This document shows, piece by piece, positions 1 to 64,000 of a stretch of DNA of 64,000 bases (positions are counted from its first letter, which is position 1; every line of letters begins with the position of its first letter). Source of the DNA: a virus; IMG/VR virus record IMGVR_UViG_3300020202_000062, positions 32,001 through 96,000 of that record, one strand, 5' to 3'. The translations under genes and the position numbers were made by a program. The notes under the pieces are model-generated. The model was not told the DNA's origin, did not search any database, and saw only the letters and a list, made by a program, of their open reading frames with translations.

Positions 1-58
1 ATAATGGTAACTACACCACTGAAGTAGAGCATAACAGTATCAGTAGTATCATTAGGAG

Positions 59-1009
59 ATGGGCCAGCTCAAGACAGATAGGCTGGACTTCTGGCGAGAC
101 TCCGTTTCTAGACTACATGCGAAATCTGGTCGTAAGGATTCCGACACAATGAACATAACGGTCCAAGACAAAGATGGAGTGTCTACCATCACCTATGGTT
201 GGGCTGATGGTGCTACCGAAACTATCTCGGTAAATTCAAGAGCATTGATGGTAGAGTGCAGCCGTAATCTATGGCCAACAGAGGGGTTCTTACCTGCTGC
301 GGTTCGTTGGATGAGCAAGAATCGGGACATAGTCCTGTTCGAGCGCCCGCCAATGCACGTAACAGTGGACATGGCATACGAGCGGCAAGAGTTAGCCGAG
401 ATGGAAGGTACTCAGCGCGAAGTATTTCATCTTCCCATTCCTTGGACCTTGTATCTCGTACAGTTCAACTATGTATATGATCCAATTCAGATCAACGTGT
501 TTACAAGACCAGGGCCTATTACGTCACTAGATGAAGAGATCTATCTTCTACCTCTACCGAACTTCTATATGAATGGTAAGTTGTGCAATCCAACTACACC
601 TAAGGCTGAAGTTTTCTCTCCCGATATTCACACAGGTATCCAGAGAGCATTCAATATGGTATGGAACTCTGGTTACAACCAAGACCTGTACGATTTGATG
701 AACATGGCACGAGATCTGCATCTCCCAGCCCATGGAGGGTACGGTGACTCATCCTACCTTCGTGCTTGGGAGTCCCTGAGTCTGTCTGAAGTTCTTGAGG
801 CAGAATTTCCTTATGTGTTCACGTTTGATGATTTCGAAGAAGAAGAATACGACGAAAACGACGATCCTGTTACGGGCTACGGCAACAACGATGCTAAGTC
901 ATTGCGTGATATGATCGAATACATTCAGAACTATAGCAAGTCGGTCAACAACCCATACAAATTCTCTACTACGCTAGTGAACATCGCTAGCCAACTATCC
1001 AATACCTAG
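59..1009 (+). CDS. Prokaryotic E2 family D-like (PRTRC system protein B-like) protein
   Basis: Motifs 'LPIPWTLYLV' and 'IYLLPLPNFYMNGKLC' match the E2-D pattern LY..P..N....G..C; GGAG just upstream of ATG. Confidence 0.6.
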   Translation: MGQLKTDRLDFWRDSVSRLHAKSGRKDSDTMNITVQDKDGVSTITYGWADGATETISVNSRALMVECSRNLWPTEGFLPAAVRWMSKNRDIVLFERPPMHVTVDMAYERQELAEMEGTQREVFHLPIPWTLYLVQFNYVYDPIQINVFTRPGPITSLDEEIYLLPLPNFYMNGKLCNPTTPKAEVFSPDIHTGIQRAFNMVWNSGYNQDLYDLMNMARDLHLPAHGGYGDSSYLRAWESLSLSEVLEAEFPYVFTFDDFEEEEYDENDDPVTGYGNNDAKSLRDMIEYIQNYSKSVNNPYKFSTTLVNIASQLSNT

Positions 1010-1017
1010 GAGTACAA

Positions 1018-1908
1018 GTGCAGCGTCAAGTAACGGTCTCTCGACCGGCAGGCTCTCGTGGTCTAAAGGTTGAGAACAGACTCCTCAACGGGACCTACCC
1101 TTCAGACGCTGATATGAGAGACGTAGTTGATGTTCCTGAAGTCCAGTTTCTGGAGTCACTTCAGGTAACACATGACGCGAATCTCCTACCCCCTGGTGTA
1201 TTGTGGATGTCGGCTGATGGTAAGTCCTTACTTATCCATGAGCCCCCAGCACGCAAGAGAATCAGCATGAGATGGGGAGCACTGGGTGAGTTCACGATTC
1301 CACTATCGAACTACGACCTACCCATGCCAGACCTAGTCTATGGTATCTCGCCAGCATCAAATGGCCTGCCTCATGTGAGTCATATATGGGCTGCTGAGTC
1401 TCGACCAGAAAGTTGGGAGTCCAGACTATATTGGATACCACTCCCTAATATGTGGCATACTGGTGCTATCTGTACGCATACTTTGCTTGCGGCAGAATCA
1501 GATGCGCCGTATCACTGGATGGTTAACTTAGCAATCAATGAGTTTTGGTCCTCTATCTTCAACCTCGACGTAGAGGTCTACCGAGAGAACCCACTCTATT
1601 GCTACATGCGTGACATCGTCAATGAGCCAATAGACTATCATGGTTGCGACTGCGATTACGAAGACTGTGAGGATCAGGGTGAACCCATCTACGGTGAATG
1701 GTTCGACAATCCCTACAGATTCTGGGAGTCATTGGAACTCAATGAGGTCTGGCGAAGGTTCGATGGCTACTGGCAGAGAAGTCATCGCCTGTATCAGGCA
1801 AAAGAGTTGATCAAGAACAACAGCGGCGAGTATGCTTTCGGTGGATCCGAGGCAGAGCGCCTGATGGCTGTGATGATTGCCAAAAGTTACGAAAATACTA
1901 TGGTCTAG
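1018..1908 (+). CDS. Second prokaryotic E2 family D-like protein
   Basis: 'LPMPDLVY', 'LYWIPLPNMWHTGAIC', 'FWSSIFN' parallel the upstream gene. Confidence 0.55.
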   Translation: MQRQVTVSRPAGSRGLKVENRLLNGTYPSDADMRDVVDVPEVQFLESLQVTHDANLLPPGVLWMSADGKSLLIHEPPARKRISMRWGALGEFTIPLSNYDLPMPDLVYGISPASNGLPHVSHIWAAESRPESWESRLYWIPLPNMWHTGAICTHTLLAAESDAPYHWMVNLAINEFWSSIFNLDVEVYRENPLYCYMRDIVNEPIDYHGCDCDYEDCEDQGEPIYGEWFDNPYRFWESLELNEVWRRFDGYWQRSHRLYQAKELIKNNSGEYAFGGSEAERLMAVMIAKSYENTMV

Positions 1909-1910
1909 TA

Positions 1911-1939
1911 TTGACGTTTTTGCGCGATTCCTCTATACT
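1911..1939 (+). promoter_or_regulatory. Housekeeping-sigma-type promoter
   Basis: TTGACG-N17-TATACT in the intergenic gap. Confidence 0.75.
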
Positions 1940-1973
1940 AAAGATGTAAAGATTAGTATAAAGGATGATATAG

Positions 1974-2276
1974 ATGGCGCAACAATCAAGCAGCAAAGAG
2001 CCTCTCTTCACTAGAGGGGATGTCGCCAAGATTCTAAATGTCACGCCTCTTACGATAGCGAACCGAGAGAAGACGAAGAAGTATCCTGAACCTAGGAGAG
2101 ATCTGAATAACTATCGGGTCTATTCGTTGAACGACGTTCTGAATCTACAACTGTTAACATACAATGCTCTAGATCCCAAGACGGTAATCGCTGTCATGTT
2201 CGACAAAGGTTACAAGGATCTTAAGGAATCTATGAAGATTATCGACGGAGCATTAGATAAAAGAGTGGGGGCATAG
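1974..2276 (+). CDS. MerR-type HTH DNA-binding protein
   Basis: 'FTRGDVAKILNVTPLTIANREK...PRRDLNNYRVYS'. Confidence 0.75.
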   Translation: MAQQSSSKEPLFTRGDVAKILNVTPLTIANREKTKKYPEPRRDLNNYRVYSLNDVLNLQLLTYNALDPKTVIAVMFDKGYKDLKESMKIIDGALDKRVGA

Positions 2277-2480
2277 TGGAACAGGTTAGTGATGAGCCAG
2301 AGGCTCAAACCTATCCAGAAGAAATAGAAACAGCCATCGTTGGCTTGGTAATAACCCTATGCAACCAAAAGTCCTTGTCCATTGGTATGGATGCGGCGAA
2401 ACGAGAAGTGATCAATCTTCTCGAACGGATAGTTACGGGTTTAGCAACAAGTAACGAGACTGATAAAGGATGAATATAGA

Positions 2481-2897
2481 ATGTTAGATCCAAAAAACAA
2501 CTGGACCGGTGTTGGTGGCGTCGTAGCAGACCCAGAGGTAATCAACGGCTCGATTCTCAAGATTCGAGTAGCAGTCGATTACGCTGGATCAGAGCGTGAC
2601 TCCAAGAACACCTCCGGTTACTTTGACGTTGTGTACTACCTGAACAACGAAGACAATGCACGCAATGCCAAGTGGGTTAAGTCCCAGGTTGAGGCAGGCA
2701 ACATCAAGAAGGGTTCACAGTTAGCCATTCTTGGTCGTCTAGTTCAGGAACGTTGGGAGAAGGACGGTAGCAAGGGTCAGCGTGTGGTAATCACCGCAGA
2801 AGCCCTAACCTATGCATCAAGTTCTAAGCCTGCTGGTGAGTCATCAACAGCATCAGCCGGAACTTCTAGTGTAGCAAGCCTGCCTGACGACTTCTAA
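2481..2897 (+). CDS. ssb: Single-stranded DNA-binding protein
   Basis: OB-fold pattern (KKGSQLAILGRLVQERWEKDG) and acidic C-terminal tail ending PDDF. Confidence 0.85.
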   Translation: MLDPKNNWTGVGGVVADPEVINGSILKIRVAVDYAGSERDSKNTSGYFDVVYYLNNEDNARNAKWVKSQVEAGNIKKGSQLAILGRLVQERWEKDGSKGQRVVITAEALTYASSSKPAGESSTASAGTSSVASLPDDF

Positions 2898-2898
2898 A

Positions 2899-3651
2899 AT
2901 GGCGTCAGAAGAGTTCGATGAACAAGAGGTTATCAATCTGATAGCCCAGGCTCTGGCTGATGGAGGTGCAAGTGCTCTACAGCCAGAGCGAACTCTTCCA
3001 CTAGCCTTCAATGACAGCAGGTTATTGGAAGTTCTGGCAACAAGGCTTCCTAAGTATGTACCTGTTCCAGACGTGCAAGTCATACTAGATGAACTACGAG
3101 ATGAACTGTACTCGGATGTAAATCTAGGCACATTGAAACAACTCCATATCATAGCGAAGAACTGTAGAAGATGTCCCGCTATGATCCCAGAGCCGCAAAT
3201 GCCACAATGGAACCTAGTGGATCCAGATGTGGTTTTTGTTTTAGATCAGCCAACTAATCACAAAGAGTCTATAGATCTCTTCGTATCAACACTGAAAAAG
3301 GTTGGCTTCTCCTCCTCGCGAATTATGTTGACCTATGTCAACCGCTGCTCGATGCAATCACGACAGCGTCCAGGCGCTGAGGAAATCAAGAAGTGTACTC
3401 CGTATCTGTTTGCTGAGTTGCAAATAGTCCGTCCGAAGTTGATCATGCCCCTAGGTCTTGTGCCTACAGCGGCGATCCTAGGAACAGATGTCAAGTTAGC
3501 AGATGAGCGAGGACATCTCTGTTGGCTAGGCCCTTGGGCGATTCTTCCTACCGTCAGTCCGTCTTACGTACTGAAGGGTGGAGGACACATCAAGGAGAAT
3601 TTTGAACAGGACATGCAACAAGCCTTTAACTACCTTTACGGAGAGAAATAG
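2899..3651 (+). CDS. Uracil-DNA glycosylase family 4-like protein
   Basis: CRRC, 'TYVNRC', 'RPGAEEIKKC', 'RPKLIMPLG', 'PTVSPSY'. Confidence 0.75.
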   Translation: MASEEFDEQEVINLIAQALADGGASALQPERTLPLAFNDSRLLEVLATRLPKYVPVPDVQVILDELRDELYSDVNLGTLKQLHIIAKNCRRCPAMIPEPQMPQWNLVDPDVVFVLDQPTNHKESIDLFVSTLKKVGFSSSRIMLTYVNRCSMQSRQRPGAEEIKKCTPYLFAELQIVRPKLIMPLGLVPTAAILGTDVKLADERGHLCWLGPWAILPTVSPSYVLKGGGHIKENFEQDMQQAFNYLYGEK

Positions 3652-4360
3652 TGTCAGAAGAAGAATTTAATGCGTTAGTTCAGAAAGACGTACGTCATGG
3701 ATGTACAGAAGATGAACTTAACGTACTCAAGGCGAACTTACGTGAGTGGCTCTCAGAACTAAACGCACTTAAGCGAGACGTTGAAGTCCAGTTAGGCGCA
3801 CAGAAGTCTAGAGTCTCGGCCACCCATGCAGAGATGCTCGAAAATGGATCATCTAAGGCTGATTGGCTGAAGTATAAGTCCAAAGAAGACTCATGGCGAA
3901 CAAGCGCAGTTCGATTTATGGTGTCAGTAGAGCAACGGATGCTACACGTCAAGAATCTACGAGCCGCAGCAAACGGTAACACGAAGGTAATGACTGCTTA
4001 ATGTATAGACTGTCTGACATTTCAAAGAGTGGCAATACAGTGCCGTCTAATATGTCGGACACAATGTACAATGAGTTGAAACGAAACTCTATGGGCTGGC
4101 GCTACTACTCAGGCAAGCCCATAGAACCCATAGCGGAAGCATTCATAAACATGCACGCTGCGCTAAACTCTTCTCTGGGTTATGTCTATGGCCCACGTCC
4201 TGCTTTTATAATAAGATCTGATAGAATTGAAGGCTTGATCTATGCCAACGGAGCAGTTGTGTTAGGTCGCCACAACAATTATTTAGAGTTCTGGATCGCA
4301 GAAGATACCGCAAAGCTGTTCAGGTATCCAGACCCAGAATCTTTTACTAATTAACTTCAT

Positions 4361-4433
4361 CCGGGTGTAGCTCAGCGGATAGAGCAACCGCCTTCTAAGC
4401 GGTAGGTCGGGGGTTCGAATCCCTCCACCTGGG
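4361..4433 (+). tRNA. tRNA-Arg(UCU)
   Basis: Cloverleaf; anticodon arm ACCGC-CTTCTAA-GCGGT; T-loop TTCGAAT. Confidence 0.92.
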
Positions 4434-4455
4434 CGCGAAACTAGAGGAGACGCGA

Positions 4456-4794
4456 ATGGTATATGATTACGACGAACAGTATGAGCACGGTAGAATCTCA
4501 GGGCCAGTGGTCGTGGATTTCTACGCTACATGGTGCCCGCCATGTAAAGCAATGTCGCCCATCTTGGAAGAGTTATCTAACGAGATGAACGAAGTCACAT
4601 TCCTCAAAGTGGATGTTGACACACACGAAGACCTAGTCAGACAGTATGAGATTCGATCTATGCCCACGTTCGTGGTACTGTACGATCAGGTTGAGATAGA
4701 CAGGATGATCGGTGCAACGTCAAAGGACAAGTTCCAAGAGTGGATAAGGGACTGCATCGACATAGAAGAAATCACACCCAGCCCAGACTTTTAA
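4456..4794 (+). CDS. trxA: Thioredoxin
   Basis: 'VVDFYATWCPPCK', 'IRSMPTF'. Confidence 0.92.
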   Translation: MVYDYDEQYEHGRISGPVVVDFYATWCPPCKAMSPILEELSNEMNEVTFLKVDVDTHEDLVRQYEIRSMPTFVVLYDQVEIDRMIGATSKDKFQEWIRDCIDIEEITPSPDF

Positions 4795-5458
4795 AGGATA
4801 AACTTAATGGCTGACAAACTAACCAAGGCCCAGAAGAGCGTCGATGGCGCTCTTTCTTCATTCCGCAAGGCTCACGCTGCACTAGAGAAGGCAGAGGCTT
4901 CACTCGATACTGAGGCCGAGAAGATCGCTGCCCAGATCGCAGACCTTCAGGCCAAGGCAGAGGCTGCTCAGGCACAGAAGGAGCGCACTGCTGCCGTCAA
5001 GGAAAAGATTGCGGAGTTCGTAGTCTAGTGCCACAACCATCTATCGATATCGGTGGATGGGAACACGTCGGAAACTGTTACGTAGACGCGGGTCTCATTT
5101 GGATAGGAGACCCGTGCTACGTAATGGGCGACGATGCATCCAGCCGCGTAACTGACTGGTCAGAGTTTTGTGACAAATTGTTTGCTTGTGAAGTGGACAA
5201 CGTCGCAAAACCTCTAGGCGAAGGCACTGGCATTACAGTCGGTTCTGGGTATGGTGATGGCGAATATGCTGTCTATGTCCAGCGCAGCGACGGACGTATC
5301 GCACGTGCAATGATTGAGTTCATTGGTATGGACGACTACTACCTAGAGGACGACGAAGATCCTGAATGGGATCATGCTAAATGCGGAGAGTGTGGTGACT
5401 ACCTGGATGAGGTAGGATACTGCCCTAACTGCGAGCCAGAAGAACAATTCTAGTTCTC

Positions 5459-5529
5459 GTCTCCGTAGTATAGAGGTAGAACAGATCTCTCCTAAAGATC
5501 AGGCCTGGGTTCGACTCCCAGCGGAGATG
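5459..5529 (+). tRNA. tRNA-Arg(CCU)
   Basis: GATCT-CTCCTAA-AGATC; acceptor GTCTCCG/CGGAGAT. Confidence 0.88.
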
Positions 5530-6163
5530 CTATGATAAAATGTGACTGGAACGGCCACCACGACAAGGGATATGATCCCGACACCCTTTGTCATGGTCAA
5601 TCTATATTTGAATTGATCGATCCACCCATGACATATCAAATCTGTATAGATCACGCAGAAGCCGCCGAAAGGTATGTGGAACGTTCTGGTGGTAGATCCC
5701 GCATCGATAGCAAGCCTCAGTGTAGACGTGCAAAAGCCTAGAAGTCTTTCAGATCTAATGAATGAGAGAGAAGAACTAGAGTGCTGCCTGCATTGTCAGG
5801 AAAACATCCTTGAGTTCTTCCGCCGAAACCCTACTTTCCTTGAGTATTTGATTACCGAGTGTGAGACATGAAAACCGTAGGCTACGATTGTACTTATTGT
5901 GGACTATTCATCCCTTCACTGGACGTACATTGTCCTCATGATGAAGAGTGTCCGAACCACGACTGGTGTCAATGTGACAACTATGCCCATTCTGAATGTT
6001 GCCCCGAGTGCATATGAGGATACTAGAAGGCATTAGATACTGCTCTATCTATGGCGGCATCGTGGAATGGGAAGAGGGCGAAGAAGCAGGCTGTCACTGG
6101 TGTGGCCCTGATACTTTCTTTGATCAGAATCATTCTGAAGTAGCAGTCCTAGAGTAACACCCC

Positions 6164-6235
6164 GCCTCCTTAGTATAATGGCTATTACAGTTGCCTTGTA
6201 AGCTCCAGATCTCAGTTCGATTCTGGGAGGAGGCT
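6164..6235 (+). tRNA. tRNA-Thr(UGU), anticodon stem with two mismatches
   Basis: Acceptor GCCTCCT/AGGAGGC; loop CTTGTAA; stem GTTGC/GCTCC. Confidence 0.75.
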
Positions 6236-7620
6236 CTCCCTAGTAAGAGAAAGATAGTATGCAAATACTTGTTGTTGAAGACAAGCACGACACTTCTTAT
6301 TATGCGGCTGATACTGAAGAACACCTTTATGCTGCGGCCCTTAAGATAGTTAAAGAACGTTATAGCGATGGATGGTATTACTCTATGGGGGACGAAGTAG
6401 CATGGCTGCATAAAGCTCTTGATGGAAATAATCCACAAGAGTGTGGCATGGCTGCTTGGAGACTCCTCAAGGCTCGCAGGGATTATGAATATGAGAGATG
6501 TTATCTAGATGACGTATTCGTGGTGGAACCCGCAAATGTCTAGGCGATCCAAGCGCAAGGCAGCAGAGAGAGCAGCAAGAGAGTGGGATAGGGAATACGA
6601 GAAGTGGTGGATGGAGCAGTTTGCTCAAGGCTACTCTCTCGGTCCTAGCATTCCCAAAGAACAGCAGATTGCAGAAGTGAATGCGATTGCTGTAGAGATT
6701 TTCGGCGGAAGATACTATTGCATCGGAGATGACGTTGAGTTCACGCTTAGTTCCTAACGAACCCACGTATGATGAAGTCCCAGTAGACATCTATGACCAA
6801 CTAGAAGACATAGATAACGCTCCTTATTTTGACGAAGACGGAGATTTGATCTACTATCCATATGAAGACGATTACAACGAGTACTTCTCGTACGATGACG
6901 ATGAGTACCTGGGCGCTGAGGATGACTATCCTTACGACTGGGTCGATCCATATGGAGATACATAACTAATGGCATTCCTGGTTAGACTAGAAAAAGAAGA
7001 TGCAGAGTGGCTCGCCAATCTAATGGCGACAGGTATTGAAAAAGCCAGTCGGCTAGAGGGCGGTTGGGCCAACCACATCGAACGACTCTTGGCTATCCAG
7101 ACTGCATTAGAAGAGAAAGATAAGGCAGATCATCAACCTGGCGATAAGGTTGAGCGAACTCGCCGGACTAAAGAGGAGATCGAGGCAGAGAAGCGACAGG
7201 CACTCTGCCCCGATCATCCTAAGAACCAACTCAAGAAGCGCCCTAGCACGGATTGTGATGGATGCTGGAGTGCCTACGAGCGCCTAGAGCCTATGAAGTA
7301 TGAGGCCGCACGCAGATCCTACGAGGCTTCAAAGAGGAAATGATGAAGAACTATATCGTAGATGAAGAATCCAGGAAATGGATCGAAAGCAACTACGGTA
7401 AGGGCTGCGAATATGCCTCTCCTGCCTATAGGGACAGTGCTCCTTACCTATTGGAGCGGGTTAAACAAGATCCCTATGGATACGGTCACGTCGGAATGCG
7501 GATGTGGTATGACACTCTACCCGGTAGCCAGAGTCAATGGAAATTGCTTTACGACGGCGGAACTGATACTATCATAGAGCCTTTCGATATTAAATTACAG
7601 TGTAGGCGTAAGTAAGTTCT

Positions 7621-7696
7621 GCGGCATTGGTGTTAATGGTTAGCATGTCAGTCTTCCAAACTGAAGGTAGGGGTTCGAATCCCCTATGCCGCTCCA
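7621..7696 (+). tRNA. tRNA-Gly(UCC)
   Basis: TCAGT-CTTCCAA-ACTGA; U73; encoded CCA. Confidence 0.93.
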
Positions 7697-8035
7697 AAGG
7701 AACAGGTTTGTGAATAATATAGTAGAATTAAAGGACACTCTTAGAGAGTGTCTTTCTTTTTGCCCGGACGACTACAGGGGTCCTGTATCCTTACATTCGA
7801 AGCCCGATGGTGCGAGTCTGTTTATCGTTTGGAATGGCGCATACTTTCCCACTATGAACCTACGCAGGGGTGTCTGTGGCTGGATTAGATCATATGATCT
7901 CTCCAATAATATCTGGAATCTCATCGGTCTCTATGACGAGAAGACTGGCCTTGTCAAGTGGACGGATAGCCAAGGTTATGTATATGGTTCTGTAGACGCA
8001 TTCCACAACATGGTATTCGGTAAGGGTAGACTGTC

Positions 8036-8731
8036 ATGCAAGAGGAAAGTAAGTTAGTTAAGTATCCTCGTACCATGCACCTACCGTGGTCTCCTGGCTT
8101 ACAAAACGATGACAGAGTGATAGAAGATCTGTCAGTCCTAGAATCTTGTGACGATGTAGTAGTCACAGAGAAGATGGATGGAGAGAATACTACTCTCTAT
8201 TGCGATACGGCTCATGCTAGGTCTTTGACGAGCGGCCCGCATCCATCTCGCGCCAAAGTCAAAGAACTCTGGCAAAGTCTCCGTTGGGATATTCCCCCAG
8301 GTATGCGTATCTGTGGTGAGAATATGTACGCAAAGCATTCAATCTATTATGACAGCCTCAGATCCTACTTCCTCGTCTTCAATATCTGGCTCGGAGATGT
8401 ATGTCTCTCCTGGGAAGATACAATTCTCTGGTGTGGACTTCTCGGACTCGATACAGTCCCTGTCCTATACCGTGGCAAATGGAACGAATCAGTCTGGTCC
8501 GATCCATATCATGCCGAGCGGTGGATTCGTCAAGGGCGAGATGATCATGACGGTGGCTCCGAGCGGGAAGGATTTGTTGTCCGACTGGCTGAAGAAATAC
8601 GGCTTGACGACTTCGGAAGAAGTGTGGCCAAGTATGTACGCAAAGGTCACGTACAAACAGACGAACACTGGATGTCGCAGGAAATCACGCCAAATAAACT
8701 AAGTGCGAACGTAGATAAAGATATCTACTAA
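8036..8731 (+). CDS. ATP-dependent RNA ligase (Rnl2-like family)
   Basis: 'KYPRTMHLPWS', motif I 'TEKMDGEN', 'GENMY', 'EGFVV', 'AKYVR'. Confidence 0.88.
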   Translation: MQEESKLVKYPRTMHLPWSPGLQNDDRVIEDLSVLESCDDVVVTEKMDGENTTLYCDTAHARSLTSGPHPSRAKVKELWQSLRWDIPPGMRICGENMYAKHSIYYDSLRSYFLVFNIWLGDVCLSWEDTILWCGLLGLDTVPVLYRGKWNESVWSDPYHAERWIRQGRDDHDGGSEREGFVVRLAEEIRLDDFGRSVAKYVRKGHVQTDEHWMSQEITPNKLSANVDKDIY

Positions 8732-9185
8732 TCCTACATAAACCTATCAAGGCGGTGATGATATGGAATTTGTAGGAACTTTTGGTGTTGATGACTATAG
8801 CGCACGTACTATCGAGGAACGTTTTGAGATCGATGGCTGGTTACAGTTCCATGGTATCCTGCCACTCAAAGTGCAGAGTATTCGCATCGAAGATAACCAC
8901 ATTATAGTCAACGAATATTACTTGTCATCTGAGAATAAGATGATGTACGATCGTAAGACTAAAGAAGTCGCTACTACTGAGCGTATGTATCGACTTAAGA
9001 AGGACCCTCCATTCTGGAAGGAATGATATGTTCAAGTGTTCTGCATTGGGTCATAATTGGGTACCATTATGGTCAGGTATGGGTAGGCGTGGATGCTTGA
9101 GGTGCGGTAAGATATCTGAGGAGATCCCTAATGCACAGAAAAAACGCAAGTAACCAATCGCAGGGATCGATTTAATCCCACTCAT

Positions 9186-9260
9186 TCCGGGGTAGTTCAG
9201 TGGTAGAACGGGTGACTGTTAATCACCATGTGGGGGGTTCGATTCCTCCCCCTGGAGCCA
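9186..9260 (+). tRNA. tRNA-Asn(GUU)
   Basis: GGTGA-CTGTTAA-TCACC; encoded CCA. Confidence 0.93.
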
Positions 9261-9465
9261 AGTAGAATAGGATAGGTATGTCTGCTAGAATCCATGTTTT
9301 CTGTAAGAAGCATAGCTGTTATATCGTTACCCATGAAGGACAGTTGAACATCAAACATCCGTTTGACCTACAGGACAGACGAGATATGTGGTGTCCTTAC
9401 TCTACCGAAAAGAACATGTGCGCCAACGATCCAAACGATTGGCGATTCATAATTACATAGATCAA

Positions 9466-9540
9466 GGTCCAGTGGTGAACTGGCGTATATCACACTAGTC
9501 TGTCGAACTAGAGTAGGGGGATCGATACCCCTCTGGACCG
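9466..9540 (+). tRNA. tRNA-Asp(GUC)
   Basis: CTAGT-CTGTCGA-ACTAG; acceptor GGTCCAG/CTGGACC; atypical T-loop ATCGATA. Confidence 0.85.
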
Positions 9541-9604
9541 CTTGGTATTGGAAGCATTAAGCGTCTTCCGACTCGAAACGGAATCTTATCCAATACCATA
9601 TCAA

Positions 9605-9679
9605 GCGGGTGTATCTCGGCGGTTAGAGCAACTGAATTTTAATCAGTTGGTCGGGGGTTCAAATCCCTTACGTATCGCG
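9605..9679 (+). tRNA. tRNA-Lys(UUU), degenerate acceptor/D stems (possible pseudo-tRNA)
   Basis: ACTGA-ATTTTAA-TCAGT; T arm GGGGG-TTCAAAT-CCCTT; acceptor stem imperfect. Confidence 0.6.
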
Positions 9680-9809
9680 CGAGGTGGCTTATGTTTATGA
9701 GAAACTTACGAATGTGGTTTTATGAAACTCTCATAGTTTGGGCATTCAAGAAACTTGGCTCTGATCAGTACATAAACTACAAAGAAAAAGTAAAGATCAC
9801 TAAAATCTA

Positions 9810-9885
9810 GCACGTGTAGCTCAGTGGCTAGAGCAGACGGCTCTTAACCGTAAGGTCGCGGGTTCGAATCCCTCCACGTGTACCA
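9810..9885 (+). tRNA. tRNA-Lys(CUU)
   Basis: Loop CTCTTAA; acceptor GCACGTG/CACGTGT; ends ACCA. Confidence 0.9.
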
Positions 9886-9901
9886 AAAGAACAGGAAAAC
9901 C

Positions 9902-10420
9902 ATGTCGCAACTATACGATCCCACAAGAATCGACCTGAAATTAGATCCGTTCGAGATGCGGATGACAGGTACAGCAAGGCACGGAATGGTGCCCTTCGAT
10001 GTACCTTACATCTCAGAGATCGCAGACAATCTATTCCAGGGCGGATGTGCTAACGATCTACTACTGCCTGAGAACATCAAGCATGTAGTGTCGCTGTACA
10101 AATGGGAAGCATATTCCTGCGAACATGAGTTAGATTCTGTAACTGTCGTTACTATGTACGATTCAACGTCCACACCAATCAATAGAGATCAGGTTGTGGC
10201 ACTGGCAAACTGGGTGAATGTCTGTCGTAAGACTGGACCTACCTTAGTTCATTGTCAGGCTGGTTTGAATAGGTCTTCTTTGGTCGCGGCGCTTGCCCTG
10301 ATCTTGGGGGATGGTTTGACTCCTGAGGAAGCAATTGCTACCCTCAAGGAGAGGAGATCACCTGCTTGCTTATGCAATCATGTGTTCACTGAATGGCTAC
10401 TTGAAGAGAAGTATAAGTAG
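9902..10420 (+). CDS. Dual-specificity protein/polynucleotide phosphatase
   Basis: CX5R motif 'VHCQAGLNRS'; start moved to ATG 9902 because the track start lies inside the tRNA. Confidence 0.88.
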   Translation: MSQLYDPTRIDLKLDPFEMRMTGTARHGMVPFDVPYISEIADNLFQGGCANDLLLPENIKHVVSLYKWEAYSCEHELDSVTVVTMYDSTSTPINRDQVVALANWVNVCRKTGPTLVHCQAGLNRSSLVAALALILGDGLTPEEAIATLKERRSPACLCNHVFTEWLLEEKYK

Positions 10421-10427
10421 TCAACAC

Positions 10428-10501
10428 GGGCTTGTAGTTCCAATTGGCAGAACAGCTCCTTTGCACGGAGAAGGTTGGGGGTTCGAATCCCCCCTGGTCC
10501 A
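10428..10501 (+). tRNA. tRNA-Ala(UGC)
   Basis: Loop TTTGCAC; G3:U70 identity pair; A73. Confidence 0.88.
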
Positions 10502-10565
10502 CGGGGTAGTAGTCGATGAAAGCAGAGCGTACGGCTGCATGAGGTTGCTATACCCAGTATTTCTT

Positions 10566-10621
10566 GGGCTAGTCGCATTGGTAAATACTAGTTGTTGCGG
10601 GTTCGAATCCCGTCTAGTCCA
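10566..10621 (+). ncRNA. Minimal tRNA-Ala-like RNA (acceptor stem + T arm, no D/anticodon cloverleaf)
   Basis: GGGCTAG/CTAGTCC with G3:U70 and A73; GCGGG-TTCGAAT-CCCGT; only 24 nt between acceptor 5' strand and T stem. Confidence 0.7.
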
Positions 10622-10622
10622 C

Positions 10623-10765
10623 TGTGGTGCCTTTAGGTTGGAGTCACACAAGATTAACCGAAGCACAATTGCATGGTAAAGTGACCTGTAAATCATGCAG
10701 CCACACAATACGGGTCGATAAAGTTGCGGCTGAGATCGACAGTTGGCGGAGTCCGCAAAACTCAC
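10623..10765 (+). ncRNA. Putative structured RNA (kissing-loop junction plus pseudoknot)
   Basis: Several complementary segments between tRNA genes (see findings). Confidence 0.45.
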
Positions 10766-10777
10766 GGTCAACAACAT

Positions 10778-10849
10778 GGTCTATTCGTCTAGTGGTTAAG
10801 ACGCCAGATTCTCAATCTGGAAACGGGGTTTCGACTACCCCATAGACTG
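10778..10849 (+). tRNA. tRNA-Glu(CUC)
   Basis: CCAGA-TTCTCAA-TCTGG; acceptor GGTCTAT/ATAGACT. Confidence 0.88.
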
Positions 10850-11106
10850 CTTATGGAAGAATATGAATGCGATCAAGAATGTGCCGTCCACTTTGATGGG
10901 TGTGACGGCTTTTGTGATCATCTCGACGGTCACGTAAACGGATGCTGGAGAAAAAGTGACTAAGGGTACTGGCAACAAGACAGAGATGTCGATAAACTGG
11001 GACTACTCAGAAAAAGCAAAGCGATGCCCAAAGGCATACAAGATCGTGAAGGGTCAATACCTTCGCGGTGGCCGCGGGGTAAAGAACATCTTCGGAAAGT
11101 AATACA

Positions 11107-11895
11107 ATGCGAATCATGATGGCAGGCGACACACATAGCAACTTTGAGCAGTGGGAGTACCTATTCCCCATCGCTAAGGACCTTAACGTTGATGTCATCA
11201 TGCAACTCGGAGACTTTGGATACTGGGCGCACACCAAGGGTGGACTTAACCACCTTGATGCTCTACACGATCTTGCTGTAGAGTACGATATCCCAATCTA
11301 CTGGCTGGATGGCAACCACGAGAACCATGTGCACCTACGGGTGAACAGGATCGCAGTATGGAATATGTTCTGTCTTATGGCAGGCGTAGATCCTGGGCCA
11401 TTCGTCCCGATCCGCGGCACGCATATTGTGCACACGCCGCGGGGTGCAACCTGGGAGTGGGACGGCGTTAAGTTCCTAGCAGTTGGCGGTGCGTTCAGTA
11501 TCGACAGAGGCTGGAGAGATGTTGGGGAGTCCTTCTGGTTTGAAGAGGAACTCACTGACGCTGAAGCAGACTATGCTTCTAGAGTTGGGAAGGTCGATGT
11601 GCTGGTGTCACACGACGTTCCGATGGGCACGGATATGGCGTACATGTTCATCCGACAGGGTAGGTCGTACAGACCTATTCCGCAGGCTGAACCTAACCGC
11701 CGACGCTTGAGGCAGGTGGTCGAGGCCACGAAGCCTAACTACATATACCATGGCCATTACCATATCTGCTATAAGAACTACCTCGAACTTAATAGCGGAC
11801 ACACCATTGTCGTCATGGGCCTCGGTGCTGATGGGATGGAACAGGATTCCTGGACTATTCTTGACACTGAGGACTTGACAAATCCGGTTGGATAG
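11107..11895 (+). CDS. Calcineurin-like metallophosphoesterase
   Basis: GDTH, LGDFG, DGNHEN, SHD, HGHYH motifs. Confidence 0.92.
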   Translation: MRIMMAGDTHSNFEQWEYLFPIAKDLNVDVIMQLGDFGYWAHTKGGLNHLDALHDLAVEYDIPIYWLDGNHENHVHLRVNRIAVWNMFCLMAGVDPGPFVPIRGTHIVHTPRGATWEWDGVKFLAVGGAFSIDRGWRDVGESFWFEEELTDAEADYASRVGKVDVLVSHDVPMGTDMAYMFIRQGRSYRPIPQAEPNRRRLRQVVEATKPNYIYHGHYHICYKNYLELNSGHTIVVMGLGADGMEQDSWTILDTEDLTNPVG

Positions 11896-11903
11896 TTTAC
11901 TAT
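11875..11903 (+). promoter_or_regulatory. Consensus housekeeping-sigma promoter for the Pth2-like operon
   Basis: TTGACA-N17-TACTAT. Confidence 0.8.
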
Positions 11904-11935
11904 CAATAGACCGATGAGAAAAGGAAACACAAGAA

Positions 11936-12277
11936 ATGGAAAACACGTAGATTTCTAAACTGTATGTCATCACAAGATCAGACTTCAGTTGCGGCTATCA
12001 AGTAGCACAGTCTGTTCACGGTGGCATGGCATGGGCTATGGAAAAGTCCCATTTGCTAGATGAATGGTCAGGGACTGTAGTCTGTGTAACAGTAGAGTCT
12101 GAAGCCGATCTATATTGGTGGGCTTCTGAACTCGAATTACGTGGTCAAGAGGTATCCATTTTTAGAGAGCCAGACATTGGTGATCAACTAAGTTGCATTG
12201 CTGTTCTTCTGAATCAGGAGCAGGCACAGTGGCTTTGTAGGTTGCCCTTGGCTGGCTCTTGTGGTTTACCACCATAG
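11936..12277 (+). CDS. Pth2-like peptidyl-tRNA hydrolase domain protein with in-frame TAG at codon 5
   Basis: AAGGA at 11921, then ATG GAA AAC ACG TAG ATT TCT AAA CTG TAT GTC ATC ACA AGA TCA GAC. The Pth2-like N-terminal motif 'KLYVITRSD...YQVAQSVH' lies upstream of the track's ATG at 12026; 'FREPDIGDQLSCIA' at the C-terminus. Confidence 0.75.
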
Positions 12278-12303
12278 GTATCGTCTCCGAAAGGAGGTGA
12301 TAC
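12278..12303 (+). promoter_or_regulatory. RBS-sequestering hairpin
   Basis: GTATCGTCTCC-GAAA-GGAGGTGATAC, 11 bp; 3' arm contains the SD GGAGGTG of the gene at 12307. Confidence 0.85.
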
Positions 12304-12306
12304 AGT

Positions 12307-12600
12307 ATGACTGAAATGGAACTTAAGGCTGAAGTAGCATCACTCCGAAATGAGTTAGCAACACTTCGTGACCTGATTGCAGGCGGCGATCTAGCGTCTG
12401 GCGTAAACCGCCTAGCACAAAAGATCGAACGTCAGCGTCAGGCTCTTGATAGACTGCACACCCGTGTGGTCAATCAGCGTTTCCACCTTCGCACTCTCGA
12501 TGAGTTAGGCCGCGGTCTAACCAAGGATGAGTACGAAACGGCTCGTGCAGCAGTGACTAACGAGCAGGTTAAGGATCGTCTAGTAGGCGTCATCGCTTAA
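12307..12600 (+). CDS. Helical hypothetical protein coupled to the Pth2-like gene
   Basis: 97 aa, coiled-coil-like, strong SD inside the hairpin. Confidence 0.75.
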   Translation: MTEMELKAEVASLRNELATLRDLIAGGDLASGVNRLAQKIERQRQALDRLHTRVVNQRFHLRTLDELGRGLTKDEYETARAAVTNEQVKDRLVGVIA

Positions 12601-12662
12601 CCAATAGTGCCAGGTCAGACAGATCTAACGTAAAGTCGAGAATTGTAACTGCTGGCACTCTC

Positions 12663-12762
12663 GCCCCGGTAGCTTAACGGTAAAGCAGCGGATAAAGAGA
12701 CTCAGTATCTCACGGTTTGGGTCTCTCCGTCGATGGTGGTTCGAATCCACCCTGGGGCACCA
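12663..12762 (+). ncRNA. tRNA-like RNA with extended anticodon arm
   Basis: Normal acceptor, D and T arms, ends ACCA; 33 nt with an extra 9-bp hairpin in place of the 7-nt anticodon loop. Confidence 0.75.
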
Positions 12763-12763
12763 T

Positions 12764-12831
12764 GGAAGAAATAGTGTAACCCGGTAGCACAGGCGACGGC
12801 CAGGCGAGGTTCGAATCCTCATCTTCCACCA
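12764..12831 (+). ncRNA. tRNA-like RNA with truncated anticodon arm
   Basis: GGAAGA/TCTTCC-ACCA; D arm GTGT/GCAC; T arm GAGG-TTCGAAT-CCTC; anticodon arm reduced to GGC-GACG-GCC. Confidence 0.7.
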
Positions 12832-12832
12832 C

Positions 12833-12939
12833 GCCCCGATAGCTTAGTGGGAAAGCCTCTTTCTGGATCCTGTGAGGCTAGCAGGGAAAGGTTAGAGTAG
12901 CGCGCAAACACGGAGGTTCGATTCCTCCTCGGGGTACCA
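12833..12939 (+). ncRNA. tRNA-like RNA with 55-nt replacement of anticodon/variable region
   Basis: GCCCCGA/TCGGGGT-ACCA; D arm GCTT/AAGC; T arm GGAGG-TTCGATT-CCTCC. Confidence 0.72.
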
Positions 12940-12940
12940 A

Positions 12941-13082
12941 GAGCCTGTAGTGCACGCCGAAGCGTGACGTAACATGAGTAGCCATACGAATCCTAGGCCA
13001 CCCTTATGGCGAGGGGTGTTACGGTAGTGGGAGCACGACCGCCAGAAAGCGGTTAGGATGGGTTCGAATCCCATCAGGTTCA
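12941..13082 (+). ncRNA. tRNA-like RNA with ~79-nt structured D-loop and 6-nt anticodon loop
   Basis: GAGCCTG/CAGGTTC-A; D stem GTGC(12950)/GCAC(13033); ACCGC-CAGAAA-GCGGT; ATGGG-TTCGAAT-CCCAT. Confidence 0.7.
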
Positions 13083-13597
13083 CATGAAAACTAAAATAGA
13101 CAGAGACCTTTTATCAGAGTTAACAACCAGTACAGAACTTGAAGGCTGGACAGTGCTTCAGGATAAACACCTTCGCAACAAGAGGTGGACTGAACAGCGG
13201 CGCATCGTCCTAACCAATCCAGAGTTCCCTGGCATATGGGCTTTCGATTATGAAATTGGACTTACCGAGATGCAGGACTTCTCTTGGTATGACCACTACC
13301 CAGAAGAGATAGAGTTGTTCCAGGTTGTACCTAGAACAGAAACGGTAATGGTGTATGAAAAAGCCCCTGTGGAAGAGCACGATAGTAATCTGGACTGAGT
13401 TCGATCCATACGATACAGAGATCGACACTCTAGCGTGGCACGCAATGGAAGGCGACGGGTATTGTTCGCGCCACATTGCAGATCACATAGCAGATCCAGA
13501 GTCAGATCCCGATTGGGATGGAACAGAATTCTTCTGGGATCCAGAAGAGTAAGGCTTGAGGTAGGGTGTTCGGGTGTGTGCGCCCTGCCTCAAATTT

Positions 13598-13669
13598 GCT
13601 TCGGTAGTTCAATGGTAGAACAGCGCCCTCTAAAAGCGTATGTTGAGGGTTCGAATCCCTTCCGAGGCG
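13598..13669 (+). tRNA. Amber suppressor tRNA (anticodon CUA)
   Basis: Acceptor GCTTCGG/CCGAGGC; D arm GTTC/GAAC; loop CTCTAAA (CTA at 13630-13632); T arm GAGGG-TTCGAAT-CCCTT. Confidence 0.88.
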
Positions 13670-13674
13670 CTCAA

Positions 13675-13858
13675 GATCACGTAGCTCAGGTGGATAGAGC
13701 AGCGCAAAAACGGAGGCGTGGTATCTAGAGAAGGTTTGCGGATGCACCGGGACCGGGCCGCATGCAGTAATGTATGTGGTTGGGGAACCTTAGCCCCCGG
13801 CAGGGAAGCGCGTTATCCTAACTCTAGCGTTGCGGAGGTTCGAGTCCTCCCGTGATCA
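13675..13858 (+). ncRNA. tRNA-like RNA with ~121-nt insert in the anticodon arm
   Basis: Perfect GATCACG/CGTGATC-A; D arm GCTC/GAGC; T arm GGAGG-TTCGAGT-CCTCC; GCGC/GCGT stem closes the insert. Confidence 0.72.
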
Positions 13859-14548
13859 CATGAAAACATATCAAGATATATTCGAAAGCATTGTCGCATT
13901 ACTTGATGCTCCTGTTACAGATGACCCGGTGGACATTCTCAAGTTAATCGCGGCAGAGTGTGAATATCCAGGTGAGTACACCTACTTTGATAACAAGGGT
14001 CAGTGGGTAAGATACCCTATAGAAGGCGAGTAAAATGAATTTAGTTACCTGCACATGCGGTAATGATCAGATCATAATCGTAACTCCCGCAGTTCATAAG
14101 TCTAGCGAAGAGATTGAAATCGTAGACAACGGATATCAAGCCTGGAACAGTGACTCTAGTTGGGAAATATCTGACGAAGACGGAGCAAGGTTTGTTTGCG
14201 AAGAATGCGACCATTCTTGGAAAGTTGATCGTCCAGTTACTTGGGAGTGGATTAACTAGATGAGTATGTCTACTAGAGTAGAAGCCTACAAAGATCCAGA
14301 AGACGAGAAGTACATACAGTACAAAGCCATCTGGGATGCATGTAGAGAAGCATACGTTCAGGTCCCTGATGAAGTGATGAGTTACTTCGGATATGAAACA
14401 CCTGATGAGCATGGTGTAAGGGTGAACTTAAAGCATGAGAAATTCTCTGATCGTGATTCGGTAAGTGATGGTATTATCATCAAGGTAGCAGACATACCTA
14501 AAGATGTAACTGTCATTAGGTTTGTGAACAGTTACTAATTAGTGACAA

Positions 14549-14621
<73 letters not shown>

Positions 14622-14625
14622 CCGC

Positions 14626-14701
14626 GCAGGGATAGTATAACGGTTCATTACATATCTATGGTACAGATATAATCAGGGTTCGATTCCCTGTTCCTGCTCC
14701 A
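14626..14701 (+). tRNA. tRNA-Thr(GGU)
   Basis: TATCT-ATGGTAC-AGATA; encoded CCA. Confidence 0.88.
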
Positions 14702-14702
14702 A

Positions 14703-14778
14703 GGACCAGTAGCTCAGCCAGGCTTAGAGCATCCGTCTGATACACGGAAGGCCGGGGGTTCGAATCCCTCTTGGTCCA
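14703..14778 (+). tRNA. tRNA-Ile(GAU)
   Basis: TCCGT-CTGATAC-ACGGA. Confidence 0.92.
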
Positions 14779-14782
14779 CTTG

Positions 14783-14810
14783 AAGGTCACGTTTATTCGT
14801 GGCCTTTTTC
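14783..14810 (+). terminator. Intrinsic terminator after the tRNA trio
   Basis: AAGGTCACG/CGTGGCCTT hairpin followed by T run. Confidence 0.65.
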
Positions 14811-15483
14811 TATTTGTCCCCGTAGGTTTCTTTTTTAGGGCGCACATTGACTAGCACATTTGTAATCCCAGACAGGTTGTACTTCTACTCTGAGCGTGTA
14901 GCGACTCAGAAGGTTGACGAGAAGCAGAAGTATGGCAAGGAGAACATCTCCGATGCGGTAGATCCTACTGAGGCCAACCTTATATCTTCTCTTCTTGAGA
15001 ATGGCAATCACGCGCCGGTCATTGATTTCGACTACCCGATCGAAGTCATCCCAAGCACTACGCTGGGACACTTCCATCTCTACATTCATAAAGAAGTAGA
15101 GTGGAACAAATACAAGAACGTACTTAATGCACTTGCCAATGCTGATCTTATAGAAAAAGGTTACGCCAAGGCATCAATGCATAAAGGTTTTAGTGCAGTG
15201 CGCCCACCTGGCGTGCAAAAGTTGAACGCACCAGAGGTATCAGATACTCTTGGTGAGTTGGCTAAGGCTAAGCGCCGCAACTTTGAACTAGAACTTGAAC
15301 TAACCAAACTGCAAGGGCAAGTAGCAATGCTCAAGGCTCAGTTGGGCCAGCAGGGTGAGCATACGTGCAAGTGGGACTGTGGCTACAGTACAGACGTGCT
15401 GACAGATCTCAACTACCATTACTTTGCTTACTGTCCTTTAGCAGAACAACAAACACCACCACCTGGAGAGGAGGCGAAACGCA

Positions 15484-16158
15484 ATGGCACTATACAGGAC
15501 GCTTTTTAAGGGAATCTGTGGGTCTATAGCCTACGGATTAAACCACGCAGACAGCGACGTAGATGAACGTGGCGTGTTCGCCTACCCTACCAATGTGGTC
15601 CTCGGGCTGGACATGCCAGCCGAAACCATCGAAGTACATGAGCCTGACGTGTGCCTACATGAGGTTGGGAAGTTCTTGCGCCTTGCAAGGGCGAACAACC
15701 CTAACATCCTAGAGATGTTCTGGCTCGAAGAGTATACAGAAATGACCCCTGAGGGCTATATGCTTCTCGGTGCTCGTGACATCTTCTTGTCTCAGAAGGT
15801 TCGTAAGACTTATGCGGGCTACGCTATGTCCCAGATCCATAGGCTAGAAGTCAGAGCAGAGAAGGGTGACGCATCCTTTGGGTCAGACCTTCGTAAGCGA
15901 TACTCTAAGCACGCGCGACATTGCTTCAGGTTAATTCAACAAGGGCGTATGATCCTTGAGACTGGTAAACTTGTCGTCAAGGTACCTAACCGAGATGAAC
16001 TGTTTGCCATAGGTGAGATGGAACCAGAAGCATTGATTGCGCGATTCAATGAAGAGTACGAAGACTTCAAGAACGTCAAATCTGACCTCCCAGAGGAACC
16101 AGACAGCGATAAGATCAATGAACTTCTTCTGAAGATCAGGCGACTGAACTACTCATGA
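15484..16158 (+). CDS. RlaP/Nuc-transf family nucleotidyltransferase
   Basis: 'GSIAYGLNHADSDVDERG', 'NPNILE', 'KHARHCFRL'. Confidence 0.88.
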   Translation: MALYRTLFKGICGSIAYGLNHADSDVDERGVFAYPTNVVLGLDMPAETIEVHEPDVCLHEVGKFLRLARANNPNILEMFWLEEYTEMTPEGYMLLGARDIFLSQKVRKTYAGYAMSQIHRLEVRAEKGDASFGSDLRKRYSKHARHCFRLIQQGRMILETGKLVVKVPNRDELFAIGEMEPEALIARFNEEYEDFKNVKSDLPEEPDSDKINELLLKIRRLNYS

Positions 16159-16829
16159 AGCGCATCATACATATCAACCAGCACAACATCAAGGCTAACG
16201 CTAAGAACGGGAGTGATCTACCCGTGATCACAGTCAAGACATACAAGTCCAATGACTATGGTCACGAGGTAGACATTCTCGACGCCGTGGGTAGAGTTGT
16301 GGCTAGGATCGTATACCCAGATAAACCTTTAGCCTGCGGCGCTAGAGTGTGGATAGAGACCGAGAACGATGTCAGAATCAGAACAAGAACTACCCAATCT
16401 AAACAACTGGGTAATGACAGCAGCATTTCGTAAAGAAGTTGTAACGATTGGTACGAAAATCTTTTGGCGTGATTACGTCTGGGAATCAGAGCAGGTAACT
16501 CTCTTCGATGACGGCTCCTACGAAATGGATCAGGTCATCTCCACAGTCTCAGAAGTAAGTAAGAAGTTCTTGCCTGGGCATTGCTGGTACAGGGTCAATA
16601 CCGAATGGGATTACGATTCCACCTATAGGTATGAATATGTCTCTGGATGGCGAAAGCAGACCGAAACAGAGCACAAAGATTACCTGAAACGCCTAGCCGC
16701 TCAGAAAGAGGCCGAGAAGAAGCGTGCGGCCAAAGAACGCGAACGCACTAAGAAGGCAAGAGCGCAACTAGAAGCAGAAGAACGAAAGACGTTAGAAAAG
16801 CTGCTAAAGAAATACGGAAAAGAAATACA

Positions 16830-17411
16830 ATGACCATATGGTTTACCAGTGACCTTCACTTCGGTCACGCTAACATAATCAAGTACTGTAACCGACCGTT
16901 TGAGTCTGTGGATCACATGAACCAGGAACTCATCCGGCGCTGGAACGAGAAGGTCCAGCCAGAGGATACGGTATGGGTGCTAGGTGACGTGGCTATGGGC
17001 AAGTTGAAGGAAACGGTTCCACTGGTCGCTCAACTAAATGGCGACAAGCATCTGGTTGCTGGTAACCATGACGGCTGCTGGAAGTACCACAAGAAGGCTG
17101 ACAAAATGGCAGCCCTCTACTTCGATGCCGGGTTCCGAAGCATATGGACCGAAGCATGGTCGACTCTTCCTTTCGGGGATAAAGACATAAAGTTTCAGAT
17201 GCACCACTTCCCCTTTGTCGGAGATAGTCACGACACTGATAGATACAGTGAGATGCGCCCGATCGATAAGGGTCAGATACTTCTTCATGGTCACGTACAC
17301 GATGCCTGGAAGGCAAAGCCACGCATGGTGAATGTGGGCTGTGACGTATGGGGCTACGCTCCTGTTACATTCGATCAACTGATGAGCGCAATCGCAGAAT
17401 GTGAAGACTAA
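16830..17411 (+). CDS. Metallophosphoesterase
   Basis: 'TSDLHFGH', 'LGDV', 'GNHD', 'LHGHVH'. Confidence 0.92.
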   Translation: MTIWFTSDLHFGHANIIKYCNRPFESVDHMNQELIRRWNEKVQPEDTVWVLGDVAMGKLKETVPLVAQLNGDKHLVAGNHDGCWKYHKKADKMAALYFDAGFRSIWTEAWSTLPFGDKDIKFQMHHFPFVGDSHDTDRYSEMRPIDKGQILLHGHVHDAWKAKPRMVNVGCDVWGYAPVTFDQLMSAIAECED

Positions 17412-18113
17412 TGATAGTAATTGATATCGTGTTTATGACTGTAGTGCTAATGTTCTGTGTTGCTTTCGCCCTTGGTTTGGCCATCTTAATCAAGATGCTC
17501 TGGCAGGAGTTGATGAAATGAAAGACTTGTATATGGTCGTCTGGTCTGGGGGGTATGAAGCCCCTCAGTACCAGGTGCTAGACACAGACATTGCTGCTTG
17601 GGCACTAGCACAGTCGTGGGCAGACGATATGGACGACGAAAGTGATTGGATTGATGTTCTACGCATCAACGGATCAGATCTTTCAGTAGAACGATTAGGT
17701 GAATTCCTTGAGCGATAAAGACGATTCATTTCAGGTAATGTTCCCCGGCAGCTACAGACCTGCCCTAGAACGTTGGCTTTCTAGCCTCAACAGAGAACTG
17801 GTCAAGTACCCTTTCACTGAAGATGATGACCTTCCCACTTACTTCCTGGGACTGCCAAAATGACCTGGGTTGTCATAGAACAAGATGAAGGGCTAATGGT
17901 CGACTACCGTGCCCAGGCTGATATTGAAGTTCTGTTCATTGACTACGATGAGTCAAAACAGAACAAAGAGTACGCCAAAGAGAAGATGATCGATATCTTA
18001 ATCGGGCACTACGAAGAGATTCCTTCCTCTATTCTGGATGGAGTTGCCAAATGCTTAGAAAAGCAACATCCCGGACTCCGTGCGGAAATCTTTAGAGAAA
18101 TAGAAGGGAACAT

Positions 18114-18716
18114 ATGAATTACTTTGCGTGGTTTGATACAGAAACTACAGGACTGGATGACGACGCAGCACTCCTAGAAGTTGGCTTCGTTTTAACTGAC
18201 TCAGATCTGAACATCTTATGGCAGAAAGACTGGCTCACGGAGACTATTAAGACCTGTATGTTTGGTCCTGTCGATGGAGTCAGAGAAGAGCAGGCTCTCT
18301 GTAATGACTTTGTGCGAGAGATGCACAACAAGAACAATCTATGGGGCGATAGAATGACCAAGCCTCTAACAATGCCAGGAGCCATGCAAGAAGAGATTGC
18401 CACCAAGATCTACGAGTTGGGCATCGAGGCAAAAGAAGTTCCCATGGCAGGCAGTACGGTCGGATTCGATCGCGCCACTCTCAAAAGAGAGATACCCAAT
18501 CTAGAATCCATGTTTCACTACCGCAGTATAGATGTATCAAGCATCAAAGAACTAGCCAAAGTATGGAACCCAAGCGTGTATCGGCTCCGTCCGGGCCAAG
18601 ACGAATCCAAGAAAGAACACAGAGCCTTAGCTGATGTGTTAACCTCTATCGAAGAATTAAAGCACTACCGTAACCTCTTCTTCTTTCGTCAAGTATCTAG
18701 CGTATTAGGAAACTAA
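18114..18716 (+). CDS. orn: Oligoribonuclease (DEDDh)
   Basis: 'WFDTETTGLD', 'AGSTVGFDR', 'FHYRSIDVSSIKELA', 'HRALAD...SIEELKHYR'. Confidence 0.9.
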   Translation: MNYFAWFDTETTGLDDDAALLEVGFVLTDSDLNILWQKDWLTETIKTCMFGPVDGVREEQALCNDFVREMHNKNNLWGDRMTKPLTMPGAMQEEIATKIYELGIEAKEVPMAGSTVGFDRATLKREIPNLESMFHYRSIDVSSIKELAKVWNPSVYRLRPGQDESKKEHRALADVLTSIEELKHYRNLFFFRQVSSVLGN

Positions 18717-20651
18717 ATGCCGCAAATGATCTATATTGCATTCTGGTGTGACTATGGCGACTGGGCTTTTGATACAGATGAAGAGACCGGTGGTTGGCTA
18801 GGCTTCTCAACTGAAGAAGCGTGCCAAAAGAGGATCGATTATCTCAACGAGCGTGACGGGACCTATCGTGGTTCACCTCGCTGGAGCATTGAAGAGATAG
18901 AGGTTCGCAATGCCTGATATCATCAAGCCTACAGGAGACTACTTCTGGCAGTGTGGTGAGTGTGGTGTTCAGAGTCCTGAGGGCTCTGGTCTCTCCACCG
19001 AATATGATGCACAGCGTAGTTTATGGGCACACTACGATGAAGAGCATGAACTTCTTTGCGAACGCTGCGGCTACCCCGATAGTGGTGAATGGGGCGGACT
19101 ATTTCCCCTTACCGTAGAAGTAGGTGCATCGCATGAAGAAGGCTGGGAAAAATGGCAGCAATTCATGTGCGCCGACTGCTGGGATGAGATGCGAGATGAA
19201 CTAGAAAAGTTTGTCTATGAAGTATGGGGCATCGACAAGAAGAAACGCTTCGGCGGATGGTCTTTCCATGCCGAGTGGGAAGAGCGTGAGAACTCTAGGT
19301 ACAGATTATGAGAATATCTATATGGTGGCATAAACTAAAGGGCCACACCCTAGAGATGCGTAAGGTATCGGTGCCGCTCTTTGATATTTCTGCTCGTGGC
19401 GAACTATGGATCTGCTCGTGTAAGAAAAGATGGGCGCTATGACCTTCGAAGAAGAAGTCGACGCAGTCACCCCCGAAGAAGTGGGTATGGCCATCCTTAA
19501 GATGTTCAACGCTCTTCTGTTACTGTATAAGTTCGACGGCACGGTGCCCTCCTGGGATCCCGAGGCGGAACCAATTCAGGTCCCCTTTGCGGATACTGTA
19601 GACGAAGCAGTAGAGGCTTTCGATAAGCCTGCTCTTCGTCGCAAGTTAACACAATTACTATGGCCGAACGGATACAGGAACAGTGGCATACAAAGTCAAG
19701 GATCTTAAAGATCTACTAGAGGGCCTACCAGACGATATGATGGTCGTCCTGTCTAGTGATGGAGAGGGAAACTCTTTTAGTCCCTTAAGTGGATACTGGG
19801 ATGAAGGTTACTACATCCCGGATAGCACTTGGAGTGGCGATGTTCGTTCCCTTGAGGATATGGAGGATGAACACGACGAAGATTATTACGACGATGAAGA
19901 TCAGCCCGAGTTCAAACTGCCAGAAGACGCACAGAAAGTACTGGTCCTATGGCCTACGAACTAACTGACGAGGATCTACTTAGCCTCAAGTACACAGCCA
20001 TGGACATGGCAGAATACGAAGATGATAGTTGGTCATGTTGCGGCGAAGAACGTAGAGACCGAGTCTACAATTGGGAAGAAGTTGTTTCAGTTGTCATTAG
20101 GGAATACGAAAACATCAAGGCTAAAAATGCTGGTTGAGTTCCTGATAGGCACTGTGTCTTTATTGGCCGGAAGTCTTATATATGTTCTCTGGATGCTATA
20201 TCAGATAGCATCCTTGAAATGGCATCGACACCCACATGACCCAAACACCTACAGATATATTCAAGGACCACGATGAACACACCTAATTGCCCAGAGTGCG
20301 GTAACCCCATGGCCATCATGGGTAAAGGCGGCAATGAGAACAATGGCATGATCTGGTATTGTGACGGACCCAGTTGGGAACCACCGCGGCCAGGATGCTA
20401 CTACACAATGAGCGCCATGCAGGTTTCAACTTTCACTGGTGAGGTTTTCTAATGACCAAGTTCATCGAACTAAAGTGTCTTGTTTCAGACCCAGGAACCT
20501 TCAATCAAACCGAGAGAATGGTTTTAGTGTCTTTGGATCACATCTCTCACGTATTTCCTCATAGGAATCTCAAGGATAGATGTGTACTGGTCCTGAATAG
20601 TAGGATCAACATGGCCATAATGGAATCTTACAAAGATGTCACGAGAAAGTT

Positions 20652-20697
20652 AAAGAGGCTATCCCCTACTAAAGTCTAGGGGATAACCTCTTTTTTT
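20652..20697. terminator. Terminator between the convergent arms
   Basis: GAGGCTATCCCCT/AGGGGATAACCTC stem, T7 run on +, short A run upstream. Confidence 0.75.
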
Positions 20698-20719
20698 ATA
20701 TAAAACGGGGGGATGATAT

Positions 20720-20983
20720 TTACTCTTGCTGTTTATTCTCCTCGTGCACTAGCACCTGTGCGCCCACGACAATGCCGATTCCTGTCATTGTGAGAGCAAA
20801 GGCACTCATTTCATAGATGAGCAATTGTTCGCCGCTGAAGGGTCCGTATACCATGAGTGGCAATGACAAGAGTACTAGTATTACACCCATCCTGAGTTGA
20901 GCATGGGCCGATAGTGAATGTAGGAGCCAATTACCAACCTTGTCAATATACTTCATCATTAGAAACAGACCCCCATCATACAT
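20720..20983 (-). CDS. Small membrane protein (2 TM)
   Basis: Two hydrophobic segments; downstream of endolysin. Confidence 0.55.
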   Translation of the reverse strand: MYDGGLFLMMKYIDKVGNWLLHSLSAHAQLRMGVILVLLSLPLMVYGPFSGEQLLIYEMSAFALTMTGIGIVVGAQVLVHEENKQQE

Positions 20984-21378
20984 ACTACTGTACCGTCTGG
21001 TTGTTCTGGTTCTTCTGGGTCATCCGGCGCTGGCTCAGGTTCTGGTTCTGTCACCGGCGCTGGCTGCGTCGTCGGGGGAGTCTGCTCTTCTTGGACAGGA
21101 GCAGAGCGGCCAGAACCACTATCACTGTCCCTGACAATAAAAGTGACGTTGGACTCCTCTGAATCTTCTTCCTGTTCATCCGCAGTTTCCTCCTCTGTTG
21201 GGTTTACTGTGGTTGTGGTAGTTCCGATACCAACTTGCTCTAGTCTGTCTTGCGCTAGAGCAAGATCATTCTTGGTCTCTGCGTACCGGTTTCCCACTAT
21301 GTAGGAAGATACCATCATGAATATGATGAAGATAACTATCGCCAATTCTCGCTTTGGTGTCAGTACTGCGTGAGCCAT
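20959..21378 (-). CDS. Membrane-anchored protein with acidic Pro/Thr-rich tail
   Basis: N-terminal TM segment; PEPEPEP stretch. Confidence 0.55.
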   Translation of the reverse strand: MAHAVLTPKRELAIVIFIIFMMVSSYIVGNRYAETKNDLALAQDRLEQVGIGTTTTTVNPTEEETADEQEEDSEESNVTFIVRDSDSGSGRSAPVQEEQTPPTTQPAPVTEPEPEPAPDDPEEPEQPDGTVVCMMGVCF

Positions 21379-21459
21379 AATCGTACCCTCCTACTATGAC
21401 TAGTACTAACTAACTACCAATTCAATAGTTTTTTTAAACCTTCATCTTAGATGCCTGGC

Positions 21460-22275
21460 TTACTTAAAGACGTATGTGCCACCATCTTCAGCAAAGAGGA
21501 CGTATCCGTAGTATACCCCAGAACTATTTGTCAGTAACTCGAAACCACAAATAGGCTTGTTTAGGGTAATTCCCTTTGATGGAACGTCTCCTCGTAGCAC
21601 ATTGTTTCCTGCTACCTGATTGTAGGCATGGACTGTTCCGTCTGGCTTTACAGCGATGAACGTAAGCCTTCCATTGCTCTGTAGTTGTGCTCCTGGAACC
21701 ATTCTAGCCCCAATGTACTGTCCTGTCATCATTGCCTCCTGTGGCGTCTTTGCTAGTCTAATTGCTACTTCTCTGCGGAAGTCGTTCATGTCGATACCAT
21801 ATGGATCGATTTTTCTGGTCGGTGCCCATTCCTTGTGGCCGCATGTATAACTGGCATCGTTTCCAATTCCATCCAGCATTGCTGCTACAATTCTGTAGTA
21901 TGCTTCCAACTGAACCAGTGGCCAAGGCTCACCCCTACCGTCGTTGGCTGCTTCGATCCCTAGCGCCTGAGTGTTTAGAGTGAAGCCCTTCCATGATCCG
22001 GCACCGGCATGGTTTGCCTTACCTGATGCCACCATGTAGGCGGTGCCATCGCGACCTAGATACACCTGACACAGCGGTCCTGGCAGGTCAGACCTTCCGA
22101 CCGTAACCAGCCTCAAGCCTGGGGCGCTCGCTGGCCCTGCGATAGCGTCATGGTGTACAATTACTACTTCTGGATTGAGTGTGGCATCGCCACGGGTCGT
22201 CCAGCCATCAACGAGTTGTACTTTAACACCGTACTCTCTCATCTTATCTGGAAGCCATAAAACTCTTCCGCTCAT
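21460..22275 (-). CDS. Endolysin, N-acetylmuramoyl-L-alanine amidase (Amidase_2)
   Basis: 'IVHHD', 'GPLC', 'ANHAG.GSW', 'GIEA', 'GHKEWAPTRKIDP'. Confidence 0.92.
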   Translation of the reverse strand: MSGRVLWLPDKMREYGVKVQLVDGWTTRGDATLNPEVVIVHHDAIAGPASAPGLRLVTVGRSDLPGPLCQVYLGRDGTAYMVASGKANHAGAGSWKGFTLNTQALGIEAANDGRGEPWPLVQLEAYYRIVAAMLDGIGNDASYTCGHKEWAPTRKIDPYGIDMNDFRREVAIRLAKTPQEAMMTGQYIGARMVPGAQLQSNGRLTFIAVKPDGTVHAYNQVAGNNVLRGDVPSKGITLNKPICGFELLTNSSGVYYGYVLFAEDGGTYVFK

Positions 22276-22337
22276 ATTTATCCCCTTCGTTCGAATACAC
22301 TACAGATAGTAACCACAAAGGTGGTATAATGGTTGAC

Positions 22338-23138
22338 ATGAATACACGATACTTTGACCAAGAACAGCCAATTGTTGTGGGACTCTTAGGTAATGCTGGT
22401 GCCGGGAAGACTAGTACCGCAGATGCCATTGTTCCTCAATCTCTTATCGCTTCTGAGGGTGTCGTAAGGTGGGATCATTTAGTATTGGCTACGCCACTCT
22501 ATGAAATGGTTACGACCAAGCGAATGACCACTGGAGAGATAAAGGGTAAAGAGAGGCAACTATATGCTCTCCATGACCTACTGGTAGATCTATTCGGTGG
22601 CAGCCCACTATATGGTGCACCCGACTATGACGATTTAGTAGATCTAGTCCGCTACATCCAAGGTGTCCCAGTGCCACTAGAAGGCAAACCCAGGACATTC
22701 ATGCAGAGTGTAGCAACCCTGTGCCGAGAATATGATCCAGACTGCTTTGCTAACAGAGTTCGCAAGACAGTGATGAAGCAGAACCTCCACTATCAAGAAC
22801 AGGACCTATTCTATGCGGCGCTTGTTTCTGATGTCAGGTTCATCAATGAAGTAAGCATGATTAAGAAGCAGCCAAATGGCGTAGTTATCAAGTTAGATGC
22901 TTCGCCTGAAGTCCGTGCTGCAAGGATCGAGAAGCGTGACGGTAAGGCTATGACTGCCGAAGAGTTGAGCCATGAGTCTGAGAAACTCGACATCCCCGAA
23001 GAGATGATTGATCTTCATATTGACACCGATCCGATTGGGATCCAGGATGTTGCCACCGCCGTCAAAAAGGCGTTGTTTGACATCTTCCCTGGTTTCCAGG
23101 ATCTAACCGTAACAGAGGAAGAATTAACGAATGCCTAA
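22338..23138 (+). CDS. Deoxynucleoside monophosphate kinase
   Basis: 'GNAGAGKT', 'KPRTFMQ', 'SDVRFINE', 'HESE'; start set at ATG 22338, 7 nt after TGGTATAAT. Confidence 0.85.
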   Translation: MNTRYFDQEQPIVVGLLGNAGAGKTSTADAIVPQSLIASEGVVRWDHLVLATPLYEMVTTKRMTTGEIKGKERQLYALHDLLVDLFGGSPLYGAPDYDDLVDLVRYIQGVPVPLEGKPRTFMQSVATLCREYDPDCFANRVRKTVMKQNLHYQEQDLFYAALVSDVRFINEVSMIKKQPNGVVIKLDASPEVRAARIEKRDGKAMTAEELSHESEKLDIPEEMIDLHIDTDPIGIQDVATAVKKALFDIFPGFQDLTVTEEELTNA

Positions 23139-23627
23139 CCAGTCAGTAGATGCAGCAGAGCAGGTAGAAGGGAACTTTGTAATACAAGAGTTCGAACGTG
23201 TTCTGCCTAACATCGTAGTGTCAGGTGTGCCGATCCTTACATCGGGCATCAACCGCAAGATTAACATCGGCAACTATGAGAACATCGATGTGTTCGCCGC
23301 TATTTCATTACCACTCCCCGAGACGAGCCTAGAAGAAGTAGAGGCCCTTAAAGAGATTGTGGCTATGGCTGCGGAACTAGGATTCTCTATGATGGCTAAG
23401 GAAATCAACGCACGTTATGCGGCCATCAAAGAACTACAGTCGCCACGTAAGACAGAGGATGAAGCGGCTACTTAACCACTACAACAGTATCAACCTTCGT
23501 CTTTAGACGATTAGTTGTTTGCCTAAGGGAATGAGTTACACTTTCTAACTGTTCCCTTAGGCTTTTTAGTTCTTCTAGGTCTTTTTCAGGTGACTCAGTC
23601 TTAGGCTTATTCCAGATAAACATAAGG

Positions 23628-23966
23628 TTATACTCTCTTTCTGAGTTCCTTCCGATTATCAGAAATTTCCTCGACCACGTCATGCATCACTTGATTCAAC
23701 TGCACTAGGGCAGGAACGATTTCTTTTCTGATGTTTTCGTTTAGAGTTTTTACTTCTACTTGAAGTTCTGAGTTCTCTTGGCGTAGGCGATCACGTTCGC
23801 CTGTGGTAGTGAGTTTGTCGAAGATAACGAGCAGGAGCACAACGCCAAATGGGCCGCCATGTGTAATGTATGTGACCCAATCGATGTCTGCGGGAGAGCT
23901 AGCCTGACCAAGAATTGAGACTACTCCCCAAACTGCTGTAATTGCTAGCGAGATAGCATATACCAT
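23628..23966 (-). CDS. Holin-like membrane/coiled-coil protein
   Basis: Two TM segments plus a coiled-coil C-terminus. Confidence 0.4.
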   Translation of the reverse strand: MVYAISLAITAVWGVVSILGQASSPADIDWVTYITHGGPFGVVLLLVIFDKLTTTGERDRLRQENSELQVEVKTLNENIRKEIVPALVQLNQVMHDVVEEISDNRKELRKRV

Positions 23967-24613
23967 TTGAGGTTCCTAACGTTAAGGTGTCTTTGGATAT
24001 ATTCTGAAATTTACTGTAGTCCAACTACGAGAGACACCATTCGGCTCATCTGCTGGAGTTTCAACTCCCGTTATACGCCAAACAACATACTCTTTACCTT
24101 GTTCAAAGAACACACTAGAACGTTCTTCCACTTCCTTAGGTATAACGTTCTGATATATTTTCTCTACACAGCCCGGATCTCTAGTGCCTATGCCTTCTCC
24201 ACTCGCATAAGCACCACCCGGAGGCTCTACCGAAACCCAGGAAGAGCGACCTTCTACAGTTACTGGGTTGTTTGTATTATTACACTTGGTACCCACAACC
24301 TCTACTGTATCTCCCAACCTTAGAGCAGGAACATCCACGCCTGGTAACCTGTTCATAACTTCTTGAACTGGATACTCTCCAAGTGGGTCATACTGATCTG
24401 GTTGCGCGCTTAGGCGCAAGAAATAAAGTTGCCCCACAATAAGTAGGGCCACCAGGAAGAGTCTCAGTGACCAGTTGGTTGCCTTTGGTGTAGAAGGAGT
24501 GCTGCTCTCCTTGCCACCGTTGTAAATTCTGTTGTACACAGCCTCTTCGGATGTTGCCCCTAATGACATAGAAACTCCTAGACCAATAAGAAAAAGAAAC
24601 TACATACAATAGT

Positions 24614-24644
24614 AAAAGGGACAAGCCAAAAAAGAGCCTGTCCC
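24614..24644 (-). terminator. Intrinsic terminator (minus strand)
   Basis: GGGACAAGC/GCCTGTCCC stem with A run on the + side. Confidence 0.55.
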
Positions 24645-24921
24645 TATATAAATCTATCTAGCTATGACATGACTATTTTAGTAGAATCACCAAGATAGTA
24701 CTGTCCCAAGTCTAAGATTTAAGCATCTGCCCTAAGTACGTCTGCCGCTGACCTGTATAGCGTAGTGCCCGATGGCGACCCATATGTAACAATTGGGTTT
24801 GTCGAGGAAGAATTAGAGGTCGTCCAAATTGCATTGGCATTCAGTGTACCTGAATTATCAATGGTAAAACCTGGGCTAGTCAATGTCTTTACACTACCGC
24901 TAGGAGTTGCGACAGACCTCT

Positions 24922-25254
24922 TTAGAAAGGGCGAACGATTACCTCTACACGGGTTAGATCGTCTACGTACTCTTCTGGAATTGCACGTGCTGCCAGCAAT
25001 GTTGCGGCATTCTGGTCAGAAGCGAGAACGCGGGTTACGTCTACGATAAGATCTGACTTACCCTTCTCACCCTCTTCTGGATGCAGTACTACTGCGTATT
25101 CAAATAACTTCACTTTGTTTCCTCTTTTTGCTTTCTTTATACTGTCCCACCAATCAGGTGGCATAGCGTTCAATGTCTGTAGGAGTATGCTAGCCTGTAA
25201 AGCGGTTGCTTCACGGTCTCTTTGGCGTTGCGTAATTGTTCCACAAAACGACAT
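24922..25254 (-). CDS. Small phage protein ending RPF; probable -1 frameshift extension to 24719
   Basis: Ends CGC CCT TTC TAA; the -1 frame is open for 68 codons; possible internal GTG start at 25113. Confidence 0.7.
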   Translation of the reverse strand: MSFCGTITQRQRDREATALQASILLQTLNAMPPDWWDSIKKAKRGNKVKLFEYAVVLHPEEGEKGKSDLIVDVTRVLASDQNAATLLAARAIPEEYVDDLTRVEVIVRPF

Positions 25255-26268
25255 CTACTTAACCCTTATATCGTGTGGAGCAGATTCTATCACACCATGA
25301 GGGGTTACACCAATCAGTTGTGCTTTCTCTTTGAACTCTGGGAGCGTGTGTGCACCCACATAAGACATTGCACTTCTTAGTCCGCCCATCAGGTAGTTGA
25401 TAACTTCTTTTACTGAGCCTCTATATGGTACAAATCCACTGACACCCTCAGCATGTTCTCTGCCGCTGGCTTCTGTAGACGCCATGCCACGGTAAGCCTT
25501 GACCTTTTCACCATCCAGTTCGATCACCTCACCAGGGGCTTCATCGGTCCCTGCAAATAGACTACCGATCATAACCACATCTGCACCAGCGGCAAAGGCT
25601 TTGGCTAGGTCACCTGGGTTGCGGATTCCACCGTCAGCGATGATTGATACATCAGCAAACTTTGCGGCCTCAGCGCAATCCATAATAGCAGTAACCTGAG
25701 GCACACCTACGCCAGTCATGACGCGGGTAGAGCATGCTGCTCCTGGGCCAATGCCGACCTTAACAGCATGAGCACCTGCACTAGCCATTGAAAATACGGC
25801 CTTGCCTGTGGCTACATTACCGGCCACAATCCAGACATTGTCTGCGTACTTGTTTGCGATGTACTCTATTGTATGCAAAGCATGCTGGGAATGGCCATGG
25901 GCAATGTCGAAGACAATAGAAGAAACCCCAGCATCCACTAGAGCATCGATTCTGTCGTAATCTTTAACCCCTACGGCAGCGCCTACAGCGAGGCCATCGT
26001 CGGCTAGGAACTTAACCTTCTTCACTTGCTTCGCTGCGTACATGTTCCTATGGATAATACCTAAGCCACCGTTGTAAGCCATGGTTGCAGCCATCGCCCC
26101 TTCGGTTACTGTGTCCATGTTAGCAGAGATAAGTGGGATCTGAAGATGAACAAACTTATCGCCTGCCTTCATCTTGGATGAAACGTCGCAATTGCTTCTT
26201 GATGCCACGGTTGAAAACTCGGGCACGATAAGAACGTCATCGAATGACAATCCCATACGTAGTGACAT
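25255..26268 (-). CDS. IMP dehydrogenase/GMP reductase family (no CBS domains)
   Basis: '[10 protein letters not shown]', 'SANMDTVTE', '[13 protein letters not shown]', 'IADGGI', 'YRGMAS'. Confidence 0.93.
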
Positions 26269-26300
26269 AGTTCTTCCTCTCTTTAACAGAGGTAAGTTTA

Positions 26301-27146
26301 TCAGATGAGACCCTCGGCTACAAGTGCTTCGCGCACCTTTAGTCCGATCTTCTTGAAGTGCTCACGAACTGTGTTGGGATGCTCTGTGATCCTGTGTGCT
26401 ATGTCGGATGATTTCTGACCATCTACATACTTCCACTTAAGTAGCTGACGCTCCTGCATATTGAGAATGTCGAACGGGAACATAGCAGTATCGCCTATGA
26501 CCCAGAACTCATCGATGTCCTCTGCTCCTATCAGATCCTCCGCTGAAGGCTCTGACGGCCCCTGGAAGCCCTGTGGCTTGTCGTCTGTCTCACCGTCGCC
26601 AAAGTCTTCATCTGTTATTAGTGGGAATGTATTACGACCGTTCTGGTCGATTAAGAATACGTCTACATTCCTCTTCAGCTTGTAGAAGAAATAGCGGTAT
26701 AAGAATCCACTGAACGGTACGTGACCTCCAGCCTTAGATTCCTTACGCTTGTAAATGCTCACACATTCAAAGAGTGTCATGTTAACAGTCTGACGGATAT
26801 CTTCTTCGTCACCGTAACGCTGCACCATGTAATGGATACCACGTACTGTCTCGTTTACATGCTTGTGTCCCTTGGCATTGAGTTTGTTCTTGCGAAGGTA
26901 CATACCAACCATCTTATCAGTAACATACAGGCTGATGAACTGGCGAGCATCGTAGTCGGACAGTTTGTACTTGGCGTAATAGATTAGATTGACCCATTTG
27001 GTCAAGAAATTGGCGAAGATGTCGAGTAGTTGCTGTTGCGCTACCCCATCCCCGGCTTTCACCCTAGCGATAAGAGCCTGCATCTCTTCTTCTTCTAGGT
27101 TGTAGTAGGTTTCCTTAAAGGCTGGCTTCTTTTTGACTTCGGGCAT
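26301..27146 (-). CDS. Phage RNA polymerase sigma-like factor
   Basis: Region-2-like 'EDIRQ...F...FSGFL'; region-4 HTH 'LNMQERQLLKWKYVDGQKSSDIAHRITEHPNTVR'; start set at ATG of MPEVKK. Confidence 0.7.
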   Translation of the reverse strand: MPEVKKKPAFKETYYNLEEEEMQALIARVKAGDGVAQQQLLDIFANFLTKWVNLIYYAKYKLSDYDARQFISLYVTDKMVGMYLRKNKLNAKGHKHVNETVRGIHYMVQRYGDEEDIRQTVNMTLFECVSIYKRKESKAGGHVPFSGFLYRYFFYKLKRNVDVFLIDQNGRNTFPLITDEDFGDGETDDKPQGFQGPSEPSAEDLIGAEDIDEFWVIGDTAMFPFDILNMQERQLLKWKYVDGQKSSDIAHRITEHPNTVREHFKKIGLKVREALVAEGLI

Positions 27147-27564
27147 CCCTGTATCCTTGGGCGTTAATGCGACTACACTCTCTACAGAATCTATGCCGCG
27201 CTGTATTGTAATAAGTATTATCTTCGGTGTATTCGTGCCCCTTAGGGCAGTGTGTGATGAGTCTCTTACCTCTAGAAACATTCTCTTTGCATGTTACCGC
27301 TTCTAGATGCTCTGGCCTTACACACTTCCTGTTCCTGCACAAATGATCAATATGCAATCCGTCTGGTATGGGTCCAAAAGACAATTCATACGATACTCTA
27401 TGAGCGTATTTGTTTTTTGACTTCCCATTCTCACGAACCATGAACTGACCGTAACCGGTAGGTTGACATGACGCCGTCCAAATCCAGCAGGCATCTGTTC
27501 TGTCTACCTTAGACCAAAATCTATCTGGCTTAGGCTTAGTGGTAGACATTATTGGCCTTCCCAT
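27115..27564 (-). CDS. HNH endonuclease
   Basis: 'RFWSKVD', 'CWIW', 'AHRVSYE', 'IDHLCRNRKCVRPEHLEAVT..EN'. Confidence 0.92.
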   Translation of the reverse strand: MGRPIMSTTKPKPDRFWSKVDRTDACWIWTASCQPTGYGQFMVRENGKSKNKYAHRVSYELSFGPIPDGLHIDHLCRNRKCVRPEHLEAVTCKENVSRGKRLITHCPKGHEYTEDNTYYNTARHRFCRECSRINAQGYRDARSQKEASL

Positions 27565-28154
27565 GTAGGTATACGATCTTTGTACTCTTTCCTCATATCC
27601 TGGTAATACATAAGGATTGGAATCCCTAGACGCTTGAAGAACTTATCTGCCTTAGTGCCCTTCTCGCAGATAGCATATAGTTTGGCAAACTCTTCGGGGT
27701 AATTCTCTTTAAACCCCATCAACTTAGAGAACGTGCCTGGCATAACGCGACCCTTTACCTCTACCCAGATCTCTTCTCCTTCATAGTCGAGTATGTGGAA
27801 GTCGGGTAGATAGGCCACAGCAGAATTCTTAGGTCTGTCGAATTCAAATAACTTACTCTCGTATTCCCACTTGATCTTATTCAACTTCAGAACTCTTGCA
27901 AAGTTCCTCTCCCATCCGCTACGATACACCGTCTTCCCCAGGTCTGGGGCAGTACCGGCTCCGATACGTCGGGGCTTGCTAGAAACTTTTACGGTTTTGA
28001 TTTGACTTTCCCTAGAGAGAGCGAGTATTCTGCTCCGCACTGAGGTTTCCGACCGGTTAGGAAGAATGAGGGCCAGATCTGAGACAGTAAGAAGTCCCGC
28101 ATTTCTGCGGATGATTTCATCTTCTCGTTTGGTCCACGCCCTTCTTCTAGCCAT
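27549..28154 (-). CDS. HTH + PD-(D/E)XK endonuclease
   Basis: 'YRSGWERNFA', 'WEYE', 'YLPDF', 'VEVKG'. Confidence 0.8.
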   Translation of the reverse strand: MARRRAWTKREDEIIRRNAGLLTVSDLALILPNRSETSVRSRILALSRESQIKTVKVSSKPRRIGAGTAPDLGKTVYRSGWERNFARVLKLNKIKWEYESKLFEFDRPKNSAVAYLPDFHILDYEGEEIWVEVKGRVMPGTFSKLMGFKENYPEEFAKLYAICEKGTKADKFFKRLGIPILMYYQDMRKEYKDRIPTWEGQ

Positions 28155-28189
28155 AGTGAGTATCCTTAAGTGTTAGTTAATATAACTAC

Positions 28190-28266
28190 AGAATACAGTA
28201 GTCACAGAAAAAAGTCAAAAAAAGATACATTTCAACTTGCAAAGACCCATATAAAGGTAGTAAAGT
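28190..28266. promoter_or_regulatory. Divergent promoters
   Basis: Minus: TTGACT-N17-TATTCT (28218-28190). Plus: TTGCAA-N18-TAAAGT (28237-28266). Confidence 0.55.
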
Positions 28267-28273
28267 AACCGAC

Positions 28274-28483
28274 ATGAACACATTAGACAACTTCACATCA
28301 TCAATCGCAACCGAAATCCTAGACAATGTCTACACGACTTTGATTGACGCAGGACTCGACCCAGGTGTCGCTTACCAGCGTGCATTCAACTCAGACTATG
28401 ACTTTGCTCTAGACTTGGCAGAGAACCCAGTCTCAGCAGAAGAGGCCGAGGACGAGTTAGACGCTTGGGTTCCTAGCGTCTAA
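28274..28483 (+). CDS. Small acidic protein, probably from a leaderless mRNA
   Basis: ATG 7 nt after the -10 hexamer; lone + strand gene. Confidence 0.55.
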   Translation: MNTLDNFTSSIATEILDNVYTTLIDAGLDPGVAYQRAFNSDYDFALDLAENPVSAEEAEDELDAWVPSV

Positions 28484-29273
28484 TCTCTACCCTTGAAGCC
28501 CTAGCCGTCCCTGTCGAACATACCCCGTTGTTAAAGTCACACCAGGAGCAGATTCGTTTATTAGACGTGGTATGAAAATGCCGTTTGTTTACAATCTCGG
28601 CAGTAATTTCCAACAACCTAGACTCAACTTCATCAAGGTCACTCCTGCTAAAGGTGTGGCCTTTTTGAGCGCCCGAGCGCAAGTAGTAAAGGTTGGCCGT
28701 AACGGGCTTGCCTCCGAAGATCTTGTCTGCTGCTAGAGCATAGATACCTAACTGTAGATTCTTGGGGGCTCCTTTTTTGGATACCTCATGCTTACCGGTC
28801 TTGTAGTCGGTGATGACAATCCTATCGTCGTACTCGTCTACACGGTCGATAAATCCGTTGATAAGAGCAGAGCCTACCACAATTGAGAACGGCATCTCTT
28901 TACTGTGAATGGGGATCTCATCGTCTTGATGGCGATCAGCAAACTCAGTAAGGATCTGCTTGCCTACCTCTATTAGTTCTTGGCCTACCTGATCGTCTGG
29001 ATCCCACTTAGGTACCTGGGCTTCAAACTCTTCCATCAGTTGTTCTAGAGTGAACTTCTCATTAGGCTGTAAACGTTCCTCTAGGGTGCTATGAACTATG
29101 TTACCAAGGGTAGCAGCAGCGCCGAACTGACGCGGCTCCTTAACGATGTAGGTGTAGTAATACTTAGCCCAGCATCCAAAACTACCGTAGACTGTCTCGA
29201 TCCTCGTGTTGCTCATGTCGATCAGGCTCAATCGCTCCAGATCGCTTACTTCCTCCAGCAGCCTTACTGCCAT
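28473..29273 (-). CDS. Cas4/RecB-like PD-(D/E)XK exonuclease
   Basis: 'GNIVHSTLE', 'GFIDRVD', 'ITDYKTG', 'QLGIYA', C-terminal CSWC..C. Confidence 0.9.
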   Translation of the reverse strand: MAVRLLEEVSDLERLSLIDMSNTRIETVYGSFGCWAKYYYTYIVKEPRQFGAAATLGNIVHSTLEERLQPNEKFTLEQLMEEFEAQVPKWDPDDQVGQELIEVGKQILTEFADRHQDDEIPIHSKEMPFSIVVGSALINGFIDRVDEYDDRIVITDYKTGKHEVSKKGAPKNLQLGIYALAADKIFGGKPVTANLYYLRSGAQKGHTFSRSDLDEVESRLLEITAEIVNKRHFHTTSNKRICSWCDFNNGVCSTGTARASRVEIRR

Positions 29274-29631
29274 ATGTTCTCCCTGTTAGGTACTCAACTA
29301 GTTTTGGATTGTTCTGTAGCGCATTTAGTAGTCCTGCTGTCATCGTGGATACGATACGCTCTTCTAGGCCCGAATCAAAGTTCTGTGGACCTCCAGCCTG
29401 CGCCCATACAACATGCAGTGTCTCATGCAGTAATGTATCCTGCATACACTCATGCGTCTGGTCTGGATCTAAGAGGATTCTTCCTCCCCTGTAGTCCATG
29501 TATCCAAAGACCTCATGCTCGTCATGTTTACGAGCGAACTCATAGTAGTCTTCCTTGTCGGAACTTACTTCAAACTTCATAGGCCCGACAACTAATGTCT
29601 TTGGGTGAGGTAATACTTCCTGCTTAGGCAT
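29182..29631 (-). CDS. HExxH metallopeptidase-like protein
   Basis: 'DTLLHETLH', 'EERIV'. Confidence 0.6.
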   Translation of the reverse strand: MPKQEVLPHPKTLVVGPMKFEVSSDKEDYYEFARKHDEHEVFGYMDYRGGRILLDPDQTHECMQDTLLHETLHVVWAQAGGPQNFDSGLEERIVSTMTAGLLNALQNNPKLVEYLTGRTYGSKAAGGSKRSGAIEPDRHEQHEDRDSLR

Positions 29632-30172
29632 TCGCTTTCTCCAACTTCTCCTGGATGCGGTTGATCATAAAGTTCAAATTGAAATCTATATGATCTCGAT
29701 TTGCTTCAAGATAATCACAGATCACACCGTGCTTTTTCAGCAGGTTTTTGAGTGCTTCGTCAATGACAATTGCCTCTTCTTCTGTCTGTGTTCTACCTTT
29801 TGGATTGTAGGTCCTACTCTTATGTCTTTTCAAAAACACGTTGTAGTTGTTAAACGTATTGAAGGTATGTAACACAAACCTCTCAAACTCAGGACCCCAA
29901 TGCTTGCCGTATTCTAAGAGCAAGAAGAGTGGCGAGTCTGTAACGATGACATCTACCTTGTCATCTAGAATAAACTGCTTATGGTGCTGCTTCCCCAAGA
30001 GGTACAACTGATCCTTAAGGACTGCTATACTCTCTTCCCAAACCTTATGCTTGGCGAATTCCGAAACTAGCTCGCAGTTATAACCGCGCCACTTGAGTTC
30101 GGCAAACAACTGTGCTGCCGTAGTGCTCTTCCCTGTTCCGGGACCGCCATATAGGTTAACTACTAGGGCCAT
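29624..30172 (-). CDS. P-loop kinase (NadR/AAA_28-like)
   Basis: 'NLYGGPGTGKST', 'VTDSP', 'GRTQ'. Confidence 0.8.
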   Translation of the reverse strand: MALVVNLYGGPGTGKSTTAAQLFAELKWRGYNCELVSEFAKHKVWEESIAVLKDQLYLLGKQHHKQFILDDKVDVIVTDSPLFLLLEYGKHWGPEFERFVLHTFNTFNNYNVFLKRHKSRTYNPKGRTQTEEEAIVIDEALKNLLKKHGVICDYLEANRDHIDFNLNFMINRIQEKLEKANA

Positions 30173-30971
30173 CTTCGTCCTCGTCTTCGAAGTCTTCGGG
30201 ATCTAAGATCTCGTTGGTCAGAGTGTTTAGGTAGCGGCCATCCTCTAATGCGACTAGGCCAGTTTTACCAATTTCCATGTAATCTTTTTCCATTATATCA
30301 CCACCGATCCTAGCACAAGTAGAACACCGAGTAGCACCACAGTAGCAATGAATATCATTAGCCAATTGGGTCCACCACCCCCGAACATGCTGTGCTCTTC
30401 TTTTTCGTATAGTTTCATAACTTCCCTAAGGCCGTGGAACTCTGGCTCTCTAAACTCTAAGCCACAGCACCCTCCAGCCCTAAGGAAGTATCTGTTGTGC
30501 AGGTGAGGCTTGGTGTAGTGATAGATTCTCAACTGCACGTTAGACTCATCTGCGTCGTAATACGAGATTGAATCCGCTTCTACCTGGCTCATTATTCGTT
30601 GTATACCTTGATGGGATTCCAGTTGGGATTGTCCAACTTCTCCTGCATGTCGGCAACATACGAATCCCAATCGCGTTCGTCTTCGGTCTTAGATTCTCTC
30701 TGAATCGATCCTCGGAACGGATTGCGACCATACTTAGTGATGATGACGCGGCCTTCCTGAGTCCTCCATCGGAGAACGCCCTGGGTGCACTGACAAAAGT
30801 CATCCAAGTGTGGATCGATCTTGCCGTTCATGTCGAATCTACCACTGCATGAGTTGGGTAGTGGGCATGCTGAAGTGCCCTTCTTACTGCATCTACCACA
30901 CGCTGTGCAAGTCTCCCAGCACCCCCGTGTAGAAGGATCTCTATATGTGCCTGGTGCGGCCATCTGTACTC

Positions 30972-33900
30972 CTAAACCATATTCTCGATGTTATTGAGGG
31001 CAACGATGGTTTGCAGCCTATCTTCTACTTCGATAGAAGTGCTAGCCTTAAACTTGATCGTTACCCTGTGAGTCCCTTCGGGGTATTCGTAATACACCGG
31101 AGAGTCACCATTCACGCTATTGATTATAGCACTTATCTTGTGAATCTGCTGCTCTGTCAACTTAGAATTACCCTTCAAGAAGATGGGCCTGCTACCCCTT
31201 AGGTATGCGGCGTCCATCTTAGAGAAATCCAAGTAGTATATCTTGTAGATCGCACTCTCATCTTCGCCCTCCTTAGCAACCGTACCTTGTAGGATTCCGA
31301 TTTCGCCTGTCTGGAAGAAGTCCTCTGAGACCTTGTCGGCATTGTTGGGGAATACGATTACCTCAACCTCGCCGGTAAGATCACTGAACGTCAAGTAGTA
31401 CATCTTCTTGCCGCTCTTGGTTGTCTTCTTCTTTACTGATGTTATGATTCCGGCGACCTTCACAATACCCATCGTCTCTTCTAGGTCAGACAAGACTGTG
31501 TTGGTCTGGTTCTCTAGGTAATCCCACACCTCCAATAGAGGATGGTCTGTTACGTAGATGCCCAACTCATCCTTCTCGCGATTCAAGAGATCAATCTTGA
31601 TCTGCCTGTCTACTCTGGGCTGCTTGAACCAGTCAGGAATGATTTCGTCAAAGGCACCTGAGCCTGCAAGGTGGTCCATAGTTCTCTTATTGAGTAGGAC
31701 TGGATCACACTTACGTAGGAAGTCATAGATGCTCGTGTACTCCCTGTCTTCTTCTCTCAGCATGGCGTTAACCATAGCGTCACCCATACCTTCAATAGCG
31801 CCAAGACCAAAGAGAATCTGCTTCTCTCCTGAGACTGTGAAATCTCTCTCTGAGCGCCTGATAGATGGCGACTGAACCTCTAGACCTAGCCTTCTGCACT
31901 CGTTCAAGTAGAGCGACAACTTGTCCTTACTGTCCGTAACACTAGACAGTAGGGCGGCCATATACTCTTCTGGGTAATGAGTCTTCAGGTAGGCCGTAAC
32001 GTAAGACACCATAGCGTACGATGCTGCGTGAGCACGGTTGAATCCGTATCCACCGAAGTATTCGATGTCTGAATAGATCTTGTCAGATATATTCTGAGCA
32101 ACATCGGCCACCGTTTTAGCACCCTTTACGAATGCCTCACGGAACTGACCGATCTTATCCATTTGTTTCTTGCCGATAGCCTTACGAAGATCGTCAGCCT
32201 CACCCACCGTGAAGCCTGCTAGTGTCTTGGCTACATTGAGTACATCCTCCTGGTAAAGCATAACTCCATATGATGGATCTAGCACTTCCTTAAGGATTGG
32301 ATGAGGATATGAGACCTTTTCTCTGCCGTGCTTACGGTTGATGAACATCTTATCCATGTCTGATCCGAGCGGACCAGGACGATATAGTGAGATGAGTGCC
32401 ATGACATCAGAGATGTCTGTAGGCTGTAGCGCAAGCATCATTGATCGCATACCTGGCGACTCTAACTGGAAGATGCCAACACAGTTGCCTTGTTTTAGTT
32501 GCATATACGTTGGCTCGTCATCAATCGGAATGTCGTCAACTTCGATATCTATACCACGATACCTCTTAACATTGTTAACGCACATGTCGATGACACCAAG
32601 GTTACGTAATCCTAGGAAGTCGATCTTAAGTAGACCGTTCTGCTCTACTCGGTTCATATCCCATTGGCTTACGATGATGTCTTTGTTCTTGCCACCGACC
32701 ATTACAGGGACGTAATCTGTGACTGGATCACGAGAGATGATTACTCCCGCAGCGTGAATTCCAGGTTGTCTATATACTCCCTCAAGGCCTTTTGCAACAT
32801 CAATGATGTGTCTGGCCTCAGGGTCATCTCTGTAGGCTTTAGCCATGTCTGCGGTTGCAAGTGATTCTTCAATGCTCTTAGTGACTCCAAGTACCGGGTC
32901 GGGCACCATCTTGGCCACCTTGTCACCGATTGCATACTCATATCCCAATACCCGTGCTGCGTCTCTAATAGCAGACTTCGCGCCGACTTGGCTGAAGGTG
33001 CAGATATGTGCGACGTGGTCAGCACCATACCGTTCGCGAGCATAGTTGATGACCTTTTCTCGGTGTCGATCATCGAAGTCGAGATCGATATCTGGCATGG
33101 ACTTTCGTCCCTCCACCAAGAAGCGTTCGAACATGAGTCCAAACTTAATAGGATCAAGATTGGTAATGCGTAGTGCGTATGAAAGGATACTTCCAGCAGC
33201 GCTGCCTCGACCCCATCCCACTCGGATACCGTTAGCCTTAGCCCATCCAACCAAGTCTGAAACCACAAGGAAGTAGTCTCCGAATCCCATTCGCCCGACA
33301 ACACCCAACTCATGAAGTGTTCTCTCTCGTACTTCGTCAGGGATGGGATCACCGTACCGTTCTTTGATGCCTTCCCAGACCTTTTCTTCGAGATATTTAG
33401 TTCTATCCACCTCCTTAGGAAGAGGGAATTCGGGGAAGTATAGTTCTCCAAACTTGAGATCGACATTTACCATCTCTCCAATTAAGCAGGTGTTCTCTAG
33501 CCACTCTTCATCGAAGGTTCCTACCATTTCTTCGTAGGACTTCAGATAGAAGTCTGGTCCATTGAACTTGAAGCGGTTCTCTTGGTCTACAGTAGCGCCG
33601 GTAGACACACACAGCATGGCATCGTGCGCCTCTGCGTCGTGCTTGTGGACGTAGTGGCAGTCTCCCGTAGGAACAACCTTAGCGCCAATCATCTTAGCGA
33701 TTCTTAGAGTATCTTCTTTTACTCTATGCTGCTCTTCTAGACCGTGATCCTGGATCTCGATGAAGTAGTTCTCTTTACCTACGATATCCTGCATCTTACT
33801 AGCCACGTCTAGAGCGGCCTCAAAGTCGCCACGAAGCAACGCCTGCTGGACTGCCCCATTGAGGCATCCGGAGAGCACTATGAGGCCCTCAGCGTGCTCT

Positions 33901-34307
33901 GAGAGCAAGTCTAGATCAATACGAGGCTTAACGTAGTAGCCTTCTAGGTATGACCTGGACGAGAGTTTGATGAGGTTCTTATAACCATCCATATTCTTAG
34001 CAAGAATGCTGAGATGGTACGGGCCTCTCTGGTCCCATTCGTTACGTGCGGGACCTGCACGTTCTTCTTCGTCACGATCGAACCTCGTCTTACGTGCCTG
34101 GTAAGCCTCTAAACCAAGGATGGGTTTGATATCATGCTTCTTGCACGCATCATAGAAATCGGGCCAACCATGAAGGTTGCCGTGATCAGTGATCGACAGC
34201 GCAGGCTGACCCAACTCTTTTGCTCGCTTGGCATAGGATTCGCACTGACCGTGTCCGTCTAACATACTAAAGACGGAATGGTTATGCAGATTCACCCAAT
34301 TCTTCAA
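30972..34307 (-). CDS. dnaE: DNA polymerase III alpha subunit
   Basis: PHP 'LHNHSVFSMLDG', 'GRGSAAGS', 'PDIDLDF', 'GLLKIDFLGL', 'FNRAHA'. Confidence 0.97.
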   Translation of the reverse strand: MKNWVNLHNHSVFSMLDGHGQCESYAKRAKELGQPALSITDHGNLHGWPDFYDACKKHDIKPILGLEAYQARKTRFDRDEEERAGPARNEWDQRGPYHLSILAKNMDGYKNLIKLSSRSYLEGYYVKPRIDLDLLSEHAEGLIVLSGCLNGAVQQALLRGDFEAALDVASKMQDIVGKENYFIEIQDHGLEEQHRVKEDTLRIAKMIGAKVVPTGDCHYVHKHDAEAHDAMLCVSTGATVDQENRFKFNGPDFYLKSYEEMVGTFDEEWLENTCLIGEMVNVDLKFGELYFPEFPLPKEVDRTKYLEEKVWEGIKERYGDPIPDEVRERTLHELGVVGRMGFGDYFLVVSDLVGWAKANGIRVGWGRGSAAGSILSYALRITNLDPIKFGLMFERFLVEGRKSMPDIDLDFDDRHREKVINYARERYGADHVAHICTFSQVGAKSAIRDAARVLGYEYAIGDKVAKMVPDPVLGVTKSIEESLATADMAKAYRDDPEARHIIDVAKGLEGVYRQPGIHAAGVIISRDPVTDYVPVMVGGKNKDIIVSQWDMNRVEQNGLLKIDFLGLRNLGVIDMCVNNVKRYRGIDIEVDDIPIDDEPTYMQLKQGNCVGIFQLESPGMRSMMLALQPTDISDVMALISLYRPGPLGSDMDKMFINRKHGREKVSYPHPILKEVLDPSYGVMLYQEDVLNVAKTLAGFTVGEADDLRKAIGKKQMDKIGQFREAFVKGAKTVADVAQNISDKIYSDIEYFGGYGFNRAHAASYAMVSYVTAYLKTHYPEEYMAALLSSVTDSKDKLSLYLNECRRLGLEVQSPSIRRSERDFTVSGEKQILFGLGAIEGMGDAMVNAMLREEDREYTSIYDFLRKCDPVLLNKRTMDHLAGSGAFDEIIPDWFKQPRVDRQIKIDLLNREKDELGIYVTDHPLLEVWDYLENQTNTVLSDLEETMGIVKVAGIITSVKKKTTKSGKKMYYLTFSDLTGEVEVIVFPNNADKVSEDFFQTGEIGILQGTVAKEGEDESAIYKIYYLDFSKMDAAYLRGSRPIFLKGNSKLTEQQIHKISAIINSVNGDSPVYYEYPEGTHRVTIKFKASTSIEVEDRLQTIVALNNIENMV

Positions 34308-34962
34308 CGAATACTTCTCTCTCCTCGACTAACTTTGCCCACCATTCTACCACAGCAGGGACTTCTGTTGGGTATGGAATCGTATCGTGCGGCCAGAATT
34401 CTGTCTCGACTCCAGCAACTAGGATTCTAAAGTCGCAGGCAAAGACCTCAGCAGCACTGTTATGCCATCTGCCGGGGCTACCATGTCCATTGTGGGTTCC
34501 TGTGCGTAGTTCTGAGTAAGCATCTTCGAAAGGCTGCTCGTCCATACCGCGGATGATCTCTGCCCACCACTGAATATGATGCCCGTACTCATGAGCAACT
34601 AAATAGCGCGTCATGGCTGGATGAAGTGGGATCCTCTTGGCGCACAAGTAGATGTGGCTAGTTCTTGGGTATGAACCATCTTCACGCTGATTCCTATAAT
34701 CCCAGCACCGCTGAGAGAATCCATTCGTACGCCCAAGTTCGTCCTTGTTGGCGAGCCATAATGTTAATGGATTCAACGGCGGGAACTTCTCCACGCAGAT
34801 ATCTAAGATAGGCTGCGCGTGCTCTCTCTTGTGAGAGTAGCTTGGGATGGGGTCTAGTTCTGCTTTGCCACTCCACCCAGCATAAGCATGGTATGGTACG
34901 CCAGATCTATAGTCCCAGAAGAGATCCTCATCCCGAACTTCTTTAATTTCAACTTCAAACAT
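34282..34962 (-). CDS. Zincin-like metalloprotease domain protein
   Basis: 'VAHEYGHH' and 'EVFA'. Confidence 0.55.
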   Translation of the reverse strand: MFEVEIKEVRDEDLFWDYRSGVPYHAYAGWSGKAELDPIPSYSHKREHAQPILDICVEKFPPLNPLTLWLANKDELGRTNGFSQRCWDYRNQREDGSYPRTSHIYLCAKRIPLHPAMTRYLVAHEYGHHIQWWAEIIRGMDEQPFEDAYSELRTGTHNGHGSPGRWHNSAAEVFACDFRILVAGVETEFWPHDTIPYPTEVPAVVEWWAKLVEEREVFVEELGESA

Positions 34963-35230
34963 GGTTACTTTTCTTGCTCGGTTTCCAGAACTAGCGTCGG
35001 CCAGTCCTTGGACATTTCGGGCATTTCTTGTCCCTCTGGGACTTGAATCTTTGGATCTCTGGTGATGAATCGTATGATCTCTCTACTGGGGTCGATGTAC
35101 ACCCCAATGACCTCATCCTCTAGCCCAAGCCTCTTTGCAACATTCTCCCAAGTGAACGCCCAAGCGCACCTATACTTAGGTTGGCCCTTGTATTCTGGAA
35201 CGGGGTCCCATCCTTCTTCTATCTTTGCCA

Positions 35231-35404
35231 TTACTTGTTGTCCGTCCTATAGAATCCGCTACCCTTTAGGATAACTCCACCAAGCGAAAAGACTCTCTTC
35301 AGATCCCCATCACAACCTAGATGCTCACCGAATATGAGATCCGGTTCAGCATGCTCCACTGAAAGACCGCACTCTTTGCACTTGTATTCGTAAACTCTTG
35401 CCAT
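35231..35404 (-). CDS. FmdB-family zinc-ribbon protein (not in ORF track)
   Basis: Manual translation MARVYEYKCKECG...LKRVFSLGGVILKGSGFYRTDNK. Confidence 0.8.
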   Translation of the reverse strand: MARVYEYKCKECGLSVEHAEPDLIFGEHLGCDGDLKRVFSLGGVILKGSGFYRTDNK

Positions 35405-35653
35405 CGCCTTAGTCTTCGTCGTCGTAGTTGTTTCTGATGGTTGGATCTACTTTATCATGAGTGATGCCGATTCCACGACGTGAGTCCTGACGATTTAGAT
35501 ACTCATCACGATTTGCACGGGCGTCAATGATATGCACTACCCCACCACAGTACTTGCATGATGGGCGCATGAAGGAACTTCTCTCCATGTAAGACGCTGG
35601 CTGGTCTGACTTACACTCGATACAGATACCGATATATTCTCTTCCGTCTGCCA

Positions 35654-35931
35654 TTACTTTCTCTTTCCTTTTCTCTTTCCACCTGGCTTTATTGCACTAA
35701 CTGTTTTGGTGCCCTTAGGTGGCTTGACGTATTTAGACTTAGATGGGCCAACACCGAACCCCATACCTCCACTGGACACAGGCATTACTTATTCTTCCTG
35801 TCACTTTTCGTCCCATCCTTGATTTGCTTTAGATGGGTCTTAGCATTACTGTCAGTGGTCTTGGGTGTGTATGATTTGGCGTAACCGTTTGTCTTAAACG
35901 GCTTCCAAGTTGGACTCTTTGCTTTAGCCAT
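35654..35931 (-). CDS. Two small Lys-rich proteins (35785-35931, 48 aa; 35654-35785, 43 aa)
   Basis: Manual translation; TAATG overlaps; AAGGAG SD upstream of 35931. Confidence 0.55.
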
Positions 35932-35969
35932 GTATATCTCCTTAGATAGGTTTATACTAGACTAGTAAC

Positions 35970-37178
35970 CTAGTCCTTACGTTTATACCCGAAACGTATA
36001 GGTGATGGCGAGGCTGTCTCGTCTGTCTCTAACAGTTTACCATTGATCTCTACCCATTTCCTCTTGGCTTCAAGAGAACAGTCTCCACACCCTACGCCTG
36101 CACCGTTGGCACGTTCGCATGAGTATGGTCGCCCACCGATACCTAGTTCGCGCCGCCTAATCCAGTCCTGAATGTGAGCGTTCGAACGCTCCCAACTGTA
36201 GTCGGAGCAGTTCTTTAGGATTTCGTGGAGGTAGAAGAGGGCTTCCTCGTTGTACGAAAGGATTGATAGAAGGAAGAGTCTTGCCTCATGTGGGAGATCC
36301 TTGTTCTCTTCGGCATACTTCCACCAATCGAGAATAGCGTGGCAGCCGTCGAAAAGAGATTTAGGATCGAAGTCCCTATCCTTGTCGACCTTCTTGAGCA
36401 TCTTTGTCCCATGCTTTGCAAACCTCTCTAGTAGGTCTTGGGTTGTGTAACTCTTGCCTTGCTTTTCTTCCTCTAACCGATATGTAAATTCCCTGTACCA
36501 TTCGTTAGACTTATAGTCGAAGGACTGCTCTGGTACAGGTATTGGGTCGGGAAGTCTTGCTCCCTCTTTGATTGCATCCACAGATCCAGAGAGTAAGAGA
36601 TCTTCGGATAACTCAAACTTATATAGTCCTGTGACTTGATGTCGAGTGTAGGGGATTCTCCACATTCTTCTAGAATCGTACACTTGGAAGTCCAGAGTTT
36701 CGAGTCTAATCTCGTCTCTAACCCGCCCTGCAATAAATCTAAACACGCTCGCAAGGTTCGGTCCTGGGGTAATACCCAAGGCGATAGGCTCACACTCAAT
36801 ATGGAATCCCTTATATCCAGTGAAATAAACTCTAATCGCGCTGGATGGAATTGACTCGCGAAGTCTCTCATACAGTCGTATGGCATCGCCCAATGAGGCT
36901 CCAAGGTCAGGTGAATCGAGATCGAAGTAAAGTGGTCCAAGTGGAATACTATTGTCGACGCTGGGTCGGTTGTATTGCCATACACTTGTATAGACTCCCG
37001 TGTGATTATACTGTTCGGAGAATCTAGAAATGTCTCCAATATCCCAGAAGACTGGGGCTTTATCATTCTTCGGTCCTTCCTGGATCCTAACCACACGCTC
37101 AAGATTAGGCATGTATGCCATGACCTCTACGTATTTGAACTGGCTAGTGTACTTACTCTTGTCATTGGGAAGCCTCAT
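35970..37178 (-). CDS. Archaeo-eukaryotic-type primase with C-terminal PriL-like region
   Basis: 'LYFDLD', 'FTGYKGFHI', 'D.QVYDSRRMWRIP.T.H', 'H.ARLFL', 'PYSC...C..C'. Confidence 0.82.
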   Translation of the reverse strand: MRLPNDKSKYTSQFKYVEVMAYMPNLERVVRIQEGPKNDKAPVFWDIGDISRFSEQYNHTGVYTSVWQYNRPSVDNSIPLGPLYFDLDSPDLGASLGDAIRLYERLRESIPSSAIRVYFTGYKGFHIECEPIALGITPGPNLASVFRFIAGRVRDEIRLETLDFQVYDSRRMWRIPYTRHQVTGLYKFELSEDLLLSGSVDAIKEGARLPDPIPVPEQSFDYKSNEWYREFTYRLEEEKQGKSYTTQDLLERFAKHGTKMLKKVDKDRDFDPKSLFDGCHAILDWWKYAEENKDLPHEARLFLLSILSYNEEALFYLHEILKNCSDYSWERSNAHIQDWIRRRELGIGGRPYSCERANGAGVGCGDCSLEAKRKWVEINGKLLETDETASPSPIRFGYKRKD

Positions 37179-37490
37179 TCGACCTCGGCCTTACCTTCTG
37201 TCTCGCCCTCTTTCCAGAGGACTTGTTTCTTCCATCTAAAGTTGTCTTTGTGAAGTTTGGCGTATGTAACTTCCAGAAGGAATTGCTCCATACCTCGGAG
37301 CAATCCCAACCTCTTACTTAGTCTTATCTCTTTTTCCACTTATCCACCAATGCCATCGCTAGTGGTCTCCATAGTCCTGTGCGCTTGCACTCAATGCAGA
37401 CGTATGAATACTCCACATACTTATCGCTCAACTCTGAAATGTAGACGTAGATCGGCTCACCGCAGGAGCAGTTTATGCCAACCTTCCATC

Positions 37491-38168
37491 TTACTTCTTC
37501 TTGAGAAGCCATCTCTCTTCCTCTACTTCTTCACCATCTAAGATGTAGTGCAACTTAGAACAAAGGTGATCAGCAATATGGAGGATCATTTCCATATTAT
37601 TGATTGGAACTGTCTCCGGGATTGGTGACCATGGCCCTCGGTGAGTGCGAATAAGTCGGAGGATATTATACGCCAGGTCATCACCAATGTACAAAGTAGA
37701 AGACTGGCTTTCATTGGCAAATGCTTGATCGTCTGCTCGGACTAACCTAACCAACTCATCCACGGTGTATGGATACATGGGATCATATTTGGGAAACTGA
37801 CCCTCTGTGCCATCGTCAATGAACTTTGTCACATCGTGAAGAATGGCAGCCGCAATAAGTACGTCTTTCTCATCTTGAGTAGTGCTGTAAGAATCTGCCA
37901 GCAGAGATACTGCACGTACCACCCTGCGGGTATGAAGAAGGAGTCCGCCATAGTCTCCTTCGTCTGGAGGGAAAGTCCCATCGTATGTTGATGGAGCATC
38001 CCAGAAGCATCCTGCTCGTAGCATGATCGCACGGACGAAATATTTGACTCCTTGATCTTCAATAAGATCAATCTCATCCAACAATGGCATGAGAATGTAG
38101 TTCTCTTTCTCAAAGTCAGATAGTTCTGTTTCGTCCGTGTTAATGATGTCATCTAGCATCTTACTCAT
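37491..38168 (-). CDS. HD-domain phosphohydrolase
   Basis: 'GGLLLHT', 'ILHDVTK', 'HIAD'. Confidence 0.85.
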   Translation of the reverse strand: MSKMLDDIINTDETELSDFEKENYILMPLLDEIDLIEDQGVKYFVRAIMLRAGCFWDAPSTYDGTFPPDEGDYGGLLLHTRRVVRAVSLLADSYSTTQDEKDVLIAAAILHDVTKFIDDGTEGQFPKYDPMYPYTVDELVRLVRADDQAFANESQSSTLYIGDDLAYNILRLIRTHRGPWSPIPETVPINNMEMILHIADHLCSKLHYILDGEEVEEERWLLKKK

Positions 38169-38312
38169 AGTCGCCCTCCTGCGTCTGGCTTAGTTTCTCA
38201 TACGCCCTGTACATAGTGGCTATGGATTGTCTCATGAGGGTGTGTGGCGAAACTCCCTGATACTGTGCTATCAGAATAGCCATTTGGGTAGTCTCTTCGT
38301 CTAACAAAAATC

Positions 38313-39140
38313 CTAATCGCATACTTCTGGCCATGCCTTCCAGGTAGAACAAGGTTTGTCGAACGGACATCCCTTACAGTACTGAATCAGTCCACGACGC
38401 GAGGCGAATACTTTACGTCCGTGCACTTCTGTCCACGCTTCGTTGGCCCAATAGTTTAGAGCGGCGATATCCTCTGGGTTTACATCCGCTATATTGAACC
38501 CCGGATGAGTAGAGGCTAGATCATATAGACCATACTGGACGTTCAGAGTCTTTCCCTCGTTCCGGTAGTCGAAGGCTACCTTTAGGGCGGCGAAGTCCAG
38601 AATCATTGACCCTGGTGATGGGCGCTTCACCTTAGATGACCATTTAATAACACGGTACTGATCCTTGGTTCGTAAGACTAAATCGAACTCACCAGTAAGG
38701 TGTATGTTCCTGCGTAGTGGCACCGTAAAAGACTCACCAATTAGAAGCGGGATGCTTGGATCGTTGGTGAAGTCTTCGTAGAAGTTAAGCAGTGCTGCGG
38801 CAGCATCAGTGCTGTACGATGCCTGGTTCTTGTAGAACGATTCGTGCTGCTCTACAGCGATGTCATAAGCCGTGGTGTCCTTGTTGAACCACAACTTCTC
38901 CCATCTGTTAAGTAGAGCAGAATATGATGGTACTGAACCGGCCTGCTTCTTGTAGAAGAAGAATGTAACGACCTTCTTTAAGGTATTCTCAAACCTCATC
39001 GCCAAAAGATCACGCCCGTATATAGGTTCGTACTCTTTCTGTAGATGGCGATAGTCGTACAACCTCTCGCATGTCTGGAAGTCCTTGATGCCTTCTACAT
39101 CGACAGTCAAGAGATCTTCAATTACTAACTTTTTGTTCAT
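38313..39140 (-). CDS. Degenerate Cas4/RecB-like protein
   Basis: 'DFQTCER', 'LTGEFDLV', C-terminal CKGC..C; DxK motif absent. Confidence 0.6.
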   Translation of the reverse strand: MNKKLVIEDLLTVDVEGIKDFQTCERLYDYRHLQKEYEPIYGRDLLAMRFENTLKKVVTFFFYKKQAGSVPSYSALLNRWEKLWFNKDTTAYDIAVEQHESFYKNQASYSTDAAAALLNFYEDFTNDPSIPLLIGESFTVPLRRNIHLTGEFDLVLRTKDQYRVIKWSSKVKRPSPGSMILDFAALKVAFDYRNEGKTLNVQYGLYDLASTHPGFNIADVNPEDIAALNYWANEAWTEVHGRKVFASRRGLIQYCKGCPFDKPCSTWKAWPEVCD

Positions 39141-40597
39141 GAATGAAAGCCCCCATCCCCCAGGATGTCTTCAATTGATATTGGCCCGCTCTCATAAGCG
39201 GCGTCGTCAATGTCTGTGTCGAATTCGATGTATGATTTGATGCTATCGTCGTATCTTACTAGTGGCGGATTCAGAACAAACTCCGAACCTGTAATTCGAT
39301 TCTTTGGAACTTGCAATTGCATCACTAGATCGTCCTCTGCTTCGTCATCTGTGACGAGTTTCTTGGGCGTGATCATGATGATGACGGCACACTTCTGTAC
39401 GATGGCGATAGAGCCACCTACATCATACTGTTCGGCCACTTCGCGCTTCTCTTTTGCGGCCATAGTGTTCTGTTGTGCTGTGATAATGATTACACAGTTC
39501 ATGTCCCTAGCCAGGCGCTCAAGACGAATCATCATCATCTCGTAGTCAGCCCAGCGAGGACCATTACCCTTACCAAGCAGTGACTGAATAGTGTCAATAA
39601 CTACTACGTCAGGGATAACTTCGTTGTGTCCAATTATATCACGCAACCATCGCTCAAGGTCGTCAAAGTAGGAACTATCTGGATCGTGACGGACCATGAA
39701 TTTCTTGCCCCATTGAGTGAGGCGATCCTGAAATGTCTTAACCCTGCTCTTCTTCTCTTCTTCTGTCCACGTCTCAGCATTGGCATAGACGTTTTCCTTG
39801 ATTACCTGAGTAAACAGGATGGTTTCCCAATGGGCTTGTGCCTCTTCGTAGTTAACGAATAGCGTGGTGTAGCCAAGATCTGCCCAATGGTTGACCAAGT
39901 TCTTGGCTAACGTAGACTTACCTTTGCCGGATGGGGCCACGATAGCGTGGACAGCACCACGGAAGAAACCTCCGTTGTCTCTATAGCCCATAGCCCTATT
40001 CAACGATTTGAATGGTGTCGGCAGGAAGTCTGGCAACTTAGTCAACTCCCCTGCCCTAGATGCAATATCTATGGCGGTGGTGACAGGAGCCAATGGATCG
40101 TAATCTAAATCGCTCTCTAAGGAGCGAATCTGTTCCGTCAACTGAGAGATAGACTCAGCGTCTTTATCGTTCTTGTTGGCCTTCTTGGCCAGGAGTAGTT
40201 GCAACTCCTGTACAGCGTTTAACTGCTCTCGCTTGTTCGCTCGGTATCTGAGAACCTTAATTACAGATTCTACAGTTGATAACTCTTGCTCTAGAACAAA
40301 GTCCATGAAGGCACGTACTCCCCCGGCACCACCGAGGGAGTCTGTGATCTCTGTCTCTGAGTCCAGCCACGATCGGAAGGCAATAGGATCCACTGGATCC
40401 AGACCAGTCTTGTCGTGGAAGGTTAGCAACGCTTGATAGAACTCTCCTAGACCCGTATTGCCGTGGATCGTTCCCACCATGTGTGCAGGAAGTTGTTCTG
40501 CGAACGTTGAGATAGCCCCTTCTTCCTTAAAGGCCAGAGCGAATGCCTGATACTCCAAGGGGACTTCTTCATCTAAACTAATCGTCGTCTGATTCAT
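39137..40597 (-). CDS. DnaB-like replicative helicase
   Basis: 'APSGKGKST', 'FVNYEE', 'VVIDTIQ', 'TAQQ', 'KNR'. Confidence 0.88.
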   Translation of the reverse strand: MNQTTISLDEEVPLEYQAFALAFKEEGAISTFAEQLPAHMVGTIHGNTGLGEFYQALLTFHDKTGLDPVDPIAFRSWLDSETEITDSLGGAGGVRAFMDFVLEQELSTVESVIKVLRYRANKREQLNAVQELQLLLAKKANKNDKDAESISQLTEQIRSLESDLDYDPLAPVTTAIDIASRAGELTKLPDFLPTPFKSLNRAMGYRDNGGFFRGAVHAIVAPSGKGKSTLAKNLVNHWADLGYTTLFVNYEEAQAHWETILFTQVIKENVYANAETWTEEEKKSRVKTFQDRLTQWGKKFMVRHDPDSSYFDDLERWLRDIIGHNEVIPDVVVIDTIQSLLGKGNGPRWADYEMMMIRLERLARDMNCVIIITAQQNTMAAKEKREVAEQYDVGGSIAIVQKCAVIIMITPKKLVTDDEAEDDLVMQLQVPKNRITGSEFVLNPPLVRYDDSIKSYIEFDTDIDDAAYESGPISIEDILGDGGFHS

Positions 40598-41219
40598 TCT
40601 TCCTTTTATTCTTCATCTTTCGGTAGGTCTGTTTGCGGTAGTCGCTATTGCGCTGCTTCATTTTCTCGTAGAAGGGGTTGCCCTTCATAGTTCTTCTCTC
40701 CATTTTAGGTGCTTCGGGGGCTGACCTAATAGCCTCCAGCATCCTTTCAAAAACTGCATCGTCGGTCAGTTTATCACAGTACCTAAATACGATCAACGCA
40801 ATGCCCTGTTCTTTGCAGAGTTCTATCTTTCTCTCATCTCTTAACTGTCCCTGCTCGAAATCATACTTATCCTTGTGGAACAAGTTAGAGTAAAAGAAGT
40901 GCTGCCTTCCGTGGTATTCTGCTGCCAACTTATATTTAGGGCAATAGATATCCAGCATGAGGCGCTCACCGATATGGTGCTCATTGATGACTTCTTCGCC
41001 TGGAAGAAGTTTCTTCATGATGTCAGTTAGAGCGGCATGACCTCTGGATAACTTGCGGTCCTTCCTTCGTACCCACTCTAAGCCTAGTTGTTTGATTCTT
41101 TGTGATGTTTTGGCGGTGTTCCAATCTAGTTCCTTCGCTATGTCTGAGATTGACATGTTAGTGGTGAATAAAAGGTCTGTAAGGACTGCATCTTCGTCCC
41201 AGAAGTCTCCTGTATCCAT
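40578..41219 (-). CDS. HTH + Vsr/DUF559-like nuclease
   Basis: 'LDIYCP', 'AAEYHGRQH', 'RDERK...C...GI'. Confidence 0.72.
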   Translation of the reverse strand: MDTGDFWDEDAVLTDLLFTTNMSISDIAKELDWNTAKTSQRIKQLGLEWVRRKDRKLSRGHAALTDIMKKLLPGEEVINEHHIGERLMLDIYCPKYKLAAEYHGRQHFFYSNLFHKDKYDFEQGQLRDERKIELCKEQGIALIVFRYCDKLTDDAVFERMLEAIRSAPEAPKMERRTMKGNPFYEKMKQRNSDYRKQTYRKMKNKRKNESDDD

Positions 41220-41246
41220 GACTTCTTCCTTTCGATTAGTCTTAAG

Positions 41247-42326
41247 TTAATCTCCCCAAGCAAAGGGAGTTTTAGGAACCCTACCCTCCATTACTTCTAC
41301 GAACACCCTCTTGTATACGGGGGCGAGTCTTTCCCATGAGATCGATTCTGCTATTTGATTAGACCATTCACTGAGTTCTTCTACTAGTTCTGGTCGCTTG
41401 TAAAGTTCATCTACCTTAGTAGCCATATCCAACTGATTGATTTCATAAACGTCAATCATACTCTTGGTCATTATCTGTTTGGAGTGTGTTGCGTCGACCA
41501 ATAATTCAGGTCTTAGGAACCCGCTCTGCGGAGATACGTTAGACATGACTGTCGGCATACCACAGGACAGAGCCTCGTTCAAGGGTAAACATAGGCCACC
41601 GAACTTCCGGGGCATGATGAAGACATCGCCCGATTCATACAGTTCTGCACTGTCTTGCGTAACCGCACTTACGATATTGATACGGCTATCCATATTACCC
41701 TTAAACCTGCTCTGCGTTCTGATTGTCAATTGAGCATCAGACTGAACGTGTCTCCACGCCTCCATTAAAGCAAGTGTACCATTCCTGTCTTCCCCCGTAG
41801 GGATACCTCCGATATGGAGGAAGTGGTTCGCTTCTGTTCTCTTTTTGAATGGAAACTGAGAACGATCTACAGGCACAGGGAGGAAGGTCTTGTTCGCAAA
41901 GGGAACATCATCAAAGCGCCATAGGCTGGGTGCCATAAACAGATCAGGCTGCGGCAAATTATGATCCCTGACGTGATCCAGGAACTCAAAGTTATATTGC
42001 AACACGGTCCTAATACCACGCTTACGTGCCTCTGTTATGAGGTAGTAGTCATACGGTGTCTCACAAGTAAATACTAGGTCTACACCGTCCAAGAACTCAT
42101 CAATGATTCGTTTAGACTCGGCACACTGGCCTCTGGTGGGTTCTGGGTACGGAGTGTACTTTAGAACCTGCGCCCCAGGGTATCTGTTCCAGTCGTTTTT
42201 CTGATTGTTAAGATGACTAAGATCTACCACCAGAGTCCTGAAAGGATTCATATGCCGGTAGAACGCATGAGTCTGCATCCCTAGCCCTGTGTAGTCCGCA
42301 CGGGCTATAAGTCCTACTCTAACCAT
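41247..42326 (-). CDS. GT-B glycosyltransferase (GT4-like)
   Basis: 'GGLCLPLNEALSCGMP' motif. Confidence 0.85.
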   Translation of the reverse strand: MVRVGLIARADYTGLGMQTHAFYRHMNPFRTLVVDLSHLNNQKNDWNRYPGAQVLKYTPYPEPTRGQCAESKRIIDEFLDGVDLVFTCETPYDYYLITEARKRGIRTVLQYNFEFLDHVRDHNLPQPDLFMAPSLWRFDDVPFANKTFLPVPVDRSQFPFKKRTEANHFLHIGGIPTGEDRNGTLALMEAWRHVQSDAQLTIRTQSRFKGNMDSRINIVSAVTQDSAELYESGDVFIMPRKFGGLCLPLNEALSCGMPTVMSNVSPQSGFLRPELLVDATHSKQIMTKSMIDVYEINQLDMATKVDELYKRPELVEELSEWSNQIAESISWERLAPVYKRVFVEVMEGRVPKTPFAWGD

Positions 42327-44025
42327 TCTCCACCGGCCTAATATCCATATCGTACTTAGGGTCTTCACCGCGACCATCTAAGTGATAACTGCGCTTGATA
42401 TTTCCCTCCGGAGTATACATCCACAACCTATGGATATACCAGCCGTCTAAACCATTATCCTCACAAACACTATGAACCCTACCATGCATTACATCCTCAA
42501 TCATGGTCTTGCTCTCTGGATTGAAATAAGTCTTTAGCATGTGTTTGTAGTAGAAGGTGTTGGATAGGTGCGGCCTCTGACTCCATTGCATAGTGCGGCG
42601 CATAGGTACGTTATTTACGATCTGAGTCTCTTTGTCGAACATCATATGATCATGGTCCGGCAAGACTAATGCCTCGTGATGGAAACGAATAGTATACGCC
42701 TCACCCATTCTAATGGTTGTGATCATGTCGTCCCATGGTAGGGTGAAGTCTGGACACAATGGCGCATCGTGCTCTACGAAAAGAATCGTGTCTGTCTTGA
42801 CTAGATCCAAACACACACGAGTCATCTTAGCCTGGTGCATATGCTCTTCAAAGACAACAGGTAGCACGTTATGCCACTTATGATGCGCCATCCACAGAAC
42901 CCTGCGAACATACTCTTCGTAGTCTGCGACCCTGTTAGCCTGTTCTTCTCTAACTCCATCCAGCATGAGAATGATTTCACTCTCGGGTAGATGCAATCTG
43001 ATGTCTGCGATACATTTCTCTAACATCTCAGTGCTGGGGTGTGCAGGGATGACGCTGCTCGGCATCAGTACAGTTACGGTGCGGCGTTGATCCTTGCAAG
43101 GATCTAAGCCTCTAACGTCCCTGATATCATCGACCAGATCGTGCGCCATCTTACGCTTCATCTTCATCCACCACGCAAAGATTCGATTGGAAAGTTTCTT
43201 CCATTGATCTAACGCATCCATGGTGTACGGGATAAGATCAGAGTAGTTCCTGATGACAGGGAATGGAACTATCTCCCCGAAGAAGAACTGCCAGTAGTCA
43301 TCACCAAAGTCATCATTGTTCTTCGATGATTGAACTCGGGTGTCAGCCATCGGCACACACCCTGCTTCTAGTGCCTCAAATAGGCGAAAACTATCAGGAG
43401 TTTCAGGACCGGATGGAGCATAGGCTATCTTAGCCCTAGCCATTTCACGGTAGTAATCTACTGGATCTAGCCCCTGCGTGAAACCGGGCGTAGGTAAGTA
43501 GTATCCTTCTACCTCATCCTGCTCTAATAGTAACTCCAACTGCTGACCCAATTGCATACGTCGTTCGTGTGTAACTTGACCGGCGAAGTACCAGTCGTTG
43601 TCCCTCTCAGGCATGTCGATCTGTGTTAGGTACTCTCTAGCCTGTGGCGGATAGCCCGTCCCCAGAAAGCGCACGTTGTTGTATCTTTCCTGGCGACGTG
43701 GCGACATGACCCACAACTTCATGTTGGGATGGGACAGTTTCTCAAACGGAAACACTGCCTCTTCGTCTCCAGTCAGCATGAGGATGACCCAATTGAGAGG
43801 CTTGATCAGTTCGTTTAGTTGATCTATATAATGTACCTGTGCCCTAGCGGGGAAGACGATGATTGCACCGTCAGTGATTCCCTCTAGAGACTCAGTGTGT
43901 GTAAATTCTGGAAGATGAGGGGCGTCCCATAGTTCGTGACTGAACAGAGACTCTAACATTCCCTGATCCCAATACCCCCTTCCCGGAGTTGTTGGGTTCA
44001 AACTTAGCCACACAACTGGAATCAT
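42319..44025 (-). CDS. Two-domain glycosyltransferase (exostosin/GT47-like + GT-A)
   Basis: 'APSGPETPDSFRLFEALEAGCVP'; C-terminal 'ILMLDG', 'FVEHD'. Confidence 0.75.
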   Translation of the reverse strand: MIPVVWLSLNPTTPGRGYWDQGMLESLFSHELWDAPHLPEFTHTESLEGITDGAIIVFPARAQVHYIDQLNELIKPLNWVILMLTGDEEAVFPFEKLSHPNMKLWVMSPRRQERYNNVRFLGTGYPPQAREYLTQIDMPERDNDWYFAGQVTHERRMQLGQQLELLLEQDEVEGYYLPTPGFTQGLDPVDYYREMARAKIAYAPSGPETPDSFRLFEALEAGCVPMADTRVQSSKNNDDFGDDYWQFFFGEIVPFPVIRNYSDLIPYTMDALDQWKKLSNRIFAWWMKMKRKMAHDLVDDIRDVRGLDPCKDQRRTVTVLMPSSVIPAHPSTEMLEKCIADIRLHLPESEIILMLDGVREEQANRVADYEEYVRRVLWMAHHKWHNVLPVVFEEHMHQAKMTRVCLDLVKTDTILFVEHDAPLCPDFTLPWDDMITTIRMGEAYTIRFHHEALVLPDHDHMMFDKETQIVNNVPMRRTMQWSQRPHLSNTFYYKHMLKTYFNPESKTMIEDVMHGRVHSVCEDNGLDGWYIHRLWMYTPEGNIKRSYHLDGRGEDPKYDMDIRPVENG

Positions 44026-44711
44026 TATGTCCTCACAAAAAGTAGATTGAACTGCGGCTCTGAGAAGTCATTGTCCCACGGCCTCTTGTCGGCATCTGCA
44101 TAAAACGCCTCATAACCGCAACTAAGAATATAGTTTACCATATCTGGATAGGTGTCGTTGAAGCACGGTGAGATTTCTATCAGAGCATAGTTGATAGACT
44201 GAGTCTCAAACATGAAAGAGCATGTCTCTACGGCGAATCTGTCATTTCCTTCCAGATCGCACTTCATTAACTCAATGCCATGGGTGATAGAAAGGGTGCC
44301 GAGGGAGCCATCTATCCATTTGTGTTGGACAGAAACTAGATCCTCCACTCCGTTCATGCGTGCGTTATCTTCTAAGGTTAGAATATTCTCTTGGTCGCCC
44401 TCGTATCCCCACGCTACATGCCCATGTAGTGCGGCCAGTATACTGAACCACCCAATATGAGTGCCGAAGTCTAAAACAAGACTTTCTTCCCTTGCGTTCT
44501 GTAGAATCTCAAGCACACAACTGGTTTCGGCTGGCTCCCAAATACCATACAGAGACAACGTGTTACTTATGTCATCTTGTCCGGTGCAGTAACCCGCAAA
44601 TCCCTTGTACTTATCGTAGTCGTACACAGACATATCAAAGGATAGATCCCCCGCATGGCAGGGGACTATCTTTCTATCGTGTCTTTCGTGGCCTGCTTGA
44701 CAGGTGTTCAT
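44025..44711 (-). CDS. FkbM-family methyltransferase
   Basis: 'WEPAET', 'LDFGTHIGWFS', 'KCDLEGND'. Confidence 0.82.
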   Translation of the reverse strand: MNTCQAGHERHDRKIVPCHAGDLSFDMSVYDYDKYKGFAGYCTGQDDISNTLSLYGIWEPAETSCVLEILQNAREESLVLDFGTHIGWFSILAALHGHVAWGYEGDQENILTLEDNARMNGVEDLVSVQHKWIDGSLGTLSITHGIELMKCDLEGNDRFAVETCSFMFETQSINYALIEISPCFNDTYPDMVNYILSCGYEAFYADADKRPWDNDFSEPQFNLLFVRT

Positions 44712-44712
44712 C

Positions 44713-45450
44713 TTAGACCTCTGGCGTGTATAGAACGTGTAGTTCGTGCTGGTAGTCTAGGATTGTTTCCCTGTAACCGAAGTCCTTGATCCATCTACGG
44801 AACTCTGCTGCGTACTCACCGTACTGATGGAACATAAACTCAGGATGGACCGAGCCAATGATCAGTGGCTTATGCTCTCTGACCGTATTCTCTGCACCCC
44901 TCATAACCTGCCAGTCACTACCTTCGCAATCGAATGTAATGATGGTGGGGACAAGCCCAGTGCGCTTTACGTAATCATCGATCTTGATCTGAGGTACGGC
45001 GCTTGATTCTTGATATAGTTCCCTGAATCCATGATCGCCAATTACTGGACCATAGGCGCACACTGGCCAGCCGTCACGATCGCCAACTTCAAAGTCTAGG
45101 TTTGGTGGATCTTCTTCGGTGCTATTGGAAGCAAAACCTACAAAGTATCCAGCAGGTGGGATTAGGCCATTTGCGTCCCAGATAGCACGAATGTTAGGCC
45201 ATACCTTTGCATTAGGCTCAAAAAGAACAACGTCTGCTCCCCATAGGCTACAGAGTGCTGGCATCTCGCCTTCCTCTGCGCCGACATAGAAAACCATATG
45301 ATCGTCTCTCGCGCTGATGTACTCGTACATCGTGGCTAGTCTCTTCTTTTCCCAGCCTTCTGGAGTGTACCACTCAGGGCGCTGTGCCCTGTGCATGGGC
45401 AGGATGATATCAAACTGTCCATTAAGTGTTGCTAAAACCATCTCTGCCAT
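44713..45450 (-). CDS. FkbM-family methyltransferase
   Basis: 'YVGAEEG', 'FEPN', 'DCEGSD..V.RGA'. Confidence 0.8.
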   Translation of the reverse strand: MAEMVLATLNGQFDIILPMHRAQRPEWYTPEGWEKKRLATMYEYISARDDHMVFYVGAEEGEMPALCSLWGADVVLFEPNAKVWPNIRAIWDANGLIPPAGYFVGFASNSTEEDPPNLDFEVGDRDGWPVCAYGPVIGDHGFRELYQESSAVPQIKIDDYVKRTGLVPTIITFDCEGSDWQVMRGAENTVREHKPLIIGSVHPEFMFHQYGEYAAEFRRWIKDFGYRETILDYQHELHVLYTPEV

Positions 45451-46397
45451 TAAAATACTGTCTCCAAAATCTGCTGTGCTCTGTTTACGTAAGTGTGATG
45501 TTCTGCGGTTTTCTTGTGGCAGTAGTCGCGCACCGTCTCTCGTTTTGCGTCATCTTCCAAGAAGTACTTAATTAGGCTTTCGAGACCACCAAAATCACCC
45601 CATCTATACCATGGGATCATATCATCATACATTTCTCGTACTGCGTCAATTTGAGGCATGATGAGAAATCCACCTCTGCCGGTGGCTTCTGGTACCCTGT
45701 CCGACCAGTAATGGGACTTCTCCTTCGGTAAGCACAACGAGTCACCAACTGTGACTTTGGAACTCCGGTAGAAGTCGTTCATGTTGTGGTCGCGGTCGAT
45801 CTTCTCTTGGTCGCCACCGGGATTCTTGAAACTCCATCCATTGCGAGCGCACATGTCTCGTAGGAAGTTTACGAGTTCCTTCCGGTACATCCAAACATCC
45901 TCATGATAACCGACTCCATTAGATCCAACAAACGCCACATCGCACGCGTACTTCTCCTGGAAGGTACCCGGCGTGGTGGCATCGTGTCGTACCGCTGGAG
46001 GTAGCCATATGTGGTTCTTTCCGAATCGTTTCCACTCATCTTGATAATCTCCGTCTGCCGTGAAGATGTATGCGGTGTGGAACATAGGGTTCCTCCACCA
46101 TTGTCTGTTGCCTCTGCTTGTGCCCCAAAATGTATCTAGATGTAGAGTGGCAGTTGGCTTGTTATTCTTGGCGCACCATTGGAACACGTCCACCATGTCC
46201 ACCAGAGGTAGTGCCTCGTCCCACGTTGACGTAATCAACAGTAGATCAGCACTCTTCATAGTCCCCCAAATAGTTGCGGGATCTGTTACGTTCTCCTGTA
46301 GTTGAATGACCTCATGACCTAAGTGTTCAAAGGCTTTACGGACATCATTCTCTGTACTGTATGGAGGGCCGAAATTTCCGACGTATGCTACCCTCAC
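45450..46397 (-). CDS. Glycosyltransferase (CgeB/GT-B type)
   Basis: 'DVAFVGS', 'WSDRVPEATGRGGF', 'HTYVNR'. Confidence 0.82.
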   Translation of the reverse strand: MRVAYVGNFGPPYSTENDVRKAFEHLGHEVIQLQENVTDPATIWGTMKSADLLLITSTWDEALPLVDMVDVFQWCAKNNKPTATLHLDTFWGTSRGNRQWWRNPMFHTAYIFTADGDYQDEWKRFGKNHIWLPPAVRHDATTPGTFQEKYACDVAFVGSNGVGYHEDVWMYRKELVNFLRDMCARNGWSFKNPGGDQEKIDRDHNMNDFYRSSKVTVGDSLCLPKEKSHYWSDRVPEATGRGGFLIMPQIDAVREMYDDMIPWYRWGDFGGLESLIKYFLEDDAKRETVRDYCHKKTAEHHTYVNRAQQILETVF

Positions 46398-46996
46398 ACT
46401 CTTCTCCTGTTTCTTGCGTCGTTCTTGATCTTATGGTACCAGTAATCTTGCTTGTTGAAGGTGCCAGTGTTGCGGCCTTCTTTACCGACCGAGATTCTAT
46501 ACACTGCTTCCGGACACTGTCCAATCGTAGCCCCGGCTTCTTCCATTCTCAGCCACAATGCCCAATCTTCAAACATGGCCTCGGGACCAAAGCCACCCAC
46601 TCGAAAGAAGATATCAGCCCTACACATAGCGCCGATGACAATATAGTTTCCTTCGACTAGTGGCTTAGATGGGATGAGCGCTGGTTCATCATCTTCTGTA
46701 CCATCAGGCCATACACCCAACGTAGAAGGCTGACGAATATCTCCTGTTCCCTCTAGCATCTTCTCGATATATCGAGGGTCAAGAGTATCATCGGCGTCCA
46801 GAAAGATGAACCAGTCCATTTCGCTCATCTGTATGGCTGCTGTATTACGAGCATTCTGAAGGTTGAGGCCGTGATGCCAAATCCAGTTGTCTGGCATTCT
46901 GGTCTGCGCTTCGATTGACGCCCATGCCGGTTCCTTCACCTTCTCCCAATGCTCCTTGTTGCCATAAGTAGCAATGATGACTCCGACCTTATCCAT
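46394..46996 (-). CDS. GT2 glycosyltransferase
   Basis: 'ARN', 'FLDADD', 'EDWALWLR'. Confidence 0.88.
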   Translation of the reverse strand: MDKVGVIIATYGNKEHWEKVKEPAWASIEAQTRMPDNWIWHHGLNLQNARNTAAIQMSEMDWFIFLDADDTLDPRYIEKMLEGTGDIRQPSTLGVWPDGTEDDEPALIPSKPLVEGNYIVIGAMCRADIFFRVGGFGPEAMFEDWALWLRMEEAGATIGQCPEAVYRISVGKEGRNTGTFNKQDYWYHKIKNDARNRRRV

Positions 46997-47685
46997 TACC
47001 AGTTACCCCACGGTTCTAGCACCGGGTCAGGATCTATGATCGACTGGATATGCTGAAGTGAGTGGAAATTACCCTGATCCAAGGTCATGTACCTCTCATA
47101 CTTTGCCTGCTTATCCTCATCCTTCATGTAACCTAAGTGTTGCATAACTAGCGGAGTATCTCGCATGAACTTACCGCGTCGAATCAGAGTCTCTACATAC
47201 ATAGGTTCCGAACCGCATGCCAACTTCTTGTCCTTGAACCTGCCGCCTAGGAAGTATCGGTACAGCCTGAAACTACCTGATGGCTTCCATGCCTTGTCAA
47301 CCCTATAGTGAGTATCGTTCCACATATGGAAGAATGTCACGTTGATTACGTCAAACATGGGCTGGCTCATTAACTTGTTGATGTTGAAGTTTGGTTGCGT
47401 ACACCACAACTTCTCGTCACAGTCAACAGACAGAATCCAATCACCTACGTCAGCGTGCTTCTGTAGGTTCTTCCATGCGGCAGTGCGGAGCAGCCCCTCA
47501 TCCTCAGTGAAGAGTGGGCGCTCGTTCTTGTAGACAGTAGCATACTTGGCGGCAATTTCTGCCGTGTTATCATCAGAAGCATCGTCGGTGAAGACGATGT
47601 GATCTACGATCGACCTCAAGTGATCTAATACTTCTTCTAAGTAACGGTCAGCCTCATTGCGACCAACCATTTGCGCCAGGAGCAT
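46996..47685 (-). CDS. GT2 glycosyltransferase
   Basis: 'RNEA', 'DDASDDNT', 'WILSVDCDE', 'HLGY'. Confidence 0.88.
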   Translation of the reverse strand: MLLAQMVGRNEADRYLEEVLDHLRSIVDHIVFTDDASDDNTAEIAAKYATVYKNERPLFTEDEGLLRTAAWKNLQKHADVGDWILSVDCDEKLWCTQPNFNINKLMSQPMFDVINVTFFHMWNDTHYRVDKAWKPSGSFRLYRYFLGGRFKDKKLACGSEPMYVETLIRRGKFMRDTPLVMQHLGYMKDEDKQAKYERYMTLDQGNFHSLQHIQSIIDPDPVLEPWGNW

Positions 47686-47902
47686 TACCTGTCCTCATTT
47701 TTATCTAGTTCTTGCTTAACCATAGAGTGGAGTCTCTTCGCTTCCTCAAGAGTTTCTTCTATCGTGGCGGCAGGATGTCTCCATTGTCCCTCGGGTACAA
47801 TGGTTTCGATTCGCTCTACCAGGTACGCCGTATAGGCTCGTAGGGCGGCCTCAATTGTCCGTAGTTCGTGCGCCCTAAAGCCATAGTTTGTTTCTACGTG
47901 CA

Positions 47903-48679
47903 TTACAAATCCTCTTCTTTCAGAAGGTATCTATTCAATTCTAACCTTCTATTAGCAAAGTTGCAATAGGTTGGTACCTTTTCAAAACCAACGTACTGCC
48001 GCTCTGATTGCTTCGCTGCCCAAGCGACTTGTCCAGAACCCATGAATGGATCTAAGATCAAGTCCCCTTTCTCTGAAGAATAAGCTAAACATTTATCTAC
48101 TAATTCCAATGGTAATCTTGTGGGAGTCTTAATTGAATTGGGCCAGTACTCCCGGTTAATGACCCATACATCTTCCATGTCTTTGTATCTCTTCTTCGTC
48201 CCATCTTCATTCGTGTCACCTGCCGAAAAGCGTGCTTCGTTATCGAAGAACCTCTTAGCCTTTGGTTTGGCTACGTACAAGCAGTGATAGTGGGAGGATA
48301 CAAACTTGCGACTAGTGTATACACCAAACTGATATTTCCAGATGATATGGTTGATTGTCTCTAGTCCGCAGTCGTCAATGGCGCAGAGTATATCCTTGAG
48401 GTTATTCCACCCCGAAAAGATATACATTGCGCCATCGTCTTTTAGAACCCGAGTGCACTCCTTGAGCCACTTCATGGTCCATTCGTAATAGTCTTCCTCG
48501 GCCTCTTCGTAACCCTCTAAGACGTTCTCATCGTTGCGGTTATAATTAGCCTTCTTTGCTTCGAACTCGATACCAAACGGCGGATCAGTTACGACTAGAT
48601 CAACGGAGCCAGTCTGGAGTAATTTCAATCCAACATTGACTGAGTCCATGTTGTAGATTCTGTTGGTAGATAAGTTCAT
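47903..48679 (-). CDS. DNA methyltransferase (N6/N4, beta class)
   Basis: 'VTDPPF' precedes 'LDPFMGSG'. Confidence 0.9.
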   Translation of the reverse strand: MNLSTNRIYNMDSVNVGLKLLQTGSVDLVVTDPPFGIEFEAKKANYNRNDENVLEGYEEAEEDYYEWTMKWLKECTRVLKDDGAMYIFSGWNNLKDILCAIDDCGLETINHIIWKYQFGVYTSRKFVSSHYHCLYVAKPKAKRFFDNEARFSAGDTNEDGTKKRYKDMEDVWVINREYWPNSIKTPTRLPLELVDKCLAYSSEKGDLILDPFMGSGQVAWAAKQSERQYVGFEKVPTYCNFANRRLELNRYLLKEEDL

Positions 48680-48756
48680 GTTGCTCATTCCAAAATGCAC
48701 AGTCTGGGTGACCACAATGCGATGGGCCGTAGTCTAGCATATGAATACAGTCAGGC

Positions 48757-49083
48757 CTAATCAAGGTAGCCAAGTCTATCAATGCACTCTATCATAGCCA
48801 CACAGCATGCTGCCACCTGGACTGCTTCGTATCTAAGGTTTTCGTCTTTGACCCCACCGAATCCATGACGATTAACTTCTGTAGCCAGTTCACCTAACTC
48901 TTCAGTGATGATACTTAGCCACTTAAAAACATCGTGATTTTGCTCACCCCACTGCTCGTCTTGTGCCTTGTTTTCTTCTAAGATTTCGCAAGTTATCTTG
49001 TGTCTACGAAGGTGCCTACCAATTTCGTATAACTTCTCTTTTATCTCAGTAAACTCTTCATATTTCTGCTCTAAGTTAGTCAT
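48757..49083 (-). CDS. MazG-like nucleotide pyrophosphohydrolase
   Basis: 'QWGEQNH', 'ITEELGEL', 'EAVQVAA'. Confidence 0.8.
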   Translation of the reverse strand: MTNLEQKYEEFTEIKEKLYEIGRHLRRHKITCEILEENKAQDEQWGEQNHDVFKWLSIITEELGELATEVNRHGFGGVKDENLRYEAVQVAACCVAMIECIDRLGYLD

Positions 49084-49882
49084 GTTCGATGCCAAGGGTA
49101 TCACATGCCTCTCTAAATATCTTCTGGCTCTTTAAGAAGAGCGGTCTTAGTTTTGGGTCGGGGCCATTAGTTGAAGCCATCCACGTGTGACCTATTGAAA
49201 TGTTTCCGTCGTACCATACGTTATACCCAAGATGGCGGGCGAAGTATGAACACCACGTTTCCTCAAAGTAATGGGGAGTAGGAAGGAATGCACCCGTTGT
49301 ACCAGGGAACATATTCTGATACCTGGCGTTGTTGGTCATGGCATTCCACACGGAACGCTTGATGAAGTATGCAGATCCTGAGATGGTTACGCACTCAATA
49401 CGATCCTTGTATAGTTTATCTTCTGGATCGTGTTCATTCCATCCACGATGGCGTGGCTTTGTGTTCTCTCCGATTATCCCGGCGTGTCGGATGTAACCGT
49501 TCTCGTCACGTTGTTTGGGTCCTAGGATATGCTGGTTTGGGTATCTCTCGAATGATAGGAAAACCTCAATTAAATCCTGCTCTGTCAACCATACGTCAGC
49601 ATTAAGGAGTCCAATGATCCAACTCTTGCCTTTTGACGCCAACTGATTACATGCTGCCGAGTAGCCAATGTTCTCATTGAGATAAAGGTCTTCCTCATCT
49701 AAACACAAGTAAGTCCTTGTAGCCTCTTGTAGAAACTCTGCTGTTCCATCAGTAGATCCGTTGTCGGCAATACGCAACTTGTACGAGGGCATGCAGGCGG
49801 TGGTTGATTCTAGTGTGTCTAGAAATCTCTCAATTTCATTTCGATTGTTGTGAGAGACTACACACAGATCAATCGCTGTCAT
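49076..49882 (-). CDS. GT2 glycosyltransferase
   Basis: 'DNGSTDGT', 'NIGYSAACN', 'LLNAD', 'YFEET'. Confidence 0.88.
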   Translation of the reverse strand: MTAIDLCVVSHNNRNEIERFLDTLESTTACMPSYKLRIADNGSTDGTAEFLQEATRTYLCLDEEDLYLNENIGYSAACNQLASKGKSWIIGLLNADVWLTEQDLIEVFLSFERYPNQHILGPKQRDENGYIRHAGIIGENTKPRHRGWNEHDPEDKLYKDRIECVTISGSAYFIKRSVWNAMTNNARYQNMFPGTTGAFLPTPHYFEETWCSYFARHLGYNVWYDGNISIGHTWMASTNGPDPKLRPLFLKSQKIFREACDTLGIEHD

Positions 49883-50675
49883 ATTCTAGTTCTTCCTTGC
49901 TGTAGAACTCATTCCAGCCGCAACTCTCTTCGCAATAATATGCGTCGAAGCATACGGCGTACTGTAGCGCATTACTGCATCTTGGGCATAGGCGCTCTAT
50001 CATGAGTTCACCACCTGATGGAATGCTTTCTCTGGATCCATTCCGCCCAACACCAAAGCACTGAATCGCTTAGTTGCTTCGGCCACCTTATCTCCATCGA
50101 TGTACTCAATAAAACGGTTGTACCACTGCTGAATGGTAGGTTGTGGGGGCTGGGGCTGAACTGCCCACAGGAACCCCACAACTCCACTGAACACTAGTGT
50201 CCCGATAATCAATTTACCAATCATCGTCGTCATAGACCTCTTCTTCGACAAGGTTCTCTTGTGCGCTTTCCCAGATATACGAAGACCACTGAGCCATAAA
50301 GCCCTCGCCACCTTCGTGCTCTAGGGATAGATCACCCAAGAGTCCCGCTAGCCATTCCCACTGATCTAATGACATGATTACAAAAGACTCGCCCGGCTCT
50401 AACCGGACCACAGCCTTAGTCTTCCTACTCAACGGACACTTCTTTCACTTTAGGTTCTTTGTATTTGATCTCTGCATTCAGGACTTCTTCTTGCGGCACT
50501 TGGTAGACAGACAGCACTTGGTTGTCTGGCTCAAACGCTAAGAAGAACACACGCTTGTCTTCTAGTTTAGATCCCTCGGGCGGCGGCGAATTGAGCGCCA
50601 CGTCCTTCTTCTGGGCAGCGTAGACCTGACTATCGTTCATATAGAGTACGATATAATTGGTCTTAGTTGCTGGCA

Positions 50676-51161
50676 TTAGACGGTCACCACCTGCTCGTTA
50701 AAGCGTATATCAATGCCGAAGGTACCGGGAATCAAGCGGCGCTTGACACCTGCTTCATCTAGCATAGTGTAGGCGATTGCGATGGAATCTAACCAACTCT
50801 GTGACGCACCGTCGTGAAGTGTAGTCTCGTGTCCTACCACCTCAGTAATACCTGCCTGAATAATAGCACGGGCACAGTCTGTGCAAGCAAACCAAGGACA
50901 GTACATCGTAGCGCCAGCAGTCATTACTCCATTCCTTGCGGCGGCGAAGATAGAATTGCGCTCAGCGTGCTCCACATACGAATACTTCAATGGTCTTACC
51001 CAACGCTCAGATAGATTCTGAACGCCGTATGGGAAATGGTTAGCACCGCGAGCAACGATTAGTCCATTCTGCACCAGGATTGCACCGTTTTGTGTGCTGG
51101 GGTCTGTACTGAAATCGTGCGCTACTTCGTATGCTTCTCTTAAAAACTCTAGTTCACTCAT
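50676..51161 (-). CDS. dCMP deaminase
   Basis: 'HAERN', 'CTDCA.AIIQAGI'. Confidence 0.92.
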   Translation of the reverse strand: MSELEFLREAYEVAHDFSTDPSTQNGAILVQNGLIVARGANHFPYGVQNLSERWVRPLKYSYVEHAERNSIFAAARNGVMTAGATMYCPWFACTDCARAIIQAGITEVVGHETTLHDGASQSWLDSIAIAYTMLDEAGVKRRLIPGTFGIDIRFNEQVVTV

Positions 51162-51322
51162 TACTTTCCTAAATATTGACTACAGCAACTATGCTCCACA
51201 GGAATAAGATTAAACTAAGGACAAATGCTGTAGTCCTTGTTGATCCTTCCGAACCAGTGGAGAGACTTGCTAAACATGCGGCCCAGAAGAATCCGAAGGT
51301 CGCTAAAAACAGTAACAGGGTA

Positions 51323-52051
51323 TTAACTATCATTCCTCTTCATCCATGCTTCGATGGCGTTAGGCCAATGTGGCTTGATTAGTTCGTGCACGGCTGCCGC
51401 ATACAACTGAATCTCTTTCTGGGCGTCATGCGCCAATCTCTGATCTAAGAAGTGTAGCACACCTTGTAGCGAACAGGTCCAGCGCCAGCGAACGTATAGA
51501 GCGTAGGCAGGAAGAAATAGGCGTGCTTGCTCTGCGGCCACACCAGCCTCTAGAGCCGCCTCGTAAGCACCTAAGCACGTGCCGTAGATGCTATTAAGCC
51601 AAATGGTCCAGTCAATACCATCTTCGGCAGGGAGGTTCTCACCTGATCCTTGCTTGGAATTTGCTGGTGCGCTGCGCCATTCTGTGACACCAGGAGCATA
51701 GAACTCTGGCTCTTCGGTAATATAGCGGCGACTTGATTCATTCCATGCGAATACTGGATCACGAAATGACAATTCCGCACCGATATCCTGATGGTCGCTA
51801 CCAATGACATACTTGTACCACTGATTCTTTACGATCATCGGAGCGTAGACTTCAAATTCAATTACGGAATGTCGGAACGGAGAGGTATGATCCTCTCTTG
51901 CGAGGAAGTTCAGTAGGCCCTTGTCCCTCTTGTCTAACTCCTCAGACTCCTTATCGTATGAAACGCGAGCAGCGTTAACTACGCTTAAGTCCCGGCCCAT
52001 ATGCTCGACCAATCTTACATAGCCGTGATCTAATACATCTATCTTATTCAT
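51323..52051 (-). CDS. thyX: Flavin-dependent thymidylate synthase
   Basis: 'NAARVS', 'HTSPF', 'NESSRRY', 'EQARLFLP', 'AQKEI'. Confidence 0.9.
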   Translation of the reverse strand: MNKIDVLDHGYVRLVEHMGRDLSVVNAARVSYDKESEELDKRDKGLLNFLAREDHTSPFRHSVIEFEVYAPMIVKNQWYKYVIGSDHQDIGAELSFRDPVFAWNESSRRYITEEPEFYAPGVTEWRSAPANSKQGSGENLPAEDGIDWTIWLNSIYGTCLGAYEAALEAGVAAEQARLFLPAYALYVRWRWTCSLQGVLHFLDQRLAHDAQKEIQLYAAAVHELIKPHWPNAIEAWMKRNDS

Positions 52052-52470
52052 TAAATACCCCTCGTTTCTACCCATCTAGTCCCTAGGGTTTGACGCATTG
52101 CTAAGAGTGCCTCATAAAGGTTACCGTCTACATATTCTGATTCGTCCACAGCAATCATGTCCACGTTTTGCGCATGTGTCGATCGACTATTGCCATTGCT
52201 AATGAACTTGATATAGCCCCCACTATATCGAAGCATGTCGCCGGTAAATGTCAAGCCTGGCAGATCTTTCAGTTCTTCTACTAGCATATCTTTTAGCATC
52301 CTGGTATTGGACATCATGGGAGCAACCACAAGCACACGGGTATCTGAATTGCATCTTACAAACTGAGCAACATGGCTGACCAACATGGTGCTTTTACCTG
52401 TACGACGATCACCCGCAATCTCTAATCTACTCATCTTCTTCGTCTTCCTCATCTTCATCGCAGTCATCAC
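52051..52470 (-). CDS. Short stand-alone terminase/helicase-like P-loop domain
   Basis: 'RRTGKST' and 'AVDE' within about 130 aa. Confidence 0.55.
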   Translation of the reverse strand: MMTAMKMRKTKKMSRLEIAGDRRTGKSTMLVSHVAQFVRCNSDTRVLVVAPMMSNTRMLKDMLVEELKDLPGLTFTGDMLRYSGGYIKFISNGNSRSTHAQNVDMIAVDESEYVDGNLYEALLAMRQTLGTRWVETRGI

Positions 52471-52778
52471 AAGTACAGATGTCTGCTGTCAACTCAATGA
52501 ACTGAGTGCCTAGATCGTGGAACATTCGGAAGATGCTGATAGCCTCTTCGGGGAACTTCAACTTGTCGTCTAGGGCGTCCACAATCATTGCGGTAACCTG
52601 TAGTGCCACACTGTTTATGATCTCTAGTGTGTGAGCCATTTCCTCTACTTCTACAGGCTCTACCTTGAAGTCGTTGTTCGCAAGAATGTCTTGGAACTGC
52701 GACTCAAACTCTTCTTCTTCCATCTTCTTCCTTAACTAGAAGGGGGAGTATTTCAACTCCCCCATTCTATCTTCTAGG

Positions 52779-54797
52779 TTACTTTACGGGCAACTCACAG
52801 GTGTCATTTGAGCAGAATTTATCTCCGTCTGCGTCCTGTGCGTCAGGATTATCGTAGAGCCTATCCCAATTGATTGGCTTTACTTTCTTGGTTCTGACGT
52901 AGAATTCATCCGTAGGCATTGCTTCGTATGGCATCTGCGGGTAAGCGCCCTCTTCCCTCATAGGAAGGAATGACACTGACTTTAACTGACCCTCTACTGC
53001 ACGCAGTAGTGACTCAATCTGGTCTGCCTCGTGCTCACCAAAGGTTAGTGTAACAGATACTTGGTTGTCGCTCCAATAACGTTGGGCGAGAATGGCAAGA
53101 TGAGCCTTCTCCCAAAGTGAGACTTCCTTCTCGGTTCTGACAGCAGGACCAAGAGTGGGTAGTTCCACTACAGAAGTATACTCGGGTGTCATAACGTCGT
53201 CTTCTACGTGGTAGCCTGCGCGCTTTAATTCCTTGATGATTGGATCTGTGTGGCTTAGGCGCATCCTACGAATGTAGGAGTCGAAGACTGGCCAGTGGAC
53301 ACCGGGGGTAGCGCCTGCGAGGAGGCTTACGGTTCCTGAAGGCTTTACTGAAGTGGTCTTGATTGACTCACGTACAGCGAGCCACTCTGAGTACTGCTTG
53401 TCCCAGCGAGTAATTTCCTGGTAGCCCAGGTTCAACCAAGTACGCAATTCAGTCCATCCACGGCTCTCAGCGAACTGAGCAACGCCAGACACTGAACAAC
53501 CGATACGACGGTTACGCTGCATGATGGCATTAGTCTCGGCCCAATGAGTCGGCAGTAGGGTAACAGTCTTGCCGTAGAGGTAAGCGTACTTTAGGGTGCG
53601 CTGGTAATCCTCTAGGCTCTCATGTCTAAATGGGAAAGTCTCTACGAGAGTGCACATCTCATTTGACTCTAGTGACTGTTCAGAGCATGGGTTGGTTCCG
53701 GCTACTCTGTAATCCTTATAGTTCGGTGGGTCAATCAATCGTCCGTAGTCGCGGCAGATGTCTAAGTAGAATAGACCTGGCTCGCCGTTGTCAGCGATAC
53801 GATCAACTAACCAACCGTAATCCATACCTACCTCTGCGAAGATGGAATTGTTTGAGGTCCATCCCCACTCAGCACGATATGGGTTCTGCTCGTAGTTCTT
53901 TAATTCTAGGAAGTCCTTGTCGTCAGCATCGCCCAGAGCAATCTCTGCTGTCCTGCGGCGACCGCCTGACACTACACAGCGACCGATCATATTCTGCAAG
54001 TCTACGATGTCAGCAGACGTGATCTTCGTACCCTCGCGACCAGTGAACAACTTGCGGATGTTGTTGTGTAGTTCGATCAGAGGATTCGGTCCTGGCGCAA
54101 TGCCACCGAAGGTCTTGATTGGTGCGCCTTCTGGACGGATCTCGGAGTAATCAAAAAGAACAGTTGGTCGACTTGAGAAGAAGTACGACTCAAGTAGGTG
54201 ACCCAATGACTCAGCCCAACCTTCACGGCTGTCTGGAATAACAAAAGTCCACGACTCAGTGGTGGGTTCGTGGATCTCTAACTTACCTGCTCCCTTTGTA
54301 TCGAATCCAACGCCAGTACCGAGCATGGACATCTCCATAAGTCTGGTGAATGGATTGATTGCCTCTGTCACATTGCGAGAAGAAATCTTCTCAGTGCTCA
54401 AGAAACTGCAATTCTGTAGTGGTGATGAATCCTTGTACTTGTTAACCAGGATTGTGCCCATGTGCTCAATGCCACGGCCAGGTGGTAACCACTTGAATTG
54501 GAACATCCTCTCATATGCTTCCTTAGCAGAACGCTGGCCCTGTGCCTCGTTCCATGGTAGACGCATAGACTTGATGTGGTCTTTCTGAATTGAGTACATA
54601 CCCTCAATAACGCGGCGGCATGTCTCGTACCATCTTTCTTTGGTGCCATCTTCCTTCTTGCGGCTGTACTTGGTGAAGAAGGTAAGTTCACCCAGAGTGT
54701 TGCCACCCCCAATGCCGAAACCCCAATCAACCGGACGGGTTCGAAACTCTTCGATAAAGTCTTCGGGTAGTCTAAATGATAAGTAATCATCACTCAT
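52779..54797 (-). CDS. nrdJ: Class II (adenosylcobalamin) ribonucleotide reductase
   Basis: 'PPGRG', 'LQNC', 'TNPCSEQ', 'KPSGTVS', C-terminal 'FCSNDTC'. Confidence 0.93.
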   Translation of the reverse strand: MSDDYLSFRLPEDFIEEFRTRPVDWGFGIGGGNTLGELTFFTKYSRKKEDGTKERWYETCRRVIEGMYSIQKDHIKSMRLPWNEAQGQRSAKEAYERMFQFKWLPPGRGIEHMGTILVNKYKDSSPLQNCSFLSTEKISSRNVTEAINPFTRLMEMSMLGTGVGFDTKGAGKLEIHEPTTESWTFVIPDSREGWAESLGHLLESYFFSSRPTVLFDYSEIRPEGAPIKTFGGIAPGPNPLIELHNNIRKLFTGREGTKITSADIVDLQNMIGRCVVSGGRRRTAEIALGDADDKDFLELKNYEQNPYRAEWGWTSNNSIFAEVGMDYGWLVDRIADNGEPGLFYLDICRDYGRLIDPPNYKDYRVAGTNPCSEQSLESNEMCTLVETFPFRHESLEDYQRTLKYAYLYGKTVTLLPTHWAETNAIMQRNRRIGCSVSGVAQFAESRGWTELRTWLNLGYQEITRWDKQYSEWLAVRESIKTTSVKPSGTVSLLAGATPGVHWPVFDSYIRRMRLSHTDPIIKELKRAGYHVEDDVMTPEYTSVVELPTLGPAVRTEKEVSLWEKAHLAILAQRYWSDNQVSVTLTFGEHEADQIESLLRAVEGQLKSVSFLPMREEGAYPQMPYEAMPTDEFYVRTKKVKPINWDRLYDNPDAQDADGDKFCSNDTCELPVK

Positions 54798-55632
54798 AGT
54801 CTGCTGTTTGCTCCTAGTCGCTTCGTAGTTGCTTGACCAAACTCTGGTTGGTCTTGGATAGTTCTGCCTTCTTGATCTTCAATACCTGCTCGGCAGTATA
54901 GGTCTCGAAAATAATTCGCTCAAAGAAGTAGCCTGTCCTCCAATTGAGAACTTTCTTCAAACGATGCTTTTCCTTGATAAAGATGCTGCAAATTACGTTA
55001 CCTCCATAAGCAAGGACTAGGTTCTTATACCTGCGCTCCATATCTTGCTTATTGTCTGGCGTGATAACTCCTGCGTGATCCGCCTCAGAGTAAAGCCAGT
55101 TGAAGGCTTGGCGAGTTACAGGAGAGTATTCGATAGGATGGACTACACCGAGGCTCAGGCTCTGATTTCTCCACTTTTCGATCTCTGTATCTCTCTCGAT
55201 AACATCCTGTAACAGGCTGAACCAGTCACGCTCGTTGAACTGCGTGTAACTAGAAACCCAATACAGGAGATTCTCAGGCACCTCTGGTACCTTAGTCTTG
55301 TCGTATGAGGGAAGTAGTATAGCACACGAGAGGATCTTCCTCATCATGGCCTTCCTATCTTCGGGTGAATATTGCTTTGATGATAGGCGGCCCCACAGTT
55401 GTGCGATGTGGTGCTGCCAGTCGGCCTGACCGACATATAGGTTCAGATACTTTACTGCGGTATCTACATCTAGACTGTCTGTCTTCTCTTTTACAAGTAC
55501 CTCTGACACGTTTCTCTCCATATGCCTCTTTGTATCTAAAGATATAAAGATGACCCCTTAGAATCGAAGCGGCCCCACCCCGTATGAGGCAGGACCGCTT
55601 CTAGATTTGAAACTCTCTTAAACCATGTGGAG

Positions 55633-55662
55633 AGTATAGCACCCCCGAAGGGGCCAACTCAA
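55633..55662 (-). promoter_or_regulatory. Promoter heading the RNR/replication arm
   Basis: TTGAGT-N18-TATACT with TGn extension. Confidence 0.55.
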
Positions 55663-55959
55663 TTAGAGTACCTTGGTATTCTCCAACTTTTCGTTTGCGA
55701 GTAGGTTCTTGAATTTTAGATTGTAGAATGCAGTTGCTGTTGCGAAGACGATTGGGAGAGTCTTTCCGAGGTCTGCCCAAAAGGTCTCATTGAAAGCCAA
55801 CTCGCCCGTTACGGCTAGGCTGGCTACGGCTGCGATAGCCGATGCAACACCACAGATAAGGGTCTTTAGTTCTCTTGACCAAGAAGGGTTCTTGAGAAGA
55901 GACGTGACCGGTGTGACTACTACTGCACCCAGGATGACTGCGAGAATTTCTGGTGTCAT
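55663..55959 (-). CDS. Holin-like membrane protein
   Basis: Three hydrophobic segments; 'LLKNPSWS...K' pattern. Confidence 0.65.
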   Translation of the reverse strand: MTPEILAVILGAVVVTPVTSLLKNPSWSRELKTLICGVASAIAAVASLAVTGELAFNETFWADLGKTLPIVFATATAFYNLKFKNLLANEKLENTKVL

Positions 55960-56240
55960 ATTATCTTCCCCTTGCGTGTGAAATAGTTGCGGCTAGGATC
56001 CCAATTAAGTGGAATGGGTCTAGCCACGGTAGGAACTTACCAAAGAATAGATGCTTAGTCGTCAAGCCCCATGCCAGAACTACCAACCACCGTGACACTG
56101 GGTCTTCCAGGCCACGGCGGAAGGCTTCGGTAAGTAATTCTTTATCGTTCAGCAAGCCGTACAGATCATACCCAACGACGTAAGCCGTCAGTCCAATCCA
56201 TGCTTTAGTGCCTGCTGGTAGTTTATTCCAGTAACTAAGA

Positions 56241-56855
56241 CTAGATGTTAAGGGCCTTAGCAGAAGGGACGCCTCTCCATTCATTAACCCTATTGTGTCC
56301 ACCGACATTGTCATATCCCTCCGGCTTCAACTGCCCCGAATCATTTAGAGGACGAGGCGTTACTCCCTTGTAAATGTGTGGAGCAAATGCGCCGAATGAG
56401 TTCGCCGTACCTGCTGCATCGACGTTGCGGTATGTGTGTCCTGGATCATTTAGCGGACGAGTGGTCACGCCTCGGTAGGTCCAAGGATCTAATAGCGAGA
56501 ATGAGTTTACACGATCTACGTGCCCAAATCCATTCTTAAATACTGCCTGGCCATCTTCGCCACGCATTGCCATTAGGGTTGAAAGCTTAGTCCACCATGT
56601 TAATTCAGGTCCATTGCCTGAATTCTCTAGAGGGTAACGTGTATCAAGACCGGTGTAACGGCGTGACATCTGGTACCCATGTGGATGGCGGCCAGTACCG
56701 GGGGTGTGATCAGTATTTGGAGCGCCGTCTAGAACATGGCTAGTGTTGTATAGTGACCAGTTAGAATAGACGCCTACACCCTTGTATGGGTGTACACTAT
56801 CGTTTGAATTACGTCCCTTAGTGACTGGCCTTGAACCCTGGTAAAAAAGTGCCAT
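56241..56855 (-). CDS. Hypothetical (possible virion) protein with short internal repeats
   Basis: Y-(R/K)-G-V-T-x-R-P-L-N-D-x-G units. Confidence 0.5.
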   Translation of the reverse strand: MALFYQGSRPVTKGRNSNDSVHPYKGVGVYSNWSLYNTSHVLDGAPNTDHTPGTGRHPHGYQMSRRYTGLDTRYPLENSGNGPELTWWTKLSTLMAMRGEDGQAVFKNGFGHVDRVNSFSLLDPWTYRGVTTRPLNDPGHTYRNVDAAGTANSFGAFAPHIYKGVTPRPLNDSGQLKPEGYDNVGGHNRVNEWRGVPSAKALNI

Positions 56856-56986
56856 GATTGTCTCCCTTGTGTGTAAAATACTGGAGACCGCAGTCGTTCG
56901 TAACTACGGCCCTAAGGTAACCCTAGACTCCAACTGCTCTGCCTCGGGTTCTGCGGTCTCCGCTAGGATAAATAGTAACCTTCGTA

Positions 56987-58243
56987 CTACGTATACTCCA
57001 GAACTAATCCCGACAAAGCCGGTGTACCCTTGCCTACGGTCTTATTGAGGGTAACCTCAACCCAGACTCGATTGGCTGGTGCGCCGGGAGGGGTAGTGAC
57101 ATAGATTCCCGAATTGTAACTTGTCTCATATATCAGCCTATAACTAAACACGTCGTCTAGTTCTGCGGCTGAGACATTCCAGATCTCAGGAGTGATTGAG
57201 TCTACTGACGTAATAGTCTCACCCTGTGGGGCGTCGAAACGGATGATGGTCTTGCCTTCGGCTAGGAACTTCTCATACCTGGCATCGAGTTTAGATAGCC
57301 CATATGAGTAGATTACCTTGCTGGCCTCACGAAAGTAACTCTCCTGCTTCAATGTAATCTTTAAGCCGGTAATGGGCTTGGGATCGAAGTAGAACATCTT
57401 AGGGCCGCAATCTTCGATCGTATCTCCAGACCACGCACCTGGCGCAACCCAACCTACTGCATCTGCTTCTCCATCATACAATTCGTTATTGTTAAGAGGA
57501 AGCCAGTTATCTGTGTCGTTGAGAAGCAAGTCGGTGTCGGTCGTGTAGTATACACCTACGAGTTCTGCGCCCATCATTGGGAAGGGGTTGATATAAACGG
57601 CGTTTGTGTCCTCTGTTACGGCCATATCGGTAGGGAATCTGACGTAAAGATCCACAATAGAGTCTGCGCCATGAGCACTGTTTACGATAACGTTGCGCTC
57701 CCACACCTTGCCAACGTGATTGACAACGGCGAAGTAAGGCTCTGAAGTGTCGATGACGGCGACTGAATCGTCTGCTGTGCCCGAACGCCCTCTAACTACT
57801 GTCTCGAATGTAGAAGGAACTGTAAAGGATCCGTCATTGTTAACAAACTTCAACTTAGACACAGACCCACTAGCCACCTTAGGTAACACAAGAAGTCCTG
57901 CTTGGGACTCATGGTAGCAGCGGTTGACTGATGGAATTGCAAACTGTGTGCCTTCAAATCGTGCGTTATCGATCTGAGATGATGAGTGGAAGGTGAGTTT
58001 GTTTTCGCCCGCCTCAAGCACAGAGATGCGATCCTCTAGGTGGTCTACCATCTCCTGCATACCTACCATATCTTTGAGTAGGCGCTGATATGCACGCGCT
58101 AAGTCTTCGTCGGCTAAGCCGATCTTGTTGTAGAGGTAGATGAGATCCTTGTAGTTCTCCTCGATCCTAGAGTTATAGTCGTCGCTATTGGTAGGACCTC
58201 TACGTTGAGCCGTTCTCTGTTCGGTATATAGACTATCTGGCAT
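56987..58243 (-). CDS. Putative structural (tail/baseplate) protein
   Basis: Coiled-coil N-terminus, beta-rich C-terminus, within the tail module. Confidence 0.5.
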   Translation of the reverse strand: MPDSLYTEQRTAQRRGPTNSDDYNSRIEENYKDLIYLYNKIGLADEDLARAYQRLLKDMVGMQEMVDHLEDRISVLEAGENKLTFHSSSQIDNARFEGTQFAIPSVNRCYHESQAGLLVLPKVASGSVSKLKFVNNDGSFTVPSTFETVVRGRSGTADDSVAVIDTSEPYFAVVNHVGKVWERNVIVNSAHGADSIVDLYVRFPTDMAVTEDTNAVYINPFPMMGAELVGVYYTTDTDLLLNDTDNWLPLNNNELYDGEADAVGWVAPGAWSGDTIEDCGPKMFYFDPKPITGLKITLKQESYFREASKVIYSYGLSKLDARYEKFLAEGKTIIRFDAPQGETITSVDSITPEIWNVSAAELDDVFSYRLIYETSYNSGIYVTTPPGAPANRVWVEVTLNKTVGKGTPALSGLVLEYT

Positions 58244-58635
58244 TACCCCTCCAACTTCCTTACACGTTCACGGAGTGACTCAATGCGTGCACTCAGATTA
58301 TTTAAGCCTTCCAACACAAGATCTTCTTCTCCCGGAGTTGCGTCTAGTTCCCACGCTACTTCCACTCCGGTCATTGCCCCGCCCTCAGTATAGTGGCCCG
58401 TAATATAGTCGAGATTATCTCTTACTATGTCGTACCTTATCTTGAGGGTCTGTATATCATAGTAGAACTGATCCATCTCTAAGTTGATTTTGTAACTCTC
58501 GCGCGGACCACGAAGACGATGACGCCAACGTGTGAAATTCGGCTGATGGACTCGGTTTGTATTGTCTACCGGCTGAAACAGTACACTTTCTGCTGTCTGT
58601 GCATTTACACCCGGACTATAAACTACTAGAGGCAT
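58243..58635 (-). CDS. Putative structural protein
   Basis: 'RLRGPRES' resembles 'RRGPTNS' in the adjacent gene's N-terminus. Confidence 0.45.
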   Translation of the reverse strand: MPLVVYSPGVNAQTAESVLFQPVDNTNRVHQPNFTRWRHRLRGPRESYKINLEMDQFYYDIQTLKIRYDIVRDNLDYITGHYTEGGAMTGVEVAWELDATPGEEDLVLEGLNNLSARIESLRERVRKLEG

Positions 58636-58648
58636 TTTTGTATCTCCC

Positions 58649-61132
58649 TTACAACTTTATTCTATCATACTTAACCGAGTATGGCGATGCTGCACCGTGG
58701 GTGTACACAAATCCGATACCGTTAGTAATCGGGAAGGCGTTTACATACGCTGGGTTAGTGCTGCCTGTGAATGAATCGAGAATCGTACGCGACCCAATCG
58801 ACAGTGTCGACCCGGATCTTGTGATCTTCCGATAAGCCACATCAACGAATCTGCTCGTATTAGTGAAGTAGGCACTACCGAAGACGTAGACATCTCCCGT
58901 TGCAGCCCAGATTGCTGCCCCAAACCCATAAAGACCCGACTCGTAAGCGGTCGTGAGATAGCTGACGGATGCTCTCTCCGTAAATCCAGTAAACGAGGAG
59001 GAGTCCCATACGATAACGTAGTTATTGGGCGTCCCGGCCGAATCTGTTAAGTGTCCGACAATGACGGCACGCGTTCCGTCCCACAGCATTTTCACACCGT
59101 GATTAGCCGTAGTTGTAATAGCATAACCAATCGATACCTCTACCTCCGATGCCCACGTCCAGGCCCCTCCTGAATAGGAGGCCGTACGATATCGAATCCC
59201 TTTGCCCGAACCAACAGCGCCAGCCGACCAAGAGGCGTGAACCCGTTTCGTACTAGAGTCCAGAGCTACGGACGGGAAAGTGTGAGTACTGGTTGCATAA
59301 TCGCCACCAATGACCACTTGCGAAGCGATAGAAGAAAGGCTACCACCGGCAGAGATAGTTCCAAGGTTATATACAGCGTAACAGTCCGTCGTGCCTTTGT
59401 ACGACCGCACAATATGCGCTCTACCGCCGGTACTTTCGGCGTGAACTACTAAATCTGGATAATCGTATGCCGCGCCAGCCTCGGGCATCGGAGTGGAACC
59501 AAGAGGGTCCCACGTTAACGTCGTACGGTCAGAGCTGAAAGTCCCGACCATACCGTAAGTAACTCCGTCTGTACGACCCCCACCTGTTCCCGATTGTTTC
59601 CATACGGCCACAAGTCTCTCTGTGCTACCGCTATCCACATATGCGGCGATCGATCCGTTAGACCACCCAAGAATGTCAGCGGCGTAATATGACCAAGTTA
59701 CACCGCCATCATAGGATCGATAAAATCGAGCAGTAGTTCCAATATCACCTACGACAACCAACGTTCCATCGGAAAGCTGAACGGCCTTCTTCTGGTTACT
59801 GTACGCGGTCGAGGTAGATAGAATACCGATTGAAGAGTCTGAACGAACAGGGAACACATTCTGTGCACCGTCGCCGATAATTGCGTAGAGGAACTCGTCC
59901 GCTCCCGGCGCAGCGTTCCATGTTGCACTCATACTGCTTGTACCGTAGGACATTGTGGCGGTCTGGGGGCTTGAGCCGAAGCTTGGGTTGATCAACTCGT
60001 AGTCTGAATGCCAAACGCTATCAACACTAGTCGGTGTGACATTATCGTTTTCGGAAATAGCTGAAAGGCGTTTGGTTGTGAGGTCTGTTGCTCCGAGCAT
60101 CCAGATATTGCTCGCAAACGGATTTATCGTTTGGCGTTGCGAGATAGTGCTGAAAATTGCAGCCCTGGGTGTAAGGTCGTGCCTCGACTCAATCGTCTGG
60201 GAGGTTCCCGTTGTCCCAACGAAGGCCCCGAGTTTTGACGAGATCCCATCAAGACATAGCGAGATAACACTGTACTGTGTGCCAGCCGTCTCTGCGAAAT
60301 AGATCGTGAACCCATCAGAGTCCATCGATGAATATGCCCCGCGTTGAGATACGGCCTCTGCATCGGTGGGGAGTGCGATGCAGCAGTCGGTGCGCTGCCA
60401 TCTAGATGCGTCCGAAGATGCCTGATTGTCCTCCGACCAAACACCATTAGCCCACTGCTGACCGAACTTGTTCATGGCTCCAAAGCCAAAGTTCGCATTG
60501 ATGGACGAGGCGGGGAGAGATTCTGAGCTGTTAGCATAAGCGTGCAGGACGAGGTCCGGCGAAAACCCGACACCTGTCGCACTACGGTTTCCGGCCGACA
60601 CTCCAGTCGACCAACGAACCACCTTCGCTCCAGTGAGGCCGGAGATGATCATGTAGTTAATGACCTGACCACCAACAGCGTTGGTCGTCCAGTTCAGCCG
60701 CATCGACGTAGATGACGGAAAGGGAGTCGCCCCCATCTCGGCTTCGAAATAAGCACCCGCCCCTGTATTCAGGTCCATGGTGATCGCTTTAGCCGCTGTC
60801 CGCCGCGCCGTCGCACTTGTCGCCTGGTTGTCATCAGACGTAGCGGAGACAGCGTACTGACTGACCGTACCTCCTCCGTTGGCAGCGAAACCGAGAGACA
60901 CGTAATAGTGCGGGTCCCAGGTGCCGGAAGCACCTTGATCGTTGGACGTCCAAAAGACGACTGCCCAAGATCCCGCTGCGGCTGAAGTCAGATCCGTAGC
61001 AATGGTGATGTCCTGATTGCCCGTGGACGCCTGTTTCGTGAATGAGCCGACCTCGACCTTAACGGCACCGAAGTGTGATGCTGTAGTTCCTAGTGGTTTC
61101 ATTATGCGATCAAATCTCCTACCAGTACCCAA
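58649..61132 (-). CDS. Tail fibre/receptor-binding protein with C-terminal BNR/propeller-like region
   Basis: G/S/T/A-rich; Asp-box 'RSYDGGVTW'. Confidence 0.65.
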   Translation of the reverse strand: MGTGRRFDRIMKPLGTTASHFGAVKVEVGSFTKQASTGNQDITIATDLTSAAAGSWAVVFWTSNDQGASGTWDPHYYVSLGFAANGGGTVSQYAVSATSDDNQATSATARRTAAKAITMDLNTGAGAYFEAEMGATPFPSSTSMRLNWTTNAVGGQVINYMIISGLTGAKVVRWSTGVSAGNRSATGVGFSPDLVLHAYANSSESLPASSINANFGFGAMNKFGQQWANGVWSEDNQASSDASRWQRTDCCIALPTDAEAVSQRGAYSSMDSDGFTIYFAETAGTQYSVISLCLDGISSKLGAFVGTTGTSQTIESRHDLTPRAAIFSTISQRQTINPFASNIWMLGATDLTTKRLSAISENDNVTPTSVDSVWHSDYELINPSFGSSPQTATMSYGTSSMSATWNAAPGADEFLYAIIGDGAQNVFPVRSDSSIGILSTSTAYSNQKKAVQLSDGTLVVVGDIGTTARFYRSYDGGVTWSYYAADILGWSNGSIAAYVDSGSTERLVAVWKQSGTGGGRTDGVTYGMVGTFSSDRTTLTWDPLGSTPMPEAGAAYDYPDLVVHAESTGGRAHIVRSYKGTTDCYAVYNLGTISAGGSLSSIASQVVIGGDYATSTHTFPSVALDSSTKRVHASWSAGAVGSGKGIRYRTASYSGGAWTWASEVEVSIGYAITTTANHGVKMLWDGTRAVIVGHLTDSAGTPNNYVIVWDSSSFTGFTERASVSYLTTAYESGLYGFGAAIWAATGDVYVFGSAYFTNTSRFVDVAYRKITRSGSTLSIGSRTILDSFTGSTNPAYVNAFPITNGIGFVYTHGAASPYSVKYDRIKL

Positions 61133-63348
61133 GTATCAGTCGAACGCTTGATGAGCGTAGCGGATGACCACTGCGTGCGAAGTTTCAATCCAGGAGTAGC
61201 GTTGATGGTTACGCCTGAACCGGGAGCAACAGTTACCTGACCTGCTCCTGTCTGAAGAATATCGATGACAGTTCCAGTTGGGTACGCTACGGATGAGTTC
61301 GGCGGAACAGTTAAAGTAATTGCCGAGGCATTACTGCACTCGACTAACTTTCCACGATCAGCAAGAACTAGCGTATACGATGTACCGCTCTGCTGATTAA
61401 ACGAGGTTGTTACGGAAGTCTTTCCAGATACTGTTAAATCTGTATCAACGATTAGAGATCCCGCTGTGCGTAGGACAGCAGAAGAATCTACGTAAAGAGT
61501 TGCCTGTGGACTAAAACCAATCTGGATGCCAGCCTTGCTAGATGGCCCCACATCACCCAAAGATACCTCTGTTGAGAGGTTGTACATTGCGTAAGACCTT
61601 CCTACAGCCCTTACTGTCAATGCGCTCGTGAAATGGTCATCTGTATACAAAGAACTGGTTGTAGCGCGATAGAGATTCGTATCTGTTCCGAATGCAATGC
61701 CTTCAGCAGCGGTGGTTCCTGACTTTAGGTTAAGACCCGCAGTGGCAGTTGATGTAGATGTCCCGACACGAACAGCAGTATCAACCTCAAGGGTATTCGG
61801 AGTCCGAACGATGCCCGCCGATGACCGATAGATCCACGTATCGTCTGCTGAACCCAGGGAAATAACCGGCCTAGGACTACCGATGCTACCGATTGTGATT
61901 GCGCCAATCGCAACTGCATTAGTGGCGTCTAGAGCATGCGCCCTAATGATTCCAGTTGTAGTAAATCCCGAGGAAGCCTCAACATGCAGAAGATTGCTGC
62001 CGTTGTAGTACATCGCCACGTTCGTTGCGGCAGATCCTCCACCCCATTCAAGTTTACCATTGGCGTTGATGACGAATCGGTTGTTGGTGTCGCCAGTAAC
62101 ATCAAATGTCAGCCCGTCATCCGTAGTTGCCGAGAAGGTGTTATCCAGAGGGAATGTATTGCCTCCCCCTCCCCCTCCAGCCCCAGCCGCAACCCAACCG
62201 GTATTACCCGAGCCGGATTCCTTGACGTATAGGGTTGTAGTAGTTCCACCATCGGTTCTTAACCATAGTGACCCTACGGGTGCGGTAACTGCATTCTCAG
62301 GAGCACCTGTTCCGGTTGCGATCTTGGTAGTGTTCAGGTAGAGAATCTTGCCTGAAGCGATAACAAAATCATCATCCGTCTTGAGGGTATCCGACGCCGA
62401 ACGATAAATATTCGTATCTTCACCAAAAGCGATACCATTAGCTGCGGTTGTTCCGGCTGCGAGATTTATGCCTGACGATGCGGTCTGGTGAGAGTTCTCA
62501 TGGGTATCTCCAACGAACAACCAACTGTCTGACTGAAGCGAGTTTCCTGACAACAGGGAGTCAGTTTTCCACATGCTGACGCCCGCGTATTCCGCCCACA
62601 GCGAAACTCCATTAACTTCAATTCCAAATCCACTTCCGCCAGCGGATGACGGCGTGCCAACCAAGATACTTACAGCACCAGAACCGGGATAGAAGTTAAG
62701 TCCAGTACTATCGATGTAGAAAATTGGTGTTCCGCCTGAGTTCTGTACTTGGAAGAAGTCGGCAGTTTGCGAAGCATGCCCTTTAACGATCAGCCCCACA
62801 TTGCTGCCTGAGGATGGCTGGAATGTCTTAAGCCCGGTAATCGTCTGAGCACCTGTTTTCAGTACAATATCCGAAGTATCAGCAATGCCATGGACACCTG
62901 TTGTGTCAGATGTGTGTGCATCTAACTCTTCCTGAGTTGCGAGGTCAGTACTTAACTGCCAGTACCTGGAGTCTCCTCTGGTGGTATTTAGATACTGAGT
63001 ATGATCGTCATCCTCCAGGCCATCAAGGTCTCCGTGATCCGTGATGTTGACATCCGCCTCGTCTGGGTCGATCGGCACCTGGATTTTTATGATACTTTGA
63101 GGAGTTCCGTCAATCGTAACGCGAAGATAATAAGTGCCAGGATTGGCGTAGAATGTGAGGTTGCTAAGGCTGTCTGTCAGAACGGGCTGCGTTACGGTTG
63201 CACCCTTGGTCCTGTCCGTGTATAGGGTTGCGAGAGTAGTAGCTCCAGAATCTGTATAGATTCGAACTTCTCTACCTGACCCAATAACAAAACCGTTAGT
63301 CCCGAGAAGTGCCTCAGGACCCCACTGACCGGCAAAATCAAAAGCCAT
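61102..63348 (-). CDS. Tail fibre protein
   Basis: Repeated 'DTNxYR...L.TD' units, 'GTGAPE..VTAPVGSLWLRTDGG...LYVKESG' module, C-terminal 'YTLVLAD...ITLTVPPNSSVA' domain. Confidence 0.75.
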   Translation of the reverse strand: MAFDFAGQWGPEALLGTNGFVIGSGREVRIYTDSGATTLATLYTDRTKGATVTQPVLTDSLSNLTFYANPGTYYLRVTIDGTPQSIIKIQVPIDPDEADVNITDHGDLDGLEDDDHTQYLNTTRGDSRYWQLSTDLATQEELDAHTSDTTGVHGIADTSDIVLKTGAQTITGLKTFQPSSGSNVGLIVKGHASQTADFFQVQNSGGTPIFYIDSTGLNFYPGSGAVSILVGTPSSAGGSGFGIEVNGVSLWAEYAGVSMWKTDSLLSGNSLQSDSWLFVGDTHENSHQTASSGINLAAGTTAANGIAFGEDTNIYRSASDTLKTDDDFVIASGKILYLNTTKIATGTGAPENAVTAPVGSLWLRTDGGTTTTLYVKESGSGNTGWVAAGAGGGGGGNTFPLDNTFSATTDDGLTFDVTGDTNNRFVINANGKLEWGGGSAATNVAMYYNGSNLLHVEASSGFTTTGIIRAHALDATNAVAIGAITIGSIGSPRPVISLGSADDTWIYRSSAGIVRTPNTLEVDTAVRVGTSTSTATAGLNLKSGTTAAEGIAFGTDTNLYRATTSSLYTDDHFTSALTVRAVGRSYAMYNLSTEVSLGDVGPSSKAGIQIGFSPQATLYVDSSAVLRTAGSLIVDTDLTVSGKTSVTTSFNQQSGTSYTLVLADRGKLVECSNASAITLTVPPNSSVAYPTGTVIDILQTGAGQVTVAPGSGVTINATPGLKLRTQWSSATLIKRSTDTWVLVGDLIA

Positions 63349-63403
63349 AAGTCAACTCCAAGTCACATAGTCATACGACAACTATGTACTTAGTAGTACC
63401 TTT

Positions 63404-64000
63404 TTAGTCGTTCTCCCCGTATAAGAAACGCAAACGATAGGAGTCTAAGGTGGGCGTGACGTTTGGATTGAGGATTGAGCGGCCAAACTCTGCCTTTAAC
63501 CGTACTGCTCCAGGGGCTGAATTTGTAGCCTTGGCATAGCGGAGGCGGAAGTTGTCTGTTGGTTTCCTGCGCGATACAATCTCACCATTGACAATAGTGA
63601 ACGTCTTTGGCTGCCCAGTCTCGTTAAATTCCATATGGAATGGATCGATATACTTCCAATTGGCCAACTTAACGCTACCAAAATCGTATAGATCCGAGGT
63701 GGACATAAGGTCCAATGTTCCATTGTGGGTATATGGGAACTCTCCTGTGTTCGCTGGAATGTTAATCATGAGGCAGACGTGATTAAGCCCCTCATTGAAC
63801 TTCCAAGGCAAAACAAGATTGTCTGTGCCCTGCGGCAAATCGCCAATCTCCCTACCGTTCAAGAATACCTTTACATCCCACTGCTGAGAATTGCTGTCAG
63901 CCTTTCTGAATTCCTTCAGTAGAAGATCCTGCTCTTCTGCGGAGTCAAGATAAGTCTCTACGTATACGCTACGCCCAGCCATACCTACATCTCCACCCCA
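63404..64000 (-). CDS. C-terminal part of a structural protein (probably starts beyond the window)
   Basis: Ends 'TPTLDSYRLRF'; frame appears open to the window edge. Confidence 0.5.
   Translation of the reverse strand, partial: WGGDVGMAGRSVYVETYLDSAEEQDLLLKEFRKADSNSQQWDVKVFLNGREIGDLPQGTDNLVLPWKFNEGLNHVCLMINIPANTGEFPYTHNGTLDLMSTSDLYDFGSVKLANWKYIDPFHMEFNETGQPKTFTIVNGEIVSRRKPTDNFRLRYAKATNSAPGAVRLKAEFGRSILNPNVTPTLDSYRLRFLYGEND

What the first reader, a model, noticed from the sequence alone, without database searches (positions are those of the whole stretch)
11875..12600. Candidate amber-readthrough-gated switch: Pth2-like gene bracketed by two TAG codons controls a downstream gene through an SD-hiding hairpin
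Seen: a consensus promoter (TTGACA-17-TACTAT), AAGGA 10 nt upstream of ATG 11936, then ATG GAA AAC ACG TAG. After the TAG (11948-11950) the same frame continues as ISKLYVITRSDFSCGYQVAQSVH. This matches the N-terminal Pth2 motif (K.V.V.R.D....G...AQ..H), so the track's start at 12026 would lose the conserved core, and there is no ATG/GTG/TTG between the TAG and the motif. The ORF ends in a second TAG (12275-12277). The very next base starts an 11-bp GAAA-loop hairpin (12278-12303) that buries the GGAGGTG SD of gene 12307. Reading through that second TAG gives 10 more codons ending in a TGA that overlaps the ATG of 12307 (ATGA). Inference: the hydrolase and its helical partner are made only when UAG termination fails, for example through the phage's own CUA tRNA 1.3 kb away or RF1 depletion/inactivation. 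This would be a translational sensor of stop-codon status whose output, a peptidyl-tRNA hydrolase, could handle stalled or dropped-off peptidyl-tRNA.
Basis: partly seen in the sequence, partly recalled or inferred. Interest (0 to 1): 0.92.

Follow-up and report, generated by a model that had tools for sequence, protein, structure and literature searches.

The report
Suppressor-tRNA-gated phage Pth2-like operon
A phage with the normal genetic code keeps a UAG stop as the fifth codon of a small tRNA-hydrolase-like gene and carries its own UAG-reading tRNA nearby, so the enzyme, and a coupled downstream gene, are probably made only when that tRNA overrides the stop; about 110 other phage loci share this design.

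Summary
These are a promoter-like site, SD-ATG, TAG at codon 5, a Pth2-like frame with no start codon after the TAG, a terminal TAG, an 11-bp GAAA hairpin over the next gene's SD, an ATGA overlap, and tRNA-CUA 1.3 kb downstream.

The TAG is not an error. An independent assembly is identical, and the closest relative (58% identity) has ATG GAA CAC GAG TAG ATT.

The genome is not recoded: 37 of 145 long ORFs end in TAG.

Of 150 non-redundant homologous loci, 113 have a start, up to 10 codons, then an in-frame stop just before the conserved KLYVITR motif. Where a suppressor tRNA lies in the held flank, its anticodon always matches the stop:
- TAG/CUA: 74 loci
- TAA/UUA: 3 loci
- TGA/UCA: 3 loci
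- mismatches: 0

Four homologs also carry a TAG inside the domain. This supports suppressor-dependent translation.

The helical partner gene, the SD-hiding hairpin and (in 3 of 4 close relatives) the terminal TAG are conserved in this sub-clade. Whether the second TAG must be read through is not shown.

The enzyme's role is inferred. It has the Pth2 fold, and elsewhere it is fused to a tRNA-nucleotidyltransferase-like domain.

I found no publication describing this. This scan has reported the same module on other DNA, in at least 110 genomes.

The parts
11875..11903 (+). sigma-70-like promoter TTGACA-17-TACTAT
   Evidence: 10 of 12 matches. Relatives also have a TTGAC(A/G)-17-TAnnnT site just upstream of their leaders. 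Function not tested.
11921..11925 (+). Shine-Dalgarno AAGGA, 10 nt before ATG 11936
   Evidence: It is placed to serve ATG 11936, not ATT 11951, which lies 25 nt away.
11936..11950 (+). leader ATG GAA AAC ACG followed by the gating TAG (11948-11950) as codon 5
   Evidence: The same layout is found in 113 of 150 homologous loci. The closest relative L189 has ATG GAA CAC GAG TAG ATT. The base after the stop is A, as in 39 of 56 gated loci.
11951..12274 (+). Pth2-fold hydrolase-like domain (108 codons after the TAG)
   Evidence: phrog_1866, E 1.1e-8. Family profile against solved Pth2 2zv3, E 1.9e-9. AlphaFold2 pLDDT 95.1. Foldseek TM 0.72-0.77 to 2zv3, 3erj and 1q7s.
12275..12277 (+). terminal TAG, a second suppressible stop
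   Evidence: It is shared with relatives L189 and L191. L183, L192 and L195 run on to a TGA that overlaps the partner's ATG.
12278..12303 (+). 11-bp hairpin with GAAA loop; its 3' arm holds the SD GGAGGTG (12293-12299) of gene 12307
   Evidence: Analogous SD-hiding hairpins occur in L183 (z -3.1), L189 (z -4.8) and L191 (z -2.5).
12278..12310 (+). read-through tail of 10 codons ending in a TGA that overlaps ATG 12307 (ATGA)
   Evidence: It corresponds to the normal C-terminal tail of L183, L192 and L195, whose ORFs end in the same ATGA overlap.
12307..12600 (+). 97-aa helical, arginine-rich partner gene, probably translationally coupled
   Evidence: Homologs at 51-67% identity. In every context with DNA they lie directly behind a TAG-gated Pth2-like gene. 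No Pfam or PHROG family.
13598..13670 (+). amber suppressor tRNA, anticodon CUA, same strand
   Evidence: ARAGORN. Rfam tRNA 63.7 bits. It is the only suppressor among the 26 tRNAs of the contig.

Best explanation
This is a self-contained amber-suppression operon.

Proposed mechanism:
1. Ribosomes start at SD-ATG 11936 and meet UAG at codon 5.
2. With host RF1 alone they release the tetrapeptide MENT, and no enzyme is made.
3. When the phage's own tRNA-CUA is expressed and charged, it inserts a residue at the UAG and the full Pth2-fold protein is made. The leader UAG therefore makes enzyme output depend on the suppressor's activity.
4. Ribosomes that reach the 3' end of the ORF open the hairpin that hides the SD of gene 12307, either by stopping at TAG 12275 or by reading on to the ATGA overlap. 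The helical partner is thus made only downstream of the same gate.

Shown:
- the anatomy;
- the Pth2 fold;
- family-wide conservation of the early stop;
- co-variation of stop type with the neighbouring tRNA's anticodon;
- conservation of the partner and of the SD-hiding hairpin in the sub-clade.

Inferred: that suppression happens in vivo, and what the enzyme does. My best guess, at about 40%, is a tRNA 3'-end esterase. It would recycle peptidyl- or N-blocked aminoacyl-tRNA produced as a by-product of read-through, perhaps including the suppressor itself. A negative feedback on the suppressor is the main alternative.
For: Not an error:
- An independent assembly is identical across both TAGs.
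- Five relatives with 34-58% identical enzymes keep ATG + 3 codons + TAG + a codon starting with a purine.

Not a recoded genome:
- 145 long ORFs are intact under code 11, and 37 of them end in TAG.
- In TAG-gated loci, 13% of neighbouring long ORFs end in TAG.

Family pattern in 150 non-redundant loci:
- 103 are TAG-gated, 5 TAA-gated and 5 TGA-gated.
- A suppressor tRNA lies in the held flank of 74, 3 and 3 of these, and it is always the cognate one.
- With at least 2 kb of flank on both sides the counts are 49/55, 2/3 and 2/2.
- The switches to TAA and TGA lie in several lineages that are distant from each other.
- All 64 suppressor tRNAs of the first 85 loci are on the gene's strand.

Internal stops: extra TAGs lie inside the conserved domain in L010, L025, L036 and L075. 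L010's phage has two tandem tRNA-CUA genes as the only tRNAs in 49 kb.

Stop context: the base after the gating stop is A in 39, G in 15, C in 2 and T in 0 of 56 loci. The phage's true TAG terminators are followed by T in 21 of 37.

Terminal stop: TAG-gated genes end in TAG in only 4 of 103 cases, against a 13% background (p 0.003).

Fold.

Coupling.

tRNA link: in other phages the domain is fused to, or sits beside, a protein that is usually also amber-gated (41% identity, E 3e-45). Its model resembles the tRNA-binding half of a class II tRNA nucleotidyltransferase, 3wfq/3wfr, TM 0.56-0.66.
Against: - Nothing here is experimental. Expression, charging and amino-acid identity of the tRNA are unknown.
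- 26% of this phage's long ORFs end in TAG, so a strong suppressor would be costly.
- The codon after the TAG is ATT, a known weak start codon, so some termination-reinitiation cannot be excluded for this locus.
- 29 of 103 TAG-gated loci show no CUA tRNA in the held flank. Most of these are short contigs, but 6 of the 55 with at least 2 kb of flank also lack one.
- The window's own terminal TAG runs against the family trend.
- The window protein alone gets no Pfam hit.
- In the HMM alignment, the lysine of Pth2's GKGK motif aligns with Tyr of GYQ, so hydrolase chemistry is not assured.
Confidence: 0.75

Rival explanations
1. Termination-reinitiation. The five-codon leader is a small upstream ORF, and ribosomes restart at AUU 11951 (GUG in mycobacteriophages) without any suppression.
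For: ATT follows the stop in 23 of 56 gated loci, and GTG follows it in cluster C mycobacteriophages. AUU is a known weak start codon (own knowledge, infC).
Against: The stop type tracks the neighbouring tRNA's anticodon. Four homologs have TAGs inside the domain. Many loci have ACA, AAC, AGC, AGA or GTA after the stop.
Confidence: 0.08
2. Partial genome recoding. The phage is on the way to code 15, and this is simply one of several genes timed by TAG read-through, with no special tie to the hydrolase.
For: Phage suppressor tRNAs and TAG recoding of late genes are described (bioRxiv 10.1101/2021.08.26.457843). A few neighbouring genes are also gated in other phages.
Against: My scan of the contig found no other convincing TAG-interrupted gene. 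TAG ends 37 of 145 long ORFs. The association is specific to this family: in 20 of the 23 loci that hold a single tRNA, that tRNA is the suppressor.
Confidence: 0.07
3. The module acts against a host defence. The hydrolase strips blocking groups (for example N-acetyl) or peptides from tRNAs attacked by host toxins, and the suppressor tRNA serves only as a timer.
For: Pth detoxifies tRNA acetylated by TacT (abstract of PMC9241777, listed). The enzyme lies in tRNA-rich regions and is fused to a tRNA-binding-like domain.
Against: No defence or toxin context was seen. This reading does not explain why the companion tRNA is always a suppressor.
Confidence: 0.1
4. A broken gene or a sequencing error.
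For: Gene callers give a 79-aa stump or no gene at all.
Against: An independent assembly is identical. The stop is conserved at the same place in 113 of 150 loci. The model is intact at pLDDT 95.
Confidence: 0.01

Closest known systems
Archaeal/eukaryotic peptidyl-tRNA hydrolase 2 (Pth2, PF01981; PDB 2zv3, 3erj, 1wn2, 1q7s Bit1)
   Same: Same alpha/beta fold (TM 0.72-0.77). The profile matches at E 1.9e-9. The K-x-V-x-V-x-R ... Q-x-x-H N-terminal motif is shared.
   Different: The DAG-x-T loop is replaced by an invariant E-P-D-I-G-x-Q and is four residues shorter. The GKGK lysine aligns with Tyr. The window protein does not reach any Pfam hit on its own. The genes are phage-borne, tied to a suppressor tRNA, and gated by a stop.
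Stop-codon-recoded phages with suppressor tRNAs (TAG read as Gln, 'code 15'; bioRxiv 10.1101/2021.08.26.457843)
   Same: A phage-encoded suppressor tRNA and in-frame stops used to time gene expression.
   Different: Here the genome keeps the standard code, with TAG ending 26% of long ORFs. The in-frame stop is confined to one small operon next to the tRNA. It sits at codons 2-10, and TAA or TGA versions occur with matching tRNAs.
prfB (RF2) autoregulation through an in-frame UGA (own knowledge)
   Same: A translation-related gene senses how a stop codon is being decoded through an early in-frame stop in its own mRNA.
   Different: No frameshift is involved. The read-out is tRNA suppression, not release-factor shortage. 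Whether the product feeds back on decoding is unknown.
Phage lambda bar minigenes and host Pth (own knowledge)
   Same: An SD-ATG followed by one to a few codons and a stop; a link to peptidyl-tRNA hydrolase biology.
   Different: Here the mini-ORF is in frame with, and directly abuts, the hydrolase gene. Its stop matches a phage tRNA.
Translational coupling by an SD-sequestering hairpin or ATGA overlap (own knowledge)
   Same: The downstream SD is paired with the 3' end of the upstream ORF, and the stop and start overlap in relatives.
   Different: The upstream ORF is itself gated by suppression, so the gate is passed on to the second gene.

Membership tests
Pth2 (PF01981) | Pth2 alpha/beta fold | tested here: met
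   AlphaFold2 pLDDT 95.1. Foldseek probability 1.00, TM 0.72-0.77 to 2zv3, 3erj, 1wn2 and 1q7s.
Pth2 (PF01981) | Sequence match to the family model | tested here: inconclusive
   The window protein has no Pfam hit, even at E 10. The family profile hits solved Pth2 at E 1.9e-9. Members L054 (45.8 bits) and L015 (25.3 bits) pass the cut-off of 23.
Pth2 (PF01981) | Catalytic residues: Lys of GKGK and Asp of DAG (from memory of the S. solfataricus work, not checked in a paper here) | tested here: inconclusive
   Q20 and H23 are invariant. An invariant acidic E-P-D stands in place of DAG. The lysine position holds Tyr.
Pth2 (PF01981) | Hydrolysis of peptidyl-tRNA | not testable with these tools
   Needs an enzyme assay.
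   ATG + 3 codons + TAG, two codons before K.
   tRNA-CUA starts 1.3 kb downstream, on the + strand.
   TAG-A. Across the family, 54 of 56 have a purine there.
   The window gene ends in TAG, as do L189 and L191. Across the family this is 4 of 103.
Genome-wide TAG recoding (code 15) | Many genes interrupted by TAG; low coding density under code 11; TAG rare as a terminator | tested here: not met
   87% of the contig is covered by long ORFs under code 11, and 37 of 145 end in TAG.
Translational coupling through SD sequestration | The downstream SD is paired with the end of the upstream ORF, and the structure is an outlier | tested here: met
   Dependence of gene 12307 on upstream translation is not testable here.

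The most novel reading that the evidence does not exclude
The cassette is a closed regulatory loop. The UAG in the leader measures how well the phage's suppressor tRNA competes with RF1. The Pth2-like enzyme, made in proportion to that, acts on the suppressor's own acylated or peptidyl form, or on the debris of read-through, and so sets the level of stop-codon override. This would be a portable, self-tuning 'stop-codon override' unit that standard-code phages carry, and a possible stepping stone to full recoding.
Probability: 0.2. Interest if true: 0.9.

Novelty: new variant of a known kind. Interest (0 to 1): 0.8.

Why it matters
Phages that use the standard code often carry suppressor tRNAs with no known target. 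The XacN1 authors searched for targets and found none (PMC5852040).

This locus and its roughly 110 relatives name a dedicated target: a Pth2-like gene, and sometimes its neighbours, locked by the very stop that the tRNA reads.

Practical consequences:
- Annotation can be corrected. Gene callers truncate or miss these genes, and the GTG start annotated in cluster C mycobacteriophages is preceded by (A/G)TG-TAG.
- It is a natural two-part translational switch.
- Cultured mycobacteriophages offer a tractable system to test how phages manipulate termination.

Tried and rejected
- Global TAG recoding: rejected.
- Other TAG-interrupted genes in this contig. A codon-usage scan discriminated poorly. 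The candidates I inspected lie in a tRNA-like element (13770-14033) or beside an ordinary small zinc-ribbon gene (35404).
- Conserved RNA structure around the first TAG: none, z 0.1.
- Common origin of the suppressor tRNAs: rejected. They are very diverse, and nearest-isotype matching gives no consistent identity.
- BLAST of the partner against the first 85 loci found nothing. This was overturned by a homolog search and contig look-ups.
- Complex prediction for the Pth2-like protein with the partner gave no answer. This is evidence neither for nor against binding.
- The Atlas search for the partner gave only generic helical hits.
- Two genome-contig scans found nothing.
- No HD-like partner was found in the held contig, which CheckV estimates at 75% complete.
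- Five literature searches plus reading of six papers found no description of the gated module.
Full report
**Observation.**

The window is bases 32001-96000 of a 158,928-bp phage contig (GC 0.48; CheckV completeness 75%).
- a TTGACA-17-TACTAT site at 11875-11903, the best of four promoter-like sites in 11000-14000;
- AAGGA 10 nt before ATG 11936;
- ATG GAA AAC ACG TAG ATT TCT AAA, in frame with the later ATG 12026, with no ATG/GTG/TTG between;
- a terminal TAG at 12275-12277;
- an 11-bp hairpin with a GAAA loop at 12278-12303, whose 3' arm is the SD GGAGGTG of gene 12307;
- ten further codons that end in a TGA overlapping ATG 12307.

ARAGORN finds tRNA-CUA at 13598-13670, and Rfam scores it 63.7 bits as a tRNA.

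The hairpin region folds at -21.1 kcal/mol, z -2.8. The start region of 12307 is the fourth most structured of 89 SD-bearing starts in the genome.

An independent assembly (a 235,865-bp contig from another sample set) is identical to the window over 9307-14596. Two short contigs from other runs are identical over the terminal TAG and the hairpin. The TAGs are therefore not sequencing errors.

**The genome is not recoded.**

Under code 11 the contig is 87% covered by 145 non-overlapping long ORFs. They end in TAA 85 times, TAG 37 times and TGA 23 times. Genes of 700-1100 codons have no internal TAG.

**What the protein is.**

- The 108 codons after the TAG give no Pfam hit. They match phrog_1866 at E 1.1e-8 from residue 2, at profile position 8.
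- A profile of 13 homologs hits solved Pth2 structures: 2zv3 at E 1.9e-9, and also 1q7s, 1wn2 and 3erj.
- Some family members pass Pfam PF01981.
- The AlphaFold2 model has pLDDT 95.1 and superposes on Pth2 structures with TM 0.72-0.77.
- Residues 2-9 (SKLYVITR) form the first strand. R9, Q20 and H23 are invariant in 69 sequences.
- A product started at ATG 12026 (residue 26) would lack all of these.
- The active-site region differs from canonical Pth2. An invariant E-P-D-I-G-x-Q stands in place of DAG-x-T, and Tyr stands where the GKGK lysine aligns.

I therefore call it Pth2-like, not a proven peptidyl-tRNA hydrolase.

**Comparative test of the first TAG.**

I collected homologous loci from GenBank phages, IMG/VR and metagenomes. 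I located the conserved motif with an HMM and read upstream in frame.

Of 150 non-redundant loci:

| Class | Loci | Cognate suppressor tRNA in held flank |
|---|---|---|
| TAG-gated | 103 | 74 (CUA) |
| TAA-gated | 5 | 3 (UUA) |
| TGA-gated | 5 | 3 (UCA) |
| ambiguous (an ATG follows the stop) | 6 | – |
| ordinary start | 17 | – |
| domain in a longer ORF | 14 | – |

Here 'gated' means a start codon, at most 10 codons, then an in-frame stop no more than 12 codons before KLYVITR, with no ATG after it.

- There is no mismatch between stop and anticodon among the clearly gated loci.
- With at least 2 kb of flank on both sides the figures are 49/55, 2/3 and 2/2.
- If the loci were independent, a perfect match of 80 pairs would have a probability near 2e-10 (my arithmetic). 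They are not all independent. However, the TGA cases (L175, L180/L163, L098) and the TAA cases (L058/L059, L161, L094) lie in distant branches, which gives about five or six separate switches.
- Loci with an ordinary start or a fused domain also mostly sit beside a CUA tRNA, often 1-30 nt away.
- In 20 of the 23 loci that hold only one tRNA, that tRNA is the suppressor.
- All 64 suppressors of the first set are on the gene's strand.
- The suppressor sequences are very diverse. This is therefore not one recently spread cassette.

**Further support for read-through rather than reinitiation.**

- Four homologs carry an extra TAG inside the conserved domain: L010, L025, L036 and L075. The 735-kb phage behind L010 has two tandem tRNA-CUA genes 2.1 kb downstream, and they are the only tRNAs in 49 kb.
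- The base after the gating stop is A in 39, G in 15, C in 2 and T in 0 of 56 loci. A purine there is the classical good context for amber suppression (own knowledge). This phage's real TAG terminators are followed by T in 21 of 37 cases.
- Codons after the stop include ACA, AAC, AGC, AGA and GTA, which are not start-like.
- TAG-gated genes avoid TAG as their terminator: 4 of 103, against 13% for neighbouring long ORFs (p 0.003).

**The sub-clade of the window, and the second half of the claim.**

The 97-aa partner had no match among the first 85 loci. A homolog search then found relatives at 51-67% identity.

In every context for which DNA could be fetched, the partner lies directly behind a TAG-gated Pth2-like gene. 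Where the contig is long enough, a tRNA-CUA is close by:
- L183: two copies, 54 nt after the partner;
- L184: 56 nt after;
- L192: 223 nt after;
- L195: upstream.

Leaders in this sub-clade:

| Locus | Leader |
|---|---|
| window | ATG GAA AAC ACG TAG ATT |
| L189 | ATG GAA CAC GAG TAG ATT |
| L191 | ATG GAT CAC ACG TAG GTA |
| L183 | ATG ACC GAA CCA TAG GTT |
| L192 | ATG CGC CAG CAC TAG GTA |
| L195 | ATG CCG ATG ACC TAG GTA |

In L183, L192 and L195 the hydrolase ORF ends in a TGA that overlaps the partner's ATG. In the window, L189 and L191 it ends in TAG, and the read-through frame stops at a TGA 1, 8 and 5 nt from the first base of the partner's ATG.

The partner's SD is buried in a hairpin in four loci, and the stems differ in sequence:

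| Locus | z-score |
|---|---|
| window | -2.5 |
| L183 | -3.1 |
| L189 | -4.8 |
| L191 | -2.5 |

The hairpin is not significant in L192 or L195.

The operon (hydrolase, coupled partner, suppressor tRNA) and the SD-hiding hairpin are therefore conserved. The terminal TAG is a trait of the window's nearest kin.

A ribosome with TAG 12275 in its A site already covers 12278-12288 (own knowledge of the ribosomal footprint). Opening the hairpin therefore does not need the second read-through. Passing the first TAG is the condition for both proteins.

**Function.**

The tight, strand-matched pairing with a suppressor tRNA says the enzyme works with or because of that tRNA.

A second lead comes from neighbours:
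- In 10 TAG-gated loci a roughly 195-aa protein (phrog_14850, motif QHG...HDxGKP) lies just upstream. It usually has its own early TAG.
- In Xanthomonas and Stenotrophomonas jumbo phages, and in L080, it is fused to the N-terminus of the Pth2-like domain (41% identity, E 3e-45).
- Its model (pLDDT 95.4) best matches the tRNA-binding half of a class II tRNA nucleotidyltransferase (3wfq/3wfr, TM 0.56-0.66, Foldseek E about 1e-2), with weaker HD-domain hits.

This favours an enzyme that acts on tRNA 3' ends. The window's contig has no such gene in the part held.

I commit to a feed-forward reading: the enzyme is made in step with suppression, to recycle acylated or peptidyl-tRNA that read-through produces. 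A feedback on the suppressor is the main alternative. Neither has been tested.

**Prior knowledge.**

- PTH2-type genes in jumbo phages and in cluster C mycobacteriophage tRNA arrays are described (PMC7824862, PMC5966550).
- Suppressor tRNAs in recoded phages are described (bioRxiv 10.1101/2021.08.26.457843).
- The XacN1 paper states that targets of its CUA tRNAs could not be found (PMC5852040).
- I found no paper that links the two.
- This scan's own notes record the same module in at least 110 other genomes. I reached my reading before seeing them, and re-tested it here. One note led me to look for other gated neighbours.

**Caveats.**

- There is no expression, charging or peptide evidence.
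- TAG is a common terminator in this phage.
- ATT after the stop leaves room for some reinitiation.
- The complex prediction gave no answer.

Noticed in passing
window 12663-13082 and 13675-13858: tRNA-shaped elements with long inserts lie between the operon and the suppressor tRNA. Rfam tRNA hits at 12663-12759 (55.7 bits) and 12833-12936 (43.2 bits) are 97 and 104 nt long. 13675-13858 has perfect acceptor, D and T arms around an insert of about 120 nt. ARAGORN does not call any of them. Other first-reader notes cover them.
   Followed up: partly
L019:1930-2691, L104:4245-4988, L105, L108, L111, L118: An HNH + NUMOD3 homing endonuclease sits just upstream of the Pth2-like gene. Its ORF begins with a duplicated copy of the amber-gated leader and the first ~20 codons of the Pth2-like gene (M-T-TAG-INHKLIIITRRDLHPGYQAV...). 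The endonuclease appears to have taken over the gated start.
   Followed up: partly
L042:4384-4977, L132, L129, L123, L136, L137, L032; fused in L080:4461-5297 and in Xanthomonas phages Xoo-sp13 and XacN1: A second amber-gated family (phrog_14850; tRNA-nucleotidyltransferase-body-like or HD-like) lies next to, or is fused with, the Pth2-like domain. In L080 (M-N-L-A-TAG) and Xoo-sp13 (M-K-K-TAG) the fused gene also seems to start before an early TAG.
   Followed up: partly
L044:5345-5599, L046, L047, L048, L049, L051: An 84-aa protein of unknown family lies directly behind the Pth2-like gene and also starts M-K-TAG-I.
   Followed up: no
L001 (Myrna), L002, L012, L018 (IkeLoa): In cluster C mycobacteriophages the annotated GTG start of the 'peptidyl tRNA hydrolase' is preceded by (A/G)TG-TAG, 6-7 nt after a TTGACA-17-TAC(A/C)GT site. 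The mRNA may be leaderless and start with ATG/GTG-UAG. A tRNA-CUA follows 130-250 nt downstream.
   Followed up: partly
L186 (ENA ERZ27257313, contig of 235,865 bp): Another assembly carries this region on a 236-kb contig. The two sequences diverge at window 14597, near that contig's end. The 158,928-bp record is rated 75% complete, so the phage is probably larger than the record.
   Followed up: no
window 9878-10420 and 11107-11895: A dual-specificity phosphatase (DSPc, E 1.5e-11) and a calcineurin-like metallophosphoesterase (E 2.4e-10) lie just upstream, among the tRNA genes. The metallophosphoesterase also precedes the operon in a relative (context of P0007).
   Followed up: no
whole contig (G000): ARAGORN finds 26 tRNAs but none for Trp, Tyr, Phe or His. 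Some of the insert-bearing tRNA-like elements may stand for these.
   Followed up: no

Follow-up and report, generated by a model that had tools for sequence, protein, structure and literature searches.

Phage tRNA clusters are usually viewed as sources of codon supplements or of replacements for cleaved host tRNAs. In phage T4, RNAC and RNAD are made from tRNA precursor transcripts, and in YrlA, a class of bacterial Y RNAs, the RNA ends are located in the Ro60-binding stem. The tRNA-like module of YrlA has no free CCA end (bioRxiv 10.1101/312249), and RNase P cleavage and CCA addition are possible for the M. smegmatis RNA (PMC4201824). Defences that target tRNAs, and phage tRNAs that evade them, are also documented (PMC10264068, PMC11555353, PMC12445682, PMC12851939). 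Here we describe tRNA clusters of a soil actinophage that appear to encode, in addition, RNAs using the tRNA body for a non-decoding purpose.

The phage record is 158.9 kb long; coordinates refer to the window, the stretch of 64,000 nucleotides that was analysed, unless marked "genome". Six elements in the window are tRNA frames with no usable anticodon, all on the + strand. They are listed here with two additional odd frames and a hairpin that precedes the array formed by elements 1-4:

12663-12762 (frame 12663-12759 plus CCA), + strand: element 1, acceptor stem 7/7, T stem 5/5
12764-12831 (65-nt frame 12764-12828 plus CCA), + strand: element 2, acceptor stem 6/7, T stem 4/5
12833-12939 (frame 12833-12936 plus CCA), + strand: element 3, acceptor stem 7/7, T stem 5/5
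12941-13082, + strand: element 4, acceptor stem 7/7, T stem 5/5
13675-13858, + strand: element 5, 184 nt, acceptor stem 7/7, T stem 5/5, member of a conserved "anticodon-locked" tRNA-shaped RNA family
10566-10621, + strand: element 6, 56-nt mini tRNA frame, acceptor stem 7/7, T stem 5/5, G3:U70, A73
9608-9677, + strand: additional odd frame, clearly weakened and Lys-like
genome 8674-8788 (outside the window), + strand: additional odd frame of 115 nt with two T arms
12606-12657, + strand: leader hairpin between a 97-aa ORF and the array, conserved in relatives

The upper body of these elements is that of a canonical tRNA, with a 7-bp acceptor stem, a discriminator base and a T arm with a UUCRA loop. 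A scripted check of the initial annotation reproduced the positions of the elements, the 1-nt spacers separating elements 1-4, A73 in all six, CCA encoded in three (elements 1, 2 and 3) and the lack of any 7-nt U33 anticodon loop (0/6); the canonical loop with purine 37 is likewise absent. Its description of acceptor and T arms as intact holds for five of the six elements (1 and 3-6) and fails for element 2, in which one pair is lost from each stem. The anticodon-position loops of elements 1-5 measure 33, 4, 9 (or 7 without U33), 6 and 10 nt, and element 6 has none. Among the matches listed, C74 is present in every tRNA gene and odd frame of the phage genome.

ARAGORN called none of the six, and detected an amber suppressor tRNA in the same cluster. 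Against the Rfam tRNA model (RF00005, cut-off 29 bits), elements 1 (55.7 bits) and 3 (43.2 bits) pass only by having the arm treated as an insertion, which in element 1 amounts to 32 nt in the anticodon loop; element 6 scores 25.9 bits, under the cut-off, and elements 2, 4 and 5 have no Rfam match. We also scanned both strands of the whole 158.9-kb record, without bias, for a T arm with a matching acceptor stem. Every frame found was on the + strand, none was on the - strand, and all lay within tRNA clusters save one weak exception, so the frames are not a product of chance. The phage's own tmRNA lies at genome 11218-11593.

Elements 1-4 and 6 each depart from a tRNA in a different way. The anticodon arm of element 1 consists of a 5-bp stem, a 4-nt bulge and a 12-bp hairpin with a 4-nt loop, which together give the 33-nt "loop" (z = -3.87). 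That of element 2 is cut down to 3 bp and a 4-nt loop. Element 3 looks like a paralogue of element 1, to judge from a near-identical acceptor stem and D arm; its anticodon arm forms a long rod with bulges and lacks a U33 loop, its variable region is 14 nt, and it folds no better than shuffles (z = -0.65). Element 4 carries a 79-nt structured insert in the D loop and a 5-bp anticodon stem with a 6-nt loop (z = -2.95). Element 6 has a canonical T arm and lacks both D and anticodon arms; it lies 63 nt downstream of tRNA-Ala(tgc), and its acceptor stem is a near copy of that of this tRNA.

No sequence homologue of elements 1-4 was found by blastn of the array against phages and plasmids or in the fetched loci. 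Their conservation is positional only, in the form of analogues in synteny that have odd loops of other kinds. In L050/L051, L052, L053 and L063, a comparable leader and then a flush array come after the ortholog of the 97-aa ORF. Frames with loops of 4, 5, 6 or 9 nt abound in these arrays; their acceptor and T arms are intact, and many have CCA. One of these frames, L052:1475-1543, is ortholog-like to the body of element 1, with a compensatory change of C4:G69 to A4:U69, and has an unlike anticodon arm with a 6-nt loop. The second-position elements of L050 and L053 are short, like element 2, and have 5-nt loops. The presence of differing odd-looped frames at the same site indicates that the anticodon arm changes quickly and that the acceptor, D and T arms persist.

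The leader hairpin is identical at 52/52 nt in L053, where the flanking protein is just 65% identical; in L050, L052 and L063 its closing stem has another sequence and, as read by eye, retains the pairing. It may be a processing or promoter element. A strong promoter-like site lies at 11875-11903, with no + strand terminator between it and the array. Genes for an Rnl2-type RNA ligase, a DSP phosphatase and a metallophosphoesterase are interspersed with the tRNA genes, as is a putative Pth2-like gene. Protein-guided searches of IMG/VR with the 97-aa, 104-aa and metallophosphoesterase ORFs returned only distant loci (L007, L054) without comparable arrays, and a homologue search with the ORF downstream of the array returned the query alone.

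The most serious alternative is that elements 1-4 and 6 are decaying tRNA duplicates and that element 5 alone is functional. Several observations fit such pseudogenes: the missing sequence homologues of elements 1-4, the imperfect stems of element 2, the unremarkable folding of element 3, the resemblance of element 6 to a deletion copy of the adjacent tRNA-Ala and the weakened Lys-like frame at 9608-9677. Decay, however, would be expected to strike all stems equally, whereas four of these five elements keep perfect acceptor and T stems and three encode CCA. Alteration is limited to the anticodon or D domain, the replacement sequence is itself paired, and the same bias recurs at the same locus in relatives, with compensatory acceptor changes. 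We regard this explanation as unlikely for the set. The initial annotation had argued against random decay, and its argument stands for the pattern of preserved bodies with paired replacements; decay may nonetheless account for elements 2 and 6.

It is considerably less probable that abnormal decoding by charged tRNAs, such as frameshift suppression, explains element 4 with its 6-nt loop, element 2 and the 5-, 6- and 9-nt frames of the relatives. In favour of this, several arrays of actinophages and actinobacteria contain genes that ARAGORN lists as "???" tRNAs with anticodons of 2 or 4 bases, CCA is encoded by three of the window elements, and the amber suppressor belongs to the same cluster. 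The short loops, however, share no U33/purine-37 pattern and are wholly different at orthologous positions, and elements 1, 3 and 5 are unable to present any anticodon.

Of special interest is element 5, the parts of which are as follows:

13702-13719, + strand: anticodon-position hairpin, a 4-bp covarying stem with a 10-nt A-rich loop
13709-13712, + strand: 5' strand of the pseudoknot (loop bases), pairing with 13811-13814
13811-13814, + strand: 3' strand of the pseudoknot, directly 3' of the invariant core
13725-13730, + strand: 5' strand of the helix closing the insert, pairing with 13822-13827
13736-13813, + strand: near-invariant core of about 75 nt, defined by invariant alignment columns

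The insert, of roughly 100 nt, occupies the variable-loop position. The initial annotation had proposed remodelled decoding arms throughout; non-decoding, base-paired replacements are indeed found, except that in element 5 the insertion is at the variable loop and the anticodon loop is not replaced. Only element 5 combines a tRNA frame, a variable-loop insert with the core, and a pseudoknot between the loop and the 3' junction. With the model that we built (R1) it scores 182.5 bits, and every other frame or tRNA in the genome scores at most 43.5.

We aligned 39 distinct homologues, drawn from Streptomyces phages of the Gilson and Satis groups, which are unrelated to each other, from IMG/VR and soil metagenome contigs and from 17 actinobacterial genomes; six Streptomyces plasmids match as well and were left out of the alignment. 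In this alignment (A4), 87.5% of cells are paired, compared with 32-51% when partners are slid, and the covariation score of 0.418, against 0.07-0.12, was reached by none of 500 shuffles. Changes on both sides are seen in 30 of the 45 modelled pairs. Pairing reaches 98-100% in the acceptor, T and anticodon-position stems, and both sides change; in the anticodon-position hairpin this applies to all four pairs (98% of cells paired). In the closing helix, both partners vary in five of six pairs; MAFFT misalignment has probably depressed the share of paired cells, 67.5%. The core is near-invariant across hosts of several actinobacterial orders. Because two independent search motifs were used, this invariance is not only a matter of ascertainment. 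The core encloses one variable hairpin, often capped by a GNRA-type loop, and its own fold is beyond what covariation can resolve. The covariation and conservation anticipated in the initial annotation are therefore found in element 5; elements 1-4 have no sequence homologues.

The pseudoknot is supported by four independent compensatory variants, with one uncompensated. A-U is replaced by C-G in L013/L026 and by G-C in L040/L044, and one position over, A-U is replaced by G-C in L021/L023 and, separately, in L019. A "longest helix" statistic (4.79 observed, 4.04 in shuffles, with a maximum of 4.59) has little power to discriminate, since strands rich in A and in U pair readily, and the case for the pseudoknot therefore rests on the position-specific compensatory changes. 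A second candidate pseudoknot, between a G/C hairpin loop and the segment before the core, was rejected: one strand is invariant and the other forms only 2-5 pairs.

Exact-motif searches found homologues of element 5 solely in Actinomycetota and in the phages and plasmids of this phylum. The family is rare: R1 was run on 151 Actinomycetota genomes and returned mostly ordinary tRNAs, with no full-length match in an evenly drawn set of 150 other genomes; seven unpublished genomes (G006, G023, G053, G087, G093, G125 and G153) enter this tally and bear on nothing but the count. It has no match in Rfam 15, and we found no paper on it in the literature open to search, in agreement with the earlier impression that this is not a described family. 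Genes of this kind are missed by tRNA finders and annotators or overlain by spurious ORFs, such as Moab gene 140. Solitary chromosomal copies lie in unrelated neighbourhoods, three of them with a terminator-like hairpin downstream, and so give no pointer to a role in phage defence. No protein neighbour is conserved in four genomes and two plasmids; the neighbours all differ and include AbiEii, a serine recombinase, a sulfotransferase and hypothetical proteins.

We consider it very improbable that the inserts are introns, removed to yield ordinary tRNAs, even though the tRNA frames are good apart from these interruptions and an RNA ligase gene is present in the phage. At 26-121 nt the inserts are smaller than the group I introns of bacterial tRNAs, which measure about 200 nt or more. 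With E values up to 5 accepted, Rfam gives no match to a group I intron, another intron or a ribozyme family; bulge-helix-bulge motifs are absent, and RtcB was not found. For element 1, excision is excluded on sequence, as removal of no single segment restores a 7-nt U33 loop, and for elements 3 and 5 the Rfam result, the insert sizes and the lack of BHB bulges leave it unsupported. In element 5, moreover, the insert belongs to the variable region, and its core has been conserved far better than the tRNA body, which is the reverse of the pattern of an intron. There is an equally slim chance that the elements are Y-RNA-like Ro60 partners of the YrlA class. YrlA RNAs mimic tRNA and occur in actinophages (PMC4201824), and a weak Rfam YrlA match covers 13637-13706, but this match (30.5 bits) is far under the cut-off of 69 bits and spans parts of two neighbouring genes. 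A search of the phage record for TROVE/Ro60 genes was negative, and among five carrier genomes a TROVE match is absent from two and is on a different contig or >3 Mb from the element in the other three.

The anatomy, conservation, covariation and synteny of these loci are established, and from them we infer expression, processing and each functional step. On balance, we favour as the probable explanation that these are genes for non-decoding, tRNA-shaped RNAs which undergo tRNA-like maturation, with element 5 a chassis bearing a cargo and elements 1-4, perhaps also 6, acting as tRNA mimics. The elements would be transcribed together with the surrounding cluster of tRNA and tRNA-repair genes. 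Maturation is probably tRNA-like: the elements retain the acceptor stem, A73, C74, the D/T elbow and flush, tRNA-like spacing, so RNase P would act at the 5' end, and the 3' end would be trimmed, with its CCA either preserved or added. In element 5, a near-invariant, pseudoknotted domain of ~75 nt emerges from the variable-loop position as "chassis plus cargo", and since this domain pairs with the anticodon-position loop, no anticodon can be presented. No protein gene is conserved next to it, so its putative partner is probably a universal cellular machine. The other elements (1-4, perhaps also 6) are probably variants specific to the lineage, at a hot-spot held in synteny at which the anticodon arm is repeatedly replaced and the body preserved. 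They could compete for host factors that bind tRNA or act as decoys for them, defence nucleases that target tRNAs being one example. The initial annotation had suggested both a decoy and a processing-scaffold role, and the decoy reading draws on context. More tentatively, and with slightly less than even confidence, we propose that element 5 represents a widespread, uncatalogued class of locked tRNA chassis, spread by actinophages, linear plasmids and tRNA arrays, whose target is a universal machine that handles tRNAs (the ribosome, a tRNA enzyme or a tRNA-targeting defence), and that the neighbouring, fast-evolving frames form a decoy "library" of the phage.

Across phages, plasmids and chromosomes, the conservation of element 5 matches that of the core of a ribozyme or riboswitch, and the RNA is unannotated in the records inspected. 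Cultured carriers exist (the Gilson, Forrest and Satis phages and several Streptomyces and Actinoplanes strains), so that expression, processing, charging and the partner are directly testable. Such work may also help with the 50-year-old question of the role of RNAs of the T4 RNAC/RNAD type.

Each of the described systems shares part of this picture. Like YrlA and other bacterial Y RNAs (RF02553), the elements are non-decoding, have a true tRNA-like elbow and belong to a setting, the actinobacteria and their phages, where such RNAs are known; unlike YrlA, they begin and end in the acceptor stem and have no linked Ro60 gene. The tRNA-like domain of tmRNA also has an acceptor stem and T arm, no anticodon, and a large pseudoknotted body in place of the lower half of the tRNA. 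In contrast to tmRNA (RF00023), the elements contain no tag reading frame and have no Rfam tmRNA match, and their acceptor stems vary, with G3:U70 in element 6 only. The phage tRNAs that escape anticodon nucleases (PMC10264068, PMC11555353) are likewise cluster genes whose anticodon loops diverge under tRNA-targeting defences, but they decode with 7-nt loops, which the present elements cannot do. Finally, an analogy is offered by T4 RNAC and RNAD (the species 1 and 2 RNAs), which are small, stable, of unknown role and encoded inside a phage tRNA cluster (PMC3014915). They come from another host and phage lineage, whereas the element 5 family extends to plasmids and bacterial chromosomes.

On both strands, we searched the whole record for T arms (5-bp stem, UUCRA loop) whose downstream 7-nt strand pairs with an upstream 7-mer, and recovered all six tRNA-shaped elements. 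Every frame lies on the plus strand and, except for one weak case, inside the tRNA clusters, with zero T-arm/acceptor frames on the minus strand of the whole record. The frames and their neighbours are listed here, in window coordinates unless stated.

8036-8731, Rnl2-type RNA ligase gene, the ligase itself assigned to 8153-8638
9608-9677, plus strand, weak tRNA-Lys(UUU)-like frame: 7-bp anticodon stem, acceptor 6/7, Rfam 32 bits, no ARAGORN call
9878-10420, dual-specificity phosphatase gene
10566-10621, plus strand, element 6: D arm and anticodon arm both absent
11107-11895, calcineurin-type metallophosphoesterase gene
12307-12600, 97-aa ORF
12606-12657, leader hairpin that separates the 97-aa ORF from the array
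12663-12762, plus strand, element 1: decoding arm with a 5-bp stem, a 4-nt bulge, then a 12-bp hairpin
12764-12831, plus strand, element 2: decoding arm of 3 bp with a 4-nt loop
12833-12939, plus strand, element 3: decoding arm a long bulged rod
12941-13082, plus strand, element 4: normal decoding stem with a 6-nt loop, and a D loop enlarged by a three-way insert of 79 nt
13598-13670, amber suppressor tRNA
13675-13858, plus strand, element 5
Genome 8674-8788 (~23.3 kb upstream of the window start), plus strand, 115-nt frame: acceptor 7/7, two complete T arms

Elements 1, 3, 4, 5 and 6 have complete acceptors (7/7) and T stems (5/5), element 2 has 6/7 and 4/5, and A73 is present in 6/6. C74 occurs in every tRNA gene and odd frame among those listed for this genome, CCA is encoded by elements 1-3, and single-base spacers separate elements 1-4. 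ARAGORN called 0/6 as tRNAs; the Rfam tRNA model matched elements 1 (55.7 bits) and 3 (43.2 bits) only when the decoding arm was passed over as an insertion, left element 6 below threshold, and did not match elements 2, 4 and 5. The frame scan, the stem check and these two tools confirm the initial annotation of six tRNA-shaped elements with altered decoding arms. The acceptor of element 6 nearly copies that of the adjacent tRNA-Ala, G3:U70 included. In minihelix recognition by AlaRS, a G3:U70 acceptor would suffice for alanine charging, and element 6 would be chargeable with alanine through this copy. As for the further odd frames, the one with two T arms sits flush between tRNA-Ser(gct) and tRNA-Ser(tga), and 9608-9677 probably represents a tRNA variant or one in decay.

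Within the finding, the family to which element 5 belongs has the highest value and is the most directly testable. By blastn, its insert is ~80% identical in ten Gilsonvirus records (nine phages), where the copies fall in unannotated gaps of the tRNA regions, and a second search located it in the Satis/Kradal group (186 kb), which is unrelated. Scanning for exact motifs brought in further carriers, IMG/VR contigs and 17 metagenome contigs from soil or rhizosphere, and a different, previously unused motif found 17 actinobacterial genomes carrying the family. The carrier genera and families are Actinoplanes, Paractinoplanes, Kitasatospora, Streptomyces, Streptosporangium, Planotetraspora, Microbispora, Herbidospora, Frankia and Kineosporiaceae; the family is also present on six large Streptomyces plasmids. 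Many copies sit inside big arrays of 16-35 tRNAs and others are solitary, three of the latter with a downstream terminator-like hairpin. The carrier loci put through Rfam gave no match for the family, which in the annotated records inspected is unannotated or, in Moab, overlapped by a hypothetical ORF. This 'hypothetical protein', gene 140 of Streptomyces phage Moab (L003:3042-3374), is probably a mis-call over the conserved RNA gene.

A covariance model of the family gave 182.5 bits for element 5 and at most 43.5 bits for all other frames and tRNAs of this genome, so elements 1-4 are not members. It produced 0 full-length matches among 150 other Actinomycetota genomes sampled evenly, a count that takes in seven unpublished genomes, and the element 5 RNA is therefore an accessory, patchily distributed gene. 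One Streptomyces genome holds two copies (L039:169-355 and L039:3474-3686). The second has an extra hairpin, as in Satis and Kradal (L008:2479-2711), at one shared position in the loop of the conserved G/C hairpin; this position is therefore a tolerated expansion site. Other element 5 arrays contain further tRNA frames whose inserts measure 98-136 nt, or 59-nt mini frames, missed by all tRNA finders (L005:5645-5742; L017:4038-4135; L038:1809-1936; L038:4496-4554; L029:4860-4995).

We aligned 39 distinct sequences of this family and modelled nine helices. In the alignment 87.5% of cells pair, versus 32-51% with the 3' partners slid by 1-3 columns, and the covariation score is 0.418 versus 0.07-0.12; 0/500 shuffles reach any measure. 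Both sides have changed in 7/7 acceptor pairs, 4/5 T-stem pairs and 4/4 pairs of the 4-bp hairpin at the anticodon position, with 98-100% paired. Conservation and covariation of element 5 in relatives, set beforehand as a test, are thus present. The same covariation places the large insert outside the anticodon loop: it follows the 4-bp hairpin, at the variable-loop position. A second proposed crossing pair was not supported.

A covarying 6-bp helix closes the insert, whose interior consists of an almost invariant core of ~75 nt and one variable hairpin, often with a GNRA-type cap. The loop of the anticodon-position hairpin (8-12 nt, A-rich, with a conserved ACG) pairs with the bases immediately 3' of the core, usually as AAAACG with CGUUUU. 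In four independent lineages both strands have changed together (ACACG/CGUGU in loci L013 and L026; AGAC/GUCU in L040 and L044; AAAGC/GCUUU in L021 and L023; AAGCG/CGCUU in L019), and the one uncompensated mismatch is found in the Gilson type only. Because this pairing covaries, the anticodon position is locked in a pseudoknot.

The solitary copy of Planotetraspora adjoins an AbiEii-type toxin and a Gp49/HigB-like gene, that of Kitasatospora a large serine recombinase, and that of Microbispora sulfotransferase, LysE and NRPS genes; plasmid copies neighbour hypothetical genes. The absence of a conserved protein partner, together with the invariant core, suggests that all these hosts share the partner. 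In a single case, on the Planotetraspora chromosome, the AbiEii-family nucleotidyltransferase toxin gene (L057:5098-5790) lies ~900 nt upstream of the element 5-type RNA; relatives in this toxin family modify tRNA acceptor ends.

For elements 1-4, searches of phages and plasmids found no sequence homologue. The 97-aa ORF directly upstream does have homologues, and the fetchable contigs repeat the layout of ORF, leader hairpin and tRNA frames arrayed flush. The leader is identical over 52/52 nt in contig L053, against only 65% identity of the neighbouring protein; its closing stem has another sequence in L050, L052 and L063 but keeps its pairing, and an ACGUAA-like motif is shared. The leader may serve as a processing signal or promoter element, or may be a small RNA. 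The array frames vary among these relatives and are mostly non-canonical:

L053, frames with 6-nt, 5-nt and 4-nt loops
L050/L051, 6-nt and 5-nt loops, a normal tRNA-Arg, then a homologue of the ORF found after element 4 in the window
L052, a 6-nt-loop frame plus a mini element
L063, two normal tRNAs together with a suppressor, a frame with a 9-nt loop and a mini element

In three other phage contigs an amber-suppressor tRNA(CUA) gene comes after a homologue of the 97-aa ORF, a recurrent linkage (L045:1969-2115, L054:3693-3767, L063:756-829).

The 6-nt-loop frame of L052 matches element 1 in acceptor, D and T arms and variable loop, with a compensatory change from C4:G69 to A4:U69, and its anticodon arm is unrelated. 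At this hot-spot the decoding arm is rapidly replaced and the tRNA body preserved, contrary to the prediction of neutral decay and in agreement with the earlier view that the pattern is unlike random decay. Element 2, element 6 and the frame at 9608-9677 could nevertheless be decaying copies. Introns are rejected: Rfam gave no intron or ribozyme family match at E up to 5, the elements lack any bulge-helix-bulge motif, no excision from element 1 can give back a U33 loop, and the element 5 insert is more conserved than its tRNA part; the inserts are also too short for group I introns. Weak YrlA matches, which would point to Y RNAs, are an artefact in which a T arm is read together with the D arm of the gene behind it, and no Ro60 gene linked to the element 5 family was found in this record or the carrier genomes checked. 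A tmRNA is dismissed, as the phage has its own elsewhere.

The virus record is 158.9 kb long (completeness estimate 75%) and encodes 26 ARAGORN tRNAs and the tmRNA in two clusters; a 235.9-kb contig with the same protein exists, and, for part of the sequence, the closest relatives in culture are Streptomyces phages. Genes of tRNA metabolism are interspersed among the window's tRNA genes, including one designated Pth2-like in the initial annotation. The Rnl2-type ligase, phosphatase and metallophosphoesterase together resemble a set for RNA or tRNA repair, and the ligase, phosphoesterase and Pth2-like genes fit a context of tRNA damage.

Beyond anatomy and conservation, every step is one that we infer. 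A promoter-like site at 11875-11903 is followed by no plus-strand terminator before the array, which points to probable co-transcription with the Pth2-like operon. By analogy with tRNAs, RNase P and 3' processing would probably divide the array into units. The function of element 5 would have to reside in the locked cargo domain; that of elements 1-4 would more likely lie in a tRNA body that presents no anticodon to be cleaved or read. Many bacterial defences cut or modify tRNAs, and phage tRNAs counter them (PMC10264068, PMC11555353, PMC12445682, PMC12851939, PMC13056530). Our preferred reading of elements 1-4, held only tentatively, is that they could be decoys or competitors.

Neither the element 5 family nor the other elements were found described in the literature searched, most subscription journals lying outside it. 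The closest described systems are T4 RNAC and RNAD, small RNAs of unknown roles from the T4 tRNA region (PMC3014915), the YrlA tRNA mimics (PMC4201824; bioRxiv 10.1101/312249), and the tRNA-like domain of tmRNA. None of these is the same family, and we class the finding with the tRNA-mimic non-coding RNAs.
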